A DNA stretch of 63,778 bases, counting the filler, from Stramenopiles sp. TOSAG23-3 (taxonomy: Eukaryota): assembly GCA_900128585.1 (NCBI GenBank). It is 7 parts of 7 records of this genome, joined end to end, with 100 filler letters (N's around TTAATTAATTAA, not from the genome) between each part and the next. Parts side by side here need not be neighbours in the genome. Positions count along the whole stretch, not along the records: positions 59,545 to 61,612 come from LT645112.1; 6 more parts are not named here. One strand, written 5' to 3'. Below, piece by piece: positions 1 through 63,778 of the stretch; the stretch's first letter is position 1, and the number at the start of each line of letters is the position of its first letter. Position numbers and translations under genes: made by a program. The notes under the pieces were generated by a model. The model searched no databases. It was not told where the DNA came from and saw nothing but the letters and a program-made list of their open reading frames with translations.

Positions 1-378
1 TACTGCCGTGGTGCTTTTATTTTTAATTTATTGAATGCGTTGTTGTTGTTGCTTCTTCCGGTTGTTTATTTTTATTTTCTTCTATTTATTATTTATCATT
101 ATTTATTATTATGGCAGTTGGAGGAGAGAAGAAGAAGAAAGAAGAAGAGAAAGAAGAATAGTTTCGTTCCCACTTCTTTTTTTTATCAATAGAATTTCAC
201 GGTAGAAGTGTATATTCTTGCATGCATGCTTTTTTCTTTTAAAGTCGATAAGTTAGATTTTAGACTCTAGTAGTAGTCTTTGAAGAAAAAAATTAAAAGA
301 AGATTGGATTGGTCGAGCGAACAAAAGTACCTTTGATTTTGTTGCAAGCTCACGAGTAGTTTGGGTGCACGCACTACT

Positions 379-3300
379 ATGGCCAACGTCAACCCGAACT
401 CCTGGAGATACGTTTCCGTGCTGTTGTTACCAGGCACAAAGTGCTATGAACGGTTCACGGATGAAACCATTGCATCAGTAAGGCAAGAGATTATTGACGG
501 GATAAGCGGGGTTGGCCTCACCCCAAGAGAAAAGAGTAGGTTCCAGTACATCGACACTGCTTTCGCTAGCGCCGGTGGCTTCGCCTCCAAAATTGCGGCG
601 GACAAATCTACGGGTTTAGAACGAAAGAAAGCCGAAGTGGCAGAATACAAAGCAGCTCAAAAGGAAGCAGAGAAGGCTGCGGCGGCGAAGGCTAAAAAGA
701 ATGCCAGGAAAAGGGGGAAAGCGAAGGCGCCGAAGGCTGAGTCGAAGAAGAACCCGGAGGATGAGGTGCCAGATGAGCTGAAGCGAGATCCTGCGGCCAT
801 AAAGGCCTCTTTGTCACACATGCAGGACGAGGAAAAGTCGGGAGGAGGCGGGGGGAGGGGGGGGGAGTGGAAACGAGAGCGAAGCGGAAACGCCGTTAGG
901 GGATGGCGCCGCCAAGGCGCTTGATGTGACGGAGCAAGAGGGTGCGGCCGATATTATTTACATTTTAGGGGGCGATATCCCATCCCCCGAAAGTGTAGAA
1001 AGCTTGCTAAAGCACGACGGCCTTGGGGGTAAGAGCGACACCGTCGAATCCTCTCTACTCCACATCGTGGTGGAGCTGTCCTCTCACCGCCCGGTCCGTG
1101 CTGGCCTGAAGTCGCCTTCCCACGACTTGAAGGAGGCCGCCAAAAAGAACTTTCAGGCCTGGAAAAACCTACCTTTTCTTGAAGTAAAAGTAGACACACC
1201 GACGGAGAAACTGCGCGGCACTGGCCAAATCGCAAAAGACCTTTTGCGTGTCATCGGGGATACCGCGGTCGACCGGTACATGTACGACGAGTGGTTGAAA
1301 GCTGCCACAATTATCACCGTCCCAAAAACCACGGCAGGGATAAACGAGACGGCTAAACTAGCGAAGGATCACTACGATGTTATGATCAATCGTTTGAGAG
1401 AAGACTGTGGCGGCGTTTCTTTGGCCGTCCATTGCATGGCGGAAGCGGTGGTCCGTGCGCAGATAGGCGATGTGAACGAGTGGGGAGAGTTTGACGATGC
1501 CGTCAGCGCAGCGAAGCCCAGCAGTACCAAGAAGCAGGGCGGGGGGTCCTCTGTTCTTCTTGTAGTCGAGGATGGGGACAAAACGTTGCGGGATATTGCG
1601 TCTGCTCCGGGGAAAGACATATTAGAAGGTAAGATTGGGAGCGAAATGATAGTTGACATTGCTCAAAAACTTGGGTCACTTCTTCGAGTGCCGGGTGGCC
1701 TGGGCCGAGCAGGAATGCCTCGCCGGCCGACCTACAGCGAAGAGAGACGGGGAATGGATCGGACAGAATTGCTCACTTTTGTCAGCACATCGACGGGCCA
1801 GCTGCAACGAACCCAGTGGATGGCAATGTTTGAAAACATGCTGCAAGAGGCAGACCCTACCAATTCTAAAATATGGATCGATAGCGGTGCGTTTTACAAG
1901 CGTACCTGGCGAGAACGTATTTTACCGAACACCATCTCTCAAATTGTCGGGGAGGCCACCACGCAAGCGCGCAGGGGGGACGTTCTGACCTTTTATGATA
2001 ATGCCACCGACAAGTTGCTCGTTGCAGTACACACGCCTACTGCAGACGGTAGAATGAGGGAAGAACACTTTGATACTGGATCAAGCGGATGCTGCAGTGT
2101 ACCACCTGGCTTTGCGCGATGGTGCCGCTCGCGGAATGAACAGTTGAGCGCAAACATTACCCGGGCTCAACAAAAATATGCGGCTCTGCAGGACAAACTT
2201 AGAATGGGGGAGATGACAGCAAAACAAGTTGAAAGGGCCCAGAGCAAAATTGCGGCAAAGTCTGCGCGGACGGTTGCCCTCACTGCACCCGTGCTGTACA
2301 ATATGGAAAGCGCATTGATCCAGAGAGTCGAAGACGACCTGATATCTTTGTTTCCAGCCGATGGTGCCATTATACGCATTCGTAAGTTTAAACAGGGAAA
2401 GGTCGGGAACTGCGTGTGGACGACGGTAGAAAAGGACGGGGCCTGTTTTGGAATGAGGGAGCGGCTTCCGCGTGAGATTGCCCATAATGGAGCGGTAATT
2501 GCAACGAAGGGTTCTTCCAGGCCAAGCTCAAAAGGCAGCAAAAAAGGAGGTTCTCGCCCTGGTACACAGGGAAGTGACAAAGGGGGAGATTTGAACGATC
2601 AAGAGTACAGCTGTTTGTTCGTCGCTAACTTTGCTGATGGATCCAGGGCCACTGTTGACCAGGGCCCCTCTTTTCCAAAAAAGCCCGACGGGCATGGGAC
2701 CATACGTGCAATAGTAACTGGTAGGGACGGCTTGGCTGTAGAAGTAGGCACAGATGGATCCATCTCACAAAGATTTGTATCGAAATCGACGAAAAGACCT
2801 GCTGCAGCGGTAGGAGAGATATGCCGATCAATCATTCCGGGTGGGAAGGTCATACGGTACATGGAAAGTGGGAACATTCAAATTCTGTTTCCTAGTGGAC
2901 AGACTTCCGTGTTCCAAGCGAGTGGTCCTGATGCTGGCTCTTGGATAATAACGACCTCTGCTGGGTACAAGCTCAAAAGACCCCCGAAAGGAAGCATTGG
3001 GAAAAAAGGCCCAGAGGGTGTGCGTGGAACTGAGCTAATTCAATTGAAGCGTTGCCCAGTGCGGGTATCGACAGACCCTATTTCGCTGTCCAAGATTTTG
3101 CAGAGAAAAGATGGTGTATCTATGATTACATACATAGATGGGAGTGTCTTAACTACCCATGCCGATGGCACAACTATCCTGAAACAAGAAGGCAGCGGTG
3201 GGGAGGAAGACGCTGGGTTTGTGACCGTCACAGCCCCCGGTTTTACTAGGGTTGAGCTTGATATTGACGTGGACGAAAATGCATTCCGGCACGCAAACGG

Positions 3301-5674
3301 CCTTCGAATTGCTTTGTCAAAAGGCGGGATGCAGAAGCGCACCGGCTGTGTTTTGTCGGATGGAACGGTCATAGAAGCAATGTACAACACAAAGTTTACC
3401 GCAAGTGTAAATGGCAGTTTAAGCGTTTCTAAACCTGATGGTACAGAAATCGTTGCTTCTGACGATGGATCCGTGGAGTTTCGCCCAGGGTGTCTTGCAC
3501 CTGCAGACGGGGGGGCGTCACTGGAAGACAGAAAAATTGGACCAGACGGAAGCAAGGTACTGTCGGAAGCGCTGTCCGAGCCTGATACGACTACTGGTGT
3601 GTACTTTATCGATTGTTACAAAGGTGAAATGAGAACCAGTGACCCTGAGAACAACATATTTACCATCCAGATGGATGGAAAGTTCGAATTGGACTTGGCT
3701 GGCGAAGACGTAGCAGAGATTGACACCCCTGCCATAGTGAACAAACCGATTGAACCTAGGTTGTTTGTTCTCGAAGGAAATGGGTACGGCTACGAGTTTT
3801 TGAGACCAAGCGATGTTGAGGAATATTTCCGAAAAATACAAATTGATAGCACTGGTACCATTAGGAGGCTGGATCCCTCGCAAGCCATAGAATGCGCTTA
3901 CTCAAGAACTGATAAATCGAAAATCATGTATGACGTACTGGTGAGGAACGGAAAATTGTCTGAACCGAACTGCATGGACCGCCCTCCGGCTCCGGACAAA
4001 CCATATTTAGTTCTAACTGCTCCAGAAGCTGAAGTAAGAGCGCGAGAAGTTATTGTCGTTCGCAATTTAGAAGAAATGGAAGCATTGGATTTGGAATTGA
4101 AGGACAAGATATTTCGTGCGGAACGAGAGTGTGCGGAATGGCGCGATGCGAGAGAAGCGACTCAAGACAGGTTTGCTGTCGATGACGACCGAGACAAATC
4201 GGCTATTGATGCTGAAAAGGCAGTCGCGGCAGCAATCTTAGGTCTGAGGGATGTTAAGAAAGACGAGAAGGGAAAAGAAAGAAAGCCAAGTCGAAGAAGG
4301 AACAAGCGAGGGGCCCGCTCAACGTCCCGTAAAGCACAGAGCGCTGAGGATGTGGCTTCGAAGAAACCACCAGCTCCAGCCACGGTTGAAGGGGATGGTA
4401 GCAGCATAATTCTCCAGGGTGGCATTGAGAATAGTTCTTCGATGCTTGAAAGTGGGGACCTTACGGACCCGAATTCGTTAACAGATATAAACAGTTTGAT
4501 GAATAGCGCTTCTGTTTTGGAAGAAAAGTACGAAGAAAAATCTGCCGAAACAGGAAGTAAAGGAAGACGAAGGCGCCCAAAAGCTTCAGACCCTACTCGC
4601 GATGTTGGTGGGTTCTGGAAGAGCACAGAGGGAGTTCTTGCAACGGAAAGCATTATGAGCGTCCGTGGAGGTGAGACGATTGCTGAGGGATCAAATGTGC
4701 TTGAGGAGGAAGATTTAGAGGCATGGCAGAAGCAGCAATCGACAATGATGGGGACGTCGCCAGAAATGCTTGCCCGTGCGGAAAAAGAATTGGCTAGCGG
4801 CGCAGAGATCATTCCAAAGGCTAAACAAATAAATGGAAGTCAGAGGGAATATTCGGAAGTTGCAAACAAAGTTCAATTGAAACCGCTAACAAGTGAAGGG
4901 TCTGATCGAGATGCTCCTGTTGGCTCGGCCGTCGATGCCGCAAAAAACAAATCATCGTTGTCTGCTGCCGAAGAAAAAATGTTGCAGGATGACTACGAAC
5001 GGCTTCAATACCAAGGGGAAGAAATGGCCCGTGAGATTGCGGCTGAAAGGGCACGATCTGTGGGAAGAGGGGGGCAAGAAAATCGAGGGTCGCCAGAAGC
5101 AGTCCCGGGCAAGAAGGGTCGCATCAAATTGAACCGGTACAATGCAGAAGATTCGAAGGTTCGCCGAAAGATGAATACCTCCTCTACATTTTTACAGAGT
5201 AAAGTGGTAAGAGGGGTTGGTTCTGGGGGGCCAACGGAATACTTGCCGGCTGAAATTTTGCAAAATGCTGCCGCCTTCGAAGTGACTCCAGAGATCATCA
5301 ATTTGGGTCGACTATGTGCTGGGTGCTTGTACAAGACGACGGCAATGGTAAAAAATGTTGGTGCAGACACTTCCCGATTCCGGCTGACGCGACGAAACCA
5401 GCCACTTGATGGAGCTGGAAAATATGATGGTGGGCGAGATTCGGACATCCACAAAATGCGGGTGTTGTACCGGGCTGGCCCGTTGGCGGCAGGAATGCAT
5501 GCGAAACTTGACGTGGAGTTTGCTGCAAGCGGTGTCGGTGAAGTGGCTGATCATTTTGAGTTGGTTACCGAGCATCAGATCATACGTGTGCCGATTAGGG
5601 CAGAAATTGTTCAGCCGCTGGCCCACGATCCGCGCCATGTCCCGAAAGAAGTTACCTTTTTGAAAAAAATTTAA
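379..5674 (+). CDS. SPAG17: SPAG17/PF6-like flagellar central-pair protein, with one apparent frameshift in the G-run at ~850-866
   Basis: ORFs 361-924 (first ATG 379) and 926-5674 join if one G is removed from the poly-G tract, giving GGGSGNESEAETPLGDGAAKALDVTEQ. The protein has repeated beta-hairpin motifs (LFPADG, NFADGS, THADGT, KPDGT) and a C-terminal PapD/ASH-like domain (FEVTPEIINLG...VKNVGADTSRF...GPLAAGM), as in SPAG17/PF6. Confidence 0.65.
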
Positions 5675-6148
5675 GGGTACTAAAAAAAGGTAGACGACTA
5701 AACATACTCGTCATAAAAATATATAGGATGATTGAAATTTTTTAAATACTATTCTCGTAGTACGATATACCTCGTAATATATGCTGAAACCTTGATCAAT
5801 TTTGTTGTTGTGCGTGTATATTCGTTCTAAAAATAAAATTTAAATGATCAAGCGCACAAGAACACAGCAGCAGAGGAGAGAGAAGAAAGAAACGACGAAA
5901 TTTCCTTCCTCCCGTCCTTTCTTCCTTCTTCTCTTCTTCTTCTTCAACATTATTATATTATTTATTGGTCATCTTGCAAGTATACTATTACTATTAACTA
6001 AAAGAGCAAATGAAACAACAGATAATATAGCCAGGCTCTAACATTCTGCACAAATGTAAGAGTAAATGTGCTGAGAGAGCAAAACGTGAGCATTGAATTA
6101 ATTGAGTCCGTTATAAAATAACAATTTATTCGTTCCTGGTCCATAACT

Positions 6149-7258
6149 ATGTTTTTTTCTCCCCGTTTTAACCACCAAAAATGTAAGGCCCAGCTAAAAA
6201 TGGCGACCATAAGGATTGCCCAGCAAACGAATAAGAAGACCCAGTTAATGAAAATTCAAAAGCGAAACATTGCTCAATTGTTAACCGACGGGAAAGAAGA
6301 GAAAGCTAGGATCAAAACAGAGGCAATCATTCGAGAGGACTTCGTGATTGAAGCGTACGAAGTGCTGTCGTTGTTGTGTGATCTTTTGTATGAACGAATG
6401 CCCCTTATCCAGAGTCTTAAACTGTGCCCGCCGGACTTGCGTGAGAGCGTATGCACTTTGATATATGCTGCAGCAAGGACGGAGATACCCGAGTTGATGG
6501 AGGCCAGAAAGATGTTTACTATAAAATATGGGAAAGAATTTGCCGAGTCTGCTCTTATGAACGAAAACAACGTCGTAAACAATAGGGTTGTGCACAAACT
6601 AGGCATCACCCCGCCTAACACATTCCTAATATTGCAGTATATGAAAGTTATTGCGAAAGCCCACGACGTAGAGTGGGATCCTAAAGAAGAAAATGTCTCT
6701 GAAGCTGACCTAGCCGCACCAATGCCTGCCCCATCTGGGTTTACTGTGCAAGCTGGTGTAGGAGGCGGTATGCAGGGTGTTTATGGACAGTTTAGTCAAC
6801 CAGAAGGGGTCACTGGTTCGAGCCCTGCTGCATCGCAACCAGCTCCAGACCGTGTACAGTGTGGCCAATGCGGAGCGATTTTAGCGGTTCCAGCAAATGC
6901 CCCACGTTTCGCTTGTCCAAATTGTGGGGCACTTCTAGCCTCCCCGAATGTCCCACAGGTAGCCAAAGCTGTTCTTCCTGTTGCGGACATAAAAATTATT
7001 CCCAACGATGACAATGGGACGAATAAAGGAGGGGACGACAACTCTGGCGGCGGCAGTGGTGGTGACCATTCCCTCCCTAGCCCTCCCGCAGAAGTCCCTC
7101 GAGACATTCCTCCTCCCCCTGGAGAAGAAGACGAAAAGGCCCAGTTTCTTCGGCAAGATGCAAAGGACAATGAAAAAAAGGGTGAAGATTCTGTGGAAGA
7201 TGATGGGGCCCCATCATTGGACTCACTTGCCGCTAGATTTGCCAGATTAAAAGACTGA
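6149..7258 (+). CDS. IST1: IST1 (ESCRT-III-associated regulator of Vps4) with an extra CxxC..CxxC zinc finger
   Basis: Ist1 domain (IAQLL...EEKARIKTEAIIRED...ESVCTLIYAA.RTEIPEL...KYGKEF), Pro-rich linker, and a C-terminal MIM1-like SLDSLAARFARLK. Confidence 0.93.
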   Translation: MFFSPRFNHQKCKAQLKMATIRIAQQTNKKTQLMKIQKRNIAQLLTDGKEEKARIKTEAIIREDFVIEAYEVLSLLCDLLYERMPLIQSLKLCPPDLRESVCTLIYAAARTEIPELMEARKMFTIKYGKEFAESALMNENNVVNNRVVHKLGITPPNTFLILQYMKVIAKAHDVEWDPKEENVSEADLAAPMPAPSGFTVQAGVGGGMQGVYGQFSQPEGVTGSSPAASQPAPDRVQCGQCGAILAVPANAPRFACPNCGALLASPNVPQVAKAVLPVADIKIIPNDDNGTNKGGDDNSGGGSGGDHSLPSPPAEVPRDIPPPPGEEDEKAQFLRQDAKDNEKKGEDSVEDDGAPSLDSLAARFARLKD

Positions 7259-7499
7259 CCACCATAGATAGTATAAAAAGTGTTACTAACTTTTTTATGA
7301 TGAAGAATTTATAGATAAAGGCGCTGAGATAAATTTTTACGAAAAGTACAAAAATACATACAATTGTACTTTGTACTGCGAACTTTTAATTTCTTGTTTT
7401 TAGTAATTAAAATTTATCTTCCTCGTGCACCCTGCGATAAGATAAGATTAACTTTTGCCTTCTTTTTTATGTTAAATTACGAGTACATTTTTATCCTGT

Positions 7500-9167
7500 C
7501 TAAAAACCTTTTCTCCCAGAACCGTCATCCTGCTTACGAAGGCTCCCTTTCCCCCCACTATCCGGTGCACTGTCTGGACATTTCTTGTTAAGATCGTCCG
7601 CCTTTTTGTCGTTGTATGCCGTAAGACCCTTTACATTGTCAAGAAGCACCATGTCTGCGAGTTCTAGTCCACTAGTTGGCATTCGCCACCCTTCCAGGTG
7701 TTTCTGAACAAGCTCGGGAAATCGAAATTTTTTCATGGCCGTCGTAAAATCATTTGAATTCCGAAAAATACTAGGAAAATATAAGCCTGATTGAGAAGCT
7801 GTCATCTCTTCCATATTATTAGCCTGCTGTGAAAGGTCTACCCCGCACTTGCTGCTGGAAATTTCGCCACCCTCTGTGCCTGTGAATGGACACATACCCA
7901 AGCACATACAGACTGCTAATGGGCTACTTATTGCCGACTCTTCCGGTGCCGAGGGATCATCATCAATGTTAGAGATCAAAGCACGGGCTTTCACACTGAA
8001 CTGCAGTCTTTGAAAAAGCTCGTAGCAAGTATCGATTTGCTCGTCCTGGCTGGCTTTCTTTGCTCTGGTACAGTTTTCAAAGTCTACATCAGGCAACAGA
8101 GGGGGTGAACCCTCGCCTCTACATTTTTCTAGTTTGCACTTGTCTAACCCCCCCTGGCATTTCTCTTTTAACCACGAGTCATCCTTCAGTTGCTTGCATT
8201 TTACATCCAAATTTTTTTTCCTAGCCGCCTCTGCCTCCTTGTCAATGTCACCAAGTGTCTTATTGGTTTCTTGCTCTGCTGATTTGGGTCCAAATAATTC
8301 CTGGACTTGGAGTAACGCCTCTCCCGTGGCTTTAGCAAGCCCTTTTATTACTTTCTCGTTGTCCAGGTCTTTGTCTTCTTTGACACCCGCGTCCGAGGGG
8401 ACTAATTGCAGTACATCGTCGGAGTCAATCATGTAGGCGTCATAAAACTTTTTGCAGGAGTTTGGGAAATTTTTAAACCCATTAAGTTTACCGCACATAT
8501 CCCCTTGAAATATTGGCCATGACTTAACTATCCAATAGCATACATAGCAGTTGTCAGTTACTGGTTCTTTCCCTATTGGGGTACTTTTTACCTCAGGGCA
8601 ATTCATGTCTTTTTCACACATGCTGCTGGTCATGACCTCGTAGTCTCTTTCGCCATGGCACTGATCAGAAGATATCTCCCCTTTCATATTCCGGCAAGAT
8701 TTTGAGTCACAAGTCGGGTTCAAGCCTGGAAACTGCAGTTTCAGCGCACTGCAAATAGCGTACGGTTTCACATTGCAAGACATTAAGATGTTAACGAGAT
8801 TTCTAATTTTTGGGTCACGCATGAAATGCTCCGCTCCTCGAGAACAAATCTGTCCTCGGAGGCATGGGCTAAGCTCGTTCGGGGCTGGTTTTTCAGTGTC
8901 GAAGTTGGCGAGAATATTTTTTTCGCCCTCAGAAATTTTAGGCCTGTCGTTTTGGCACAACTGACCGCAATTGAAGCCGCACAATTCCCCGTCAGAACAA
9001 GGGAATGTTTTTGGAGTAGACTCAACTACCTCTTGACAAATATCGCATTCGAAACCACGACTTTTCCCACCCGCCCTTACCTGCAACAAATTTACTACCA
9101 CAAAGACAGTAAAAGTAAACTGGAAACTCCGTCGGTGCCTGCTGCAATTGGCAAACGGAGATAGCAT
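7500..9167 (-). CDS. Secreted Cys-rich protein with saposin-like motifs
   Basis: First ATG is at 9167. Hydrophobic N-terminal stretch FTFTVFVVVNLLQVRA. Saposin-B-like start and end motifs CDICQEVV/PYAICSALKL and CYVCYWIV/PLAVCMCLGMC. Confidence 0.55.
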   Translation of the reverse strand: MLSPFANCSRHRRSFQFTFTVFVVVNLLQVRAGGKSRGFECDICQEVVESTPKTFPCSDGELCGFNCGQLCQNDRPKISEGEKNILANFDTEKPAPNELSPCLRGQICSRGAEHFMRDPKIRNLVNILMSCNVKPYAICSALKLQFPGLNPTCDSKSCRNMKGEISSDQCHGERDYEVMTSSMCEKDMNCPEVKSTPIGKEPVTDNCYVCYWIVKSWPIFQGDMCGKLNGFKNFPNSCKKFYDAYMIDSDDVLQLVPSDAGVKEDKDLDNEKVIKGLAKATGEALLQVQELFGPKSAEQETNKTLGDIDKEAEAARKKNLDVKCKQLKDDSWLKEKCQGGLDKCKLEKCRGEGSPPLLPDVDFENCTRAKKASQDEQIDTCYELFQRLQFSVKARALISNIDDDPSAPEESAISSPLAVCMCLGMCPFTGTEGGEISSSKCGVDLSQQANNMEEMTASQSGLYFPSIFRNSNDFTTAMKKFRFPELVQKHLEGWRMPTSGLELADMVLLDNVKGLTAYNDKKADDLNKKCPDSAPDSGGKGSLRKQDDGSGRKGF

Positions 9168-10113
9168 GTTGTTCAAACGATGCAAATTAATATAAATTTG
9201 TGGCGTGCTATGAAACCTCTCTGTCCGTTCAATTTCAATAGACACGTTTCAAATTAAGCAGTCGGGGTGTACACCTTTCGGTGCGCGTGAATACTGTCAA
9301 TACGTTCAGTATTAAACTGAAATAGTAGTCCGATTACACTTCCATTGCCAATACTACTAATTTATTATTATATTGCACAAAAATAAAGGCCTCCTCCTCT
9401 TCCCCCCCCCCCATTATTAATTATTTTTGCTCCTCTCCGTCGGAAACTACTGTCGTCGTCTTCTCTGATCCACGGATGCTTTCCTATATAAAACCTGTCC
9501 AAGACTATTTTTTTAACCTGGTTTTGTCCCGATTCTAAGAGTATAACGATTGCCTGTAGTTCGACTACGCATTCTAATTGCTCCCTGCTCTGTAGTCCTA
9601 TTAATTTCNNNNNNNCGTAGTACTATGGTATTTATATTATACAGTGTAAGCTGAGGAGAAGAAGAAAGCCAAAACTCACTGCTCCGAGGTGGAGAGTTTC
9701 TATTCTACCTTCTTCATAGTCTATGTATTGTACTATCCTATATTAATTTGTACTTGCGAAGAAGAAGAAAACTTTTTATTTTAAAAAAAAAAAGAAAAAC
9801 AACAAACAAGTAATTACACTGTAATATTAATAGCAAAAAATTAAAAAAACAAATTCAAACATTGAACAACAAAAAAAGCACATATTAATACGGTAGCGCA
9901 GCAGGAAGGGAAGTCTTGATTAATAATAATAATATCGGGTCGAACAAGCATTAGTCTTGTAGAGTTGAACAAGCGAGGTGGGATGTATTTAAAAAGAAAT
10001 TATGAATAAATTATCAGTGAACTCAAAGCAAGTAAATTTTATGTCGAGTGAAAGCTGAACTGATAGATTATTGAAGGTATTTGTTTTTGGCAGCAAATTT
10101 TTGTTGGCGGACC

Positions 10114-12795
10114 ATGCCTTTGAAGAAAAAAGGCACTCACAAGAGTCATCAAAGCAAAAAGTCACACGGGCGCGATTCAAAAGAAAATGCCGAGCATAAA
10201 AACAAGGATGTTGAAAAATCAAAGGGCAGGGGGCATCTTAAAGAGAACCAACCGTCTCTTAAGCATTTGGATGAAAGTCATTCCAAAGCAAAGCACCATC
10301 ATAAAGGGCACGGGGTGCATAAAGCGCGCCACAAGCATCACAAAAACCATGCTAAAATAACACACGAAGTCGAAGCTGCTGTTGATCAGAAAGTTGAATT
10401 AATGAGTACTTCTGCCATCAATTTAGATGAGATCATTAATGAGCATTGGACGTTAAAACAGGACCGTGCCATCGTTCGTGGTCGATGTTTTAATAAGAAG
10501 GAAAACTGGCAGGAGATTGATAAGCAAATCCAGAGGACTAGCCACGATAGACACGTGACCGAAGCAATATTAAAGGAACGCTTACACGCTCTCGAAAGCA
10601 CGCCATCATTAAGTTCGAGGTTTGATCTGCTAAAACTATCGGTGGAAGACGAGGTGTTGCAAAAAGGCCCCGGTGCAGCGGCGTCGTTTGGGGTGTTCGA
10701 ACCCTTTATGAAGAAGCAAGGCGTTGAAAGTCCGACGAAACGAAGGGAAGGGGACGGGAACTTGCAGATAAAATGTCATTCTAAGTCAAGTAGGGGGAGA
10801 GAGCCACCGACGCTCCAGGCTGTGAAATCTCAAGTGGAGCGATCGTCAAAGCTGCTGAAGGCAGTCTTGACCCACGACCGTGAGGTTTTGGGGGACTTGC
10901 TTATCGGTGGTTTAAGTGCCGACCCGTGCGTGCGGTATGACCATGGAAATAGTGTGCTCTCATTTCATGAAAATTGCGGAGAGTTCAAGAACGAAGTCAC
11001 AAATGGTTTCTGTGATTCAGACGTGTTGGAGTGCTTCCTTAGGTTTGCAGAGGACCCAACCCTGACCTCAAGATTTAAAGAAAATGTGCAAAAGTTGCGA
11101 AAATTTATCAAACGAGAGTCCATAGTTAAAGATGAGTTTCAAAATTCCTTAGATATGGAACTAAACAATGTGGCGGACGAGCTGCATAAAAAGCAGAAGG
11201 AAGAGGTAGAGGTATCCCTTGACTCTCTTGAAGAGCAACGGTTGGCTGAAATTCGAAAGGTGAATGAAAAGTATGATGCGTTGAAGGTTCAACAGCATGA
11301 GGTATGGAAGAAAACCCACGATGAGCAGCAATTTATCGTTAAAAACATGTTCAAGGGCGACTCCGATTTCGCTCTACGGGTCGCCTCAAGCAAAATTCAA
11401 CGTAAACGCAAAAATATTTTGAAGAAAAGCGTAGCAACGATTGAGGAGGACATGAAAAGTGTCTTCCATTACCAGACTCTCGTCCGGCTGTTGGTGTTGT
11501 CAGAATATTTGCATGTAGAGCATTTACGGGACGCCTGTATGGAGCAACTGACACGAGCGCCTGGCTCATATGAAAAAGAGTTGATCCTTGCAAATATTGA
11601 TAGCCCAGCACTGAATAGCTCGCTATTAGATCCATTTACAATCCGAAGCATGATCCAGAGGCTCTCGAACCGTGGGTTATTTGAGCTGATTGCCCAAGGC
11701 GACTTGTTCGCGTTCTGCGAACTTGCGCGTCGGGAATACGATGCGAGGATCAGAGATGCAGAAGACAAGTACACCCAATTAAAGAACGACGAACTTTTAC
11801 AATTGAGTAATACCTTAGAAAAGTTAAAGATGGAGAAGCAGACCAAGTTTAGGGGAGACTCTTGGTACCCGGATTTGGACGACGTGCCGGACGGATTTAC
11901 AAATGATGTAGTCGATGTGGAGGACCAGATTGTTGAACCGGCGGGCTGGAGAGCCATTCCCTTTGAAAACGCACTCTTGCACGAAATGCAGCGGCGAAGG
12001 TCTTATTCTTCCGTCAGAATCAATAAAGATAACCTGCCTTCCACAATGAAACTAGAATACAACGGAACTGTGTTGTCATTGACGAAGCCGTTCCAGTACG
12101 CCACGGCTCACGCGACGTTGCCTCGACGGGCCCATTCCTATGGGAAATGGATATTTGAAATCAAAATATTAGTTTGCCCATCGTTTGAGTCATCTGTTGC
12201 GGTCGGTTTTGACGTTCCCAGGGAACATGTATCGTGGAAACCCTCGTCGGTTGCGGCTACCCCGCGAGGCGCGATTGAAACGATTGGTCAAATAGGACAG
12301 AGGGGGGTGGCTGTGCCTGGAATTACTGTTGGTGGACATGGACGAGCAGGCATTGCCTGGAAAAGTGACGGCAAAAGAGAGAGCAGCATCTCCCTTCTAA
12401 ACGTAAACGGCAAGTCTTTTTCTTGGTTTGAATCCTTTGCGAAAAAGGATGTTATAACGATCACTTTAAACCAAGACTGTCCGATCCCGTTTGTGCAATT
12501 TTATAAAAATGGAGAGAAAATGATTGCATCCGACAAGTGCCAGAAATATTTGCGGGGCAGAATTAAAGACCGGTATTGGAAAGAAAAGCGAGAGCACTTA
12601 AACCTAGAAGGGTTGCTGATGGACGGGGATCTTCCGTTGTTGGATTATGAAAATTATGAGCTGCTGCCTGCCGTTTGTTTATATTCTAGTCTAAGAAACG
12701 GAAGTCCACGAGTATCCTGCAACTTCGGTGGTCCGTTTGAATATCCAGTAGAAGGGCATGAAGGATATGGAGCATCTATTGATAAGAAAAAGTGA
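10114..12795 (+). CDS. SPRY-domain protein with a possible interrupted BTB domain and a His/Lys-rich N-terminus
   Basis: C-terminal SPRY motifs GKWIFEIKI, VAVGF, KDVITITLN, VQFYKNG, LLPAVCL, NFGGPFEYP. BTB-like helices DSDVLECFLRF and LLVLSEYLHVEHLRDACMEQL. Confidence 0.65.
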   Translation: MPLKKKGTHKSHQSKKSHGRDSKENAEHKNKDVEKSKGRGHLKENQPSLKHLDESHSKAKHHHKGHGVHKARHKHHKNHAKITHEVEAAVDQKVELMSTSAINLDEIINEHWTLKQDRAIVRGRCFNKKENWQEIDKQIQRTSHDRHVTEAILKERLHALESTPSLSSRFDLLKLSVEDEVLQKGPGAAASFGVFEPFMKKQGVESPTKRREGDGNLQIKCHSKSSRGREPPTLQAVKSQVERSSKLLKAVLTHDREVLGDLLIGGLSADPCVRYDHGNSVLSFHENCGEFKNEVTNGFCDSDVLECFLRFAEDPTLTSRFKENVQKLRKFIKRESIVKDEFQNSLDMELNNVADELHKKQKEEVEVSLDSLEEQRLAEIRKVNEKYDALKVQQHEVWKKTHDEQQFIVKNMFKGDSDFALRVASSKIQRKRKNILKKSVATIEEDMKSVFHYQTLVRLLVLSEYLHVEHLRDACMEQLTRAPGSYEKELILANIDSPALNSSLLDPFTIRSMIQRLSNRGLFELIAQGDLFAFCELARREYDARIRDAEDKYTQLKNDELLQLSNTLEKLKMEKQTKFRGDSWYPDLDDVPDGFTNDVVDVEDQIVEPAGWRAIPFENALLHEMQRRRSYSSVRINKDNLPSTMKLEYNGTVLSLTKPFQYATAHATLPRRAHSYGKWIFEIKILVCPSFESSVAVGFDVPREHVSWKPSSVAATPRGAIETIGQIGQRGVAVPGITVGGHGRAGIAWKSDGKRESSISLLNVNGKSFSWFESFAKKDVITITLNQDCPIPFVQFYKNGEKMIASDKCQKYLRGRIKDRYWKEKREHLNLEGLLMDGDLPLLDYENYELLPAVCLYSSLRNGSPRVSCNFGGPFEYPVEGHEGYGASIDKKK

Positions 12796-13370
12796 GAACT
12801 TTGTTCGGCCTCTAAAAGAATGAGATGCATGCATGATGAAATAATATGATATCCTGACATATACAACAACAATCTGTACAAAAACTACCTGGTACCAGGT
12901 AATTATATACAACACCACAACCGGTATAAAAGTAGAAGGATTAGACAGGACAGAAGAAGAAAGAGAGGAACTCCTCCGTCTAAATTATTTGTCGTATAAT
13001 TATAATATTCTATTGTTCTTTTTTAGGAAATTATTTTTTTTTTTGTGTCTTTTTTTTTTTCAAAAAAAAAAATAATATTATAATAGATAGAATAAAAAGA
13101 ACTTACTTGTTTGTTAGTAGTCGTCTACAACATCTTTATTTATAATTAACCAAGAAGAAGCTGGAAAATCTGGCACAATTACTTGGCGCAGCAATACGAT
13201 ACGTACACATCTTCAACGATTTGAAGCAATCGAACGCTCACTTCTTATACGAAAAATTTCGTTTGACGTACTGCCCGCTGTTCACCTACCTTGGGCAGCC
13301 TCTTTAAACGTGCAATTGTCTAGTGGTTTTGGGGCGAAGAGCCTGCTTGCTCGAAGTTTTGCTGGTTCCT

Positions 13371-14510
13371 ATGGCTTCGTTGGCGATAAAACCTTCTACT
13401 GCAGCTTTGGGAGACCAGTTTTGCGACGATGTTTGTGCGATATGTGAGACTTCGTATGACCTTAGGGTGTGCGATGGATTTTGTTTCCGTTCTTTTCACG
13501 CGGACTGCGTGGAAGCCGATAATAGACCGCCGACAGAGGCCGGGCAATATTGGGCATGCTACGACTGCTTGCACGGGATTCATCGGTGCTTCGGCTGCAA
13601 ACAGTATGGGAAAGATGATCATATGGCAATGATACCGTGTACTATTCCTACGTGCGGGATACGATATCATAAAAAATGTCTTCCCAATGTAAAGGATATG
13701 TCTTTAGTGGATGATGAATTTCTTGATAATTTTGTGTGTCCTTTTCATGCGTGCACAACCTGTGGTAACAGCGATTCGTTTGCCTTGCTCAAGTGTTTCC
13801 GTTGTCCAACTGCATATTGTAACAAGTGCGCACCAAGTTCCATCATCAATCTTTCAAGCAAATTGTTTGTTTGTAAGCGCCATTCCGTCGAGTCTAGAGT
13901 TCTTGGTGCGATACCAATGAAGATGATAAAGCGCTTGCGAGTTGCTCCTCTAAGAAAACGGTGCCGATTACCATCAAAGTTTGGCTATAATTTTGGAACA
14001 AATGTCGAAAACGGCTCAGTGAAGGACAATGTTGTTGGTACGAAACGGGTTCGGCCGGTTGAAAAGGTCAAAGATACGGTCAATTGGGGGGACATGAATA
14101 CTTCTGCGGCTTTGGTTATGGGCAAGTCAGGAAAAGTAGAAAGTGCGTTACAATCACAACCAGGAAAATCGCTTGCGAACAGTTCCCTGGATGCGATAAA
14201 GGAGAGAATGCAGGAAAGGGAGAAGGTAATAAAACGTAGAAAATTGAAGCACGATCAAAAAGAACAAGACGAGAAAAAGCAGCTGGAAAATGTGAAGGTG
14301 TACGCAAAACTGTCGTCTGAGGCGAGAAAAATAGAACGGAGTAAGCCGAGAATGAGGACTGCCCAGGACATGCTGAAGGTACATTCAAAAATACTCAAAA
14401 GAGTAAAAGGTTGGATTGATCAACGCAAAGAGGTGATCGGAAAACGGGAAGACTTTCTCGAATTCCTTGATTACAAGTACAAGGAAAGCAACGTGGTCAA
14501 AACTGGTTAA
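13371..14510 (+). CDS. Tandem PHD-finger chromatin protein (NSD/EDM2-type fingers, no SET domain)
   Basis: CAIC...CDGFCFRSFHADC...CYDC...HRCFGC...CTIPTCGIRYHKKC...CPFHACTTC...CFRCPTAYCNKC, followed by a basic coiled-coil tail. Confidence 0.8.
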   Translation: MASLAIKPSTAALGDQFCDDVCAICETSYDLRVCDGFCFRSFHADCVEADNRPPTEAGQYWACYDCLHGIHRCFGCKQYGKDDHMAMIPCTIPTCGIRYHKKCLPNVKDMSLVDDEFLDNFVCPFHACTTCGNSDSFALLKCFRCPTAYCNKCAPSSIINLSSKLFVCKRHSVESRVLGAIPMKMIKRLRVAPLRKRCRLPSKFGYNFGTNVENGSVKDNVVGTKRVRPVEKVKDTVNWGDMNTSAALVMGKSGKVESALQSQPGKSLANSSLDAIKERMQEREKVIKRRKLKHDQKEQDEKKQLENVKVYAKLSSEARKIERSKPRMRTAQDMLKVHSKILKRVKGWIDQRKEVIGKREDFLEFLDYKYKESNVVKTG

Positions 14511-14519
14511 GTGTTAAAT

Positions 14520-15015
14520 GTGATATTAAACCAAAATATTGGCTGTTATTTAAAGCAGTAATTAAACTTTATCTTCTTCGTGTACCGCGAATGTAAATCT
14601 GCTCCTTTCTGAAAATTAAAGTGTCAGAATATATTTCTCGATTTAAATAACAGCCAATTTTCTTGTTTTTTAAAACAAGAAAATTGGCTGTTATTTATTA
14701 TTATTATTAGAGTAAATAGTATGTAATTAAATTTAGCTTCCTATATAATTTCTTAAGTAATTAAATTTAGCTTCCTCATAGACCCTAATCCTAACTTTGT
14801 TCCAATTTTTTGTTTTTGAAAAAAAAAGAAGATTAAAAAACAAAGAAAATTGGCTTTATTTATTAGTCTAATAAGTAACAGCCAATTTTTCGTTTTTATT
14901 AAAGTAATTATAATATGATGTAGTGCTTTAAATAACAGCCAATTTTTCGTTTTTATGAAGAAGAAACTCATAGTGCGGAGTACTAAAATAACAGCCTAAT
15001 TTTTCGTTTTTAAAA
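14520..15015. repeat. Cluster of TAAATAACAGCCAATTTT(C/T) motifs in both orientations, including a perfect palindrome
   Basis: At least six copies lie between two convergent genes. 14644-14669 and 14672-14697 are perfect 26-bp inverted arms with a 2-nt loop. Confidence 0.9.
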
Positions 15016-15024
15016 ACTTAAAAT

Positions 15025-17514
15025 TTAATCAGTAGGCGTGGCAGCAATCCCGAAAAGTTCAAACCATGGACTTGATAAAGCTTGCTTGGCAGTTGCACGA
15101 TCAGATGGATTTACAACTAACAGGTCCAAGATCAACTGCTTTGCTTCCGATGTCGTGCTCTCAAAGCAGCTGCCTGAAAAGCTCACTGTGCTGCTCACAC
15201 ATTTTTCGTAAGGGCGAAACGGAGAATACCCCGCGAGCAGCTCGAACATAATAATTCCAACACTCCACAAATCTGCAGATTTTCCGTATGCCTCCTTTAG
15301 CAGGATTTCCGGTGCAATATATCCTGGTGTGCCGCACACTCCAGTAAATGGAACTTTGTGCACGTCCCCGGTCAACCTAAAGTATTTTACATTTGGTACC
15401 TTTCGTGCCAGTCCAAAGTCGCATATCTGAACGCGGCCAATATTCTCGTTGACTATACCGCTGCCGGGAGTGTAATTACTATGCGTTGCCGTACTGTTTC
15501 CAAACCCGTACTTGCCCTCTTGGTTCACAATTGGCGCCTTGTTTAGCAATATATTGTCCGGCTTTAAATCCGAATGCAGAATTCCGTTGTCATGCAAATG
15601 AGAAACCGCGAGCAGCAGTTCGTGCACTATCTGGCACGCACTTCGCTCCGGAAGGCGCCCATAGTAACACTCGGCCAAAGTCCCTTCCGTGGCTTGCTCC
15701 ATCACCAAGTGAAGGGAGTTTTCATCCTCATACACTTCATACAGCTGCACAATGTTAGGGTGGTGGAATCGCAAGTGAATCTCAATCTCGGTGCGTACAC
15801 TCTGCCGCTCGACCTCTGTAATCAAATATTTTTTATTGATGGACTTGATCGCAAACTCCCCGCCAAGTTTCTTGTGCTTGCATTTATAAACACGAGAATA
15901 TGTGCCATAGCCGGAGGCAAATTTCTCTGTTTCGTAAATATCAGAGACGGCCGTGTGGTGGATAAACCATGGTTTCAACTCGTCGAAGCTTTTTGCCTTT
16001 GGAGAGTTGTCTTCGGGTTCCAATGCATACAGACGCGCTTTGGGCTGTTCCGTGTTGACACTCAACACTGTCGGATTTGACGAAGGCAGCGCCTCGCTTT
16101 TTTTCAGAGCGCTCACTCCAGTGGAGAGCGCAAGTGGGGGGATTGAATCGGGAGAGACTTCCACCTGAAACCGCAAAACAGGAGAGACGTGAATGGATTT
16201 ATCAGAATTTTTTAGTGCTGTTGCGCGCTCGTCTTTGCTTTTGGATTGGGTGTTTTCCACTCTCGGTTTTTCATAGAAAGTGTCGTTTTTGTCTATTGGC
16301 AAATGAACCGTCCAGTTTTTCTTCTTCAATTGTATGCCATGTCCGGTCAATGGCATTGGTGGAACCTTCTCCCGCCGGGACCCGTCAGGCGCGGCTGGCT
16401 CTTCCCACTTTTTTCCAATCAAGTTAAACGATTGGCCCATAAAAGACTCCACCTCTCCCCCACTATTCCGTGCGCTACGGTGTGTTTTGCCTGGACTTGC
16501 CCGATGTCTACTGTTCGTGCTTTCTATTAAACGCGCCTCGCCTATGTGGTTGTACACCATATGGTCCGGATCACTTTTCGATCGCTCTTGTACCGGCCTG
16601 GCACCGGCCATGCTCTGGTTGGACTCCATGGCAATCTTTGTCCGCAGTCTCAAACTCTCCTTGAAATTTGCCAAATAATTTTTCCCCTTTGTTTTTCCTG
16701 TATCGATGGGACCTTCAAGGGTCTTTGCATCGGTGCCCATGCCCTTCTCCAAAATTTCCCGCCTCTTTCCCGCTCGCTTTGAAGCAATTTCCGCAGCGTA
16801 AAGAATCCAGTCATCATTCGAGTCGCTAAACCCTCTCAACTTGGAGACTGACGGTATCTTTCGCTTGAACTCCTTGCGTGGGTCGCTTGTGTTGCGCTGA
16901 CGAGATTCTCGGAGAGATTCGAAGCTCTTTCCAGCACTCCTAGTTGCGCTGGACAGAAATCCCAACTCGTCGTTTTTATTTACAATAGCCCCGCCATCAG
17001 TGCCGCCCTTTCCCCGTTCCGCAATGCTAAACTGGCCTCTGACGCTGTAGTCGGTATCAAAAAATGAGGACGCCGCGGTAACAACTGTCGGCGGAATTTT
17101 CCGTTTGAATTTTGGGCTCCATGTTTCCCAGATTTCAGCTGATTTGCTGTTGTATGATGCTGATTTTTCTGTGTGGTTTCGCGCTTCTAACGTGTTCGCG
17201 GGCTTCGACTTGTTGAGCAGCTTCCTCTCGTAGCGCCTTCTCAGCTTGTTGAATTGTAAATGGTTGTGAAACGTGCCTGTGTGCGGGTTTTGCCGAATAC
17301 TTTTTCGCTTCTCCCACTCCTCCTCCGGTATAATTTGGTTGTTGAAATACTTTGCCCCCACATTTCCTGCAGTCGGGGCGTGATGAAATGTTCCAAGGTA
17401 AGGGTTCCGAGACGACATCCTTGCAAAAACCTTGTACCCCCGCTTCCTGTTGCCGCCACCACTGCCGTGGCCTTCGTCATTCATTTGCATAGCCACAGAC
17501 CTGACCCTCCGCAT
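15025..17514 (-). CDS. CAMK-group Ser/Thr protein kinase with a long disordered N-terminus
   Basis: GYGTYSRV, FAIK, HPNIVQLYEV, HSDLKPDN, DFG, GTPGYIAPE, DLWSVG. Confidence 0.9.
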   Translation of the reverse strand: MRRVRSVAMQMNDEGHGSGGGNRKRGYKVFARMSSRNPYLGTFHHAPTAGNVGAKYFNNQIIPEEEWEKRKSIRQNPHTGTFHNHLQFNKLRRRYERKLLNKSKPANTLEARNHTEKSASYNSKSAEIWETWSPKFKRKIPPTVVTAASSFFDTDYSVRGQFSIAERGKGGTDGGAIVNKNDELGFLSSATRSAGKSFESLRESRQRNTSDPRKEFKRKIPSVSKLRGFSDSNDDWILYAAEIASKRAGKRREILEKGMGTDAKTLEGPIDTGKTKGKNYLANFKESLRLRTKIAMESNQSMAGARPVQERSKSDPDHMVYNHIGEARLIESTNSRHRASPGKTHRSARNSGGEVESFMGQSFNLIGKKWEEPAAPDGSRREKVPPMPLTGHGIQLKKKNWTVHLPIDKNDTFYEKPRVENTQSKSKDERATALKNSDKSIHVSPVLRFQVEVSPDSIPPLALSTGVSALKKSEALPSSNPTVLSVNTEQPKARLYALEPEDNSPKAKSFDELKPWFIHHTAVSDIYETEKFASGYGTYSRVYKCKHKKLGGEFAIKSINKKYLITEVERQSVRTEIEIHLRFHHPNIVQLYEVYEDENSLHLVMEQATEGTLAECYYGRLPERSACQIVHELLLAVSHLHDNGILHSDLKPDNILLNKAPIVNQEGKYGFGNSTATHSNYTPGSGIVNENIGRVQICDFGLARKVPNVKYFRLTGDVHKVPFTGVCGTPGYIAPEILLKEAYGKSADLWSVGIIMFELLAGYSPFRPYEKCVSSTVSFSGSCFESTTSEAKQLILDLLVVNPSDRATAKQALSSPWFELFGIAATPTD

Positions 17515-19029
17515 GTTTGAACACTGGGAAAATCTCTCTCTCTCTCTCTTGGTGGCTATATTGTAAACAGGGGGTCAATGGTTCATAAAACGTTTTTATT
17601 CCCTGTTGTGAACCATTTTGTCTTCTTCGAATACATACATGCTTACAAAAGCGTTAAATACAAAAACACGAGACACAAGAAATAAAAAAAGAAGAGATAA
17701 TAAAATAATTATTATTATTATAGTTTTTTTTTTTTATTATTATTATTATTTTTTTTTTCATCATGGTGGTGGAGGAGGGGGAGAGGAGGATGATGATGAT
17801 TACCACTATCCTCCTCTGCAAGAACAGTGTCACACCATCTACAGTATAAAATACAAATTATTTTATACCTGGTGGTTTCAGGTAGTAATAAAGCTATTTT
17901 AGTATATTATAATAATAAAAAAACAAAGAAGAAGAAGAAACTCTTCTTTAAAAAAAAATAACAAACAACAGCAGGGGGAATGATAAATTCACGCAAGATT
18001 TTTTCGAATTATTTTTTTAATTATTTATTATTACATACGAGGACTGTAGTATTTATTTATTAAAAAAAGTAATCAGACCTATTATTATACGACTAGTAAT
18101 ATATCATAGTCTAATAATAGATACGTCATTTTTTGTTTTCATTGTTCTGTGTTCTGTGTACTCCACTCCTTCTTCTTTCTTTCCTTCTTTCTTTCCTTCT
18201 TTCTGTAGTGGAGTATGATCATTACTCGTATTTGACTTAAAGTTGCATCTACACAGGTAGTAACTTTCTTTTAACTAGTCCTATAATTATTAAAAATTAT
18301 AATACATAGGCGTAGTCTAGGAAGTGCGGTCAAGAACTGTAGTCTTTTATGTCATAGTCCTCCTTGAAAAAAACTAATAAATAAAAAGAGGAGTTTAAAT
18401 TGATTTGACTTTGTGCCTTCTTATTTTGACTCTACCGGTACGTACCGTAAATAGACTAATATAAGTGGACTAAGTATTTGAAGAGGAGAGAAAGAGAGGT
18501 GTACAGAGGATATTATACAATGTTTATACATATTATACGACGTACTGGTGGAGAGATAGATGGTGGGGATTGTATTATATTATTTAGACTACTAATAAAT
18601 AATGATTCATCACACACAACCAAGCAAGACCGCATCATCGATCACATCTCAACAACGAACAACAACAACAACAAACGAAATAAAAAAAATGATTTATTTC
18701 TTTTTTTTTTTTTATTATAGATCCTCGTATACTGTACCATATTGGTAGAAGTCTAGAGAAGAAGAAGACGATTAATAATAATTATATAATTTTTTTATTA
18801 TTTAATTTTATTATTAATTATATACAGTATACTGTATTATTTTTTTATTATTATTTTATTATATCAATCACACATAATTATTATCAATTTATTCCACAAA
18901 TGAACAAATGTTTGGTTACATCGTAACTACACTTAATTTTTTGAATTCCAATGGAAAAAGGTAAGTAGAACGTATCTTAAAAGGATTATATATATAAAGT
19001 ATTTGAGTACAAGTTTTTGTGGAACCTTC

Positions 19030-19620
19030 ATGATGCCGATAAGGGAGTTGTGTTCGACTGCACTTGTCGCGTTATTCCTTGTTGCGAGTGCAACTGCACT
19101 GGCTGTACCGGGGGGCTCGTTAATAGAGACCCAGGAAGACCCTGCGCTCTTGAAATGCGGAAATTTTACGCCAACCTTTTGTGGAATGGTGAACTGGAAC
19201 GTGGCGAAAGCGAGGCTCGTGGGGACAGATAGTCAAGAGATGCTGATTCAAATGTCATATTTCAACCAGCCAGGCACGTGGAACTGTAAAAAAGAGTACA
19301 AAGAATTTCAGTGCAGAATAAGTTTTCCCATGTGTAGCACAAAGCAGCCGGTGATGCCCCCGTGCCGATCGTCATGCGAAGAATTCGCACAGCGCTGCCC
19401 TGGATCTGATGTGTCCTGCGAAGATTTAGTTGCCGGGGACAAAGGGTGCTACGTGTTTAATTATGCGGACTACATCGCCAAAAAAGAAGCGCAAGTAAGC
19501 GGTGGTGGAAAGTTAAGCGGGGTTGCAATTATTATCTTGACGTTTGTTGTCCTTTTTATTTTCAGCGGTGCGGCGTTCATGTCGCAAAAGATGCAGACTC
19601 AGTTCGAGAAAGCCCAGTAA
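19030..19620 (+). CDS. Single-pass membrane protein with a Frizzled-type cysteine-rich domain
   Basis: Signal peptide, then 10 Cys in FZ-CRD spacing (C..FQC...FPMC...PCRSSCEE...RC...C...C), then a C-terminal TM helix VAIIILTFVVLFIFSGAAFM. Confidence 0.75.
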   Translation: MMPIRELCSTALVALFLVASATALAVPGGSLIETQEDPALLKCGNFTPTFCGMVNWNVAKARLVGTDSQEMLIQMSYFNQPGTWNCKKEYKEFQCRISFPMCSTKQPVMPPCRSSCEEFAQRCPGSDVSCEDLVAGDKGCYVFNYADYIAKKEAQVSGGGKLSGVAIIILTFVVLFIFSGAAFMSQKMQTQFEKAQ

Positions 19621-20624
19621 CCATGAAGTGGTCACAAAGATGCTTACGATCCGTTAGAATTTGAATGGCGGGTCATGATTATAGTAAAACAACCCAGTAC
19701 ATTTTATAACTTGATAGATAATAAAAAAACCTGATAGTTGTTAATACATAATAATAGAAAGGAGGACGGACGGAGAAGAAGAGAGAGAAGAATACATTTA
19801 CAAAAATGAAGATCCAATCGAGCAAAAAAGCTCAGCTCAAAACGTTAACCCTATTCTTAAACTCTAACTCGTAGAAAACGAGTTTTCAAAAGTCACCTTC
19901 GCCAGTTTTAAGCAGATTTAAGACGATTAAAATAAATGAAGAATGATCAACAAATGAAGAAGAGGAGTTACAATTTTTGAATGGCTTCTTTCTTTTTTCT
20001 TTTTTCTGATTTTTTCCTTTTATTGCCGATAAGTAGTTAGCTTTTACAGAGAAGTAAAAAAATATTAGTATACTGTGTCTACCTATCAGATATTATAAAT
20101 AATACGAATAAGATACGTTTTTATTTTTTAAAATTTGTACTTTCTTATTTTTCCCTATTCTTCTTCTTGATCTTATTTATACGTATATATATAGAATAAC
20201 AAAATATTCATCATCGCGCCTCTCTCTTCCTTCTCCTCCTCTTCTTCTTCTTCTTCTCTTCTATCATCTTCTTTCTCTCCTCGCTCCCTCCAATTTTTTT
20301 TAATTATTAATATTCTTCCTCCTCTCTTCTTTTTCTCTTCTTTATTCTTCCTTCTTATTATATATTTTTTTGTAGTAGTAGTCTTAAATAATAATAAATA
20401 ATGATCGACACGCAAAGTTAAAATGTAAGACAGGCCAATCATGTACGAGGAATGATAACTGATTGGATTGCGAGTGGTTTGGTGGTAGTCGGGAACAAAA
20501 CCAAAGGTAGATGATCACGAAGTGAGGTTGCACAGTTAATATTCTTTATTCTATCGAGTAGTGGAATAGGGACAAAGGTGTATCGATTTGAGTTGTCGTT
20601 ACTTTTGGTTTTTTTCCAACCACC

Positions 20625-22562
20625 ATGGAGAACCCACAGCTTGTTGGGCGCGGTCACGCCGATCCAAAAATATCCCAGCTACTATTTTTCTCGGAACATG
20701 TAAAGCAGCCCGTGTCCACTCCTCCGGGTGTAATGCTCCTGTTGTCCAATATTCCGACCGGCTTGGGTGCGGACCAGATCCACGATACGTTTGAACTGTT
20801 TGGACCCATATTGTACTGTAGATTGCTGCTCAACGCGGCACCCCCTGGAGACAGAGGGCGAGGGCACAGCCCAGACTGCTGTGTAATTGTATTTAAATCT
20901 TCAGAGGCAGTTGTCACCGCACTATCGTACAACGAATTAATTATTTTAGATCGTCCGGTGTATTTGCACTCAGTCGGCCCCGATGGCGTGCAGCTGGCGA
21001 AATTGGTGAGAAATGAGAATTCCGAGGACGCCGTAGAAGAAAAAAAGTCAGAGCAAAAAACCGATCGAGGGGAAACCGCAGAGAGCACTACTATTGTGAC
21101 CAGGCCAGCGGCGGACAGGTCGGAAACGGAAGGAGACCCTGGCCTACCGGAAGAATCGGGGGCGAAAGAAAAGGAAATTGTTGTTGAAAATAGTTCTGCT
21201 CGGGGAGTTCGAAAGGACAAAGTGGGCGTGAAGGAATCAAAGTGCGACGAGGGTGCCGTTTCTCCACATTTAGACTCAGCAGGAACGGACAAAGTGGGCG
21301 TAAAAACCAACGCTACCCCTCCTAGCAGCAAGGGTAAGGATAGAATTAGCGCGAGGAAGAGCCCGAATGCTCCCAGCCCATCTCGGAATAGGAACTCGAA
21401 GGGAAAACGGGTGGAAGGTGCACACGCCGAGAGAGCGACGGTGGCAAAGAAAGGAACCGCTAGGCAAAATGCCAAAGACGCACAGGGGGCTACCAGGCCC
21501 TCTCACACCAAAGGACAAGCCGCAAAACCTACTACTGCAGGAAAGGCCAACAGTCACCATGGGAAAGAAAAGCCCGCCAAAGTTTCGGGAAAGCCTCAGG
21601 CAGCCGTCAGAAAGGGTACTTTTAAATTGAAAGGGGCGAATATGAAAATTGAACAAAGTAAACTTGCGGCAATCGCAAACACGAAGGCAAACACGAAATC
21701 GACCAAAGCCCGGGACAAAAAATCGGCCAAATCGGGAGACCGTGATCGCACGGATCTCAGAAATTCGGAGAAGAAGGGCGTCGTCCACTCGGTGAAACCG
21801 TCGCATGCAAAAGCCAAGCCGCAAGCCCGAAAAGCGCAGCAGTCCAGACCCGCTGCGATGACAAATAAGAAATCTCCAACCAAACTTTCCATTTCTTCAG
21901 ATGCGAAAACAAAAACACCCCAGCGTGCCGCCAAAAAGAAAAATGACAGAAAAAACAGCTCGGTGGGGCAGAAACGATCGCTGGGTTCAGGGGGCAGACG
22001 GAAAAATCAAGATCATGCGGGCAAGTCCTTGCCAGAAAGTCACCAGAGTTTGCCAAAGACCTTCTTTCCGAAAGAGGCGAGTGGACACTATAGCAGCCCG
22101 ATAAACAGTTTCCTGCCTGCTGGTGCTGGAAAGCGTGGTGGAAACAAAAAGCCTGTCAGTACCGGAAGCTTCCACCAGGGCCCCTCTTCAATGAAGAACT
22201 CAAGGAAACAGAATGTTCACAGCTTTGATAAGAAGCACCCTGGAAAATTTTCCTTTAAAAACACTTTTGGAAAATCTCAAGGGCGCAAAAAATTGCAACA
22301 AGCAAAGCCTAAAAAGCCAATGTCCTCTTTTACCTCGAAGAACAAAAGTCCAAATGAGGCAAAGGGCCGCCTTGTCTTTGGTGAGGAATGTGGCCTTGGG
22401 TCGGATGCTAAAACAGGACGGTACGTCGTCGGAGGCCAAAGCGAAAAGTCTGAGTTTAGACGCAACAGTACAATAGGTTCAAAGTCAAGTGATTTTGATA
22501 GTCAACAGCTGATGTACGGTCGTGTGGAAAAACGCAACGGCCGGAAGTTACTGTTCTTTTGA
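20625..22562 (+). CDS. RRM-like domain protein with a long Lys/Ser-rich disordered tail
   Basis: LLLSNIP...IHDTFELFGPI...CVIVF...A..AL...ILDRPVYL follows the RRM pattern; the rest is low complexity. Confidence 0.6.
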   Translation: MENPQLVGRGHADPKISQLLFFSEHVKQPVSTPPGVMLLLSNIPTGLGADQIHDTFELFGPILYCRLLLNAAPPGDRGRGHSPDCCVIVFKSSEAVVTALSYNELIILDRPVYLHSVGPDGVQLAKLVRNENSEDAVEEKKSEQKTDRGETAESTTIVTRPAADRSETEGDPGLPEESGAKEKEIVVENSSARGVRKDKVGVKESKCDEGAVSPHLDSAGTDKVGVKTNATPPSSKGKDRISARKSPNAPSPSRNRNSKGKRVEGAHAERATVAKKGTARQNAKDAQGATRPSHTKGQAAKPTTAGKANSHHGKEKPAKVSGKPQAAVRKGTFKLKGANMKIEQSKLAAIANTKANTKSTKARDKKSAKSGDRDRTDLRNSEKKGVVHSVKPSHAKAKPQARKAQQSRPAAMTNKKSPTKLSISSDAKTKTPQRAAKKKNDRKNSSVGQKRSLGSGGRRKNQDHAGKSLPESHQSLPKTFFPKEASGHYSSPINSFLPAGAGKRGGNKKPVSTGSFHQGPSSMKNSRKQNVHSFDKKHPGKFSFKNTFGKSQGRKKLQQAKPKKPMSSFTSKNKSPNEAKGRLVFGEECGLGSDAKTGRYVVGGQSEKSEFRRNSTIGSKSSDFDSQQLMYGRVEKRNGRKLLFF

Positions 22563-23477
22563 GCAATAGTGAGTTGCGTTAAGAAAGAAAGTGGTTAGTT
22601 TAACAGTTTTAAAATAAAAAATCATGAATGGAGCGATTAGTAAAATCAAAAGAGCAAAGATAAGTTCGCAGTACACCTCTGAAGGAATGTAAACCTCGAA
22701 ATCTAAATCTAGAGTTCAGTTCGCAGTACATTAATTTTAATTACTTAAATAACNNNNNNNNNNNNNNNNNNNNNNNNNNNNNNNNNNNNNNNNNNAATAG
22801 AGAGCTGACAACGAACGTTTGCCGAAAACACAGTCATAGGAAACACCGAAACGCTTTATAAGTATAAAAGTTGTATTGTGAGCTTGTATTTCTGAATAGA
22901 TCTAAAATTTAGGCTGTTTATTGTAAAATATCCTGTTTTGTAGGTATAGGCAAAACGTGATGAAGTTAAGTATAAGAAGACCATATACTTGACGAAATAT
23001 CGTATAATTTAACTATATGATATTTCTGTAATTAGATCTCGTTCGTTTAGCTATTTAAAAGTTGTTTTGTAAATAGTGAAAACGAAAGTGTCATAAGTAT
23101 AAACACTTGTATACTTAAAATAATTTTAGTATACACATTTTTATATTTATGACACTTTTGTTTTATCTATTTAAAAATTGGTTTTAGTATACACTTGTTT
23201 ATATTTAGGAAACTTTGTTATACCTATGATGAAGGTTTTAAGGCAGGCATATTTTCCCGGTTTTCAAGATAAAATAATTAGAACCCAAATAGAAATTTCC
23301 AAGTTGTACTAGTTCATATAGTTCATATTTATTCCTATGTATAAATTCATATTATACTATGTCGTATTTTAAAGTATATATTTCCTATACGGATGCTGTA
23401 TAACGTTATAAATAAAAGGTGCTGTATATATATATAAGCAAATAGTAGATTAATCAACAATTTTCGCTAAATATATA

Positions 23478-24737
23478 TTAGAAATTTAGCCCACGTTTGG
23501 TAATCTCGTTCCGCAACATCACTTCCAGTCCTTGTTGGAACGGGGCAAGTAACTGATTTTCCTGTTGTGCCTGTTCGTTTGCGTAGCAAATGTGCTCAAA
23601 CTCCATCTCCAATAGTGCATCAGACATGTTGCCAACAAATGTCGACGAAATTTGGTTCTTGTCATGAACTGTTTTAAAATTATTCAACAAGCAAGAAAGT
23701 TGCAACAGTTCTTGGCGCTTGACCGGATCATGACACAACTTCATCTTGAGTGTTCCTGGCTCTTGGAAAATGCGCATGCCATGTTCTACGGATTGTCGCA
23801 ACGAAACCAATGCAGGGCCATTGTCCGTTGCTTCAAGGCGCGTTTTATTTAGCGGGAGCATTCCTGAAACGTCGGCAAAGGCTTTGTCTGCCAATATTTT
23901 TTCCACTGGGTTACATGTTCTTAAATGTGAGTAGAGGGGTAGAGTTGCAGCTGAATCATGAGTATTCCCAAGAAGATTCACATTGTACCAACGAATTCGC
24001 CCCGTGACATCAAATAGGATGACATTGTTTACCACCTGTCGCTTTAACCAGCCACTGTGATGAGCATTTTGTATGTCTTGGTCGCCTGATCTAACCACAT
24101 TTAATTTGCACCCATCAATAAAACCCCACACCTGCTCATCTCCAATGAGGCCACGGTATTTCTCTGACGCAATATCAGCTAGCACTGCCCTCTCATCAGA
24201 AGATGGAAAGGTCACTCTTGAATCAGGGTGATCAAGAAGTGCGGCAAGAAGTACCGCCCTAGCAAGGACTAAGATACGGCTGGTTTTTCTGGGGTGTATC
24301 CCAAACAATAGGCTGCATGTTTCTTGGTTTGCGCAATTATAAAACCAAAACAAGAAACAAGCCAAGCAATCAGATGAGCATAACGTTGTGGATGGGGGCT
24401 CCCTTTTATAAAAAGCCAACTTGCCCTGGTGATTAATCTTTGCATACCGATGAATAGGAGAAAAAATTGCCGCCAATTTTGCAAAGGTGGTTGTTGTCAT
24501 TTTCAAGAATTTCATATAAAACGCAGAATTTCCTAACCCTCTGTGCAACGGCGAGTTATAGAAACCAGAATAAACAGGGCTTGTGACCGGTATGTAGTCC
24601 ATTCTCTCAAATGTTCTTGTGCGGAGCACGGCATTCAGCATTATCAAATCTTCCACCTCCTCCTCATTGTCTTCAATGATTTCAATTAATATAAAATATG
24701 GCAGAAGATTCCGTACGTCTTGGTTGCTTAGATCCAT
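23478..24737 (-). CDS. PIF/Harbinger DDE transposase (DDE_Tnp_4/HARBI1-like)
   Basis: HTH-like CSLLFGIHPRKTSRIL, then catalytic-region motifs WGFIDGC, QNAHHSGW, GNTHDS, ILADKAF, RQSVEHGMRIFQ. The ORF is intact. Confidence 0.9.
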   Translation of the reverse strand: MDLSNQDVRNLLPYFILIEIIEDNEEEVEDLIMLNAVLRTRTFERMDYIPVTSPVYSGFYNSPLHRGLGNSAFYMKFLKMTTTTFAKLAAIFSPIHRYAKINHQGKLAFYKREPPSTTLCSSDCLACFLFWFYNCANQETCSLLFGIHPRKTSRILVLARAVLLAALLDHPDSRVTFPSSDERAVLADIASEKYRGLIGDEQVWGFIDGCKLNVVRSGDQDIQNAHHSGWLKRQVVNNVILFDVTGRIRWYNVNLLGNTHDSAATLPLYSHLRTCNPVEKILADKAFADVSGMLPLNKTRLEATDNGPALVSLRQSVEHGMRIFQEPGTLKMKLCHDPVKRQELLQLSCLLNNFKTVHDKNQISSTFVGNMSDALLEMEFEHICYANEQAQQENQLLAPFQQGLEVMLRNEITKRGLNF

Positions 24738-25476
24738 GATTTAATTTGATTGTGCTTTGATGTCTTTAAAGAGTTGATTTCTTTTATGCATTGTTTTTAT
24801 TTACACTTAACTTTTGGAAATCCAATATCTCTTGTTGAAATTACTGTAGAAAAGCAGTTGATTAAACAAACGTTTTGCTTCGTCTCTCTTCATTCTATTT
24901 TTTTATATACGTATGCTGTGTTTATTCATATTTTATTTCTTTTCACATTTTTCATTTTCAATTAAAAGTATATTTATTGATATACTGTTTTAAAATATCC
25001 TATGATTATCTCTAAAGTAGTGGATAATATAACAATAGTAAGGCAAATGAAACTGCACATAAATATACATGGTAATAGCACTTTGGGGAGCATTGTTGGG
25101 AATTTCCTATGTTATGCCCATGCTTTATGTGGACACGCACCTGCACAAAATAATTACACTATTTTTATACTTATATGTATCTACACCTATAACGTATGAA
25201 ATCACGCACTGTTTGTTCCAGTTTTGTTATTCCAATTTTTATACAGATACAGTAACACCGTAACACCATAGGCCAGAAAAACAGAGACGAAGAAGAAGAA
25301 AAAGTAGTAGTGGTTGAAAACTTTTACCGACTGCATGCATGGTGAAAGTAGTGTGTTCACATTTTTATTACTACTGTATGGGTTGCAAAATGAAACATCT
25401 AAAGTTTACATATTTTTTTTCGCTTATAAATGCGACAAAGTTCAAAACAAAATAAGAAACAAATCAACGCACAACA

Positions 25477-26196
25477 ATGCCGAAATTAACAAGAGACAAA
25501 GCACCGTCCAAACAGAAGAAGAAGAAGATTGGGAAGACAGTCATGCCGTCGTCATCTGCACCAATGGACTGGAGATCAAGCACAGGGCAACAATTGAAAA
25601 GGGAAATGTTACGCCTTTACGATTGCAATTTTGAGGCTATGGCCGGGGAAGCGGGTGCGAGGCGAATGCTAACTCCTTTTGTATCAGCAAACCTTCCGGA
25701 AAACCCAGGACTAACCGTGCAGAAGTGTCGGGCAATGTTCAGAAAGCTTTGTCGCCAACTACCCCCCACGGGAAACGCCGCCATTCCTTGGGATGTGAAC
25801 ATTGCAAAAAAGATTGCTGAAAAGCAGCAACAGTTCGCCGCCAACTCTGATATTACGAGTTCTGGCTCTGGATCTTCACCATTTTCAACTGCGTCGAACA
25901 CTCCAGGAGATTTGTGGTTGCCATCGCCATACACACCGCCAGAAGATGATCCATATGGCCTTGAGCTCTTGACCTCAGGGGACAAAACAAGCCGACCGTA
26001 CGTTCACAAAAAGAAGCGCAAGAATCCAATGGAAGCTGTGAACCGCTACCTTGAAATGAAAGCAAATGCGGCTATGCAGAACCAGGTGGAGCAACAGTAC
26101 CCATGTGGGCGAGAAGGTAATAACCATGATGGGGTAATGACCCCGGATGGTAAATTTATCGTTTGCAAACGCTGCTTTAGAAAAGATCCTCTATAA
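25477..26196 (+). CDS. Probable Harbinger accessory DNA-binding protein (Myb/SANT-trihelix-like) with a C-terminal Cys/His cluster
   Basis: NLS-like KQKKKK, then W...MLRLY...LTVQKCRAMFRKL, ending C..H..CKRC. It sits next to the transposase. Confidence 0.55.
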   Translation: MPKLTRDKAPSKQKKKKIGKTVMPSSSAPMDWRSSTGQQLKREMLRLYDCNFEAMAGEAGARRMLTPFVSANLPENPGLTVQKCRAMFRKLCRQLPPTGNAAIPWDVNIAKKIAEKQQQFAANSDITSSGSGSSPFSTASNTPGDLWLPSPYTPPEDDPYGLELLTSGDKTSRPYVHKKKRKNPMEAVNRYLEMKANAAMQNQVEQQYPCGREGNNHDGVMTPDGKFIVCKRCFRKDPL

Positions 26197-26461
26197 CATA
26201 TTTAACCATGGGTGGGTTTCACGTTTCAAGTCGTTGACTTTGTCTTTGCCTCATCTTCCTTTATATTTTGTAGTAAAATCCCTTAATACTCTTTTTAAAA
26301 AAATTTTTAAGTTTGTTCAACGTGTTTGTTCTAGATTCAGAACAAACACTTTTTCGGTCCTTACAAAAAATAATATATATAAATAGTATTACGTTTATTT
26401 TACTCTTGTGCAGTGTAATTTTAGTTAAGGAAAACTACATCAAAATAAAGTTTGTTTGGAT

Positions 26462-26561
26462 NNNNNNNNNNNNNNNNNNNNNNNNNNNNNNNNNNNNNNN
26501 NNNNNTTAATTAATTAANNNNNNNNNNNNNNNNNNNNNNNNNNNNNNNNNNNNNNNNNNNN
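26462..26561. other. Artificial contig linker
   Basis: N44-TTAATTAATTAA-N44 (stops in all six frames). Confidence 0.97.
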
Positions 26562-26934
26562 CTGAGTTCCGGCGCGCTCTTTCAACGCCTGCGCGTCTGC
26601 ACGTTTTGGTTCTGCGTGCCTCCCAGGATTGGGGGAGGAAGAGTGATTTTGTATTTTATTATTATAATAAATAGTTATTACATATACATAATAATATAGA
26701 AATACAAAGGATTTTATGAGGCGATTTTATTATTTTTATATTATACGTGAGATCTATTTGAACTAGTATATTTGTACTATGTTATAGTTGATACTATACG
26801 AGTAGTTTAAATGAAGAGAAGCGAAAGCGAAAGGGTTGAGGAAGGAAGAAACAGTTGTGAATGGAAATATAAAAGAGGCGGGTGTTGTTGCTTATTCAAT
26901 TAGTTTAAGTTTTGATTTGCACGACCATTCAACA

Positions 26935-27585
26935 ATGTTGGGACTGTTCTTGAAAGGGAGCGTTTTGGCCATAGTATTGGCATCGTCGGTAAAGGGCTTT
27001 GACGCCCGAAAGGTACCCCACGCTAAACAAGTTTCAAACGATGGGCCGTCCATAGAACACAGTATGTGCACGTCAAGCATTCGATTTTACAGCAGCTGTG
27101 ACGCAAAACAAGAGAATTTGGTATTGCTGGTCTCGAAGAGCAAAGGGCAGGCACTTCAACCTATCCACTCCAAGTATGCAGCGAAGATCAAGGCCGTGAA
27201 AGTACCTTTGGGCTGCAAAGCAACTTTGTATACAGACTCAGCGAAGTCAGAAAATTATTCCGCTGCCAAGAAAAGCTTGGGCCTCCTGCTGAAAGGCCCA
27301 GAGCTGAAATGCTTTGCTCAATTGAAGGTGGGGCACCACCGGGGAGAGGTTGGGTTTCTGTCCATCGGCATAGAGGATAACGTAGACATCGGCGTGGTTG
27401 CACACGAAATAGAAAGCGTCAAAGCGTCCATGGAAAAACGTATCGACTCGTTAGCCTCCACATTGGGGAAAGAGATTCTTGATCTCAAGAAAGACAACAC
27501 GATCTTGCGCAACAAATTGAACGACGTGGCTGCGAGGAAGGGACAGGGCAACAAAAAAAGCACGTTAGATAAATTACATACTTAG
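26935..27585 (+). CDS. Secreted protein with a beta/gamma-crystallin-like motif and a C-terminal coiled coil
   Basis: Signal peptide MLGLFLKGSVLAIVLASSVKG; IKAVKVPLGCKATLYTD motif; heptad-rich tail. Confidence 0.5.
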   Translation: MLGLFLKGSVLAIVLASSVKGFDARKVPHAKQVSNDGPSIEHSMCTSSIRFYSSCDAKQENLVLLVSKSKGQALQPIHSKYAAKIKAVKVPLGCKATLYTDSAKSENYSAAKKSLGLLLKGPELKCFAQLKVGHHRGEVGFLSIGIEDNVDIGVVAHEIESVKASMEKRIDSLASTLGKEILDLKKDNTILRNKLNDVAARKGQGNKKSTLDKLHT

Positions 27586-28119
27586 GCCTTAGTAAATAAA
27601 CTGATGATACATCTACTTCGAATAATTTTACTGATTCACATGAGATGGCAATACTTTTAAGATTAAATACGCCGGCTGTACTGTTGTAGAACCCTTCTCT
27701 TCGTTGTAATTATTAACGAGAAGTTATTACAATTGCTACGCTGCACCAATTATTGGATTTTGCATTTAAATTTACAGACGGTTACTGATGAAAGCATCAA
27801 TGACCGAAACTACAAAATAGATAACCCACCCTGTTTTGTTCGCTTTCGGGGATTTGTCGGGAGGGCCCAGCCGGAGTTCATTAAAAAGCTTCCGACCTTT
27901 CCCTCTTTGCTCCCCTGTTTAATAAAAAGTAAATTAGTGAAAATACGCAGCAGATCTGAATAACATTCTTTCAATCATTTCCCCCACCTATCTCTACTCG
28001 TACTAAATCTACCTCTGCGGGGTACGTACAGGTATTAATATTAATACCGGTACCGTACCTGGAACCGCACGGCATGACGGCAGTGCGTCGTGTTTTTAAA
28101 ATCTGCTGCTGGTCCTACG

Positions 28120-28605
28120 CTATGCCTTATTTTCATTGGAAGGGGACAGGGAGTAACCTTCAATTTGGTCATATACACAAGCTTTGCTGTACTCTGCAAA
28201 TGCCCCAGAAATCAGGTAATTGGCGTTCGTCACCCGCGATGCAGCAACGTCCCATATCGACGGGCTTTGGTAAATCTCACCACCCAAAATGTAATAGTAC
28301 GCAATCACGTACGTGTTAAACCCTTTGCGAAACTGCTTTACGACGGCATAGCAGTCATCCCCAACTTTTCGAAATCTATATTCAACTCCCGGGAGGTTTG
28401 GGTCTCTCTCTATCTGTTCCCAGGAAAATTCCCCCCTCCGAACTCGCTCATTCAACGGCTTTTCATCTTTTCCGTAGAATGCAGAGTCATAAAAAAAATG
28501 TTCTGCGGCAGTCTCGTTCTCTAGGCGAACCGGTCTCCCCAAGGTATGTTTGATATGAAAATTGTCTACGTGCTCGTCCAGTGCCTCCCGAACGGAAGAC
28601 GACAT
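28120..28605 (-). CDS. MED6: Mediator complex subunit 6
   Basis: FFYDSAFY...GVEY...AVVKQFR...IAYYYILGGEIYQSPSIWDVAASRV matches the Med6 pattern. Confidence 0.8.
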   Translation of the reverse strand: MSSSVREALDEHVDNFHIKHTLGRPVRLENETAAEHFFYDSAFYGKDEKPLNERVRRGEFSWEQIERDPNLPGVEYRFRKVGDDCYAVVKQFRKGFNTYVIAYYYILGGEIYQSPSIWDVAASRVTNANYLISGAFAEYSKACVYDQIEGYSLSPSNENKA

Positions 28606-29364
28606 CTTTCACGTTTTGAAGAAACAATTCAGCAAAGAAATAAAACAAAACCAATGCGATAAAACCAAAACAAAACCGTAAACTTCACTTATAACGCAGA
28701 ATATCTACCTCATGTTATTTTAAAATCAGTTGTAAAGCAAATAAAACATAATAAACAATTAAAGTATCATTATATACTTGGTATATTGAAAGAAAAGAAA
28801 TAATATTTTAATAATAAATATTATTATTANNNNNNNNNNNNNNNNNNNNNNNNNNNNNNNNNNNNNNNNNNNNNNNNNNNNNNNNNNNNNNNNNNNNNNN
28901 NNNNNNNNNNNNNNNNNNNNNNNNNNNNNNNNNNNNNNNNNNNNNNNNNNNNNNNNNNNNNNNNNNNNNNNNNNNNNNNTACCAATTTATATATAGGATA
29001 TTATTACAAGTACAAAAAAACACATTGAATTTTATCGCAAAAACTTAAAATAGTTATTTGTAATATAACTTCCTATATAATTTGGTATAGTGACAACAGG
29101 CACAGGCAGCAGGTACGCGAACTCGACTAAAATCGAGGCTTAGTAACAACAGGCAATTACAATTGGGCGAAGTAGCAAAAGAAGGCACTAATGTGGACAA
29201 CTTTATAGTGTGCCCACATTTGTGCCCCTGTTGGTGGGTGGGTGCGAAACACCAGAATGTTAGAGAGAAATAGAGAGGGATAGGTTTTTGAAGAAAAGAA
29301 TGATTCAGGTCTAAAATAACAAAGAGCAACGAATTGCTGTGTTGTTTTATCTTGTTTTAAAATC

Positions 29365-30516
29365 ATGCGGCGCGTTTTTCTCCTGTTCGTGTGTGTCGTG
29401 GTGGTGCCATGCGTTATGGCGACCACCACCTGCGGCAGGGGGAATTACTCCGATGGTTCGGCCTGCAAAGAATGTTCCGTCAACACTTATAGTGATATCA
29501 CAAATGCCTCCGTCTGTGAGGCCTACTCAACGTGTCAGAAAGGTCGAAAGATTTTGTTCGAAGGAAGCAAGATGGCTGACCGTACTTGCGAGGCCTGTGC
29601 TTTTGGGAAATACACGAACCTTGTCGACCAAGTGAGCTGCAAACCATGGTCGGATTGCGATGCGGGAACCTTTGTGTTGGTTAATGGAACGGCCGACAAA
29701 GACCAACAGTGTACAACTTGCCCTTACGGGAAATACAGTACTACTAAAAACTCACTCTCGTGCTCCAGTCAACAGGTAGATTGTGATTCAGGGACGTACG
29801 TGAAATCAGAGGCAACTAGCAGCAGTCCTCGCGTCTGTTCCGCGTGCGACCCTGGCAAATTCACGTCAGGATTTCCTAACCAGCAAAGTTGCAAAACCTG
29901 GAGGGATTGTCCTGCTGGAACAGCCGTCAGTATGCAAGGGAGAGTGAACAAAAACCGAATGTGCGGCAACTGTCCGTCTGGCAGATTTACGGAATATGCG
30001 AATTCCGATTCTTGCAAAGCATTTAAAAAGGACCCCCGGTGCGAAGTCTGGGGGGAAGGAAACGCAACCTACGACCGTCAGTGTTTGAAAGAAAAAGAGA
30101 TCGAGTGGATTTGGATAGTGTCCTCGATCTCCATTACATTCATCATTGCAACGGCCAGTTTCTGCGTCTACCACGTAAAGCACTTGTCGCACCCGGACCG
30201 CCAGAAAAAGATTAAGCACATTACCAGAAGTTTTGTGAAACAAATGACCAAAGTGGGCGACGATGCCCCATCTGTAAACCCAGTGGGCCCGGCAAGTGGG
30301 GCAAACGACGACGTTCATCATGGGACGGAAGTACAGATTGAACTTCAAGCGGGCATGTTAGTCACTGTGAAAACGAACACTAAGCACAGGCGAGGGTCGA
30401 AGTGGGACCTTGTAAGGGGAAACAAGACTTTTTTCCACCATCCTGATATGGGAAAGACCGTGATGCAACTTGTAAAGGAAAACAAAGAGCGCAAAATGAG
30501 AGAAGGGGCCGTCTAA
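29365..30516 (+). CDS. Type I membrane protein with TNFR-Cys/ephrin-receptor-like repeats
   Basis: Signal peptide; repeated CxxCxxGKY/FT...CKPWSDCxAG...DxxC units; TM helix WIWIVSSISITFIIATASFCVY. Confidence 0.8.
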   Translation: MRRVFLLFVCVVVVPCVMATTTCGRGNYSDGSACKECSVNTYSDITNASVCEAYSTCQKGRKILFEGSKMADRTCEACAFGKYTNLVDQVSCKPWSDCDAGTFVLVNGTADKDQQCTTCPYGKYSTTKNSLSCSSQQVDCDSGTYVKSEATSSSPRVCSACDPGKFTSGFPNQQSCKTWRDCPAGTAVSMQGRVNKNRMCGNCPSGRFTEYANSDSCKAFKKDPRCEVWGEGNATYDRQCLKEKEIEWIWIVSSISITFIIATASFCVYHVKHLSHPDRQKKIKHITRSFVKQMTKVGDDAPSVNPVGPASGANDDVHHGTEVQIELQAGMLVTVKTNTKHRRGSKWDLVRGNKTFFHHPDMGKTVMQLVKENKERKMREGAV

Positions 30517-30905
30517 AAACAAAATAATTAGTGATAATAATAATGTGTGCCCCGTCTGTGCCCCATTTATTCATGTTATATATTAGGGTTATTATTAGAA
30601 TATTTTACTATTACCAAAAAGAAGCGCTCACATATTTTTGTCTCGTTTCTGCCATTTTTTGTGCCCCATCCTTAGCTTTCGAACCATTCGGAACATGCCG
30701 AAACGACACTTATAAAAAACTGGCATCAAAAGTAAATCAGAAAACTATTGAGAGAAGCGTGGAAACACAACGATGGATTGGAGATTTGTGATTAAATTAT
30801 TTTTTTTAAAATTACATAACAGCCAATTTTCTTGTTTTTAAATTAAGAATTTATAGGTTTTTTTTTTCAATAAAATTGTTTTTAATACGATGTATTCTTG
30901 CCGAT

Positions 30906-33900
30906 TCAAAGGTTTGTGCCCCCCTCTGGTTCCCATTCGTCGTCTTCGTCGGAGTCCACAGCCGCTTCCCAAGCCCTAGCAGCTTCTTCCTCCTCCTCTG
31001 CCAATCGGGCTTCCCCAGCGGCCATTTCATCCGCTTCTTCTGCCAAACGTTGGGCACCTGTAATTCGTGTTTCTTGCCCAGTTTTCTTGCGCCACCATGC
31101 ACGAAAATCGCGTTTGTAGCGCTCCCAAGCATGGGTCCTCCAATACTCTTCCTCTTCTTCCATAGCCTCCGCAGCGCGCATGGACGCGATAAATTCGGCC
31201 ATTTCGATGCGTTTTTCTTCCGCAATTTGACGGCCTTGGACACCTCGCCAGACACGTTGAATAGCAACCGAGGCCGCGTGTTGCAAGGCACGCATTGCAT
31301 CGATTTCTGCTTTCTTCACCGCCCATTTCATTGCCGCTAGCCGCCCCAAATGACCACGGTACAACGATTGAAGTTTGATTGCACCGGCCTTTTCCAAATT
31401 TCTCCGGCGGACCATGACCAGCATATTTTCCCTCTGTTGCGCCCTCTCTTTGTCCACGCGTTTTTTCCGCCGTTCTCTCCCAAGCTGCGCCTTTTTGTCC
31501 GCCTCCTCGGTCCTCTTGAGGCGAAGCTGCAACTGATTCTGCTCTTTCTCCATTTTTCCTCGTTCTTCCGTGACTTCTCGGGGAGGAGCTTTCCCTTCCA
31601 GAGCCATGGCGGCTTTTCGCCCAGACCACGTTTCGTACTGGCGGCGCACTAGCGTCATTGCGCGAAAGTACTGGAGTGTCAAACTAAAAATTCCAAACTT
31701 CAAGTTAGTCTCCGTTTGCTTCAGCAGATGGTCTTGGTCGCTGCCCGCACGAATAGCTTTCTGACGCTCTATTTTGCCGTTAGCCTCTTTTGCAATCAAG
31801 GCCAACTTGTCTTCAGGCTTTCCCCGGCTTTCTGCTTCGTCGCCTCGGTCTTTGAATCCCCCTTGCGCGAGCAAATGCGCCTCGTGCACGCGGATCGGGC
31901 CGTCCTTTTTCAATGAAGGAACGTACCCCATGGCTGGCAGCTTTGATTCACGTTCCCCGAAGTACCACCCTTCCAGCATCCACTGCAGGATGTCATCGAC
32001 AATGTCATGGGAAAGTTGAAGCGCAATAATTTTGTTTCGTTCCCGTTCCAAGGCGGTTATTACGTTCTTTGTCCATTGCATCTGTTTGAAACCGTGAAGA
32101 ACCTCCGTCTCCACATAGTCTTCCCGGACAGAGTACGCGTAATGGAGCTCCTGATCAATGTCGTGCAGCTTAATTAGCTGAAACGAATACTCTAACTCCG
32201 CTTGAAGCTCGTGGTCCGCATCTTCCCGGGTCATTTGGGGAATACCGCCGTTTTTGACGGACCGTACTACCGTGCTTTCGATCATCTTCACGGACTTGTC
32301 AATGTTCCGCATCCTGGCACGCTCTAAATCCAGTTCCCCGCGCCGCTTTTTGATGGCTAAATAAGGCACCGGCTCGACCCAGGCACATTCCTTTTTGCGG
32401 CATGCAATGCACCCGTTTGGCCCAAGGGCTGACAGCTCCTTCGCCAGATCCGCCTTTTTCTGGGCCGCTTCCTGCTCTTTCTTGCTCATCCCCGCCATGC
32501 TTGCCTTGTACCCCTTTCCAGCAACTTTAATGCCTTTCTTTTTGCGCTCTGCCCTCATTTCTGCAGCAGCTTTTCTACGCCTCTTAAGTATTCGAGCTTG
32601 TTCATTGTCTTCATCGTCCGAAGAGTCACTTGCGTCCTCGCCATAGTCTTTGCTCGCGTCAATGAGCTTGGTTGCCCGTTCTCTTTCTACCACTTGCAAA
32701 ACTAACAAACGGTCCAGTTCTCTCTCAAGATCTGCTCGCAGAACATCAATCGGAAATTTTTGAGGCACAGAGTGCATTACATCAGATTTCATGTAATGCG
32801 TGGAGCACATGTACGCTAAATCCAACTCTTCTTGTACCGTGCGACACCTGCGATCGATGTCCAAGTCGACTTTTGCCGCTTTCGCATCGAAGTTGATCAT
32901 TGGGCCATCTTTGCCCCTTCGGTCATACGCAGACTGTCCCAAGCGAACGGGGGGCGGCTTAAATTTATCAAGCAAGTAAACGACTCTTTGTCTCCGCGGA
33001 TCTAGCGTGTCGACATACGAGGGATCTTCCTTCGCTTTTCGCAGCAGCAAGCGTATGTCGTATTCGGTCAGCACCAAATCCGCGGGTCGTTCATACTTGT
33101 ACCAATGCTCATCGCCTTCTCTCAGCCCGTGAGTTTCCTGTTCATGTTTAATTTCGGCCCTCAACACCTGCTCTGGGGTCGGACCAAGAATTACGATATG
33201 CTCCTCTCCAGTGTCAGACCGTCCCAAGTGGACTTTACCACCTGTCGCCGTTTTGACACTTTCTTCTTCCTTTTTTCGTTTAGCAGCTTCAATCTTATCG
33301 TCGCCAACAATGACTTTATGCACTTCCCCGTCAATATCATGCTTGAGCCCGGGATTCATAAGATGGCCTTGGTCGCCAAAACCGACTTTTCCGTCTACCC
33401 CAGCCCACTTGTCGACTTTGACGTGTTCAGGGTACCAAGTTGGGTGAAGAACTTTATCGTACACCAAGAATTCCTTGTCCTCGTGAGTCAGTTTCTTTGC
33501 ATATTTTCCGCCCTTGTGCAGCAGGTCACGCTTTTCTTGGCCAAGATCAGGACCCGTATTTGTGATGCTTCTATCATGAAACTTGTTAATCAATTTTCGA
33601 ATCTTCTCCTCTTTCACCGTCAAGTCCTCTTTGTTTGCTTTCATGATTCGTATTATATCATCTCGAGACACGTCTGCAACAAACCGCTTTTTGGGATCAA
33701 GTTTCTTCGGTTTCTTTTTCTCCTTCTTCTTCTCGTACTCACTATCGTCCGAGTCTACATCACTGTCTTCTTCCTCACTTTCTTCCTCCTCTATCTCTTC
33801 TTCCCCAGAGCTATACTCTTCCCAATCGAAAGGATTGTAGACGCGGTCATACGCTACCCAGCGACTTTCTTCTTCAAGCAATACTCCAAATCCAGCATGC

Positions 33901-36900
33901 GGTAAATGCTGGGCTCTTCTCCTCAGTTTTTGGGCTGGGGTCAGCATGTGACCCAGGGCGGCGACTTCAAGTTTTCCCTTTTGACCCATTTTGTGATGCA
34001 AGTGATCGTCGGGAACGAAGCGGGCATTGATTTCTTGCGCGTACTTAGCAGCAATCTTAATGCTAACTGCAGTTGCCGTGGCTTTCGGCAAATACCGCCT
34101 TTGAAAGATTAAGAATTCGTCTATTACTTGCATTTCGTCTTCACGACCACGCTTTAGTTCAGCCATGCGCACCAAGCCATCCATAATATCGCGCAATTCC
34201 TGTTTTCGAGTCATCGCACGCTTGACTGCGCCACTAAACTCAAGCTCTTTACGCCCAACCGCCATATCAATTTCTTTCACTTCTTCGTCAGTTAGCCCAT
34301 CTTTGTTTTCATCAAACTCTAAGCTTTTGTTCAACACAGCGATCTGGCCTTGGATCTTTTCGCACTCTTCTTCCGCATCAGCAATTAGGCCTTCGACAAG
34401 CTTGTATTTTCTTTCACTTAGTCGGATACTCATCAGCAAATCATACAGTTCTTGCTGTGTATGCGGTCGGCGTGTACTTTTTTTTTTTGCCTCGAGCAAT
34501 CTAGCTTCGCAAGCTTCTGTAGAAGTGTATGCAGTGCGGACTGAGCAGGTTATCGAATACTCAGTTTTGCTTGCAGCTCCGATGACGACGCGATACCGAC
34601 CGGATGTTACTGGCAAACACTTAGGGGAAGGCGCATGCACGATAGTTATCTGCCCCAGCGTTTCTGGTGTGTTGAGCTTGCACTGAGCGGCCGGCGAATA
34701 CCCCACCGACACAGGAGGGGAGCCATCTTCTGGGACCCTGTAAAGTGCAGCGGAAATTCTTCCAAGAATATAGCCGCGCATGGTAAACACGCCTTTGAAC
34801 ACAATTATGCTTCTCAGTTCAATCGATTTAACATTTTCGGGCACAACAAATTCATGCCAGCAGCTTTGTCGCATAGCTAGACTTTTTTCACTCTCGTCCA
34901 AAATTGTGACCACAGGCTTTTCATCTGGGCGCTTTCTCATCAACACTGGCCCTCGACGGACGGCCTCCGGAATCTCACTCACATTATTAACGACCTGCAT
35001 GGGCATCAAGGCCAGCGCTTCTCGTTGTTTTCTTTCTGCTTCCTCAAACGCTTTTAGCTCCGCTTCTTTTCGGGCAAGCTCCTTTGCTTTTCGTTTCTCC
35101 GCCAACTCCTTCTCACGGGCTCTCTTCTTCTTCAACGCTTCTTCCCTTTTCTTATTTTTTTCTTCAGCCTCAGCAATGAGGCGCTGGCGTTCAATCTTCT
35201 GTTGCATTGCTTTCAAACGTATCGTCCTAGCGCGTTCTGCACGACGGGCTTTTTGGGCTGAAATGTATTTCATGGTGTCGGCTCTTTCATCACTTGATGG
35301 GGTGCGCCAACATCGAAACGACAGTGTACCTTGCGCAGTGCCAGCCTTTTTATTTTTTGATGCCAGCTTTATGGTCCGTATGCCTTCGCTATCTTTCTCA
35401 AACTTTTCAGTGTTAACAGGCCTCAAATTGCCCTGTCTGTCGAATGGAAGTTCGTTTATATTAAGTTTAATCTCTCCCATGAAATCGTTTCCACTCCCTA
35501 CATCATAGTCATAGACTTCAATGAGGACTTCACTCTTATCAACAGTTTCCATTTGGGGTTCTCGAAAAAAGTCAAAATGCTCCTTCTCTCCAGTTTTTTC
35601 ATCCGTCCATTTAGGCCGCAAAGTCTTCTTTTTAGTAGCAGTTTTATAAGTTTGACGATCTCTTTTGGGGCCCTTGGCCCCTACAGTGACCTTAACGTAC
35701 GGGTCTGACGAGCCACCCCCAAGAGAAAAGTCCATCGCTTTTAAGTTGTTTGCAGAGATAATGTCAACATGGATTCCCCCACGATGATTTGCAGGAACAG
35801 GATCCCCAAATTGAAACCGTGGATCTTCATAGGTAGTGTCAGTTCGAATCATTTGAAACCACGTGTGCACAGGAGCTAGTTCTGGACGCAGTTGGTTATT
35901 TTGACTCTCCTTTTCTTCCGCCTCTGCTTTCTTTCTTGCAGCGGCCTCTTTTTCTGCCTTTTCTTTCTTTTTTCTCTCCTTTTCGTCTTTCTTTTTCTGA
36001 CGAGATTCTCTGCGCGCGTCTCTCTCCGCCTTTCGTTTCATTCGAGCGGCTGTTTTGGCGTCGATGGGAGCCTTTTCTTCTAATGATGTCACCGTCAACT
36101 TCTTTATTTCTGCAACTTCCAGAGCAGCAGAATCGATGTCCAGCACTTTATCCATAGCATTTTGGACAGCAATTTCAAAATCACCTTCTTCTGTAAGTTT
36201 TTCGAACCCATCAAGCCTGCTGCTCAGTTCCTTGTCGTTCTCTTGCTCGCTGGTAACTTCGAGTTCCAAAATCACACTCCCTGCTTCCATATTTTTGATC
36301 GAGATAGAAGACACGTCCACACCCATAGCCTTCGCAACTTCCCGGAGAATAACGTCTCGCGCAGAAGTTGATTTTTGGAATTCGATCAGGTCTAACCCCG
36401 CCAACTTTAGTTTCATAGTGCCTTTCGATTTTAACTTTGGTTTGTTCGTCTTTGCACTACCTTCTTTGTTATTGTCACCCGGTTCGTCCGTTTCTGGTAC
36501 GTTCTTTAGCGCCTTCAACCGTTTTTCTTCTTTGGCTTTTTTCCTCGCAGCTTTACGGTCAGTAAGTTCCGGTGCATCATACTCATCCCACCCATAACGC
36601 AACAACAAGTTGCGAACATGAAAGAGCTGGCTCTCCGTGCCACGCATTGTTTTGTACTTCTTAAGCTGAAATGGCAACCTTACTTCCTTTCCCACCTCTT
36701 CATCGGACGCACTGCGTAAAAAAACCAAATGTTCGACCTCAAGCGATTTTATGGGAGCAATTTTCTTCTGAAATTTCCCTTTCCCAATATACTCGGCCTT
36801 CTTTGCGTTCGCTTTCTTGTCTACGTTGGGAGGCTCAAACCCTAGAGTTTTGATTCCAAAGAAAAGATGAGGATGCAATACAAAGTCCCACCGTAACCAT

Positions 36901-39900
36901 TCTGCTTCTTCTTCGGTCAGCGTATCTTTTGGCTTTGCACGAAGCGATGCTCGCTCATTTCGCAATTTAATTTGATGAAGCCGATCTTGCATCTCTTTCA
37001 TCTCTTTCATCTCTTCTTCTTGAACAGCAACATCTGCATCACGGGATTTCAGGCGCTCTTCCCCCCTCTCAAACAATATCTTCTGAAGGCATTGGTGCGC
37101 ATTAAGTTCCGCTTCATTTTTCAGAAACGACATCGCCAAGTTCAGGGGTTCTGGTAGCACAACAATACGTTGCAGGTCTTCTTTGGACAAACTTGTGTGG
37201 TAGCCTGGATCAAACTTGTACGTCTCTTCATCGACTTCGTTTACATTCATATAATGCTCAGGGTGCAAAAGCATGTCGTAGGCAACAAATTCTTTCTCGT
37301 ACGGAAGGCGCACATCCGCAGGTTTAATTCTGATCTTATCTGCAAGACTTGTAGCCCCTAAGGCCATCGCTCGCTCTTCTTCCGCCTTTTTCAATTCATC
37401 ATCCTTTGCGGCAGAAGCAGCCTTGTCATTCTCCTGTTTTTGCCGTCTCATTAATTCTGCGACGGGAACGTGAGCATCTTCTCTGCACTCGATCATGTAC
37501 TTTAATTGCTCTTTCACAACATCGAGCGCTTTAATCAGATTGTCATCTTTTGCACCGTGGGTGCTCTGTTCGGCCTCCACTATTTTCAGTTGATTATTGG
37601 CTTCAGCGACAGCCTCTTCCAACAGCCCAATCTCTCGAATTAGAAACTTCTTTAAGTCTTCTACCTTAATTCTCTGACGAAAACTGTTCCATGTGTTGCT
37701 ATCAATAAACTTTGTCGGGCAGATTTCACATCGCTCTAATTCGCCCGTGCACTTTAAAAGCCTTTCTTCTCTCTCCATAATATCTTTCTTCAGCGTTGCG
37801 AATTTTCGGGCATTCTTAATCTCTTCTCTTCGAAGGGCTTTCTTTTCTTTCGATACCACAGCATTTAACCCCTCAAGTTTTTCGATCATTGCATTGAGCT
37901 CCTTCTCTTTAGTTCGCTGCACAATAGTCATTCGTTGGACCGAACCAGCAATTGCGTGCATTTCTTCTTTTGCTACGTTCAGCTGGCCTTTCCAATCTTG
38001 CTCTTCCTGTTCTAGTTCAAGGCGATGATCATTTAGCGCTTGGCGTTCCAGTTCTCGCTGTTCTTGCTGACGTTTAAATTCTTTTGCAGTGATACGGCGA
38101 CCATTTGGAAGCCTACGCCCCCTTTTGTTGGCATCATCAATCGCGCGAACGGTGTCACGAATTGCGCGTCTGCAGTCCCGTACTTTTTTGTCAATAGCTC
38201 TGCATTTGTCTTCAAACTGGTTGCGTTTGCGGACTGCAGCGTCGTGCCGAATCATCGTGTTTGATTTTCTCGACCTAATTTCATGCATGTCTGCTCTTAG
38301 GCGAGAGCAGCCCGCCACTAACTCTTCTAGCTGGGTAACACCTGCATCAAGGCCATAGCCATACGTGTCTCCTTCGAGGTGAAGCTCTTGACTTTTGTAC
38401 CGATTTTTAAGCTCTTCAAGGCGTCTATTTCTTTGCTCCCGTTTCTCAGCGCGCTTTTTAGACGTAGCAATCATTTTGTCCTGTTTTATCTCTTTTTCGC
38501 GGCCTTCACGCAGCTCGGTCAAGAACCCCTTTGCCTTTTCTCCCGCTTCCACTAAGTTCTTGTCCAATCGATACTTTTTTTCTTGAAACGCGGCTGCGTA
38601 ATCTTCATTCGTCATACAGCGCCGTTCGTCCAGCAACCTTTGTTCAGCTTCTTCTTCGGCATGCTCTTCCCTTAATTCTCGTATTTCGGCTTTTCGTTTC
38701 ATGTCGTCTTTCCTTTTTTCACGAGCAGCGATTTTTGCTTTGGCCTGTTCCTCAGCCTCTTCCGCCTCTTTCTTGAGCCGCGCTTCTTCTTTCATTTTTT
38801 GGATTTTGTCATGTTCCTCTTTTTTCTCAGCTGCGTACGACGCTTCAAGTCGTTTCACCAGGTCAATATTTTCCCCTTCGGTCGACAGCTGGCGTTTTTC
38901 CAACTGCAAGCTCACCCACTCAATCCCCCCCTTCTTTAAACCACGCCGAACTTTTTTGCTAAGCTCCATACCGCCGAATGGCTTCGGCTTCTTCACCTTC
39001 TTTTCAGCTTTGCCTCCTTTCTTTTTTCGCTCCAGGAGTTTTTCCTTCTTAATTCTGTCACGCTCTGCCTTTCTTGCCTTCCTCTCTGCCGCCTTTTGTG
39101 CAGCTTCTTCCTTGTTCTGTTTTTTGAGAGCTTCAGCATCTTCATCTTCCGATGATGTGGATATGATGCTGCTCACATCAGAATCAGATTCTTGCAATCC
39201 TGCTTCACGGGCTTCTTCCTCTGCATCTCTGCGCCGCCGTTCGTCTTCCTCAACCGTAGACTCTTTCCCTTTCTCAATACTGTTAGTGAGCCTTTCCATG
39301 ATCATGTGCATTGCTTGATCTCGCTCTTGATATACTACATGGCCAGATCGCAGGTACGACACGTGCATAGCCATTCTATCCTTTCGTGTAGCCAGGCACT
39401 TCTCAATGGATTCGGCGGCTCTATCCGCGCCGCCAACGGCCTCAAGAAACGTTTCCGCATGCGTTGGTAGAACAAACACGTTCTCAGACGATTGAATGAG
39501 CAAAACGGGCAGGGTCATTCGCTCTAAATATGGCCGCAAGTCGACGTGGTCGAGCGCTCCTCGCAACAGGCTCAATATGGCGGTGTCGATATCATGCCCT
39601 TCTTGGGCCATAGAAACCGGGACGTGGCGCGTGCTGTAAAACCGCTCTAGCGCGGTGCTGCGGGAAACATCATTCAGATACCGCTGCGAAAAAAACATTT
39701 GGCATAGATTTTGCATGCGCTCTGCGTGCGCGGCTCGAGAACACAAGCGAATGAATCGCTTCAAACTTCTGTTCAGGTTTTTATCCAAATAGGCAAAGGC
39801 ATTCACAAACATTGCTGCTCTCAGCGTGGAGGCCAGTGGCGTTTGCGGATCCTGCCGCATGTGAAATATGACGTAGTACGCAACAACATTCGCGCCGTTT

Positions 39901-42188
39901 CCATTACCAACAAGAAGCATAGGCCGACGAACAGCGTCTTCCATGACTTCATCCTCCCCCATGCCCACACCAGGCCTAGGCTTCCAGTGCCACATTCTTT
40001 GAGTGCGCAGATTGCGCATGAACAGAAAAAAACAATTTGCCAGGTACTTGTTGTTCAGTTTGTCCGACCGGCGATAACGCGTTCCGGGCTGGCCGGGAAA
40101 TTGGATCATAAGAATCCGCAGATGAGGATACCGGACGAACAAAAACTTGACTCGGTCGAACATGGATTCCATAGTTTCCATAAAATCAGGCACGAGAATT
40201 AACGAGAGGTGATCTTGCCCGGGAATTACGGCAATGTTGCGCAGCAGTCCTGCAGCAGCAGCAGCGACCGCTTCGCTGTACTTTCCTTTCGCAATGCCAT
40301 CGAACCCACTAACGCTGGGAAGCGTAATTATTTTGTACAGCATTGTCGTTTCTTCATCGATTTCAAACACTTCCACGTCCTCTGGCAGGTCATCGTCCTG
40401 CTGCTGTGGAATTTCTAATTGGCCAATTCCTAAAGACCCTGCTTCAGAAGCAGAGTCCTCCGGCTCCTTTACTTCTTCTTTCTCTTCTATCGCTTCTATC
40501 GCTTTGCTTTCGCCATCTTTCTCTTCGGCTATTTCACCGCCCTCCGCGTCCAGCACGGCATCATCACCCGCTTCGACAGGCCCCATGGGATCAAGCATGT
40601 TTCCAAAAACGCTTCTCCGTTTCCCGCTTGCAATGTCCCGTTCCGCTTGTTGAAGCGTCTCGAGAACCTCTCTCGTCGAGTCACGCGCCCAAGAAGGCAA
40701 CAACTCCCCATCCTTCTGGCCACCTCGGTGCCTCGGGACTTTCTTCGCTCTCTGCAGGGACCCTGTGCTGACATTGTTGCTTATTGGGATTGCTGACCCC
40801 TGCTCAAGGTTTGCCCTGAAATCCGTCTCTGCAGACTCTGCTCTAGCCAAAGAGCGAATACCGCCCAGCGACGACGAAGTCTTCAATGGACTGGCAATGC
40901 CGTTGGCAAGGTCGTTCGACAGCGACCTCATGTCAAGCTCCTCTTTGCGGGTTGTGGCGTGCCTCGAAACGGGGCTGCTTTGCATGAGAATGTCGGCGTC
41001 TGCCGTGCCGGCACGGTCGGGGTACGCTAAGGCAAAGGCCTCGAAAACGAAGGCACTGAATTCTTCTATCCCAATTCTTCCACTCTTGTTAAGCGCCATG
41101 CGGGACAAAAACATCTCCGCCGCGGCAGGAGGCAGGGCAAGCCCCAACTTTCTCATTCCTTGCACAAACTCAGTGGTAGACACTTCGCCCTTTTTCTTCG
41201 CGTCAAAGTGCTCGAAGGACGTCTGCACACTTACCCCGCGATTGGCAGCCTGGCGAAGCAGAGTTCGAAGCTCGCTTTCCGCCGTCGCAGCAAGCTCCGC
41301 AGACAGTGCCACTTGGGCTACTGGATCTGGCGCCGGGGCAGCCATGTCCTGGGTGATAACGTCTTCGCAATGCGACAGCCACAACTTGCCGGAAGGGTCG
41401 ACGATGTAGGACGATTTCATACGAACGACGCGGATGCGGGGGATACTGACGGAGGGCTCCCCCCTAACGTTCCTTTTCTGCTCGGTCGCTTCTGCAGCGC
41501 GCTGGTAGGCACCCTCGCAGTACTGGGCCAAGCTTTTTGTAAGTGTATCTAGCGCGGGATTTGAAGATGCGATGGAGGAGTCCTGCATGAGCGTCCCCGC
41601 TGTGTACTTTCCCTCGCTGGTCGACGAGGCATGTACGTACCCCTGCAGCGCAATGAGTTGCGAGGTCCAATTTCGATGCCCCATGAGCCGGCTCCACGTT
41701 TCTACGTCCAGCAGCTCTTTCCCTCCATCTCGGTACCACGCAATCACAACCGGCCGCGGTTTGTCGGGAGAGCCGACGCCCATGCGCCTCATTTTTTCAC
41801 TAAATCGCAGAAGCCCGTCCCACGTCGCTCGGAGACGAAGTTCCCTAACTACGGCTTTCCCACCCCCCGTTCTTTTCGGTGGCGACGGGAAAAGACGCCG
41901 CACTGCACGGCCATTGTCGTCCGTTTCTATCCATCGTTTTGGTTCCCCGGCATGAAAAAGCACCGTCGAGGGCACATTAACCTGACACGCCGCCTTGGAA
42001 CCATCACTCGCCATCCAAAGGCTGTGGTAAATCCAGTCGAAACCTCTCCGCGCCGGAGCCGCCAGGGGCTCCTGCTTCCACGACGCATTTTGTTTCGTCG
42101 TGGGCATACTACCGGGAGCAGGGGGAAGAGTTCCAATCTGCGACCCCCCCCCGGTCAGGTAAGAGGCGTCATATCTAGACATGGGCAA
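30906..42188 (-). CDS. Giant 3760-aa protein: EF-hands, alpha/beta-hydrolase-like fold, SAP-like motif, coiled coils, C2 domain, IQ motifs
   Basis: FDAKKKGEVSTTEF (EF-hand); LLVGNGNGA...PVLLIQS..N..V...SGH (hydrolase fold); IISANNLKAMD..SSDPYVKV...VYDYDVGSGNDFMG (C2); LQSLYRGHLGR and IQRVWRGVQGR (IQ). The 11.3-kb ORF is uninterrupted. Confidence 0.85.
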   Translation of the reverse strand: MPMSRYDASYLTGGGSQIGTLPPAPGSMPTTKQNASWKQEPLAAPARRGFDWIYHSLWMASDGSKAACQVNVPSTVLFHAGEPKRWIETDDNGRAVRRLFPSPPKRTGGGKAVVRELRLRATWDGLLRFSEKMRRMGVGSPDKPRPVVIAWYRDGGKELLDVETWSRLMGHRNWTSQLIALQGYVHASSTSEGKYTAGTLMQDSSIASSNPALDTLTKSLAQYCEGAYQRAAEATEQKRNVRGEPSVSIPRIRVVRMKSSYIVDPSGKLWLSHCEDVITQDMAAPAPDPVAQVALSAELAATAESELRTLLRQAANRGVSVQTSFEHFDAKKKGEVSTTEFVQGMRKLGLALPPAAAEMFLSRMALNKSGRIGIEEFSAFVFEAFALAYPDRAGTADADILMQSSPVSRHATTRKEELDMRSLSNDLANGIASPLKTSSSLGGIRSLARAESAETDFRANLEQGSAIPISNNVSTGSLQRAKKVPRHRGGQKDGELLPSWARDSTREVLETLQQAERDIASGKRRSVFGNMLDPMGPVEAGDDAVLDAEGGEIAEEKDGESKAIEAIEEKEEVKEPEDSASEAGSLGIGQLEIPQQQDDDLPEDVEVFEIDEETTMLYKIITLPSVSGFDGIAKGKYSEAVAAAAAGLLRNIAVIPGQDHLSLILVPDFMETMESMFDRVKFLFVRYPHLRILMIQFPGQPGTRYRRSDKLNNKYLANCFFLFMRNLRTQRMWHWKPRPGVGMGEDEVMEDAVRRPMLLVGNGNGANVVAYYVIFHMRQDPQTPLASTLRAAMFVNAFAYLDKNLNRSLKRFIRLCSRAAHAERMQNLCQMFFSQRYLNDVSRSTALERFYSTRHVPVSMAQEGHDIDTAILSLLRGALDHVDLRPYLERMTLPVLLIQSSENVFVLPTHAETFLEAVGGADRAAESIEKCLATRKDRMAMHVSYLRSGHVVYQERDQAMHMIMERLTNSIEKGKESTVEEDERRRRDAEEEAREAGLQESDSDVSSIISTSSEDEDAEALKKQNKEEAAQKAAERKARKAERDRIKKEKLLERKKKGGKAEKKVKKPKPFGGMELSKKVRRGLKKGGIEWVSLQLEKRQLSTEGENIDLVKRLEASYAAEKKEEHDKIQKMKEEARLKKEAEEAEEQAKAKIAAREKRKDDMKRKAEIRELREEHAEEEAEQRLLDERRCMTNEDYAAAFQEKKYRLDKNLVEAGEKAKGFLTELREGREKEIKQDKMIATSKKRAEKREQRNRRLEELKNRYKSQELHLEGDTYGYGLDAGVTQLEELVAGCSRLRADMHEIRSRKSNTMIRHDAAVRKRNQFEDKCRAIDKKVRDCRRAIRDTVRAIDDANKRGRRLPNGRRITAKEFKRQQEQRELERQALNDHRLELEQEEQDWKGQLNVAKEEMHAIAGSVQRMTIVQRTKEKELNAMIEKLEGLNAVVSKEKKALRREEIKNARKFATLKKDIMEREERLLKCTGELERCEICPTKFIDSNTWNSFRQRIKVEDLKKFLIREIGLLEEAVAEANNQLKIVEAEQSTHGAKDDNLIKALDVVKEQLKYMIECREDAHVPVAELMRRQKQENDKAASAAKDDELKKAEEERAMALGATSLADKIRIKPADVRLPYEKEFVAYDMLLHPEHYMNVNEVDEETYKFDPGYHTSLSKEDLQRIVVLPEPLNLAMSFLKNEAELNAHQCLQKILFERGEERLKSRDADVAVQEEEMKEMKEMQDRLHQIKLRNERASLRAKPKDTLTEEEAEWLRWDFVLHPHLFFGIKTLGFEPPNVDKKANAKKAEYIGKGKFQKKIAPIKSLEVEHLVFLRSASDEEVGKEVRLPFQLKKYKTMRGTESQLFHVRNLLLRYGWDEYDAPELTDRKAARKKAKEEKRLKALKNVPETDEPGDNNKEGSAKTNKPKLKSKGTMKLKLAGLDLIEFQKSTSARDVILREVAKAMGVDVSSISIKNMEAGSVILELEVTSEQENDKELSSRLDGFEKLTEEGDFEIAVQNAMDKVLDIDSAALEVAEIKKLTVTSLEEKAPIDAKTAARMKRKAERDARRESRQKKKDEKERKKKEKAEKEAAARKKAEAEEKESQNNQLRPELAPVHTWFQMIRTDTTYEDPRFQFGDPVPANHRGGIHVDIISANNLKAMDFSLGGGSSDPYVKVTVGAKGPKRDRQTYKTATKKKTLRPKWTDEKTGEKEHFDFFREPQMETVDKSEVLIEVYDYDVGSGNDFMGEIKLNINELPFDRQGNLRPVNTEKFEKDSEGIRTIKLASKNKKAGTAQGTLSFRCWRTPSSDERADTMKYISAQKARRAERARTIRLKAMQQKIERQRLIAEAEEKNKKREEALKKKRAREKELAEKRKAKELARKEAELKAFEEAERKQREALALMPMQVVNNVSEIPEAVRRGPVLMRKRPDEKPVVTILDESEKSLAMRQSCWHEFVVPENVKSIELRSIIVFKGVFTMRGYILGRISAALYRVPEDGSPPVSVGYSPAAQCKLNTPETLGQITIVHAPSPKCLPVTSGRYRVVIGAASKTEYSITCSVRTAYTSTEACEARLLEAKKKSTRRPHTQQELYDLLMSIRLSERKYKLVEGLIADAEEECEKIQGQIAVLNKSLEFDENKDGLTDEEVKEIDMAVGRKELEFSGAVKRAMTRKQELRDIMDGLVRMAELKRGREDEMQVIDEFLIFQRRYLPKATATAVSIKIAAKYAQEINARFVPDDHLHHKMGQKGKLEVAALGHMLTPAQKLRRRAQHLPHAGFGVLLEEESRWVAYDRVYNPFDWEEYSSGEEEIEEEESEEEDSDVDSDDSEYEKKKEKKKPKKLDPKKRFVADVSRDDIIRIMKANKEDLTVKEEKIRKLINKFHDRSITNTGPDLGQEKRDLLHKGGKYAKKLTHEDKEFLVYDKVLHPTWYPEHVKVDKWAGVDGKVGFGDQGHLMNPGLKHDIDGEVHKVIVGDDKIEAAKRKKEEESVKTATGGKVHLGRSDTGEEHIVILGPTPEQVLRAEIKHEQETHGLREGDEHWYKYERPADLVLTEYDIRLLLRKAKEDPSYVDTLDPRRQRVVYLLDKFKPPPVRLGQSAYDRRGKDGPMINFDAKAAKVDLDIDRRCRTVQEELDLAYMCSTHYMKSDVMHSVPQKFPIDVLRADLERELDRLLVLQVVERERATKLIDASKDYGEDASDSSDDEDNEQARILKRRRKAAAEMRAERKKKGIKVAGKGYKASMAGMSKKEQEAAQKKADLAKELSALGPNGCIACRKKECAWVEPVPYLAIKKRRGELDLERARMRNIDKSVKMIESTVVRSVKNGGIPQMTREDADHELQAELEYSFQLIKLHDIDQELHYAYSVREDYVETEVLHGFKQMQWTKNVITALERERNKIIALQLSHDIVDDILQWMLEGWYFGERESKLPAMGYVPSLKKDGPIRVHEAHLLAQGGFKDRGDEAESRGKPEDKLALIAKEANGKIERQKAIRAGSDQDHLLKQTETNLKFGIFSLTLQYFRAMTLVRRQYETWSGRKAAMALEGKAPPREVTEERGKMEKEQNQLQLRLKRTEEADKKAQLGRERRKKRVDKERAQQRENMLVMVRRRNLEKAGAIKLQSLYRGHLGRLAAMKWAVKKAEIDAMRALQHAASVAIQRVWRGVQGRQIAEEKRIEMAEFIASMRAAEAMEEEEEYWRTHAWERYKRDFRAWWRKKTGQETRITGAQRLAEEADEMAAGEARLAEEEEEAARAWEAAVDSDEDDEWEPEGGTNL

Positions 42189-43071
42189 AAACTATATATA
42201 TATATATATGTATATATCTCCCCCTCACGCGTAAAGTTGCACCAAAAGCAAAAATTCAACGATAGCAGAGAAAGGCGCGGTACAAACTAACGTGGGCGGC
42301 CGGCCGTTACGAAAACTGTTGGCCTTTGTCGGTCGGTGGTCGTCGCAGCGAGTACTTAAAAAAAGAAACAAACCTCCTATCAAACGACCTTACCGAATTT
42401 AATTTTTATTTACCAAATCCAATGTCAACAAAGATAAATAAAAGAAACAAAAAGAAACATTTCTTCATTTGTTCGTTCATTCTTCTTTACTTAAAAACAT
42501 AGATGACGACCCTTTCTTCAAATAATAATAAAGTAAATAAATAATAATAAAATAATAATAAAATATCACAATTATTATTATTGTTGTATATTGAAATTAA
42601 TTAATGATTTAACGGCATTGCATATTAAGGAGAAAAATAAAATAAAAAAAGAACTAATTACAATAAAATGATAGATCACTCACTATATAATAGATACAGT
42701 AATATAATATAGAATTAATAAAAACAATATTTAAATTATAGTATATTATACCTTACAATACTTCTTAGATTTAGAAGAAGAGGAGAAAATAGTAGAGTGA
42801 TTTCTTTTTTTTTAATAATAATTAATAATTAAAATAGACTACTTAATAAAGGCGATTAGTGAAGGGGAGTTTTGGGCTGAATGAATGAAGAAGTTTAAAG
42901 TTAAAATAAATAAATAATAATCAAATAATTAAAAAAAAAAATCCAAAAATAATGTTATGATTAGGGTTATTATTATATATATTTTCATAGAAAGAAGGAA
43001 GGAAGGATAAGTATTCATGGAAGACCACAGCCCAGCCCAGCCCAGCCCAGCATATTTTTTAAAATTTAAAT

Positions 43072-44361
43072 TTAGGCACAACGCTGACCAATAAAAGCAG
43101 CCCCGTGCTCGGCATACTCTGCTTTTGTCATTGCTATTTGATTGTATGGCAGCGTTCCGAGAATGGAACCACCGAGCCATGCAGACATACCTCGGTTTTG
43201 AGGTTGTGCAGAAATGACATTGACAGGGATCGACTTTGGGGTCAGCGGGGCCAGCTCTTGGTTCAATCTCTCTGTAATGCCCGGCAGCGCACTGGACCCT
43301 CCAATCACAACCACATGGCTCCACATGTCACGGGCAAAATCAGCGTTGCACATACGCAGCGAAGAATATACAAGTTTACCCAAGGGCTCCACTCTTGAAA
43401 ACCGACCCCCAGACGGCGGGTCAAAGAGCATTTCTGGAATTTCTATGCGCACCTTCCCGCTGGCTTCGATGACGGTCCCGTCCGGAAGTTGGTATGGGGC
43501 GGAGGCCACTTGCGCGTCCAGCCCTCCCTCGGGGAGTTCTATCAGTGGAGTCTTCGACACGTAACAAACGCCCTCTTTGAACGATCGCGCAGTTTCTAGT
43601 CCGTGGAACCGCGTGTACGTGTCGTGAAACCTTTCCTCATCGTAGTCCGCCGAGTCGACGAGGTAGGACGGCAAACATTTCGACCCAGGGCTATTCTTTT
43701 GAATGCTGTCGTACATTTGCAGGGTCAATTCATGGCCTGCAAAGTTTGATTTGTGGACAGAGTTTCGGTTGAAAAAGCCGTCCTGCACTACCGTACTGCT
43801 TACAACAGAATGTCCGATGTCCACGCACACCGCCGACGTTCGGGCGTTTGCAAAAGTTCCCAGCACGGGGGTCTTTACCATGGACACTGCAGGGACCGTG
43901 TACTTCTCAAACAGCAACTCGCAGATTTTTTGCCGGTCGCTCGGCGGCACAAAGGGCTGTTCGGCAAGGATAAACGCACTTTCCGCCGGTGTCACTGCAT
44001 GGCGCCCCCGGCAACTCGAAGAGAAAAAGTAGTCCCACAGCTCTTCGTACCCACCCCAACTGTCCACCAAACCGGACGAGTTGAAAACGGGGCGAATGAT
44101 CATATCCGGCTGAACGGTCTCGAGCGCGCTCGCAACGAAGGAACGCTTCATTTGTTTCAAGCGCAAAGGGCTTCCTGGTTCAGCGGCGGGCGGGTTCCCC
44201 CCATCATTATTTTCTAAAACATAACCCACAGAGCTGGAAAAGGAGACCGGCACGGTGTCACCCGACATTCCTGCACGAAACTGGTGCGCACCAATGTCAC
44301 ACACCCAAGTGCTGACTGCCTCCACGGGCGCATCCGCGCTCAAACCACCTGCAAGCATCAT
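43072..44361 (-). CDS. ARP4: Nuclear actin-related protein, ARP4/ACTL6-like
   Basis: VCDIGAHQFRAG, ELLFEKY, FANARTSAVCVDIG, YQLPDG, AWLGGSILGTL, KAEYAEHG...QRCA. First ATG is at 44361. Confidence 0.75.
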   Translation of the reverse strand: MMLAGGLSADAPVEAVSTWVCDIGAHQFRAGMSGDTVPVSFSSSVGYVLENNDGGNPPAAEPGSPLRLKQMKRSFVASALETVQPDMIIRPVFNSSGLVDSWGGYEELWDYFFSSSCRGRHAVTPAESAFILAEQPFVPPSDRQKICELLFEKYTVPAVSMVKTPVLGTFANARTSAVCVDIGHSVVSSTVVQDGFFNRNSVHKSNFAGHELTLQMYDSIQKNSPGSKCLPSYLVDSADYDEERFHDTYTRFHGLETARSFKEGVCYVSKTPLIELPEGGLDAQVASAPYQLPDGTVIEASGKVRIEIPEMLFDPPSGGRFSRVEPLGKLVYSSLRMCNADFARDMWSHVVVIGGSSALPGITERLNQELAPLTPKSIPVNVISAQPQNRGMSAWLGGSILGTLPYNQIAMTKAEYAEHGAAFIGQRCA

Positions 44362-44745
44362 TTTCGAAGAAAGAAAAAACCAAATGAAGGGTGGTCGGTC
44401 GCAAACGAAACGAAGGAAAAACAACGTACGAAACAAAAAATTTACCCCAAAGAAAGAGAAAATTAGACAGATCGAAGAAGCAGAAAAGTGATGGACGGTA
44501 GGTATCCACAATTATACCTGTCTATCCCTATCTATCTATCTATCTATCGCGATCCATTTATCGCGATCCATTTATTCGTATTTTATTATTTATTATAATA
44601 TTAATTATTATTATTTTTTATTATTAAAAAAAAAATATTATATAAAAAATATGATGCGGCGTGAGTTCTTCTTTCTTCTTCTTTCTTCTTTCTTCTCTTT
44701 CTTCTTCTTTCTTCTTTCTTCTCTTTCTTCTTTCTTTTTAAATTC

Positions 44746-44970
44746 TAGGGCTGGACAAAATAATCCACCTAAAATTAAGGATATGTATCTATATGTATTA
44801 TATATGCTATGTTTATATAAAAGGATATACTTTATCACTTGTTTAATTCTATTTAGTTATAATTAATATCATTTATAATATAAATCATTTAAATAAATAC
44901 AAATACAATAGAATCATCATTCCAAAGGGATACATATTTATATATATATATCCTTAATTAAGAAGGGACA
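44746..44970. mobile_element. MITE-like element copy 1 (hAT-like TAGGG terminus)
   Basis: Starts TAGGGCTGGACAAAATAATCCACCTAAAATTAAGGA and has a degenerate inverted end near 44930-44968. The first ~120 bp recur at ~49376-49490. Confidence 0.55.
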
Positions 44971-45124
44971 CCATTCATTTCATTTGATGTGAATTTTAAA
45001 AATATTGCTTTGATTACCAAAGTTTATAATCGTATTAAATCTATTTAACCTATATAGCCAACCTATTTCACCTTTCTTTTCTCTGCTGGCTGTGGGTAAG
45101 ACGCACAAAAATAAAAAATAATAT

Positions 45125-45300
45125 TCTTCTTCTTCTTCTTCTTCTTCTTCTTCTTCTCTCTTCTTTCTTCTTTCTTCTTTCTTCTTTCTTCTTTCTTCTT
45201 TCTTCTTTCTTCTTTCTTCTTCTTTCTTCTTCTTCTTTCTTTCTTCTTCTTCTTCTTCTTCTTCTTTCTTCTTCTTCTTCTTCTTCATTCTTCTTTTTTC
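45125..45300. repeat. (TTC)n/(TTTC)n microsatellite; similar tracts at ~52515-52580, 52848-52935 and 57203-57276
   Basis: Directly visible simple repeats; two of the tracts end contigs. Confidence 0.95.
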
Positions 45301-45652
45301 TCTCTCCTCTGCTCTCTGCTCTGTTAAAAAAAAAAAAAAAATGTTTTTTGTTTATCACGTCCATTAGTACCGGTATATTATTATCGCAAAAAAAATAAAT
45401 ATAATAATAAACAAATCTTATTTCATAGAAGACTACTCATCTTATAAGTCGAAGAAAAAGAAAGAAAGAAGGGAATCTTTCATGTCTTATTTTCATGTTG
45501 TCTATTAGATTCGATTCTTCAATCGATTGATACTTTGTTTGAACGATATCGTTGGGCTGAATTGGTTGTTTCTCGTTTGTATACTTTGAAAGGTAAGCGG
45601 CGGCGTTCGAGAAGGTTACGGAGAGGCAGGGCGCATACATAGAAAACGCAAC

Positions 45653-47689
45653 ATGTCGTTGGCGTGGCGCACCATATTGTTAAAATCGAAGAGTCGGTTC
45701 GTGAGAGGCGCAAGGCCGTCGTCGCCATTTTTCACGCCATTTAGGCGTTTTCCATCGCACAGCGTCAGGACAAGTGCAACGAAATCCGGCTCGTCGTCGT
45801 TCCACGACAAATTGACAAATACCACCGAGGGGGAGACGGAAGATGCGAAGAAAAAATTGATTCGCGAGACGTGGCGGTACGTGTGGCCCGAGGACAAAAA
45901 GGAGTGGAACCTGTGGACCGGGGTTAAGCCGCGGGTCATAGCCGCGCTGAGCTGTATGATTGGTGGAAAGCTTATCATGATTCAGGTCCCATTTTTGTTT
46001 AAGAACATTGTCGACACGCTGGTGGTCCAGGCCCCCGGGGCAGCAGAGATTGCCCCGGAGCTGGCCACCGTCGCCACCACGGCGGTCCCCATGTCGTTGC
46101 TCCTCGGGTACGGCTTGGCGCGGAGCTCTGCGATGGGGTTTCAGGAGCTTCGCAACGCTGTTTTTGCCACCGTCGCCCAGCCCGCCGTCCGGCGGGTCGC
46201 TCGTGGGGTCTTTCAGCACATTCACAACCTGGACTTAAAGTTCCATTTGGAGCGCCAGACGGGGGCGTTGACGCGCGTCTTGGACCGCGGGTCTCGGTCC
46301 ATCTCGTTCGTAATGTCCGCCTTGGTGTTCAACGTCGTCCCGACCACGCTGGAGCTGGGGATCGTGTGCGGCATCCTTACCCACCAGATAGGGGTCCAGT
46401 ACGCCATGGTGACAACGGGGACGATCGCCGCGTATATCGCGTGGACGCTGGGGATCACCCACTGGCGCACGAAGTTCCGCATTCAAATGAACGCGCTGGA
46501 GAACGAGGCGAGCAGCAAGGCCGTCGACTCGTTGATCAACTACGAGACCGTGAAGTACTTCAACAACGAGGAGTACGAGGCAGACCGTTACGACGTCTCG
46601 CTGCGGGGGTACCAGAAGGCCGCCAGCAAAACGCAGACCTCCCTCTCCCTTTTGAACTTTGGGCAGCACGCAATTTTCAGCACCGGGATGACGGCGATGA
46701 TGGTGCTTGCGGCCCACGGGGTGGTGGACGGGACCATGACCGTGGGGGACCTGGTGCTGGTGAACGGCCTCTTGTTCCAGCTGTCGCTGCCCTTGAATTT
46801 TGTCGGGAGCGTTTACCGGGAGCTGCGGCAGGCCCTCATCGACATGGACCAAATGTTTACGTTGCGGCAGCAGCACCCCCAAGTGGTCAGCGCGCCGAAC
46901 GCGAAAACGCTGGACGTCAAGGGCGCGTCGATCGAGTTCGAAGACGTGAAGTTTGGCTACGAGGACGGTGGTGGTCGTCAAATCTTCGACGGCGTCAACT
47001 TCCACCTGCCCGCCGGGCAAACCATGGCGGTGGTGGGCGGGAGCGGGGCCGGAAAGTCGACGGTCTTGCGCCTGCTGTACCGATTTTTTGATGCACAGTC
47101 CGGCACGATCAAGGTAGACGACCAGGACATATCCGGCGTCACGTTGGACAGCCTTCGCCAGTCGATCGGCGTCATTCCGCAGGATTGCGTCCTGTTCAAC
47201 GAGACCATATTTGCCAACATCCAGTACGGGAATTTGAACGCGTCGGAGGAGGAAGTGTACGCGGCGGCGAAGGGCGCCCAAATCCACGATGCCGTCATGT
47301 CGTTCCCCGAAGGTTACGGGACGAAAGTCGGGGAGCGCGGCCTGAAGCTCAGCGGGGGCGAGAAGCAGCGCGTCGCGATCGCTCGGGCCATCTTGAAGAA
47401 CGCCCCAATCTTGGTGTGCGACGAGGCGACGAGCGCGCTGGACGGGTCCACGGAGACTCAAATCATGGACACGCTGCGCGACGTAAGCTCCGATAGAACC
47501 ACCATCATCATTGCGCACCGCCTGTCTACGATTCAGCACGCGGACCATATCATTGTGCTGGACAACGGAAAGGTCGCAGAGCAAGGGTCCCCGGAAGCGT
47601 TGATGAGCAACGAGGGGGGTATGTACCACAGGATGCTGCACGAGCAGCAGCAGCAGACGGGGGAGGACGACGCGCGGGGCCTGGAGTAG
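45653..47689 (+). CDS. ATM1: Mitochondrial ABC half-transporter ATM1/ABCB7
   Basis: Arg/Ser-rich presequence; [39 protein letters not shown]; Walker [10 protein letters not shown], signature [23 protein letters not shown]. Confidence 0.96.
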
Positions 47690-47839
47690 TCCCTCTGAAG
47701 AGATCATAGTTTTTAGTTCTCCTTAAATACGAAGTACATGATATGAAAAAACAAATTATTACTTACCACGCCCAGTATCAATTCTTAGTCATAAAAAAGT
47801 GCGCATATAATCTCTGTATAATCTTACGTGTAAAAACGA

Positions 47840-49003
47840 TTAAAAACCTTTCGCTTTCCCTACAATATTGTGGAACAACTCTTTGATCGTCTTCACAACG
47901 GCTTTGGTGGCCAGCTCGTCCGACTCACGGTGTGAGGTTCTTGCGTGGTAGGCCTCCTCAAACTTTGCGCACTGCATGGACGCTGCATCCACGGACGCTT
48001 TTGCGTTTTCGGCTATTAATCGGTAGCTCCAGTCGCCGGAGCCGGTGTTCAAGGCGTTCAGGGCCATAACGGCGCGCTTGTGCGTCTTCACCATATCCTC
48101 CAACTTGTCGTCCTGTTTCAAGAACTGGGACTCGGCCATGTTGAACTCGAGCTCCAGCCTCCCCAACTCTTTCTCGTAAAGACCCTTCGATTCTATCAAT
48201 TGCTTCGCATGTTGTTTGGAAGCAGCGTTTAGTTCGCCTCTAATCTCGTCCATGATTTCCTGCATGCCTTCCGGCATCCCGGTGGTCTTGGCCCCCTTCA
48301 CGACCTTGGGCTTTTCGTTGATCTTTGTGGCCGGGTCGCTCTCCTCTGGAAACTTCTTCGGGATCAGGGCGCGCTTGACGTGGGCGTGCAAGCGTTTCCA
48401 CAGCTTCGACATGTGCGAAGTGCCCCTAGAGCGCACTTCCAAGAAGGAGGCAAGGTTCTTCCCGTTCAATTTCGCGGCAAGGTCCGCGGCGCCCTTCTTA
48501 ATGTACTTTTCCAGGCTCCCAAGCATGCGATGGTTGTCCTTTGTAAACGCCTCGTGCACGGTGTGCTGGGCCTCCTCATGGACGCGTTGCTGTTTCAACA
48601 AGCGCAGGGTCTCGTTGACACGGTACATGACTTGCCGGAGCGCGTCGACCTTGTGGCGCTGGATGGTCACCATCTTGGCGGAGTCGCCGACGGCGGCCAA
48701 GTCTTCTTTCACTTTCAAGGTGGACGACTTCAAGTCGCTGACGTCCTCGTCCATGACCATCGTGGCGTTCTTGATCTCGCTCGCACAGCGTGCTTTGATG
48801 TGGCTGAACGTCGCCGCGTCCCTGTCCTGGTCGTGCCTCATATCCAATATGACTTTGCCGAGGGTATCTATCATAACTTGGGCAGGGGACTTCTTCCCTT
48901 TGAAGTCCATCTCGAATTCACCCGTGGGCGCGTCCCGGACGCCTACAGCACTCGCCGAAACGGCAAGCCCAACTAATACTAGAACCAACGAACGCGTGTA
49001 CAT
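47840..49003 (-). CDS. Secreted coiled-coil protein with an SFLEV motif
   Basis: Signal peptide MYTRSLVLVLVGLAVSASA; long heptad segments with isolated Cys on either side of ASFLEV. Confidence 0.7.
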   Translation of the reverse strand: MYTRSLVLVLVGLAVSASAVGVRDAPTGEFEMDFKGKKSPAQVMIDTLGKVILDMRHDQDRDAATFSHIKARCASEIKNATMVMDEDVSDLKSSTLKVKEDLAAVGDSAKMVTIQRHKVDALRQVMYRVNETLRLLKQQRVHEEAQHTVHEAFTKDNHRMLGSLEKYIKKGAADLAAKLNGKNLASFLEVRSRGTSHMSKLWKRLHAHVKRALIPKKFPEESDPATKINEKPKVVKGAKTTGMPEGMQEIMDEIRGELNAASKQHAKQLIESKGLYEKELGRLELEFNMAESQFLKQDDKLEDMVKTHKRAVMALNALNTGSGDWSYRLIAENAKASVDAASMQCAKFEEAYHARTSHRESDELATKAVVKTIKELFHNIVGKAKGF

Positions 49004-49369
49004 TCTTAATATAATAAAATAACGCTTTCTTCTCTACAAACGAACGACGCAAATGAGCAAGAAAGGCCTAAAGCTAGAAAGGAACCAAAAATTAAATGAA
49101 TTGGAATACAAACCGTAATGTATACACGAAAGAAACTAATCCCTAAATACTCACACTCAAATTGCACCCAGACAAGACGAAATGTACATTTGTCGCCTTG
49201 CTTCTTCTTCTTCTTCTTCTTCCCAACAGAAACGATATAAAATGAAATGGAAAAGGAATGAATTATTGTTGCCTCCCTAATTGTTTACCGAAGTACCTCT
49301 TACTACATTGGTATATAATACAAATAAGGAAGCAAGAAGAAGCTTCTTCACTTTCTTAAAATAATTTAT

Positions 49370-49612
49370 TCGAGATGGACAAAATAATCCATAATTAAGG
49401 ATATGTATATATAGGAATTATATATACTGTGTATATATAAAATAGGTATATTTTATTATATTTTAAATTCTATTTAGTTATAATTAATTATTAAGAAATG
49501 ATTTCATCTAAATCCCTTTAGATACATAGCTTTATGATAACAATGGATCTCATTTCGTTATCTCTATAAACTAATTTCCTTAATTTTAGGTGGCTTAACT
49601 CGTCCAGCCCTA
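49370..49612. mobile_element. MITE-like element copy 2
   Basis: The left part repeats 44752-44868. The right end 49577-49612 is the reverse complement of 44746-44781 at 32/36 positions. Confidence 0.6.
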
Positions 49613-49764
49613 TGCTAGATAAATGTCTTACTAATAGACTGTTATAATATAAAATACATACAAATAGAAAGNNNNNNNNNNNNNNNNNNNNNNNNNNNNN
49701 NNNNNNNNNNNNNNNCCTCTTTCCACTTTCTCTTTCTTCAAAAAAAATGGAGATTGACACCTCG

Positions 49765-49932
49765 TTAGAGTTATTAATAGGGTTAAGAGAAAACACATCA
49801 TTAGAGGTATTAATAGGGTTAAGAGAAGAACATATCATTAGAGGTATTAATAGGGTTTCAAGAAGAACATATCATTAGAGTTATTAATAGGGTTTCAAGA
49901 AGAACATATCATTAGAGTTATTAATAAGGTTA
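49765..49932. repeat. Minisatellite, 36-37-bp unit, about 4.5 copies
   Basis: TTAGAG(G/T)TATTAATAGGGTT..AGAAGAACATATCA in head-to-tail array with no spacers. Confidence 0.92.
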
Positions 49933-50281
49933 AAAGAGAGAGAGCCCAAGGAAACACCCTTGTGGAAGCGCTATCATAGTCGTTCTACAGCACGTTCTGT
50001 CCTCCTGTAGTACGGTACGGTACCGTACTTTTAAAAGTAAGATATAAATATAGATAACAAGTTTTTTTCTTAGTCGTCTGGATTCGATATTATTTATGCA
50101 TGTGTGCGTACCACCTAGCATAGGCATTATATTGTACTTTGCACGGTTAGGGTGAAAATATATAAAATGGCTTTTTGTATTTACACAACAGAGAGGTCAA
50201 GCCGCCTTAACACCTTCTTCCGGACACCCGAAAGGGGAAAAGGGGGACGACTTTCTTTGCGGTCTGTTCATCGACCATAAG

Positions 50282-52183
50282 TTAATGACCGGATGGTCCC
50301 GTTTCGGCCGCATCGTAGCAAGTTTGGTGCGCAAAATTCAAGAGAGAATCGTCGCAGCCCTTTGAGATCAAGTAGTCTCCTAAATTGTAGTACGCGTACA
50401 TAAAGCAAAAATGAAGCGCGGTGTTGCCGCTGCGGTTCGTCGCGTTGAGTTTTGCACTATAGCGGAGGCACAGCTTAACTATTCGTTTTTGGCCGTTTTG
50501 GCACGCTATGAGCAGCAGCGTGTTCCCGTGGGGGTCCCTGGAATCAACGGGCATGCCACCCTCTAAGGCGTTGCGGACCTCTTCGATCCGGCCGTGGCGG
50601 GCACGACTGAATACCATGGCGTAGGCACTGTCGTAGGTATCGCCGTCGTTCGTGTCCTTGGCGGGGCGTTCCGGCCCGGCCTTGGAATTTCTCCCACGCC
50701 GGACGAACCTGCCCTCGCGGGCCCGAAGGGAGGCTTTGCTGGCCGCGGGGGGAGTCTTCCCACGGCCCATGCCCCCACGGTTGTTGTTGGAGTGCCTGTT
50801 TTCCTCGTTCGAGAAGCTATCGTCGGAGGAGACTTCCTCCGACGCGCGAGCTGGCGTTTTCGGACGAAACTTCCGAGATTGTTGAAACTTTTTGATTGTT
50901 GCCGCGGGGCTTCGGTCGGACTGAAACATGGTCTTTATGCGCCGCGCGGTGTCTCCTTCCTCGGGGCTTTTCACGGGGGAAACGGGGGGTGCTGCTCCTG
51001 CGTGCCGCCGAGCGGGGGTTTTGTGATGCTGTTGGTAACCGTGCGCGTAACCCTGGTTCTGGGATGCCGGCGCGTACCCTTCCTCTTCGTACTTTTGCTC
51101 CACATTCCACTCCTCCTGGCCCAGCCAGTTCCCCTCCGCGTCATAGTTCTGGTCCCACTCCTGTTGTTGTCCAGGGGCTTCATACCCGTTGTTGTTGTAC
51201 TGTTCGCCGTTCCATTCCTCGCCCAGCCAGTTCCCTTCCGCATCGTAGTTCTGGTCCCAGTCTTGCTGGTGATGTTGGTGCCCGTGCTCCTCTTCGTGCT
51301 TCTGTTCACCGTTCCACTCCTCCCCTAGCCAGTTCCCTTCCGCATCGTAGTTCTGGTCCCAGTCTTGCTGTGCCTGGGCCTCCTCGCACTTTCCTTCTGC
51401 CTCATGGACCGCCGGCTCCTCCTGCTTTTCTTCCTCTTTGGACTCGTACGCGGCCGCCGCGTCGATCGCGGGGCTCCGCACCGGGGAGAACGGGGTGGAC
51501 GCGCTGGGCTTCCTCTTCCCCCCACTTTTTGGCGCGGGGGTCACCAGGACTTTGTTCAAACGCGCTTTATTTTCTTTACCCCCGTCTTCTTCGCCACTGC
51601 AATCTCCCCCTTGAACCCCCATCTTCAGCCTTGTCGGAGTAGGAATGTTGCCATGCTTAACCTTTTTCGTCTTGTTCTTCTTCATGGGGGCAGGCGCCGG
51701 GGCATCCTCTTTGTTCGCCTTTGGCTGCTTGGTTTTCTCGTACCATTTTCTCGGCTCGTCGTTTCGTTTGGAAGGCGTCACCTTCCCTTTCATTTTGTCG
51801 TCGTACTTGCTTTTGTTTTTCGCCTGATTGATTGATGGAAACGAACGCGCGGTTTCTGGGGACGCGTTGCCCCGGGCCGAGCGTTTTGGCTTCTCTATGA
51901 AACCGGTGGCTTCCGGCCTCGCCCTGCACTTCTGCCTCTGTTGTTCCTTGCGTGCGACCCTTTTCGCATTTTTCGAGGGAGTAACTCCACCGTACAATGT
52001 GTTTGGGTTCAAAGACACCAAGGTCGGCAATGGCCTCCGGTTATTACCATGCCGCATTGAGCGGCCTAAATCCATTTTTTTCTTCCGCAGGAGAGCCTCT
52101 GGTTGGAACGCAAACTCGTCGTCTGAGTCCGGGCGAGCGTTTACCCCGTGTTCTATGCATTTGGGTCCTGTCCAAATATCCAT
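50282..52183 (-). CDS. Ankyrin-repeat protein with internal Trp-rich repeats
   Basis: C-terminal DPHGNTLLLIACQNG and NRSGNTALHFC. Three WDQNYDAEGNWLG(Q)EEWN repeats. First ATG is at 52183. Confidence 0.85.
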   Translation of the reverse strand: MDIWTGPKCIEHGVNARPDSDDEFAFQPEALLRKKKMDLGRSMRHGNNRRPLPTLVSLNPNTLYGGVTPSKNAKRVARKEQQRQKCRARPEATGFIEKPKRSARGNASPETARSFPSINQAKNKSKYDDKMKGKVTPSKRNDEPRKWYEKTKQPKANKEDAPAPAPMKKNKTKKVKHGNIPTPTRLKMGVQGGDCSGEEDGGKENKARLNKVLVTPAPKSGGKRKPSASTPFSPVRSPAIDAAAAYESKEEEKQEEPAVHEAEGKCEEAQAQQDWDQNYDAEGNWLGEEWNGEQKHEEEHGHQHHQQDWDQNYDAEGNWLGEEWNGEQYNNNGYEAPGQQQEWDQNYDAEGNWLGQEEWNVEQKYEEEGYAPASQNQGYAHGYQQHHKTPARRHAGAAPPVSPVKSPEEGDTARRIKTMFQSDRSPAATIKKFQQSRKFRPKTPARASEEVSSDDSFSNEENRHSNNNRGGMGRGKTPPAASKASLRAREGRFVRRGRNSKAGPERPAKDTNDGDTYDSAYAMVFSRARHGRIEEVRNALEGGMPVDSRDPHGNTLLLIACQNGQKRIVKLCLRYSAKLNATNRSGNTALHFCFMYAYYNLGDYLISKGCDDSLLNFAHQTCYDAAETGPSGH

Positions 52184-52935
52184 GGTGGTGGTACAAAACG
52201 TGCGCAATAAGCAAACAACAAACAATGAACCTGAAAAAAGTTTAACGCTCTTTCGAATATTCACACAGAATATTTTTATCAAGTTTCAATATCATTTGTA
52301 CGTCAGTAAAAAACCAAGCTCTCTCTCTCTTTTCTTTCGGAACAGGAGAGAAATGTTTTTTGGTAATAAAAAAATAGAAAGAAAGAAAAAAGTTGTTTTG
52401 TTGCGACATTTTTTCTTAAAAAAAAAATATTGTTGAGAAAAAAATAAAATAATATTTTACATAATAATAAACACAGCATTAATTTAAAATCAAAATATAA
52501 TATTATTATTTTTTTCTTCTTCTTCTTCTTCTTTCTTCTATTCTTCTTCTTCTTCTTCTTTTTCTTCTTCTTCTTCTTTAAAATTATTATTATTTATTAT
52601 ATTAGTCGAACCCCACCACACCATCATCACATCTTTCTCGATTGATTATTTATTTTTTTGCCGATTATTATACCCTATGTACCTGTTATTTTATTTATCC
52701 AAGAAGAAGGGTTAAAAGTTAAATAATTTGAGTAATAAGTTTTAAATAATGCTGTATAATGTATTACATTATAGCATAGAGCTTGAACTAATAACGATTG
52801 ACTAACGTTCATTAGTCGTCTTCTTAAAGTCGTTCAAGCTTCTCCTGAAAGAAAGAAAGAGGAAGAAAGAAAGAAAGAAGAAGAGGAAGAAAGAAAGAAA
52901 GAAGAAGAGGAAGAAAGAAAGAAAGAAGAAGAGGA

Positions 52936-53035
52936 NNNNNNNNNNNNNNNNNNNNNNNNNNNNNNNNNNNNNNNNNNNNTTAATTAATTAANNNNNNNNN
53001 NNNNNNNNNNNNNNNNNNNNNNNNNNNNNNNNNNN
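52936..53035. other. Artificial contig linker
   Basis: N44-TTAATTAATTAA-N44. Confidence 0.97.
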
Positions 53036-53404
53036 CCTTTAACGCCATTGCCTTTAGAACAATCCAATGGCTTTATGGGCGCAGGACATTCTTTCCATTT
53101 CTTTAAGATACTAAAAATGTATTGCTTAAATCAAATTTATAGTAGTCAATAAATATCAAAAACGATAATGTCGTATGTTTCTAGCCAAGTGAGTTCCTTT
53201 CAAAGACAACATGAGTTCTTCCCATCTTCCAACAAATAAGTGTGGCTTCACTATCTTGTCCATTGGTGGCCTCAAGAAGAACCATATCAGATACCTTCGA
53301 GATGACTGTAGAATGAAGGAGTTAAGGTTCATTTGCAAGCATTGCTAATCCAGATACCGATTCGGATTGTTCATGGACTCCACTCTAGATTTCAGTTTTT
53401 AGTT

Positions 53405-53467
53405 TTCAGTTTTCAGTTCGCAGTACATTAATTTTAATTACTTAAATAACAGCCAATTTTCTTGTTT
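53405..53467. repeat. Long copy of the dispersed CAGTTCGCAGTACATTAATTTTAATTACTTAAATAACAGCCAATTTTCTTG repeat
   Basis: Near-identical to 22717-22753 and to the reverse complement of 55841-55886. Confidence 0.9.
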
Positions 53468-53485
53468 AAAAAAAAACAATTTATC

Positions 53486-55105
53486 TTATCGATGTGTATT
53501 ACTATTTCTTCGGCGCAGAACCCGGGGCTTGCTTGGAGAGCGTTTTGTCTGTACTTTCCTGATCACTCGTTGCGGACCACCCAGCGAACGACCTGGGATT
53601 TGGCGCTGACAACCCCCCGCTTCTTTCAAATCTTCGAATATGTTTACGGCATTGCTATCCTCAAAGACGGACTTTCCTTCCACCTCCTTTCTGGCCTTAC
53701 CGTTCGAAACGCGCGCGGTTCTCGCAGGCTGAACAGGGGAAGTGTGCAATTCGCTCTTTACTTGAAATGTTCTTAGTTTTTCTTTCATCTTTGAGTTCTC
53801 TTTCAAAAGTCTAGAGTTGTCTTTCCTTAACTTCATTCTATCTTTCATAATGTTTTCCATGTAGTGAATCTTACTTTTCTTGGAAGACTTTGTGATTTTT
53901 TTAAAATGCAGATCTTGGGATTCATGCAACTGGGTTTTGGCCTCTTCCAGTTCTTCCGTAATCTCTGCAATTTTGCCCCTTTCCTGGGAGAGTTTAGTTT
54001 GAAACTCATCAACTTTCAATTGATGTTGGTCTTCTGCTTCCTTTATTGATAGCTGGTAATAGTCTTCTAACTTGTGAAGTTCTTCTGAGTTCAGCGTTTT
54101 CGTTTCTAGAACCTGCTCAGTCGTTTTGGACAAAAGAATATGCATCTCTTCAATTTCACACTTTAACTCTTTAATTTGCTTCGATTTACCTGGCGAATTA
54201 GATTTTGTTTCAGCAAGTTGTGCCTTCAAATTGCTTAATTCCTGGTTTACGTGGCTGAGTTCTTGCGCATGTTTTTTCTCGCTCAGCTTAGATTCCTTGT
54301 TGTATTTTGCTCTCAACATTTCAATTTCGTTGTCTTGGGAGTCTTTCATTCTCTTCATAGCTCTTCTAAAGTCTTTTTCAACACACGCAAGTTTCGCCTC
54401 CATTGCCACCATATTGTGGGTAGCCTTTTGAATCCCCTTGTTTTCTGCTTTGTCAATGGAATCAAGCAAATGCTGATTTTTCGAAAGGAGGCCTTCGACC
54501 GTGGTTTCTTGCTGCATTTTTAAGTCCGATATCAGTTTCTCATACTTTTCCCGCGAGTTTAATATAGACGCTCTCGCAGCATTTTCTTTTTCCAACACTG
54601 CGATCTTTAATTTTTTCAACTCTTCTGTGACTTTACTCAATTTGTCTTCCACCTCTTTTTTCATGGTTTTTTCAATAATCAAAAGATCGTTAAATTCATT
54701 TTGAAGCATTGCGATATGATTTTGATGGTCTTCTTCATCTTTCTGTGAAATATGTGCAAAATCTTGAAGCTCTCTTTTGACACTTTCAATAGATAAAGAA
54801 TGCTTCGTTTCTGCAAATGACATTTCCTCTTCATGTTTAACTTTTAATGTACCTAATTCTTTTGTTAAGTTTGATAATGATTTGGTAATGGTATCGTTCT
54901 CGTTCAAACTCTTCATCCACTCATTATTAACGGCTTCAAGCTCTTGCTTCGTTTTTTTCAGATCAGAAGCGATCGCCTCATAAGTTTCATTATACATATG
55001 CTCCATCTTTTTTGTTTTGCATTTAAACTCATTTTTCATGGTCTCAATGGTATTTCTATGCTCGTGCACTTTAGAGCGCATGATATTATTATCTTGAACT
55101 TGATA
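53486..55105 (-). CDS. Long coiled-coil protein, 5'-truncated by the contig end
   Basis: E/K-rich heptads throughout; the frame stays open up to the contig edge. Confidence 0.8.
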   Translation of the reverse strand, partial: YQVQDNNIMRSKVHEHRNTIETMKNEFKCKTKKMEHMYNETYEAIASDLKKTKQELEAVNNEWMKSLNENDTITKSLSNLTKELGTLKVKHEEEMSFAETKHSLSIESVKRELQDFAHISQKDEEDHQNHIAMLQNEFNDLLIIEKTMKKEVEDKLSKVTEELKKLKIAVLEKENAARASILNSREKYEKLISDLKMQQETTVEGLLSKNQHLLDSIDKAENKGIQKATHNMVAMEAKLACVEKDFRRAMKRMKDSQDNEIEMLRAKYNKESKLSEKKHAQELSHVNQELSNLKAQLAETKSNSPGKSKQIKELKCEIEEMHILLSKTTEQVLETKTLNSEELHKLEDYYQLSIKEAEDQHQLKVDEFQTKLSQERGKIAEITEELEEAKTQLHESQDLHFKKITKSSKKSKIHYMENIMKDRMKLRKDNSRLLKENSKMKEKLRTFQVKSELHTSPVQPARTARVSNGKARKEVEGKSVFEDSNAVNIFEDLKEAGGCQRQIPGRSLGGPQRVIRKVQTKRSPSKPRVLRRRNSNTHR

Positions 55106-55106
55106 G

Positions 55107-55206
55107 NNNNNNNNNNNNNNNNNNNNNNNNNNNNNNNNNNNNNNNNNNNNTTAATTAATTAANNNNNNNNNNNNNNNNNNNNNNNNNNNNNNNNNNNNNN
55201 NNNNNN
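55107..55206. other. Artificial contig linker
   Basis: N44-TTAATTAATTAA-N44. Confidence 0.97.
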
Positions 55207-55828
55207 CATGTCTGCGCGGGAAGGTGGCTCGGAGTCGGTTCGGCGCGATGATGTCCTCTTCTTTCCACTGTCCGGTGATTCCTAGGAACTCGGCTTCGGA
55301 CCAAGCGTCGATGTAATCGGTTATCGACTGGCCTGGAGCTGGCTCCGGGAGATCTTGGTATTCGCTGTCTGTTGGGTGCCGCTCCTTGAGGTGCCGTATG
55401 GCCTCTGAGACTGGTGTGAGCAGTTTTGATGGGCGGATGCCCCTGTAGAAGTGATGGAATCGCGTCCTGAGGCAGTGTTGGAGGATTTGTGCGTGTTGGT
55501 GCCGTTTCTTGATGATGTTCACAGTCTTTGCCCAGACGCGTCTTGTTTTGACTAGCTGTTTCAGCATTAGTATGTGCGTGAGCTTGGACGAGTCTTCTTT
55601 TTCGATGGGGATCCCGACAAGTTCTACCCCTTCCACTCCTTCTAGGTGCGTCTCGAACTGTAAAATGTCTTCGGGCTCCACTAGAAGAGAAAAGTTCACT
55701 AGGTTTCCTTGGGCGTTTGCGCGGCATTCCGTTGGGTAGTCATTGTTGGCCCGATCTGTGGGTAGGGCTCGTACCTCTTGGAATTCCCGTAGGAGTTGGG
55801 CCGTTACCAGTTCGGCCGGGAGGCCCAT
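55207..55828 (-). CDS. 3'-truncated ORF, possibly a retrotransposon Gag/ORF1
   Basis: The coding strand is A/C-rich and T-poor, unlike host genes. PGQSITDYIDAW resembles the Gag Q..ESV.DY..F motif. The ORF begins 12 nt from a broken dispersed repeat. Confidence 0.35.
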
Positions 55829-55995
55829 GCTAAATTTACATGGCTGTTATTTAAAAGTAATTAAAATTAATGTACTGCGAACTGAAATCTATCTTTGCTC
55901 TAAGTTTTAACTCATATTTTTATTATATAATTTGCTTTTTTTTATTGGCACACTGCAGGAAAAATGCCTCTTTTTTCTTTAAAATTAAAGTCTCT

Positions 55996-57030
55996 TTACC
56001 ATTTCAAAGCGTGGTAAAGTTTGTTCTTCTGCCGTAACGAATACCCATTCGAAATTCTGCTCCACATTTTTTCGGTGATCCTACCGTCCCATTTAAATAT
56101 AGCCCCTACGTGGCTTTTCCTTCGCATTGAAAACGTCTTAAATTGGTACGGCTCGTGAAATGCGATAGTGGGAACGAGACTCTCTGACCAACCGTGGCAT
56201 TTGTGTGTTGTCCCCAGCTTGTGCAAGCGATTTAAAAGCTTTTGAGAAAAACGCTGGACATGTTCTGAAGCGACCAAGTGGTTTTCAAAAGATGAGTTGA
56301 AGTACGGGGTATGAACCTTTCTCCAATGCCATGCATCTGTCACGGGTGCCTTGGTGTCGTATATAAAGTCTTCCTCGTTTGCAGAATACGAGGATATAAA
56401 TTCGGAAAAATTCCCACTGAAGCCAACGTCATCCTCGACCACCCACACGAATTTATAACGCTGCGACTGTTGGGTTTGAAACCAGTAGTTGATTGCTTCA
56501 ACGTGAAACCCCCATGCCAGTGAACACCCACCTCGCCTCTTTATTTTGCTGTTCACGTAGGCTGGTTTTTTGGCGCACACCGAGAGAGAGGGATAAAGCT
56601 TTAGCATATCGATTTCTGTATACTCACAGACATGAATGTCTTTGCCAATTTTCAGGTTACACAAACTTGCCTGTTTGCCTATGTAATCCTTTACGGTGCC
56701 TTCGTAGGAGCTCCCATGCGTAGCACCACAGGTCAATCGTTTCGCCGTCCTCCGCCTCTTTCCGTCGGTGGCATTTGTTTTTCCGGCGCTGCCCGGGCGG
56801 GGGAGACTGACGTCTATACTAATCCACAAATCTACGCTGAGCTCATCTGCATCTTTAAGCTGCTCTGCCCAAGATAACACTCTATGCACAGCCGCGATCG
56901 ATGGGTTGTATGATCTCACAAGCACGGCAGTCTTTCCTGAACTAGACGAAATCGGCCCCGCTTCTCCCCGACGCTTCTTACGAACAACGATAACGTCTTC
57001 ATCGTCTGTAAACCTAGTATGCTTGCCCAT
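55996..57030 (-). CDS. Putative glycosyltransferase-like protein (DUF3405-like)
   Basis: YKFVWVVEDDVGFSG (DxD-like), VQRFSQKLLNRLH, SESLVPTIA and LYHALK motifs. Confidence 0.5.
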   Translation of the reverse strand: MGKHTRFTDDEDVIVVRKKRRGEAGPISSSSGKTAVLVRSYNPSIAAVHRVLSWAEQLKDADELSVDLWISIDVSLPRPGSAGKTNATDGKRRRTAKRLTCGATHGSSYEGTVKDYIGKQASLCNLKIGKDIHVCEYTEIDMLKLYPSLSVCAKKPAYVNSKIKRRGGCSLAWGFHVEAINYWFQTQQSQRYKFVWVVEDDVGFSGNFSEFISSYSANEEDFIYDTKAPVTDAWHWRKVHTPYFNSSFENHLVASEHVQRFSQKLLNRLHKLGTTHKCHGWSESLVPTIAFHEPYQFKTFSMRRKSHVGAIFKWDGRITEKMWSRISNGYSLRQKNKLYHALKW

Positions 57031-57276
57031 CTAGATCATAGATTTACTAACTCTACTGCACGGCAGCACGGCAGTTCATTTCTTCGAAATACAACGTCTT
57101 ACAAATGATATCTTGCAGTTGAATCTTACCACTTGAAGAAAAAGATTTCAAATAACTACGAGAAGAGATGGGTGCGCTTCAAAAAATGTGGTGGTGCAAA
57201 AAAAGAAGAAGAAGAAGAAGAAGAAGAAGAAGAAGAAGAAGAAGAAAGAAGAAGAAGAAGAAGAAGAAGAAGAAGA

Positions 57277-57376
57277 NNNNNNNNNNNNNNNNNNNNNNNN
57301 NNNNNNNNNNNNNNNNNNNNTTAATTAATTAANNNNNNNNNNNNNNNNNNNNNNNNNNNNNNNNNNNNNNNNNNNN
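57277..57376. other. Artificial contig linker
   Basis: N44-TTAATTAATTAA-N44. Confidence 0.97.
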
Positions 57377-57436
57377 AAAAGAAAAGAAAAAAAGAAAAGA
57401 GAAAAGAGAAAGAAAAAAAAAAGAAAAAATATTATT

Positions 57437-59426
57437 AATGAGAACCGAACGCCAACCCCGCCCACATCACGCATAACTTTGACTAATGATTACAAAAGTA
57501 AAAGTCCAGAATAAAAAAAACATGAGTTACATGAATAAATCAGCAAAATCCAAAACACAAACTTCCTATCGATTCAGGTTCTTATTGATGCAATTCTGCA
57601 TTGCTCGTCACAGCACGTCGTGCATTCTTTCGCCTTGAATTCTAGTTTCGCGAAGTTACCCAGTGGGAGTTGACGACTTAGGAAAGAAGACACGGAATAT
57701 ACAGAATGTTATTGTAGACAACGGGGCGACCAAGCGCCTCCAACCGAGTTGTACGTTCGACGAGTTGGTCGATTTAAAAATGGTGTTGCATCTTTTGAAA
57801 CGTTTGGAGTATGAAACATTTGGACATGATTATCTTCCAGATCATCCTGATATTTTAAATTTAGCGTCTACTTTCTCTAAATGTACGTATATGTATTGAA
57901 TGGGTGGATTTCCTTCAACAATAAAACGTAAGGTCTCGTTGGACTGTTCATCCGATGGCTCTGCCCCCAAATCCTGTCGCATAAATTCAAAAATCTGATC
58001 CTTTGATAATAAAATATTATCGTAGAATAGTGGCAACAGCATCAATCGAACCCTCTGTACTATTGGCATATTAAAACATACGGTTGGAAGTTTATTAGGA
58101 AAGATGAAAAAGTACAAGAGGGGACCTAAATACGAAGAATACAAACAAAACATACCCCATTATGAGTTGATGGTCGAAAACACCAATGAAATACGACATG
58201 ACATAGCAACTCAATGGATCGAACGACTTGCTGAAACAAAACGTATCGTTCTTCCCTATCCTTCGGGATCGCTCCAAGTGGGTGTTCTCTATATGTCTCG
58301 AAATTGTGTTCGATAAGGCGTCCTTGATTGATTTCTTCTTCAATCTTCTTTCTTACCTTTCGTATCGCTCCGTCGTCGATTTTGTAATTCGACTTCAATG
58401 CCGCTTTCTCGAATGGGATTCTGATGTTGGCTGGCCATCCTTTCCGGATGTATTGGATCGCTTCTTGGTCGTGGTATGTTTTTAAATCTTCTTCGATTTG
58501 GTCAATGTTAAGTACTCCATCCGTGTCGGGTCTCTTGTCGATTTTTGGGCATGTCTGCTGATGGGATTTCTACTGTGTTCATGCAAAGTCTTTTGATTCA
58601 TACCAAATTGTTTCTCAACCTAATTCTTTTCCGACAATTTCGAATGGGGTTCCCTGTACTTTCGGTCTTAATTTCGTAAAGAATGTTTTAATCGTCGGTG
58701 CTAAATTCGGTAAGAATGTGTTCCATACTTGTTCCAAGACCCAGGTTCCATGTAAGAATACATTTTGTGAATATTGCAACCAGCTTGTCGTTTCGTTTGC
58801 TAACAAACTTTCTGCTGTTTCGTCGTATACCGCGCACAGAGTGTGTGGAAAGAATTCCAACAAGTTTCAGTGAAGAAATTATTGTTTTCAAACGATTTCT
58901 TACCGATGCTTTTGACCAACGCTTGCTGGCTCTGAGACGGAAGAACCCTGGTAGAGTTGGCTCTTTTTTTGTCTCCCCCTCACTACGTTCTGTAACGCGA
59001 TTCGGATACAATTTTAGATCATCCTCATTGTCAAAAAACCCAACATAAGAAGCCAGTCCATCGTTCAATAACTCGTCGTACTTGTCCTGTAATCCGCCGT
59101 CTAGGATTGGGCAATATTTCATTACATTAAACAGGTCGAGTCGGAAGATCGCTCTTGCTAAATCGATAGGAATTTCTTTTCCGAGTACGTCTGTTAAAAC
59201 GTTCTTGAACGATGCCATTGCCTCTTTTTCTGCTTTCGTGTGGATGGGGCCAAAACGCTTTACTTTTTGTTTGCTCGCCTACTAATCGCCTACTAAAACA
59301 CTTATGCTATTGAACTATTAATTCAAATTAACAGCCAATAGGCTTGTGAAAACTACAGGGATTTAGCGTTGTTCCGTTAGTCAAAGTTAGTCGTGATGTG
59401 GGTGGGGTTGGTGTTCGGTTCGCATT
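57437..59426. mobile_element. ~2-kb segment bounded by 50-bp inverted repeats and containing fragmented ORFs
   Basis: 57437-57486 matches the reverse complement of 59377-59426 at 45/50 positions. No intact gene lies inside. Confidence 0.6.
58252..58569 (-). pseudogene. N-terminal fragment of a DIRS/Ngaro-like (tyrosine-recombinase retrotransposon) reverse transcriptase
   Basis: Manual translation gives LNIDQIEEDLKTYHDQEAIQYIRKGWP...NYK...VRKKIEEEINQGRL...HPLGAIPK. No downstream RT core (YxDD) was found. Confidence 0.6.
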
Positions 59427-59444
59427 TATATTTATATAAGAAAG

Positions 59445-59544
59445 NNNNNNNNNNNNNNNNNNNNNNNNNNNNNNNNNNNNNNNNNNNNTTAATTAATTAA
59501 NNNNNNNNNNNNNNNNNNNNNNNNNNNNNNNNNNNNNNNNNNNN
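59445..59544. other. Artificial contig linker
   Basis: N44-TTAATTAATTAA-N44. Confidence 0.97.
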
Positions 59545-59860
59545 TGTCCGAAGCAGCTTCTCGTACTCCTTGTTTGAATCCCTCCGTTCCGACTTTGTTC
59601 CCAAAATATTTTACCCCCTTCCCTACAAGATAATTTAATCCTTTTCCGACACCTGGAGCTCCGATTACAGCGCCGATGGTGCTCTCTAATCTGTTCCCTT
59701 TGAGTAACTGCTGGGAAGCTAGCGAAGAGATATCGCTTGCTTTCTTTGCTGTCGAAACTGAAACTGATAGTCGCTTGGCTTCTGCCCATTGATTAGTAAT
59801 AGAATTTAAATCGTTTGAATAACTCTGTAAATCGCTGTTGTATGTTAAAGCGTTGTTCAT
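59545..59860 (-). CDS. N-terminal part of a putative viral structural/membrane protein, inverted relative to its 3' part
   Basis: Starts at TATAATG (ATG 59860) and ends YFGNKVGTEGFKQGVREAASD, which matches all but one residue of the start of the plus-strand frame at 59908. Confidence 0.6.
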
Positions 59861-59907
59861 TATACAAAAGGCAGAGATATATTTATAGATGTTATATTTA
59901 AACATAT

Positions 59908-60612
59908 TATTTTGGGTACAAAGTCGGAACGGAGGGATTCAAACAAGGAGTACGAGAAGCTGCTTCGGACATCGGTAAATCTGTAAAAACAGGGCTAAAC
60001 AACGTACGAAGTGGTATCAGCAATGCACAGGAAAGTGTGGGTAGATTTACAAAAACGGTAGGGGACAACATCGGACCAGAAGGCGGTGCTGAGGGACCAG
60101 CAGAAACCGAATTAACATCTGTGCCTCGACCTCCCCAAGACCCAATGGAAGACGCAACACGGGACCAAGGACGAACTGGCTACCAAGAAATGAAAGACCC
60201 GGAGCCTGGAGATGCTAATGAACTACCAGACTCATGGAAATCAAAGCAAATGAGAGATATGGAAGAAACGAAGGAAGAAGAACCGGAGGAAGCAGAAGCT
60301 GGAGAAACTGAAGCTGGAGAAGTAGGAGGAGATGCCGCTGAAGTCGGTGAAGTCGGTGAAGCTGCTGAAGGTGCGACAGAAGCGGCTGGGACGGTAGCAG
60401 CTTCTGATTGGTGGAACCCTATCGGAATTGTGGCAGGGCTAGCCACTCTAGGACTTGGGATTTATGAAGGTGTTGAAACTGCTGAAGCCGCGAACAAAGT
60501 AGCAGAGTTAAAGAAACAAATCCCTAAAGACGTTCCCAAGATACCACAAATGCAAGCCCAAGCTGGGCGATACATCGTACCAGTACAGAATCGACTAACG
60601 CAATTTAATTAA
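59908..60612 (+). CDS. C-terminal part of the same protein: acidic Gly/Ala/Glu-rich region plus a hydrophobic segment
   Basis: The frame is open from 59908 (YFGYKVGTEGFKQGVREAASDIGK...) and includes WWNPIGIVAGLATLGLGIY. It lies directly upstream of the capsid-like gene. Confidence 0.6.
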   Translation, partial: YFGYKVGTEGFKQGVREAASDIGKSVKTGLNNVRSGISNAQESVGRFTKTVGDNIGPEGGAEGPAETELTSVPRPPQDPMEDATRDQGRTGYQEMKDPEPGDANELPDSWKSKQMRDMEETKEEEPEEAEAGETEAGEVGGDAAEVGEVGEAAEGATEAAGTVAASDWWNPIGIVAGLATLGLGIYEGVETAEAANKVAELKKQIPKDVPKIPQMQAQAGRYIVPVQNRLTQFN

Positions 60613-60662
60613 AATACTTTAAAAATAAAACGGTAGATTTAATCTATGGTTTTATATAAACT

Positions 60663-61612
60663 ATGAGTGCAATATCAACCATTCAGAAAATCATAAGAAC
60701 AGACACCCAAGGCACGTTTTTGCCAGAGGATGAGATAAGCATTAAAATACAACCAGCCGACGTACCCGTATTAAATGGGAAAGACAGCTATTTTCACTTT
60801 ACATTTCAATTTAAAAACGGAGACTTTTACGCTAATCTTGACCCCAACGGAGGAGGCGCTACTTCCATTTTTGAGCGCGTCATGATTTACAACGGTTCAG
60901 AGGATACTCTCCTAGAAACCATCGAGGAGCCAATGATATGGACGGGAATCAAGGACTACTACGAAAAAACCGAAGGATTAGAAAACGTACGAAGCCTTTT
61001 AGAAGGGTCCCAAAAGGACAACGTATTCAATTCCATATACTTCAAGCCTCCAGCAACAGGGCACGCCTCTGTTGACTACACCAGCGTGGAGATATGTTTA
61101 CCTCTCTACCAGTCCGGAGTCCTTTACCCAGAGAACGGCAAAGTTTTCCCCGTAGCGGCAACCGAAGGACTCGTTCTAAAACTGCAACTATGTAGCGCTA
61201 TGAAATGCGCTAAAGGTATCGTTATGAACGGTATGGTTCAACAGAGGAACAGACAAGGTTTAGACCCAGTTGTAGCCGACTTAAAGTACACCGTAGGGGC
61301 GGTTACAGCAGCCCCAGCTGGACCAGTAGCAGAAGACAACCCAGAAACCTTCGAAGTTGCAACCGACATAGCGGCAGGGGCCCTTGCCTTTATCGAGATT
61401 CAAGCAACTGGTGGGGCAGTCGGCGCTCCTAACGTAGGTATTAATAACTTAAAAATCAACGTCTTAGCCACTGACGTGGGAGGCGAGGACCCCGTGCCAA
61501 TGATTGTAGGCAATACACTGTACTACGTGTGCGATGCCGGTACAATCGTCAACGCCGGGAAAATAACGGCTATCGGTGCCGTAGGCGCTCCCACTGCCAA
61601 TAAAATCCGGAT
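60663..61612 (+). CDS. Polinton-like virus jelly-roll capsid protein, 3'-truncated
   Basis: Motif order F.P...I.I.I....LNGKDSYFHF / LD..GGATSIFERVMIYNG...LLETIE / R.LLEG / ICLPL..SGVL....KVFPV....GL.L.L matches PLV capsid proteins as I recall them. Short AT-rich spacer ending TATATAAACT-ATG. Confidence 0.7.
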
Positions 61613-61712
61613 NNNNNNNNNNNNNNNNNNNNNNNNNNNNNNNNNNNNNNNNNNNNTTAATTAATTAANNNNNNNNNNNNNNNNNNNNNNNNNNNNNNNN
61701 NNNNNNNNNNNN
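61613..61712. other. Artificial contig linker
   Basis: N44-TTAATTAATTAA-N44. Confidence 0.97.
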
Positions 61713-61826
61713 GGATCTGCAATAGGAGGAGATATTGTTCTTGAACTGACACCTTCTTTTTTCTTTAATTTTAATTTACTATATAAAATAAAACCAGCGA
61801 ACAATATCTCCTCCTATTGCAGATCC
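61713..61826. repeat. Perfect 28-bp inverted repeat with a 58-nt spacer at a contig start
   Basis: GGATCTGCAATAGGAGGAGATATTGTTC (61713-61740) and its reverse complement (61799-61826). Confidence 0.9.
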
Positions 61827-61948
61827 TCCCCAAGTTCTGGTGGCTGTTATTTAAGTATGATAAATGAAAGGTTATCTTCTTTATTTAATATATATTTTTT
61901 TCATTGAAAAACTCAAGGGTTCCAGGAGAGAGACGTAAAACTAGCATA

Positions 61949-63604
61949 TTAGGCTGTAAACTGCGAGAGACATATACCAAATGCTTGAAACGCGCTCATC
62001 GGAGCCTTGAAGTCCATATGAAACTTGTTTTTGGAGCGCTTTCCCAACTGCAATACAACGTCGTCTGGAATAGTGGACCCTTGCCAACCTTTGTGTACGT
62101 CCGCGACTCTTGAGAGTTGAAAATTTTTCACGCTCGCAATTTTTGTTCTGCCCCCAAAGTGAAGTCGATAGGCTCCACGGCTGTACTGAGGAAGTTTATT
62201 CCCAAGAATAACGCTTTTAGTTTCGTCCTCAGAAGCCATGTCATCGTCTTCAACTTTGTCCTTCAAAGTGTCCACCATTGCCTTGGAAGTGCACATGGAA
62301 CGGTCCACACAGCCTTTCTGGTCCAAGACCGGCAAGAAAACTCGGCACGAGCGAGGTTTCGCGCTTCTTCGATACACCTTTTTCTTCTTACCGTCGAACA
62401 AAATTGCAGCGTACTGTTGGCGGTACAGTTCTGAGCCATATAACGTTGCCTCTGTGCCATCAAATGTCACACGCAGCTTTCCAACGTAGGAACTTTCTTT
62501 TTTGTTCAAAACTTCCAAGTAACGTTTGCTCGAGTCATTTGAAATATCAAAAATATGGAAATTCGGGGTCTTGCATTTCACCTGCTTTTCCGCCGCCAAT
62601 ATCGGAACTGCTGGGCCAGTCTTCCTGTTCGTGTTCAAGTAGTGCTGCAAATAGACAATGAATCGCGTCTTCATCCCCCCAATGCCACGCCGACTTCTCT
62701 TAACTATGCAGCGTGTAAACTGGCCATCTTTGCGGCAGTAGCCATTCAAATACGTCTGACTCAGGGTGGCGCCAGCCTCCAAACCAACGACCGACGCTGC
62801 CACGTTCATTGGGACTTTGAACGTCTCGCGAGGCACTTCAGACTGCACAGAAGGGGCCATTGAAGAGTTGGAATGTCCAATTTTTAGTGCAACCGTGGAA
62901 TCGGAAGCATCCGATTTCTCCTCTAGCTTTCCGCCGGCCTGAACCCGCTCGCCGGCAGCGAAGCCTTTCGATGGAGAAGTTGATGGTGCGGTTTCGTTGG
63001 TACGGACGTGCCTGGCATTTTCTTCCGGTTGTTTCGACTCGCGAATTGGGGAAACTTCGGCAACTTTCTCATCCCACGACCTCAGGTCAATGTCTTCAAT
63101 TCCATCTTCTTCCTCAAAAAAGTCTTCCACTACCATGGTCGGGGCTATCTTGGATGGGCTCGAAAGGTTTCTGTGCCCGTCTTCGCTGCTCTTTCCCTCG
63201 TCCTCTTCGTCGTCGCTAGTGAAAATCTCCTCGCACTCTTTCCCCTCTGCCAGCTCACGCTGACCAGCAGGAGGGCGACACGGAGATTGGACCGGGGAGA
63301 ACTTGCATACCTTGGTCTCTTGATCAATCTCATAAGAATCTTCAAGATCGCTCATGGAAAAAGGGACGACCTCTGTGTCATCCTGCATTCTTGCCACGTG
63401 CGTCATGTTTTTCTCGGCGCTTCCCCACGCACCGGCATTGTTACGAACGCTCATTCCTGAATGAACGCAAACGGTATCGCTTAGTATTGGGTCTGGCTTG
63501 CGGTTAAGAAGTATTTCTTTTTCTACACTATACAATGGGTAATTTGAAAGACTTTGCCGCTCTTCATTCATATGCATAACATAAAATTTGTACATCGATA
63601 TCAT
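61949..63604 (-). CDS. Tubby-like protein (start uncertain)
   Basis: C-terminal Tub domain: YVGKLR..F.GT, KPR, NKLP...Y.LHFGGR...ASVKNFQL, LQLGK...FHMDFKAPMSAFQAFGICLSQF. Confidence 0.9.
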   Translation of the reverse strand: MISMYKFYVMHMNEERQSLSNYPLYSVEKEILLNRKPDPILSDTVCVHSGMSVRNNAGAWGSAEKNMTHVARMQDDTEVVPFSMSDLEDSYEIDQETKVCKFSPVQSPCRPPAGQRELAEGKECEEIFTSDDEEDEGKSSEDGHRNLSSPSKIAPTMVVEDFFEEEDGIEDIDLRSWDEKVAEVSPIRESKQPEENARHVRTNETAPSTSPSKGFAAGERVQAGGKLEEKSDASDSTVALKIGHSNSSMAPSVQSEVPRETFKVPMNVAASVVGLEAGATLSQTYLNGYCRKDGQFTRCIVKRSRRGIGGMKTRFIVYLQHYLNTNRKTGPAVPILAAEKQVKCKTPNFHIFDISNDSSKRYLEVLNKKESSYVGKLRVTFDGTEATLYGSELYRQQYAAILFDGKKKKVYRRSAKPRSCRVFLPVLDQKGCVDRSMCTSKAMVDTLKDKVEDDDMASEDETKSVILGNKLPQYSRGAYRLHFGGRTKIASVKNFQLSRVADVHKGWQGSTIPDDVVLQLGKRSKNKFHMDFKAPMSAFQAFGICLSQFTA

Positions 63605-63778
63605 ATCTTTTCCGTTAGAGCATATGTAACTAAAACGATACAATTCCTCAACGTATTATTATATTTTTTTTATATAACACCACCACCACCAACCAGAGAA
63701 GAAGAAGAAGAAAAGAAGAAAAGAAGAAGACCGATGAAGATGTTCAAGGTACGACGAGGAGAAGCACACCAACACCAA

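Follow-up and report, generated by a model that had tools for sequence, protein, structure and literature searches.

The locus is one whole, separate contig of 2068 bp, at positions 59545-61612 of the window (the stretch of 63,778 nt that was analysed, in which contigs are chained via N..TTAATTAATTAA..N linkers). It contains ORF1 (318 aa), a 50-nt spacer, and the start (316 codons) of a predicted capsid gene, ORF2. The features are as follows.

59545..59917, minus strand: inverted (fold-back) segment, with the ATPase gene tail, the ATPase-ORF1 spacer and ORF1 codons 1 to about 105-122
59546..59860, minus strand: ORF1 codons 1-105, with the ATG at 59860-59858 and the protein start MNNALT
59907..59918, minus strand: end of the upstream gene (last three codons and stop), a putative A32-like packaging ATPase in relatives
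59917..60612, plus strand: ORF1 from about codon 88-89 to the stop, with an acidic middle of low complexity, a hydrophobic segment rich in Gly/Ala and a C-terminal tail that is conserved
60409..60465, plus strand: hydrophobic segment of ORF1, WWNPIG...GLGIY, a candidate membrane helix
60613..60662, plus strand: 50-nt spacer, promoter-like region of the capsid gene, with motif positions matching those upstream of the structural genes of relatives
60618-60626, 60643-60646 and 60653-60659, plus strand: spacer motifs TTTAAAAAT, TCTA and TATATAA, respectively
60625-60655, plus strand: spacer hairpin, overlapping the promoter-like motifs
60663..61612, plus strand: predicted major capsid protein (MCP) gene, first 316 of about 574 codons, with the first jelly roll and a variable insert, open to the contig end
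61275..61532, plus strand: Ala/Gly/Val-rich variable region of the MCP (residues ~205-290), with low identity, length variation and low pLDDT

Layout of the contig and its inverted 5' end

The spacer was exactly 50 nt long, following the ORF1 stop codon (TAA at 60610-60612). The initial annotation had described a compact gene pair with TATA-ATG-type starts, and TATA-like strings were indeed read directly before both ATGs. It had also described an A-ending codon style. This held for ORF1, in which A made up 0.38-0.45 of the third positions, but not for ORF2 (A 0.31, C3 0.33). The consistent difference was a low G3 in both ORFs, 0.15-0.17 versus at least 0.225 in each of the window's 17 other long ORFs. 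When 30 proteins of relatives were compared with the window by tblastn, only the ORF1-like and MCP queries gave matches, and only on this contig. An Rfam scan of the contig gave no match.

The first 373 bases of the contig form a fold-back in inverted orientation, peculiar to this assembly. The arms of the inverted repeat, 59545-59608 and 59908-59971, were exact over 54 nt, or 64 nt with one mismatch, and a 319-nt loop lay between the 54-nt exact arms. In the likely source run, the Logan pieces broke at 59860 and 59918, and none of them bridged the junction. A contig of run X5 had the reverse complement of 59545-59752 joined directly to 59972-60455. Runs X2, X3 and X5 all departed from the window sequence just past 59918, and the loose end behind this position was identical in X2 and X3, with a close variant in X5.

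The next contig of the window also opened with a terminal fold-back (28-nt arm, 58-nt loop). This similarity indicated an artefact of assembly or amplification.

A true rearrangement, that is, an invertible segment or a defective genome with ORF1 split in this strain, would be favoured by the one base that differs between the arms beyond the exact core, and the junction was produced by the assembler. On the other hand, no source-run piece bridges the junction, the order in X5 is colinear, all three runs carry matching upstream sequence, and the neighbouring contig starts with a fold-back too. We therefore consider a true rearrangement very unlikely. Since the fold-back is private to this assembly, ORF1 is one colinear gene in nature. 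With fold-backs in two contigs, genes called near the contig ends of this assembly deserve caution.

The two ORF1 pieces overlap via the inverted duplicate, and both matched a single colinear database protein of 319 aa (P0103), at 99% for the minus-strand piece (residues 16-120) and 94.8% for the plus-strand piece (residues 2-231). The length of 318 aa reconstructed in the initial annotation was in agreement with this. The MNNALT start was common to the ORF1 homologues of three relatives (L005, L006 and L007).

The predicted capsid protein

ORF2 matched a database protein of 574 aa (P0112) at 98% identity across all of its 316 residues, and in a contig of run X2 its frame carried on beyond 61607. 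The virus of the window is truncated inside its first MCP, and any further capsid genes lie beyond the contig. A search of 1.84 billion representatives with ORF2 gave 78 proteins at E <= 1e-3, seven of them at E <= 1e-30. Full-length homologues were mostly about 500-650 aa long.

Sequence comparison with described families was negative for ORF2. There was no family match in Pfam or PHROGs, and PDB sequence searches with ORF2 and with the MCP family profile gave chance-level matches only. A tblastn search against phage records gave one chance match (E 0.5), and scans of IMG/VR with ORF2, P0005 and P0103 found nothing.

The AF2 model of P0005, the closest full-length homologue in the representative search (45% identical), had a pLDDT of 85 and a pTM of 0.85. 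In Foldseek it gave 120 matches at E <= 1e-3 in BFVD, with capsid proteins of nucleocytoplasmic large DNA viruses (NCLDV) foremost and with virophage, adintovirus and Tetraselmis viridis virus S1 (TVS1) proteins among them. In the PDB it gave 149 matches at E <= 1e-3, with the SGIV and PBCV-1 Vp54 capsids at the top. The model of the 316 ORF2 residues of the window itself (pLDDT 80.7) had a TVS1 protein as its best BFVD match (E 3e-6, 20% identity).

The capsid assignment of the initial annotation was thus upheld by the predicted double jelly roll and by the Foldseek matches to giant-virus, virophage and Tetraselmis-virus capsids. These models support ORF2 as a viral double jelly-roll major capsid protein. 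The call rests on predicted structure, since the MCP family profile found no solved structure by sequence.

The Ala/Gly/Val-rich insert noted earlier was variable as proposed. Against six homologues its identity was 26-36%, versus 34-45% for residues 1-200, and the alignment length varied across it. It was the least conserved and least confidently modelled part of ORF2, the pLDDT falling under 50 at residues 213-215 and again at 250-275. This region may form a surface loop. The protein itself would assemble into trimeric capsomers, possibly joined by two MCP paralogues, an arrangement that has been proposed for Trimcap viruses.

Relatives, lineage and host association

Clusters were looked up for 10 of the 78 homologous proteins; their contigs reached 21-30 kb and came from metagenomes (Tara, JGI and others) and viromes. 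P0112 and P0103 (the latter at 95-99% to ORF1) represent the same species elsewhere. The longest contig on record was 3999 bp for these two proteins and 9.9 kb for the window's own species, members of the P0103 and P0112 clusters being encoded on contigs of 9.6-9.9 kb.

The order of the genes was conserved in relatives. An ATPase gene followed by an ORF1-like gene lay directly upstream of the MCP gene in L001, L003, L005, L006 and L007. In L004, which derives from a 28-kb record, the two were also adjacent, but about 4 kb from the MCP gene and on the other strand. The ORF1-like gene was thus the immediate downstream neighbour of the ATPase gene in all six relatives whose sequence sufficed, and in five of these it immediately preceded the first capsid gene. 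This bore out the earlier description of ORF1 and the MCP as a structural gene pair.

In L001, L005, L006 and L007 the MCP gene was followed by two capsid-sized genes, and in L004 these three genes were present but scattered. The second gene of the three was a paralogue of the MCP (hhalign 96%, E 2e-9); against the MCP profile, the third reached a probability of only 20%. A minor capsid (penton) gene was absent from the window contig, and relatives had capsid-sized paralogues, none of them identified as a single jelly-roll penton.

The gene directly upstream of the ORF1 homologues encoded 252-270 aa with Walker-like motifs, and the L004 candidate scored 0.98 against Pox_A32 clusters in the Atlas language-model search. 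The ATPase call in relatives is a language-model lead with motifs recognized by eye, and not an HMM match. These candidates had no match in Pfam, PHROGs or PDB sequences, the ATPase profile giving chance-level matches only. In the runs X2, X3 and X5 the loose ends behind 59918 translated to a C-terminus resembling the ATPase candidates of relatives.

The capsid-like, ATPase-like and recombinase-like neighbours that were scanned gave no match in Pfam or PHROGs; the sole Pfam matches were those of the L007 primase-helicase (DUF5906, 3e-19). Pfam scans of 16 ORFs from relatives, whose genomes are incomplete, yielded neither a cysteine protease nor a protein-primed PolB or RVE integrase. The relatives also carry a giant ORF.

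The contig had been annotated as Polinton-like virus (PLV), the group as defined in the accessible part of Yutin et al. 2015 (PMC4642659), with a double jelly-roll MCP of PgVV/TVS-like sequence type, a packaging ATPase of A32/FtsK type, a penton protein and a genome of some 15-40 kb. The relatives, on small-virus contigs of 21-30 kb with PLV-type content, agreed with this. We consider it likely that the contig is a 2-kb genome fragment of a small eukaryotic dsDNA virus, Polinton-like (Preplasmiviricota) and most probably of the multi-capsid Trimcap/group X lineage, a placement drawn from the gene layout of relatives and not from reference Trimcap sequences or profiles. It would span part of a morphogenetic module, comprising the last codons of the ATPase gene, ORF1 and the first 316 of about 574 MCP codons.

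The likeness to the Trimcap/group X viruses, as given in the accessible parts of Bellas & Sommaruga 2021, Piedade et al. 2024 and the 2026 preprints, extends to marine occurrence, a probable size of ~20-30 kb, a putative A32-like ATPase, and an MCP followed by further divergent capsid-sized genes, one of which was confirmed here as a paralogue. These viruses are abundant in IMG/VR, Tara and virome data. PMC7805220, PMC10120064, PMC11502894, 10.64898/2026.06.19.733378 and 10.64898/2026.05.28.728513 place them among the most abundant marine PLVs and already in unclassified stramenopile (MAST) assemblies. One difference is that the window virus is visible only to the middle of its first MCP. The suggestion of an undescribed system was not sustained, the layout of the relatives fitting these published viruses.

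The TVS/TsV group of PLVs (TVS1, TsV-N1) shares the minimal module of MCP and (putative) ATPase, and TVS1 gave the best BFVD match, but sequence similarity was too low for HMMER-level detection in the libraries searched. That structural match, at 20% identity, was the sole indication of a PgVV/TVS-like MCP sequence type. Virophages (Sputnik, Mavirus, OLV) and Polintons have in common with the window virus a predicted double jelly-roll MCP, a putative ATPase of FtsK/A32 type and a genome that is probably small; the MCP was, however, less like those of virophages than those of NCLDV.

The NCLDV capsids (PBCV-1 Vp54, SGIV MCP), and not those of PLVs or virophages, were the best fold matches of the full-length model. 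This would favour a capsid gene from a giant virus (Nucleocytoviricota) or from another double jelly-roll group, and the 2026 framework preprint, in its accessible part, has Trimcap members binned inside three giant-virus MAGs. However, the sequence identity to the NCLDV capsids was 8-10%, the homologue contigs were at most about 30 kb, and the loci that were read had the content of a small PLV-type virus with no NCLDV hallmark genes. The window protein's own best BFVD match was, moreover, the TVS1 protein. An origin of the gene in either is thus highly improbable, and the fragment is best read as that of a PLV.

The relation of this PLV to the organism of the assembly is less certain. Relatives at 85-99% nucleotide identity occurred in runs of other studies labelled viral or marine metagenome, and the virus probably circulates as free particles in seawater. 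Word shares with the contig were small in runs X7-X19 and 0.05 in the one RNA run (X20). Its presence in a protist assembly may reflect infection, ingestion, a co-sorted particle or integration.

An endogenous copy in a protist chromosome would be in keeping with the frequent integration of PLVs, and Trimcap-type MCPs are recorded in unclassified stramenopile assemblies (PMC10120064 and 10.64898/2026.06.19.733378, as far as these sources are accessible). The low depth of the contig in the likely source run (about 3-4.6) also points this way, as does a 335-aa ORF of L004 with a C-terminus that was recombinase-like by eye. This ORF, however, had no Pfam or PHROGs match. The contig was viral from end to end and held no virus-host junction, its left end being the fold-back and its right end lying inside the MCP, and pieces at 85-99% identity came from viral metagenomes. 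Integration appeared unlikely to us.

A virus unrelated to the assembly organism, whether eaten, stuck, co-sorted or a library contaminant, is a serious possibility, although we put it somewhat short of even. The close relatives in several virome and marine metagenome runs of different studies are in its favour, as are the low depth and the near absence of the contig's words from two other runs of the same study. Third-position GC ranged from about 0.4 to 0.8 across the window contigs, and with composition varying this widely the assembly may mix organisms. The association of Trimcap MCPs with stramenopiles in the accessible literature is, on the other hand, compatible with a real infection, without being proof of it.

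The spacer motifs and the ORF1 protein

The imperfect palindrome described in the spacer was confirmed by RNA folding, at -11.6 kcal/mol versus -3.0 +/- 1.8 for shuffled sequences (z = -4.8); none of 200 shuffles folded as well. As a feature of the family the hairpin was rejected. None of the equivalent 50-nt spacers of seven relatives folded better than about 20% of its own shuffles.

The motif TTTAAAAAT was present in 15 of 55 upstream windows of relatives, and all 15 belonged to ORF1-like genes, MCP genes or the two downstream capsid-sized genes. Gene bodies held it 6 times in a total of 64.8 kb. In all but one of the 15 motif-bearing regions TTAAAAAT began between -42 and -48; upstream of the window's capsid gene it began at -44, with TCTA at -20. 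Across the whole window TTTAAAAAT was not enriched (5 matches versus 2.9 expected), so that its signal lies in position and in the relatives. The pair of TTTAAAAAT (~45 nt) and TCTAT (~20 nt before the ATG) is promoter-like and restricted to structural genes in relatives.

A TCTA-containing element near start codons is also shared with virophages and Polintons, TCTA being the core of the late promoter of Mavirus/CroV.

ORF1 was acidic as first described, with a net charge of -25 over residues 121-250 of P0103. The WWNPIG...GLGIY segment was present, and its best 19-residue Kyte-Doolittle mean of 1.46 was borderline for a membrane helix. It was kept in all eight aligned members of the ORF1 family. 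ORF1 had no family match in Pfam or PHROGs. An Atlas search with an ORF1 homologue gave a best score of 0.83, under the level of meaningful matches, and the nearest named clusters were the ejection proteins T7 gp14 and P22 gp7 (0.75-0.77, flagged as often due to chance). A complex predicted without alignments for the L001 MCP and the last 77 residues of the ORF1 homologue from the same relative scored 0.00, which speaks neither for nor against an interaction.

ORF1 may be a virion protein that is expressed late and is either lodged in a membrane or acting on one. A more specific proposal, which we regard as doubtful, is that it represents a conserved, undescribed virion protein family of multi-capsid marine PLVs, acting as a membrane-anchored linker or membrane-penetration protein. 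Such a protein would consist of a basic helical head, an acidic spacer, a membrane segment rich in Gly and Ala, and a C-terminal tail that docks on the capsid. A late promoter particular to the lineage (TTTAAAAAT, ~17 nt, TCTAT, TATAA) would drive its expression along with that of the capsid genes. The accessible parts of the main texts of the Trimcap/group X literature mention neither the ORF1 family nor the TTTAAAAAT/TCTAT motif.

The contig adds one more fragmentary marine PLV in a protist assembly, a real but ordinary finding. No new system is opened by it, since the literature already documents PLVs in protist assemblies at scale. ORF1, which is conserved, matches no family and bears a segment of membrane type, has modest value for follow-up. 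The sharply positioned motif of the structural genes could bear on the question of giant-virus dependence in these very abundant viruses. Should the promoter correspond to the late promoter of a giant virus that occurs alongside them, these PLVs would be dependants of the virophage type, and the motif could then be used for pairing PLVs with their helper viruses.

The virus contig and its two genes

The window consisted of contigs chained by N-runs with the TTAATTAATTAA linker. The segment at 59545-61612 was a single complete contig of 2068 bp, among five contigs of about 2.07 kb at the window end. It carried a capsid gene (ORF2) and, upstream of it, a gene for an acidic protein (ORF1) split between the two strands:

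Features of the virus contig
60663 to contig end, plus strand: ORF2 (MCP gene, 5' part), from ATG at 60663, open, 316 codons (ORF reading)
60610-60612, plus strand: TAA stop codon of ORF1 (direct reading)
From 59972, plus strand: C-terminal part of ORF1, 213 unique codons
59860 down to 59546, minus strand: first 105 codons of ORF1
59545-59608 and 59908-59971: arms of an inverted duplicate shared by both ORF1 parts (64 nt, one mismatch; exact core 54 nt)

The initial annotation had described a reconstructed ORF1 of about 318 aa and a 50-nt spacer between the genes. Both were borne out: the 105 minus-strand and 213 plus-strand codons add up to 318 aa, and the positions of the ORF1 stop and the ORF2 start leave a spacer of exactly 50 nt.

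A 319-aa database protein, P0103, was colinear over both ORF1 pieces. Residues 16-120 of the minus-strand piece matched its residues 1-105 at 99%, and residues 2-231 of the plus-strand piece matched residues 89-319 at 94.8%. Contigs from four public sequencing runs (X1, X2, X3 and X5) were aligned to the virus contig. A marine-metagenome contig from X5 joined the reverse complement of 59545-59752 straight to 59972-60455, giving a colinear ORF1. The X2, X3 and X5 contigs all diverged from the window sequence right after 59918. Beyond this point the X2 and X3 continuations were identical and that of X5 was a close variant; translated, they gave a C-terminus resembling the ATPase candidates of the relatives. 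X1, the likely source run, contained 0.87 of the virus-contig words at a depth of about 3-4.6, and none of its pieces bridged 59861-59917. The inversion is confined to this assembly, and we interpret the first 373 bases of the contig as a chimera from assembly or amplification and not as biology.

The contig that follows likewise began with a terminal fold-back (61713-61826), in which exact inverted arms of 28 nt enclose a 58-nt loop. Such a fold-back at the contig start was found in 2 of the 11 contig pieces of the window.

The capsid protein and the ORF1 family

ORF2 had no match in Pfam, PHROGs or PDB sequence searches. HMMER, run exhaustively against 1.84 billion representatives, returned 78 proteins at E <= 1e-3, of which 26 passed E <= 1e-10 and 7 passed E <= 1e-30; full-length homologues were mostly about 500-650 aa. 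P0112 (574 aa), obtained when longer proteins were sought, was 98% identical across all 316 ORF2 residues. ORF2 therefore represents the N-terminal 55% of a protein of 574 aa.

Among full-length homologues from the representative search, the closest was P0005 (45% identity), which was modeled with AF2 from a 41-sequence alignment (pLDDT 85, pTM 0.85). Foldseek gave 120 BFVD matches at E <= 1e-3, headed by NCLDV capsid proteins (best named, 1.3e-16) and also covering ascovirus, ASFV, virophage, adintovirus and Tetraselmis viridis virus S1 proteins. Against PDB it gave 149 matches at the same threshold, with the SGIV capsid and PBCV-1 Vp54 on top. ORF2's own 316 residues (AF2 pLDDT 80.7) gave 20 BFVD matches at E <= 1e-3, nearly all capsid or capsid-derived, the best being a Tetraselmis viridis virus S1 protein (E 3e-6, 20% identity). 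These predicted structures identify ORF2 as a double jelly-roll major capsid protein, in agreement with its initial assignment as a viral capsid gene.

A variable Ala/Gly/Val-rich surface insert had also been proposed. The stretch is present (about residues 205-290) and is the poorly modeled part. Among six homologues it was 26-36% identical, versus 34-45% for residues 1-200, and it differed in length, with an insertion of about 100 residues in one. That it faces outward we only infer.

ORF1 belonged to no family in Pfam, PHROGs or the protein atlas. In all six metagenome loci with enough sequence, its homologue immediately followed the ATPase candidate, and in five of these it also immediately preceded the MCP gene; in L004 the module was rearranged. 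Seven of eight aligned family members had an MNNALT-type N-terminus. The head is basic (net charge +7 over P0103 residues 1-120) and probably helical. It is followed by a variable middle that is strongly acidic (net charge -25 over residues 121-250). The family also has a Gly/Ala-rich hydrophobic segment, borderline for a membrane helix (best 19-residue hydropathy 1.46), and a conserved C-terminal tail. We read ORF1 as a putative late virion protein sitting in, or acting on, a membrane, from its position in the structural module, the promoter motif it shares and the hydrophobic segment. The 'membrane-penetration protein' of the initial annotation would be one version of this putative role.

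Gene content of relatives and a promoter-like motif

Ten ORF2 homologues were looked up; the contigs bearing their clusters, from Tara, JGI and other metagenomes, reached 21-30 kb. Gene content was read in seven loci, L001-L007. The recurring set comprised a Lys-rich protein, a P-loop protein of 252-270 aa (the ATPase candidate), the ORF1 homologue, the MCP and two further capsid-sized genes (442-490 aa and 501-537 aa). The P-loop protein had no match in Pfam, PHROGs or PDB sequences, and its protein-atlas score against clusters carrying Pox_A32 was 0.98. The gene after the MCP gene was an MCP paralogue (hhalign 96%, E 2e-9); the third capsid-sized gene showed weak similarity to the MCP (20% probability). 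L007 also encoded an 821-aa primase-helicase (DUF5906, 3e-19; weak PriCT_2 match). This gene content is probably that of Polinton-like viruses (PLVs), which Yutin et al. 2015 (PMC4642659) define by MCP, minor capsid protein and packaging ATPase. The type of virus first named was the right kind.

Other ORFs were observed in these loci. Very large ones, both open at the locus end, followed the capsid genes in L001 (8376-11834, 1153+ aa) and L007 (15783-21611, 1943+ aa), and may encode fibre or surface proteins. The former had a short PQPDLIT-like tandem peptide repeat and no match in a Pfam scan. In L004, a 335-aa ORF adjoining the ORF1 homologue (3082-4089, minus strand) had a C-terminus that looked tyrosine recombinase-like by eye, with no Pfam or PHROGs match. 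A 188-aa ORF of L007 (15072-15638) combined an NPPF motif with a weak methyltransferase match below the cut-off (PF05175, E 0.009) and is a possible DNA methyltransferase gene.

The late promoter common to Mavirus and CroV has TCTA as its core. In the relatives, TTTAAAAAT occurred in 15 of 55 upstream windows, all 15 upstream of ORF1-like, MCP or the two downstream capsid-sized genes and none among the 40 others; across 64.8 kb of gene bodies it was found just 6 times. In 14 of the 15, TTAAAAAT started at -42 to -48, and in many cases TCTAT came after it near -20, with TATAA just before the ATG. The window MCP gene had TTAAAAAT at -44 and TCTA at -20, and direct reading found a one-mismatch variant of the motif at the same distance upstream of ORF1. 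We read the TTTAAAAAT/TCTAT pair as a candidate late or structural promoter.

In L001, a Tara contig, three consecutive capsid-type genes had near-identical 50-nt upstream sequences (3416-3475, 5220-5279 and 6642-6701), which look like a duplicated promoter cassette. The spacer palindrome described initially does form a hairpin in the window (z = -4.8); it was absent from all seven relatives tested and is not conserved.

Occurrence, host and lineage

No host DNA was present on the virus contig. When 30 proteins of the relatives were used in tblastn, only the ORF1-like and MCP queries matched, in the virus contig alone; the other window contigs had no genes of this virus. G3 was 0.15-0.17 in the virus ORFs versus at least 0.225 in all 17 other long window ORFs. 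The virus may have reached this assembly by infection, ingestion, co-sorting or integration.

Long ORFs at 45653-52183 had about 0.7-0.8 G+C at third positions, versus about 0.45-0.55 in most other contigs, and the contig at 53036-55106 was AT-rich. This assembly could be a mixture of organisms, or of genome compartments that differ greatly.

At least part of the virus contig was found in 20 of the 22 listed runs (14 studies). All seven X1 pieces were at least 99% identical to it. X2 and X3, labeled viral metagenome, had 13 and 9 pieces at 85-99%, and X5, labeled marine metagenome, had 4. Close relatives thus circulate in seawater viromes.

The several capsid genes of the relatives fit the Trimcap group described by Bellas & Sommaruga 2021 (PMC7805220) in gene layout and by the published descriptions; the window's own virus is cut off inside its first MCP gene. 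Piedade et al. 2024 (PMC11502894) give the same group as 'group X'. Two 2026 preprints (10.64898/2026.06.19.733378 and 10.64898/2026.05.28.728513) describe it as the commonest type of PLV in their analyses and in a marine time series, and Bellas et al. 2023 (PMC10120064) describe it as 'found in unclassified Stramenopiles'. The features noted initially are real, but they do not amount to an undescribed system: the contig is most probably a piece of a virus from a known, abundant lineage.
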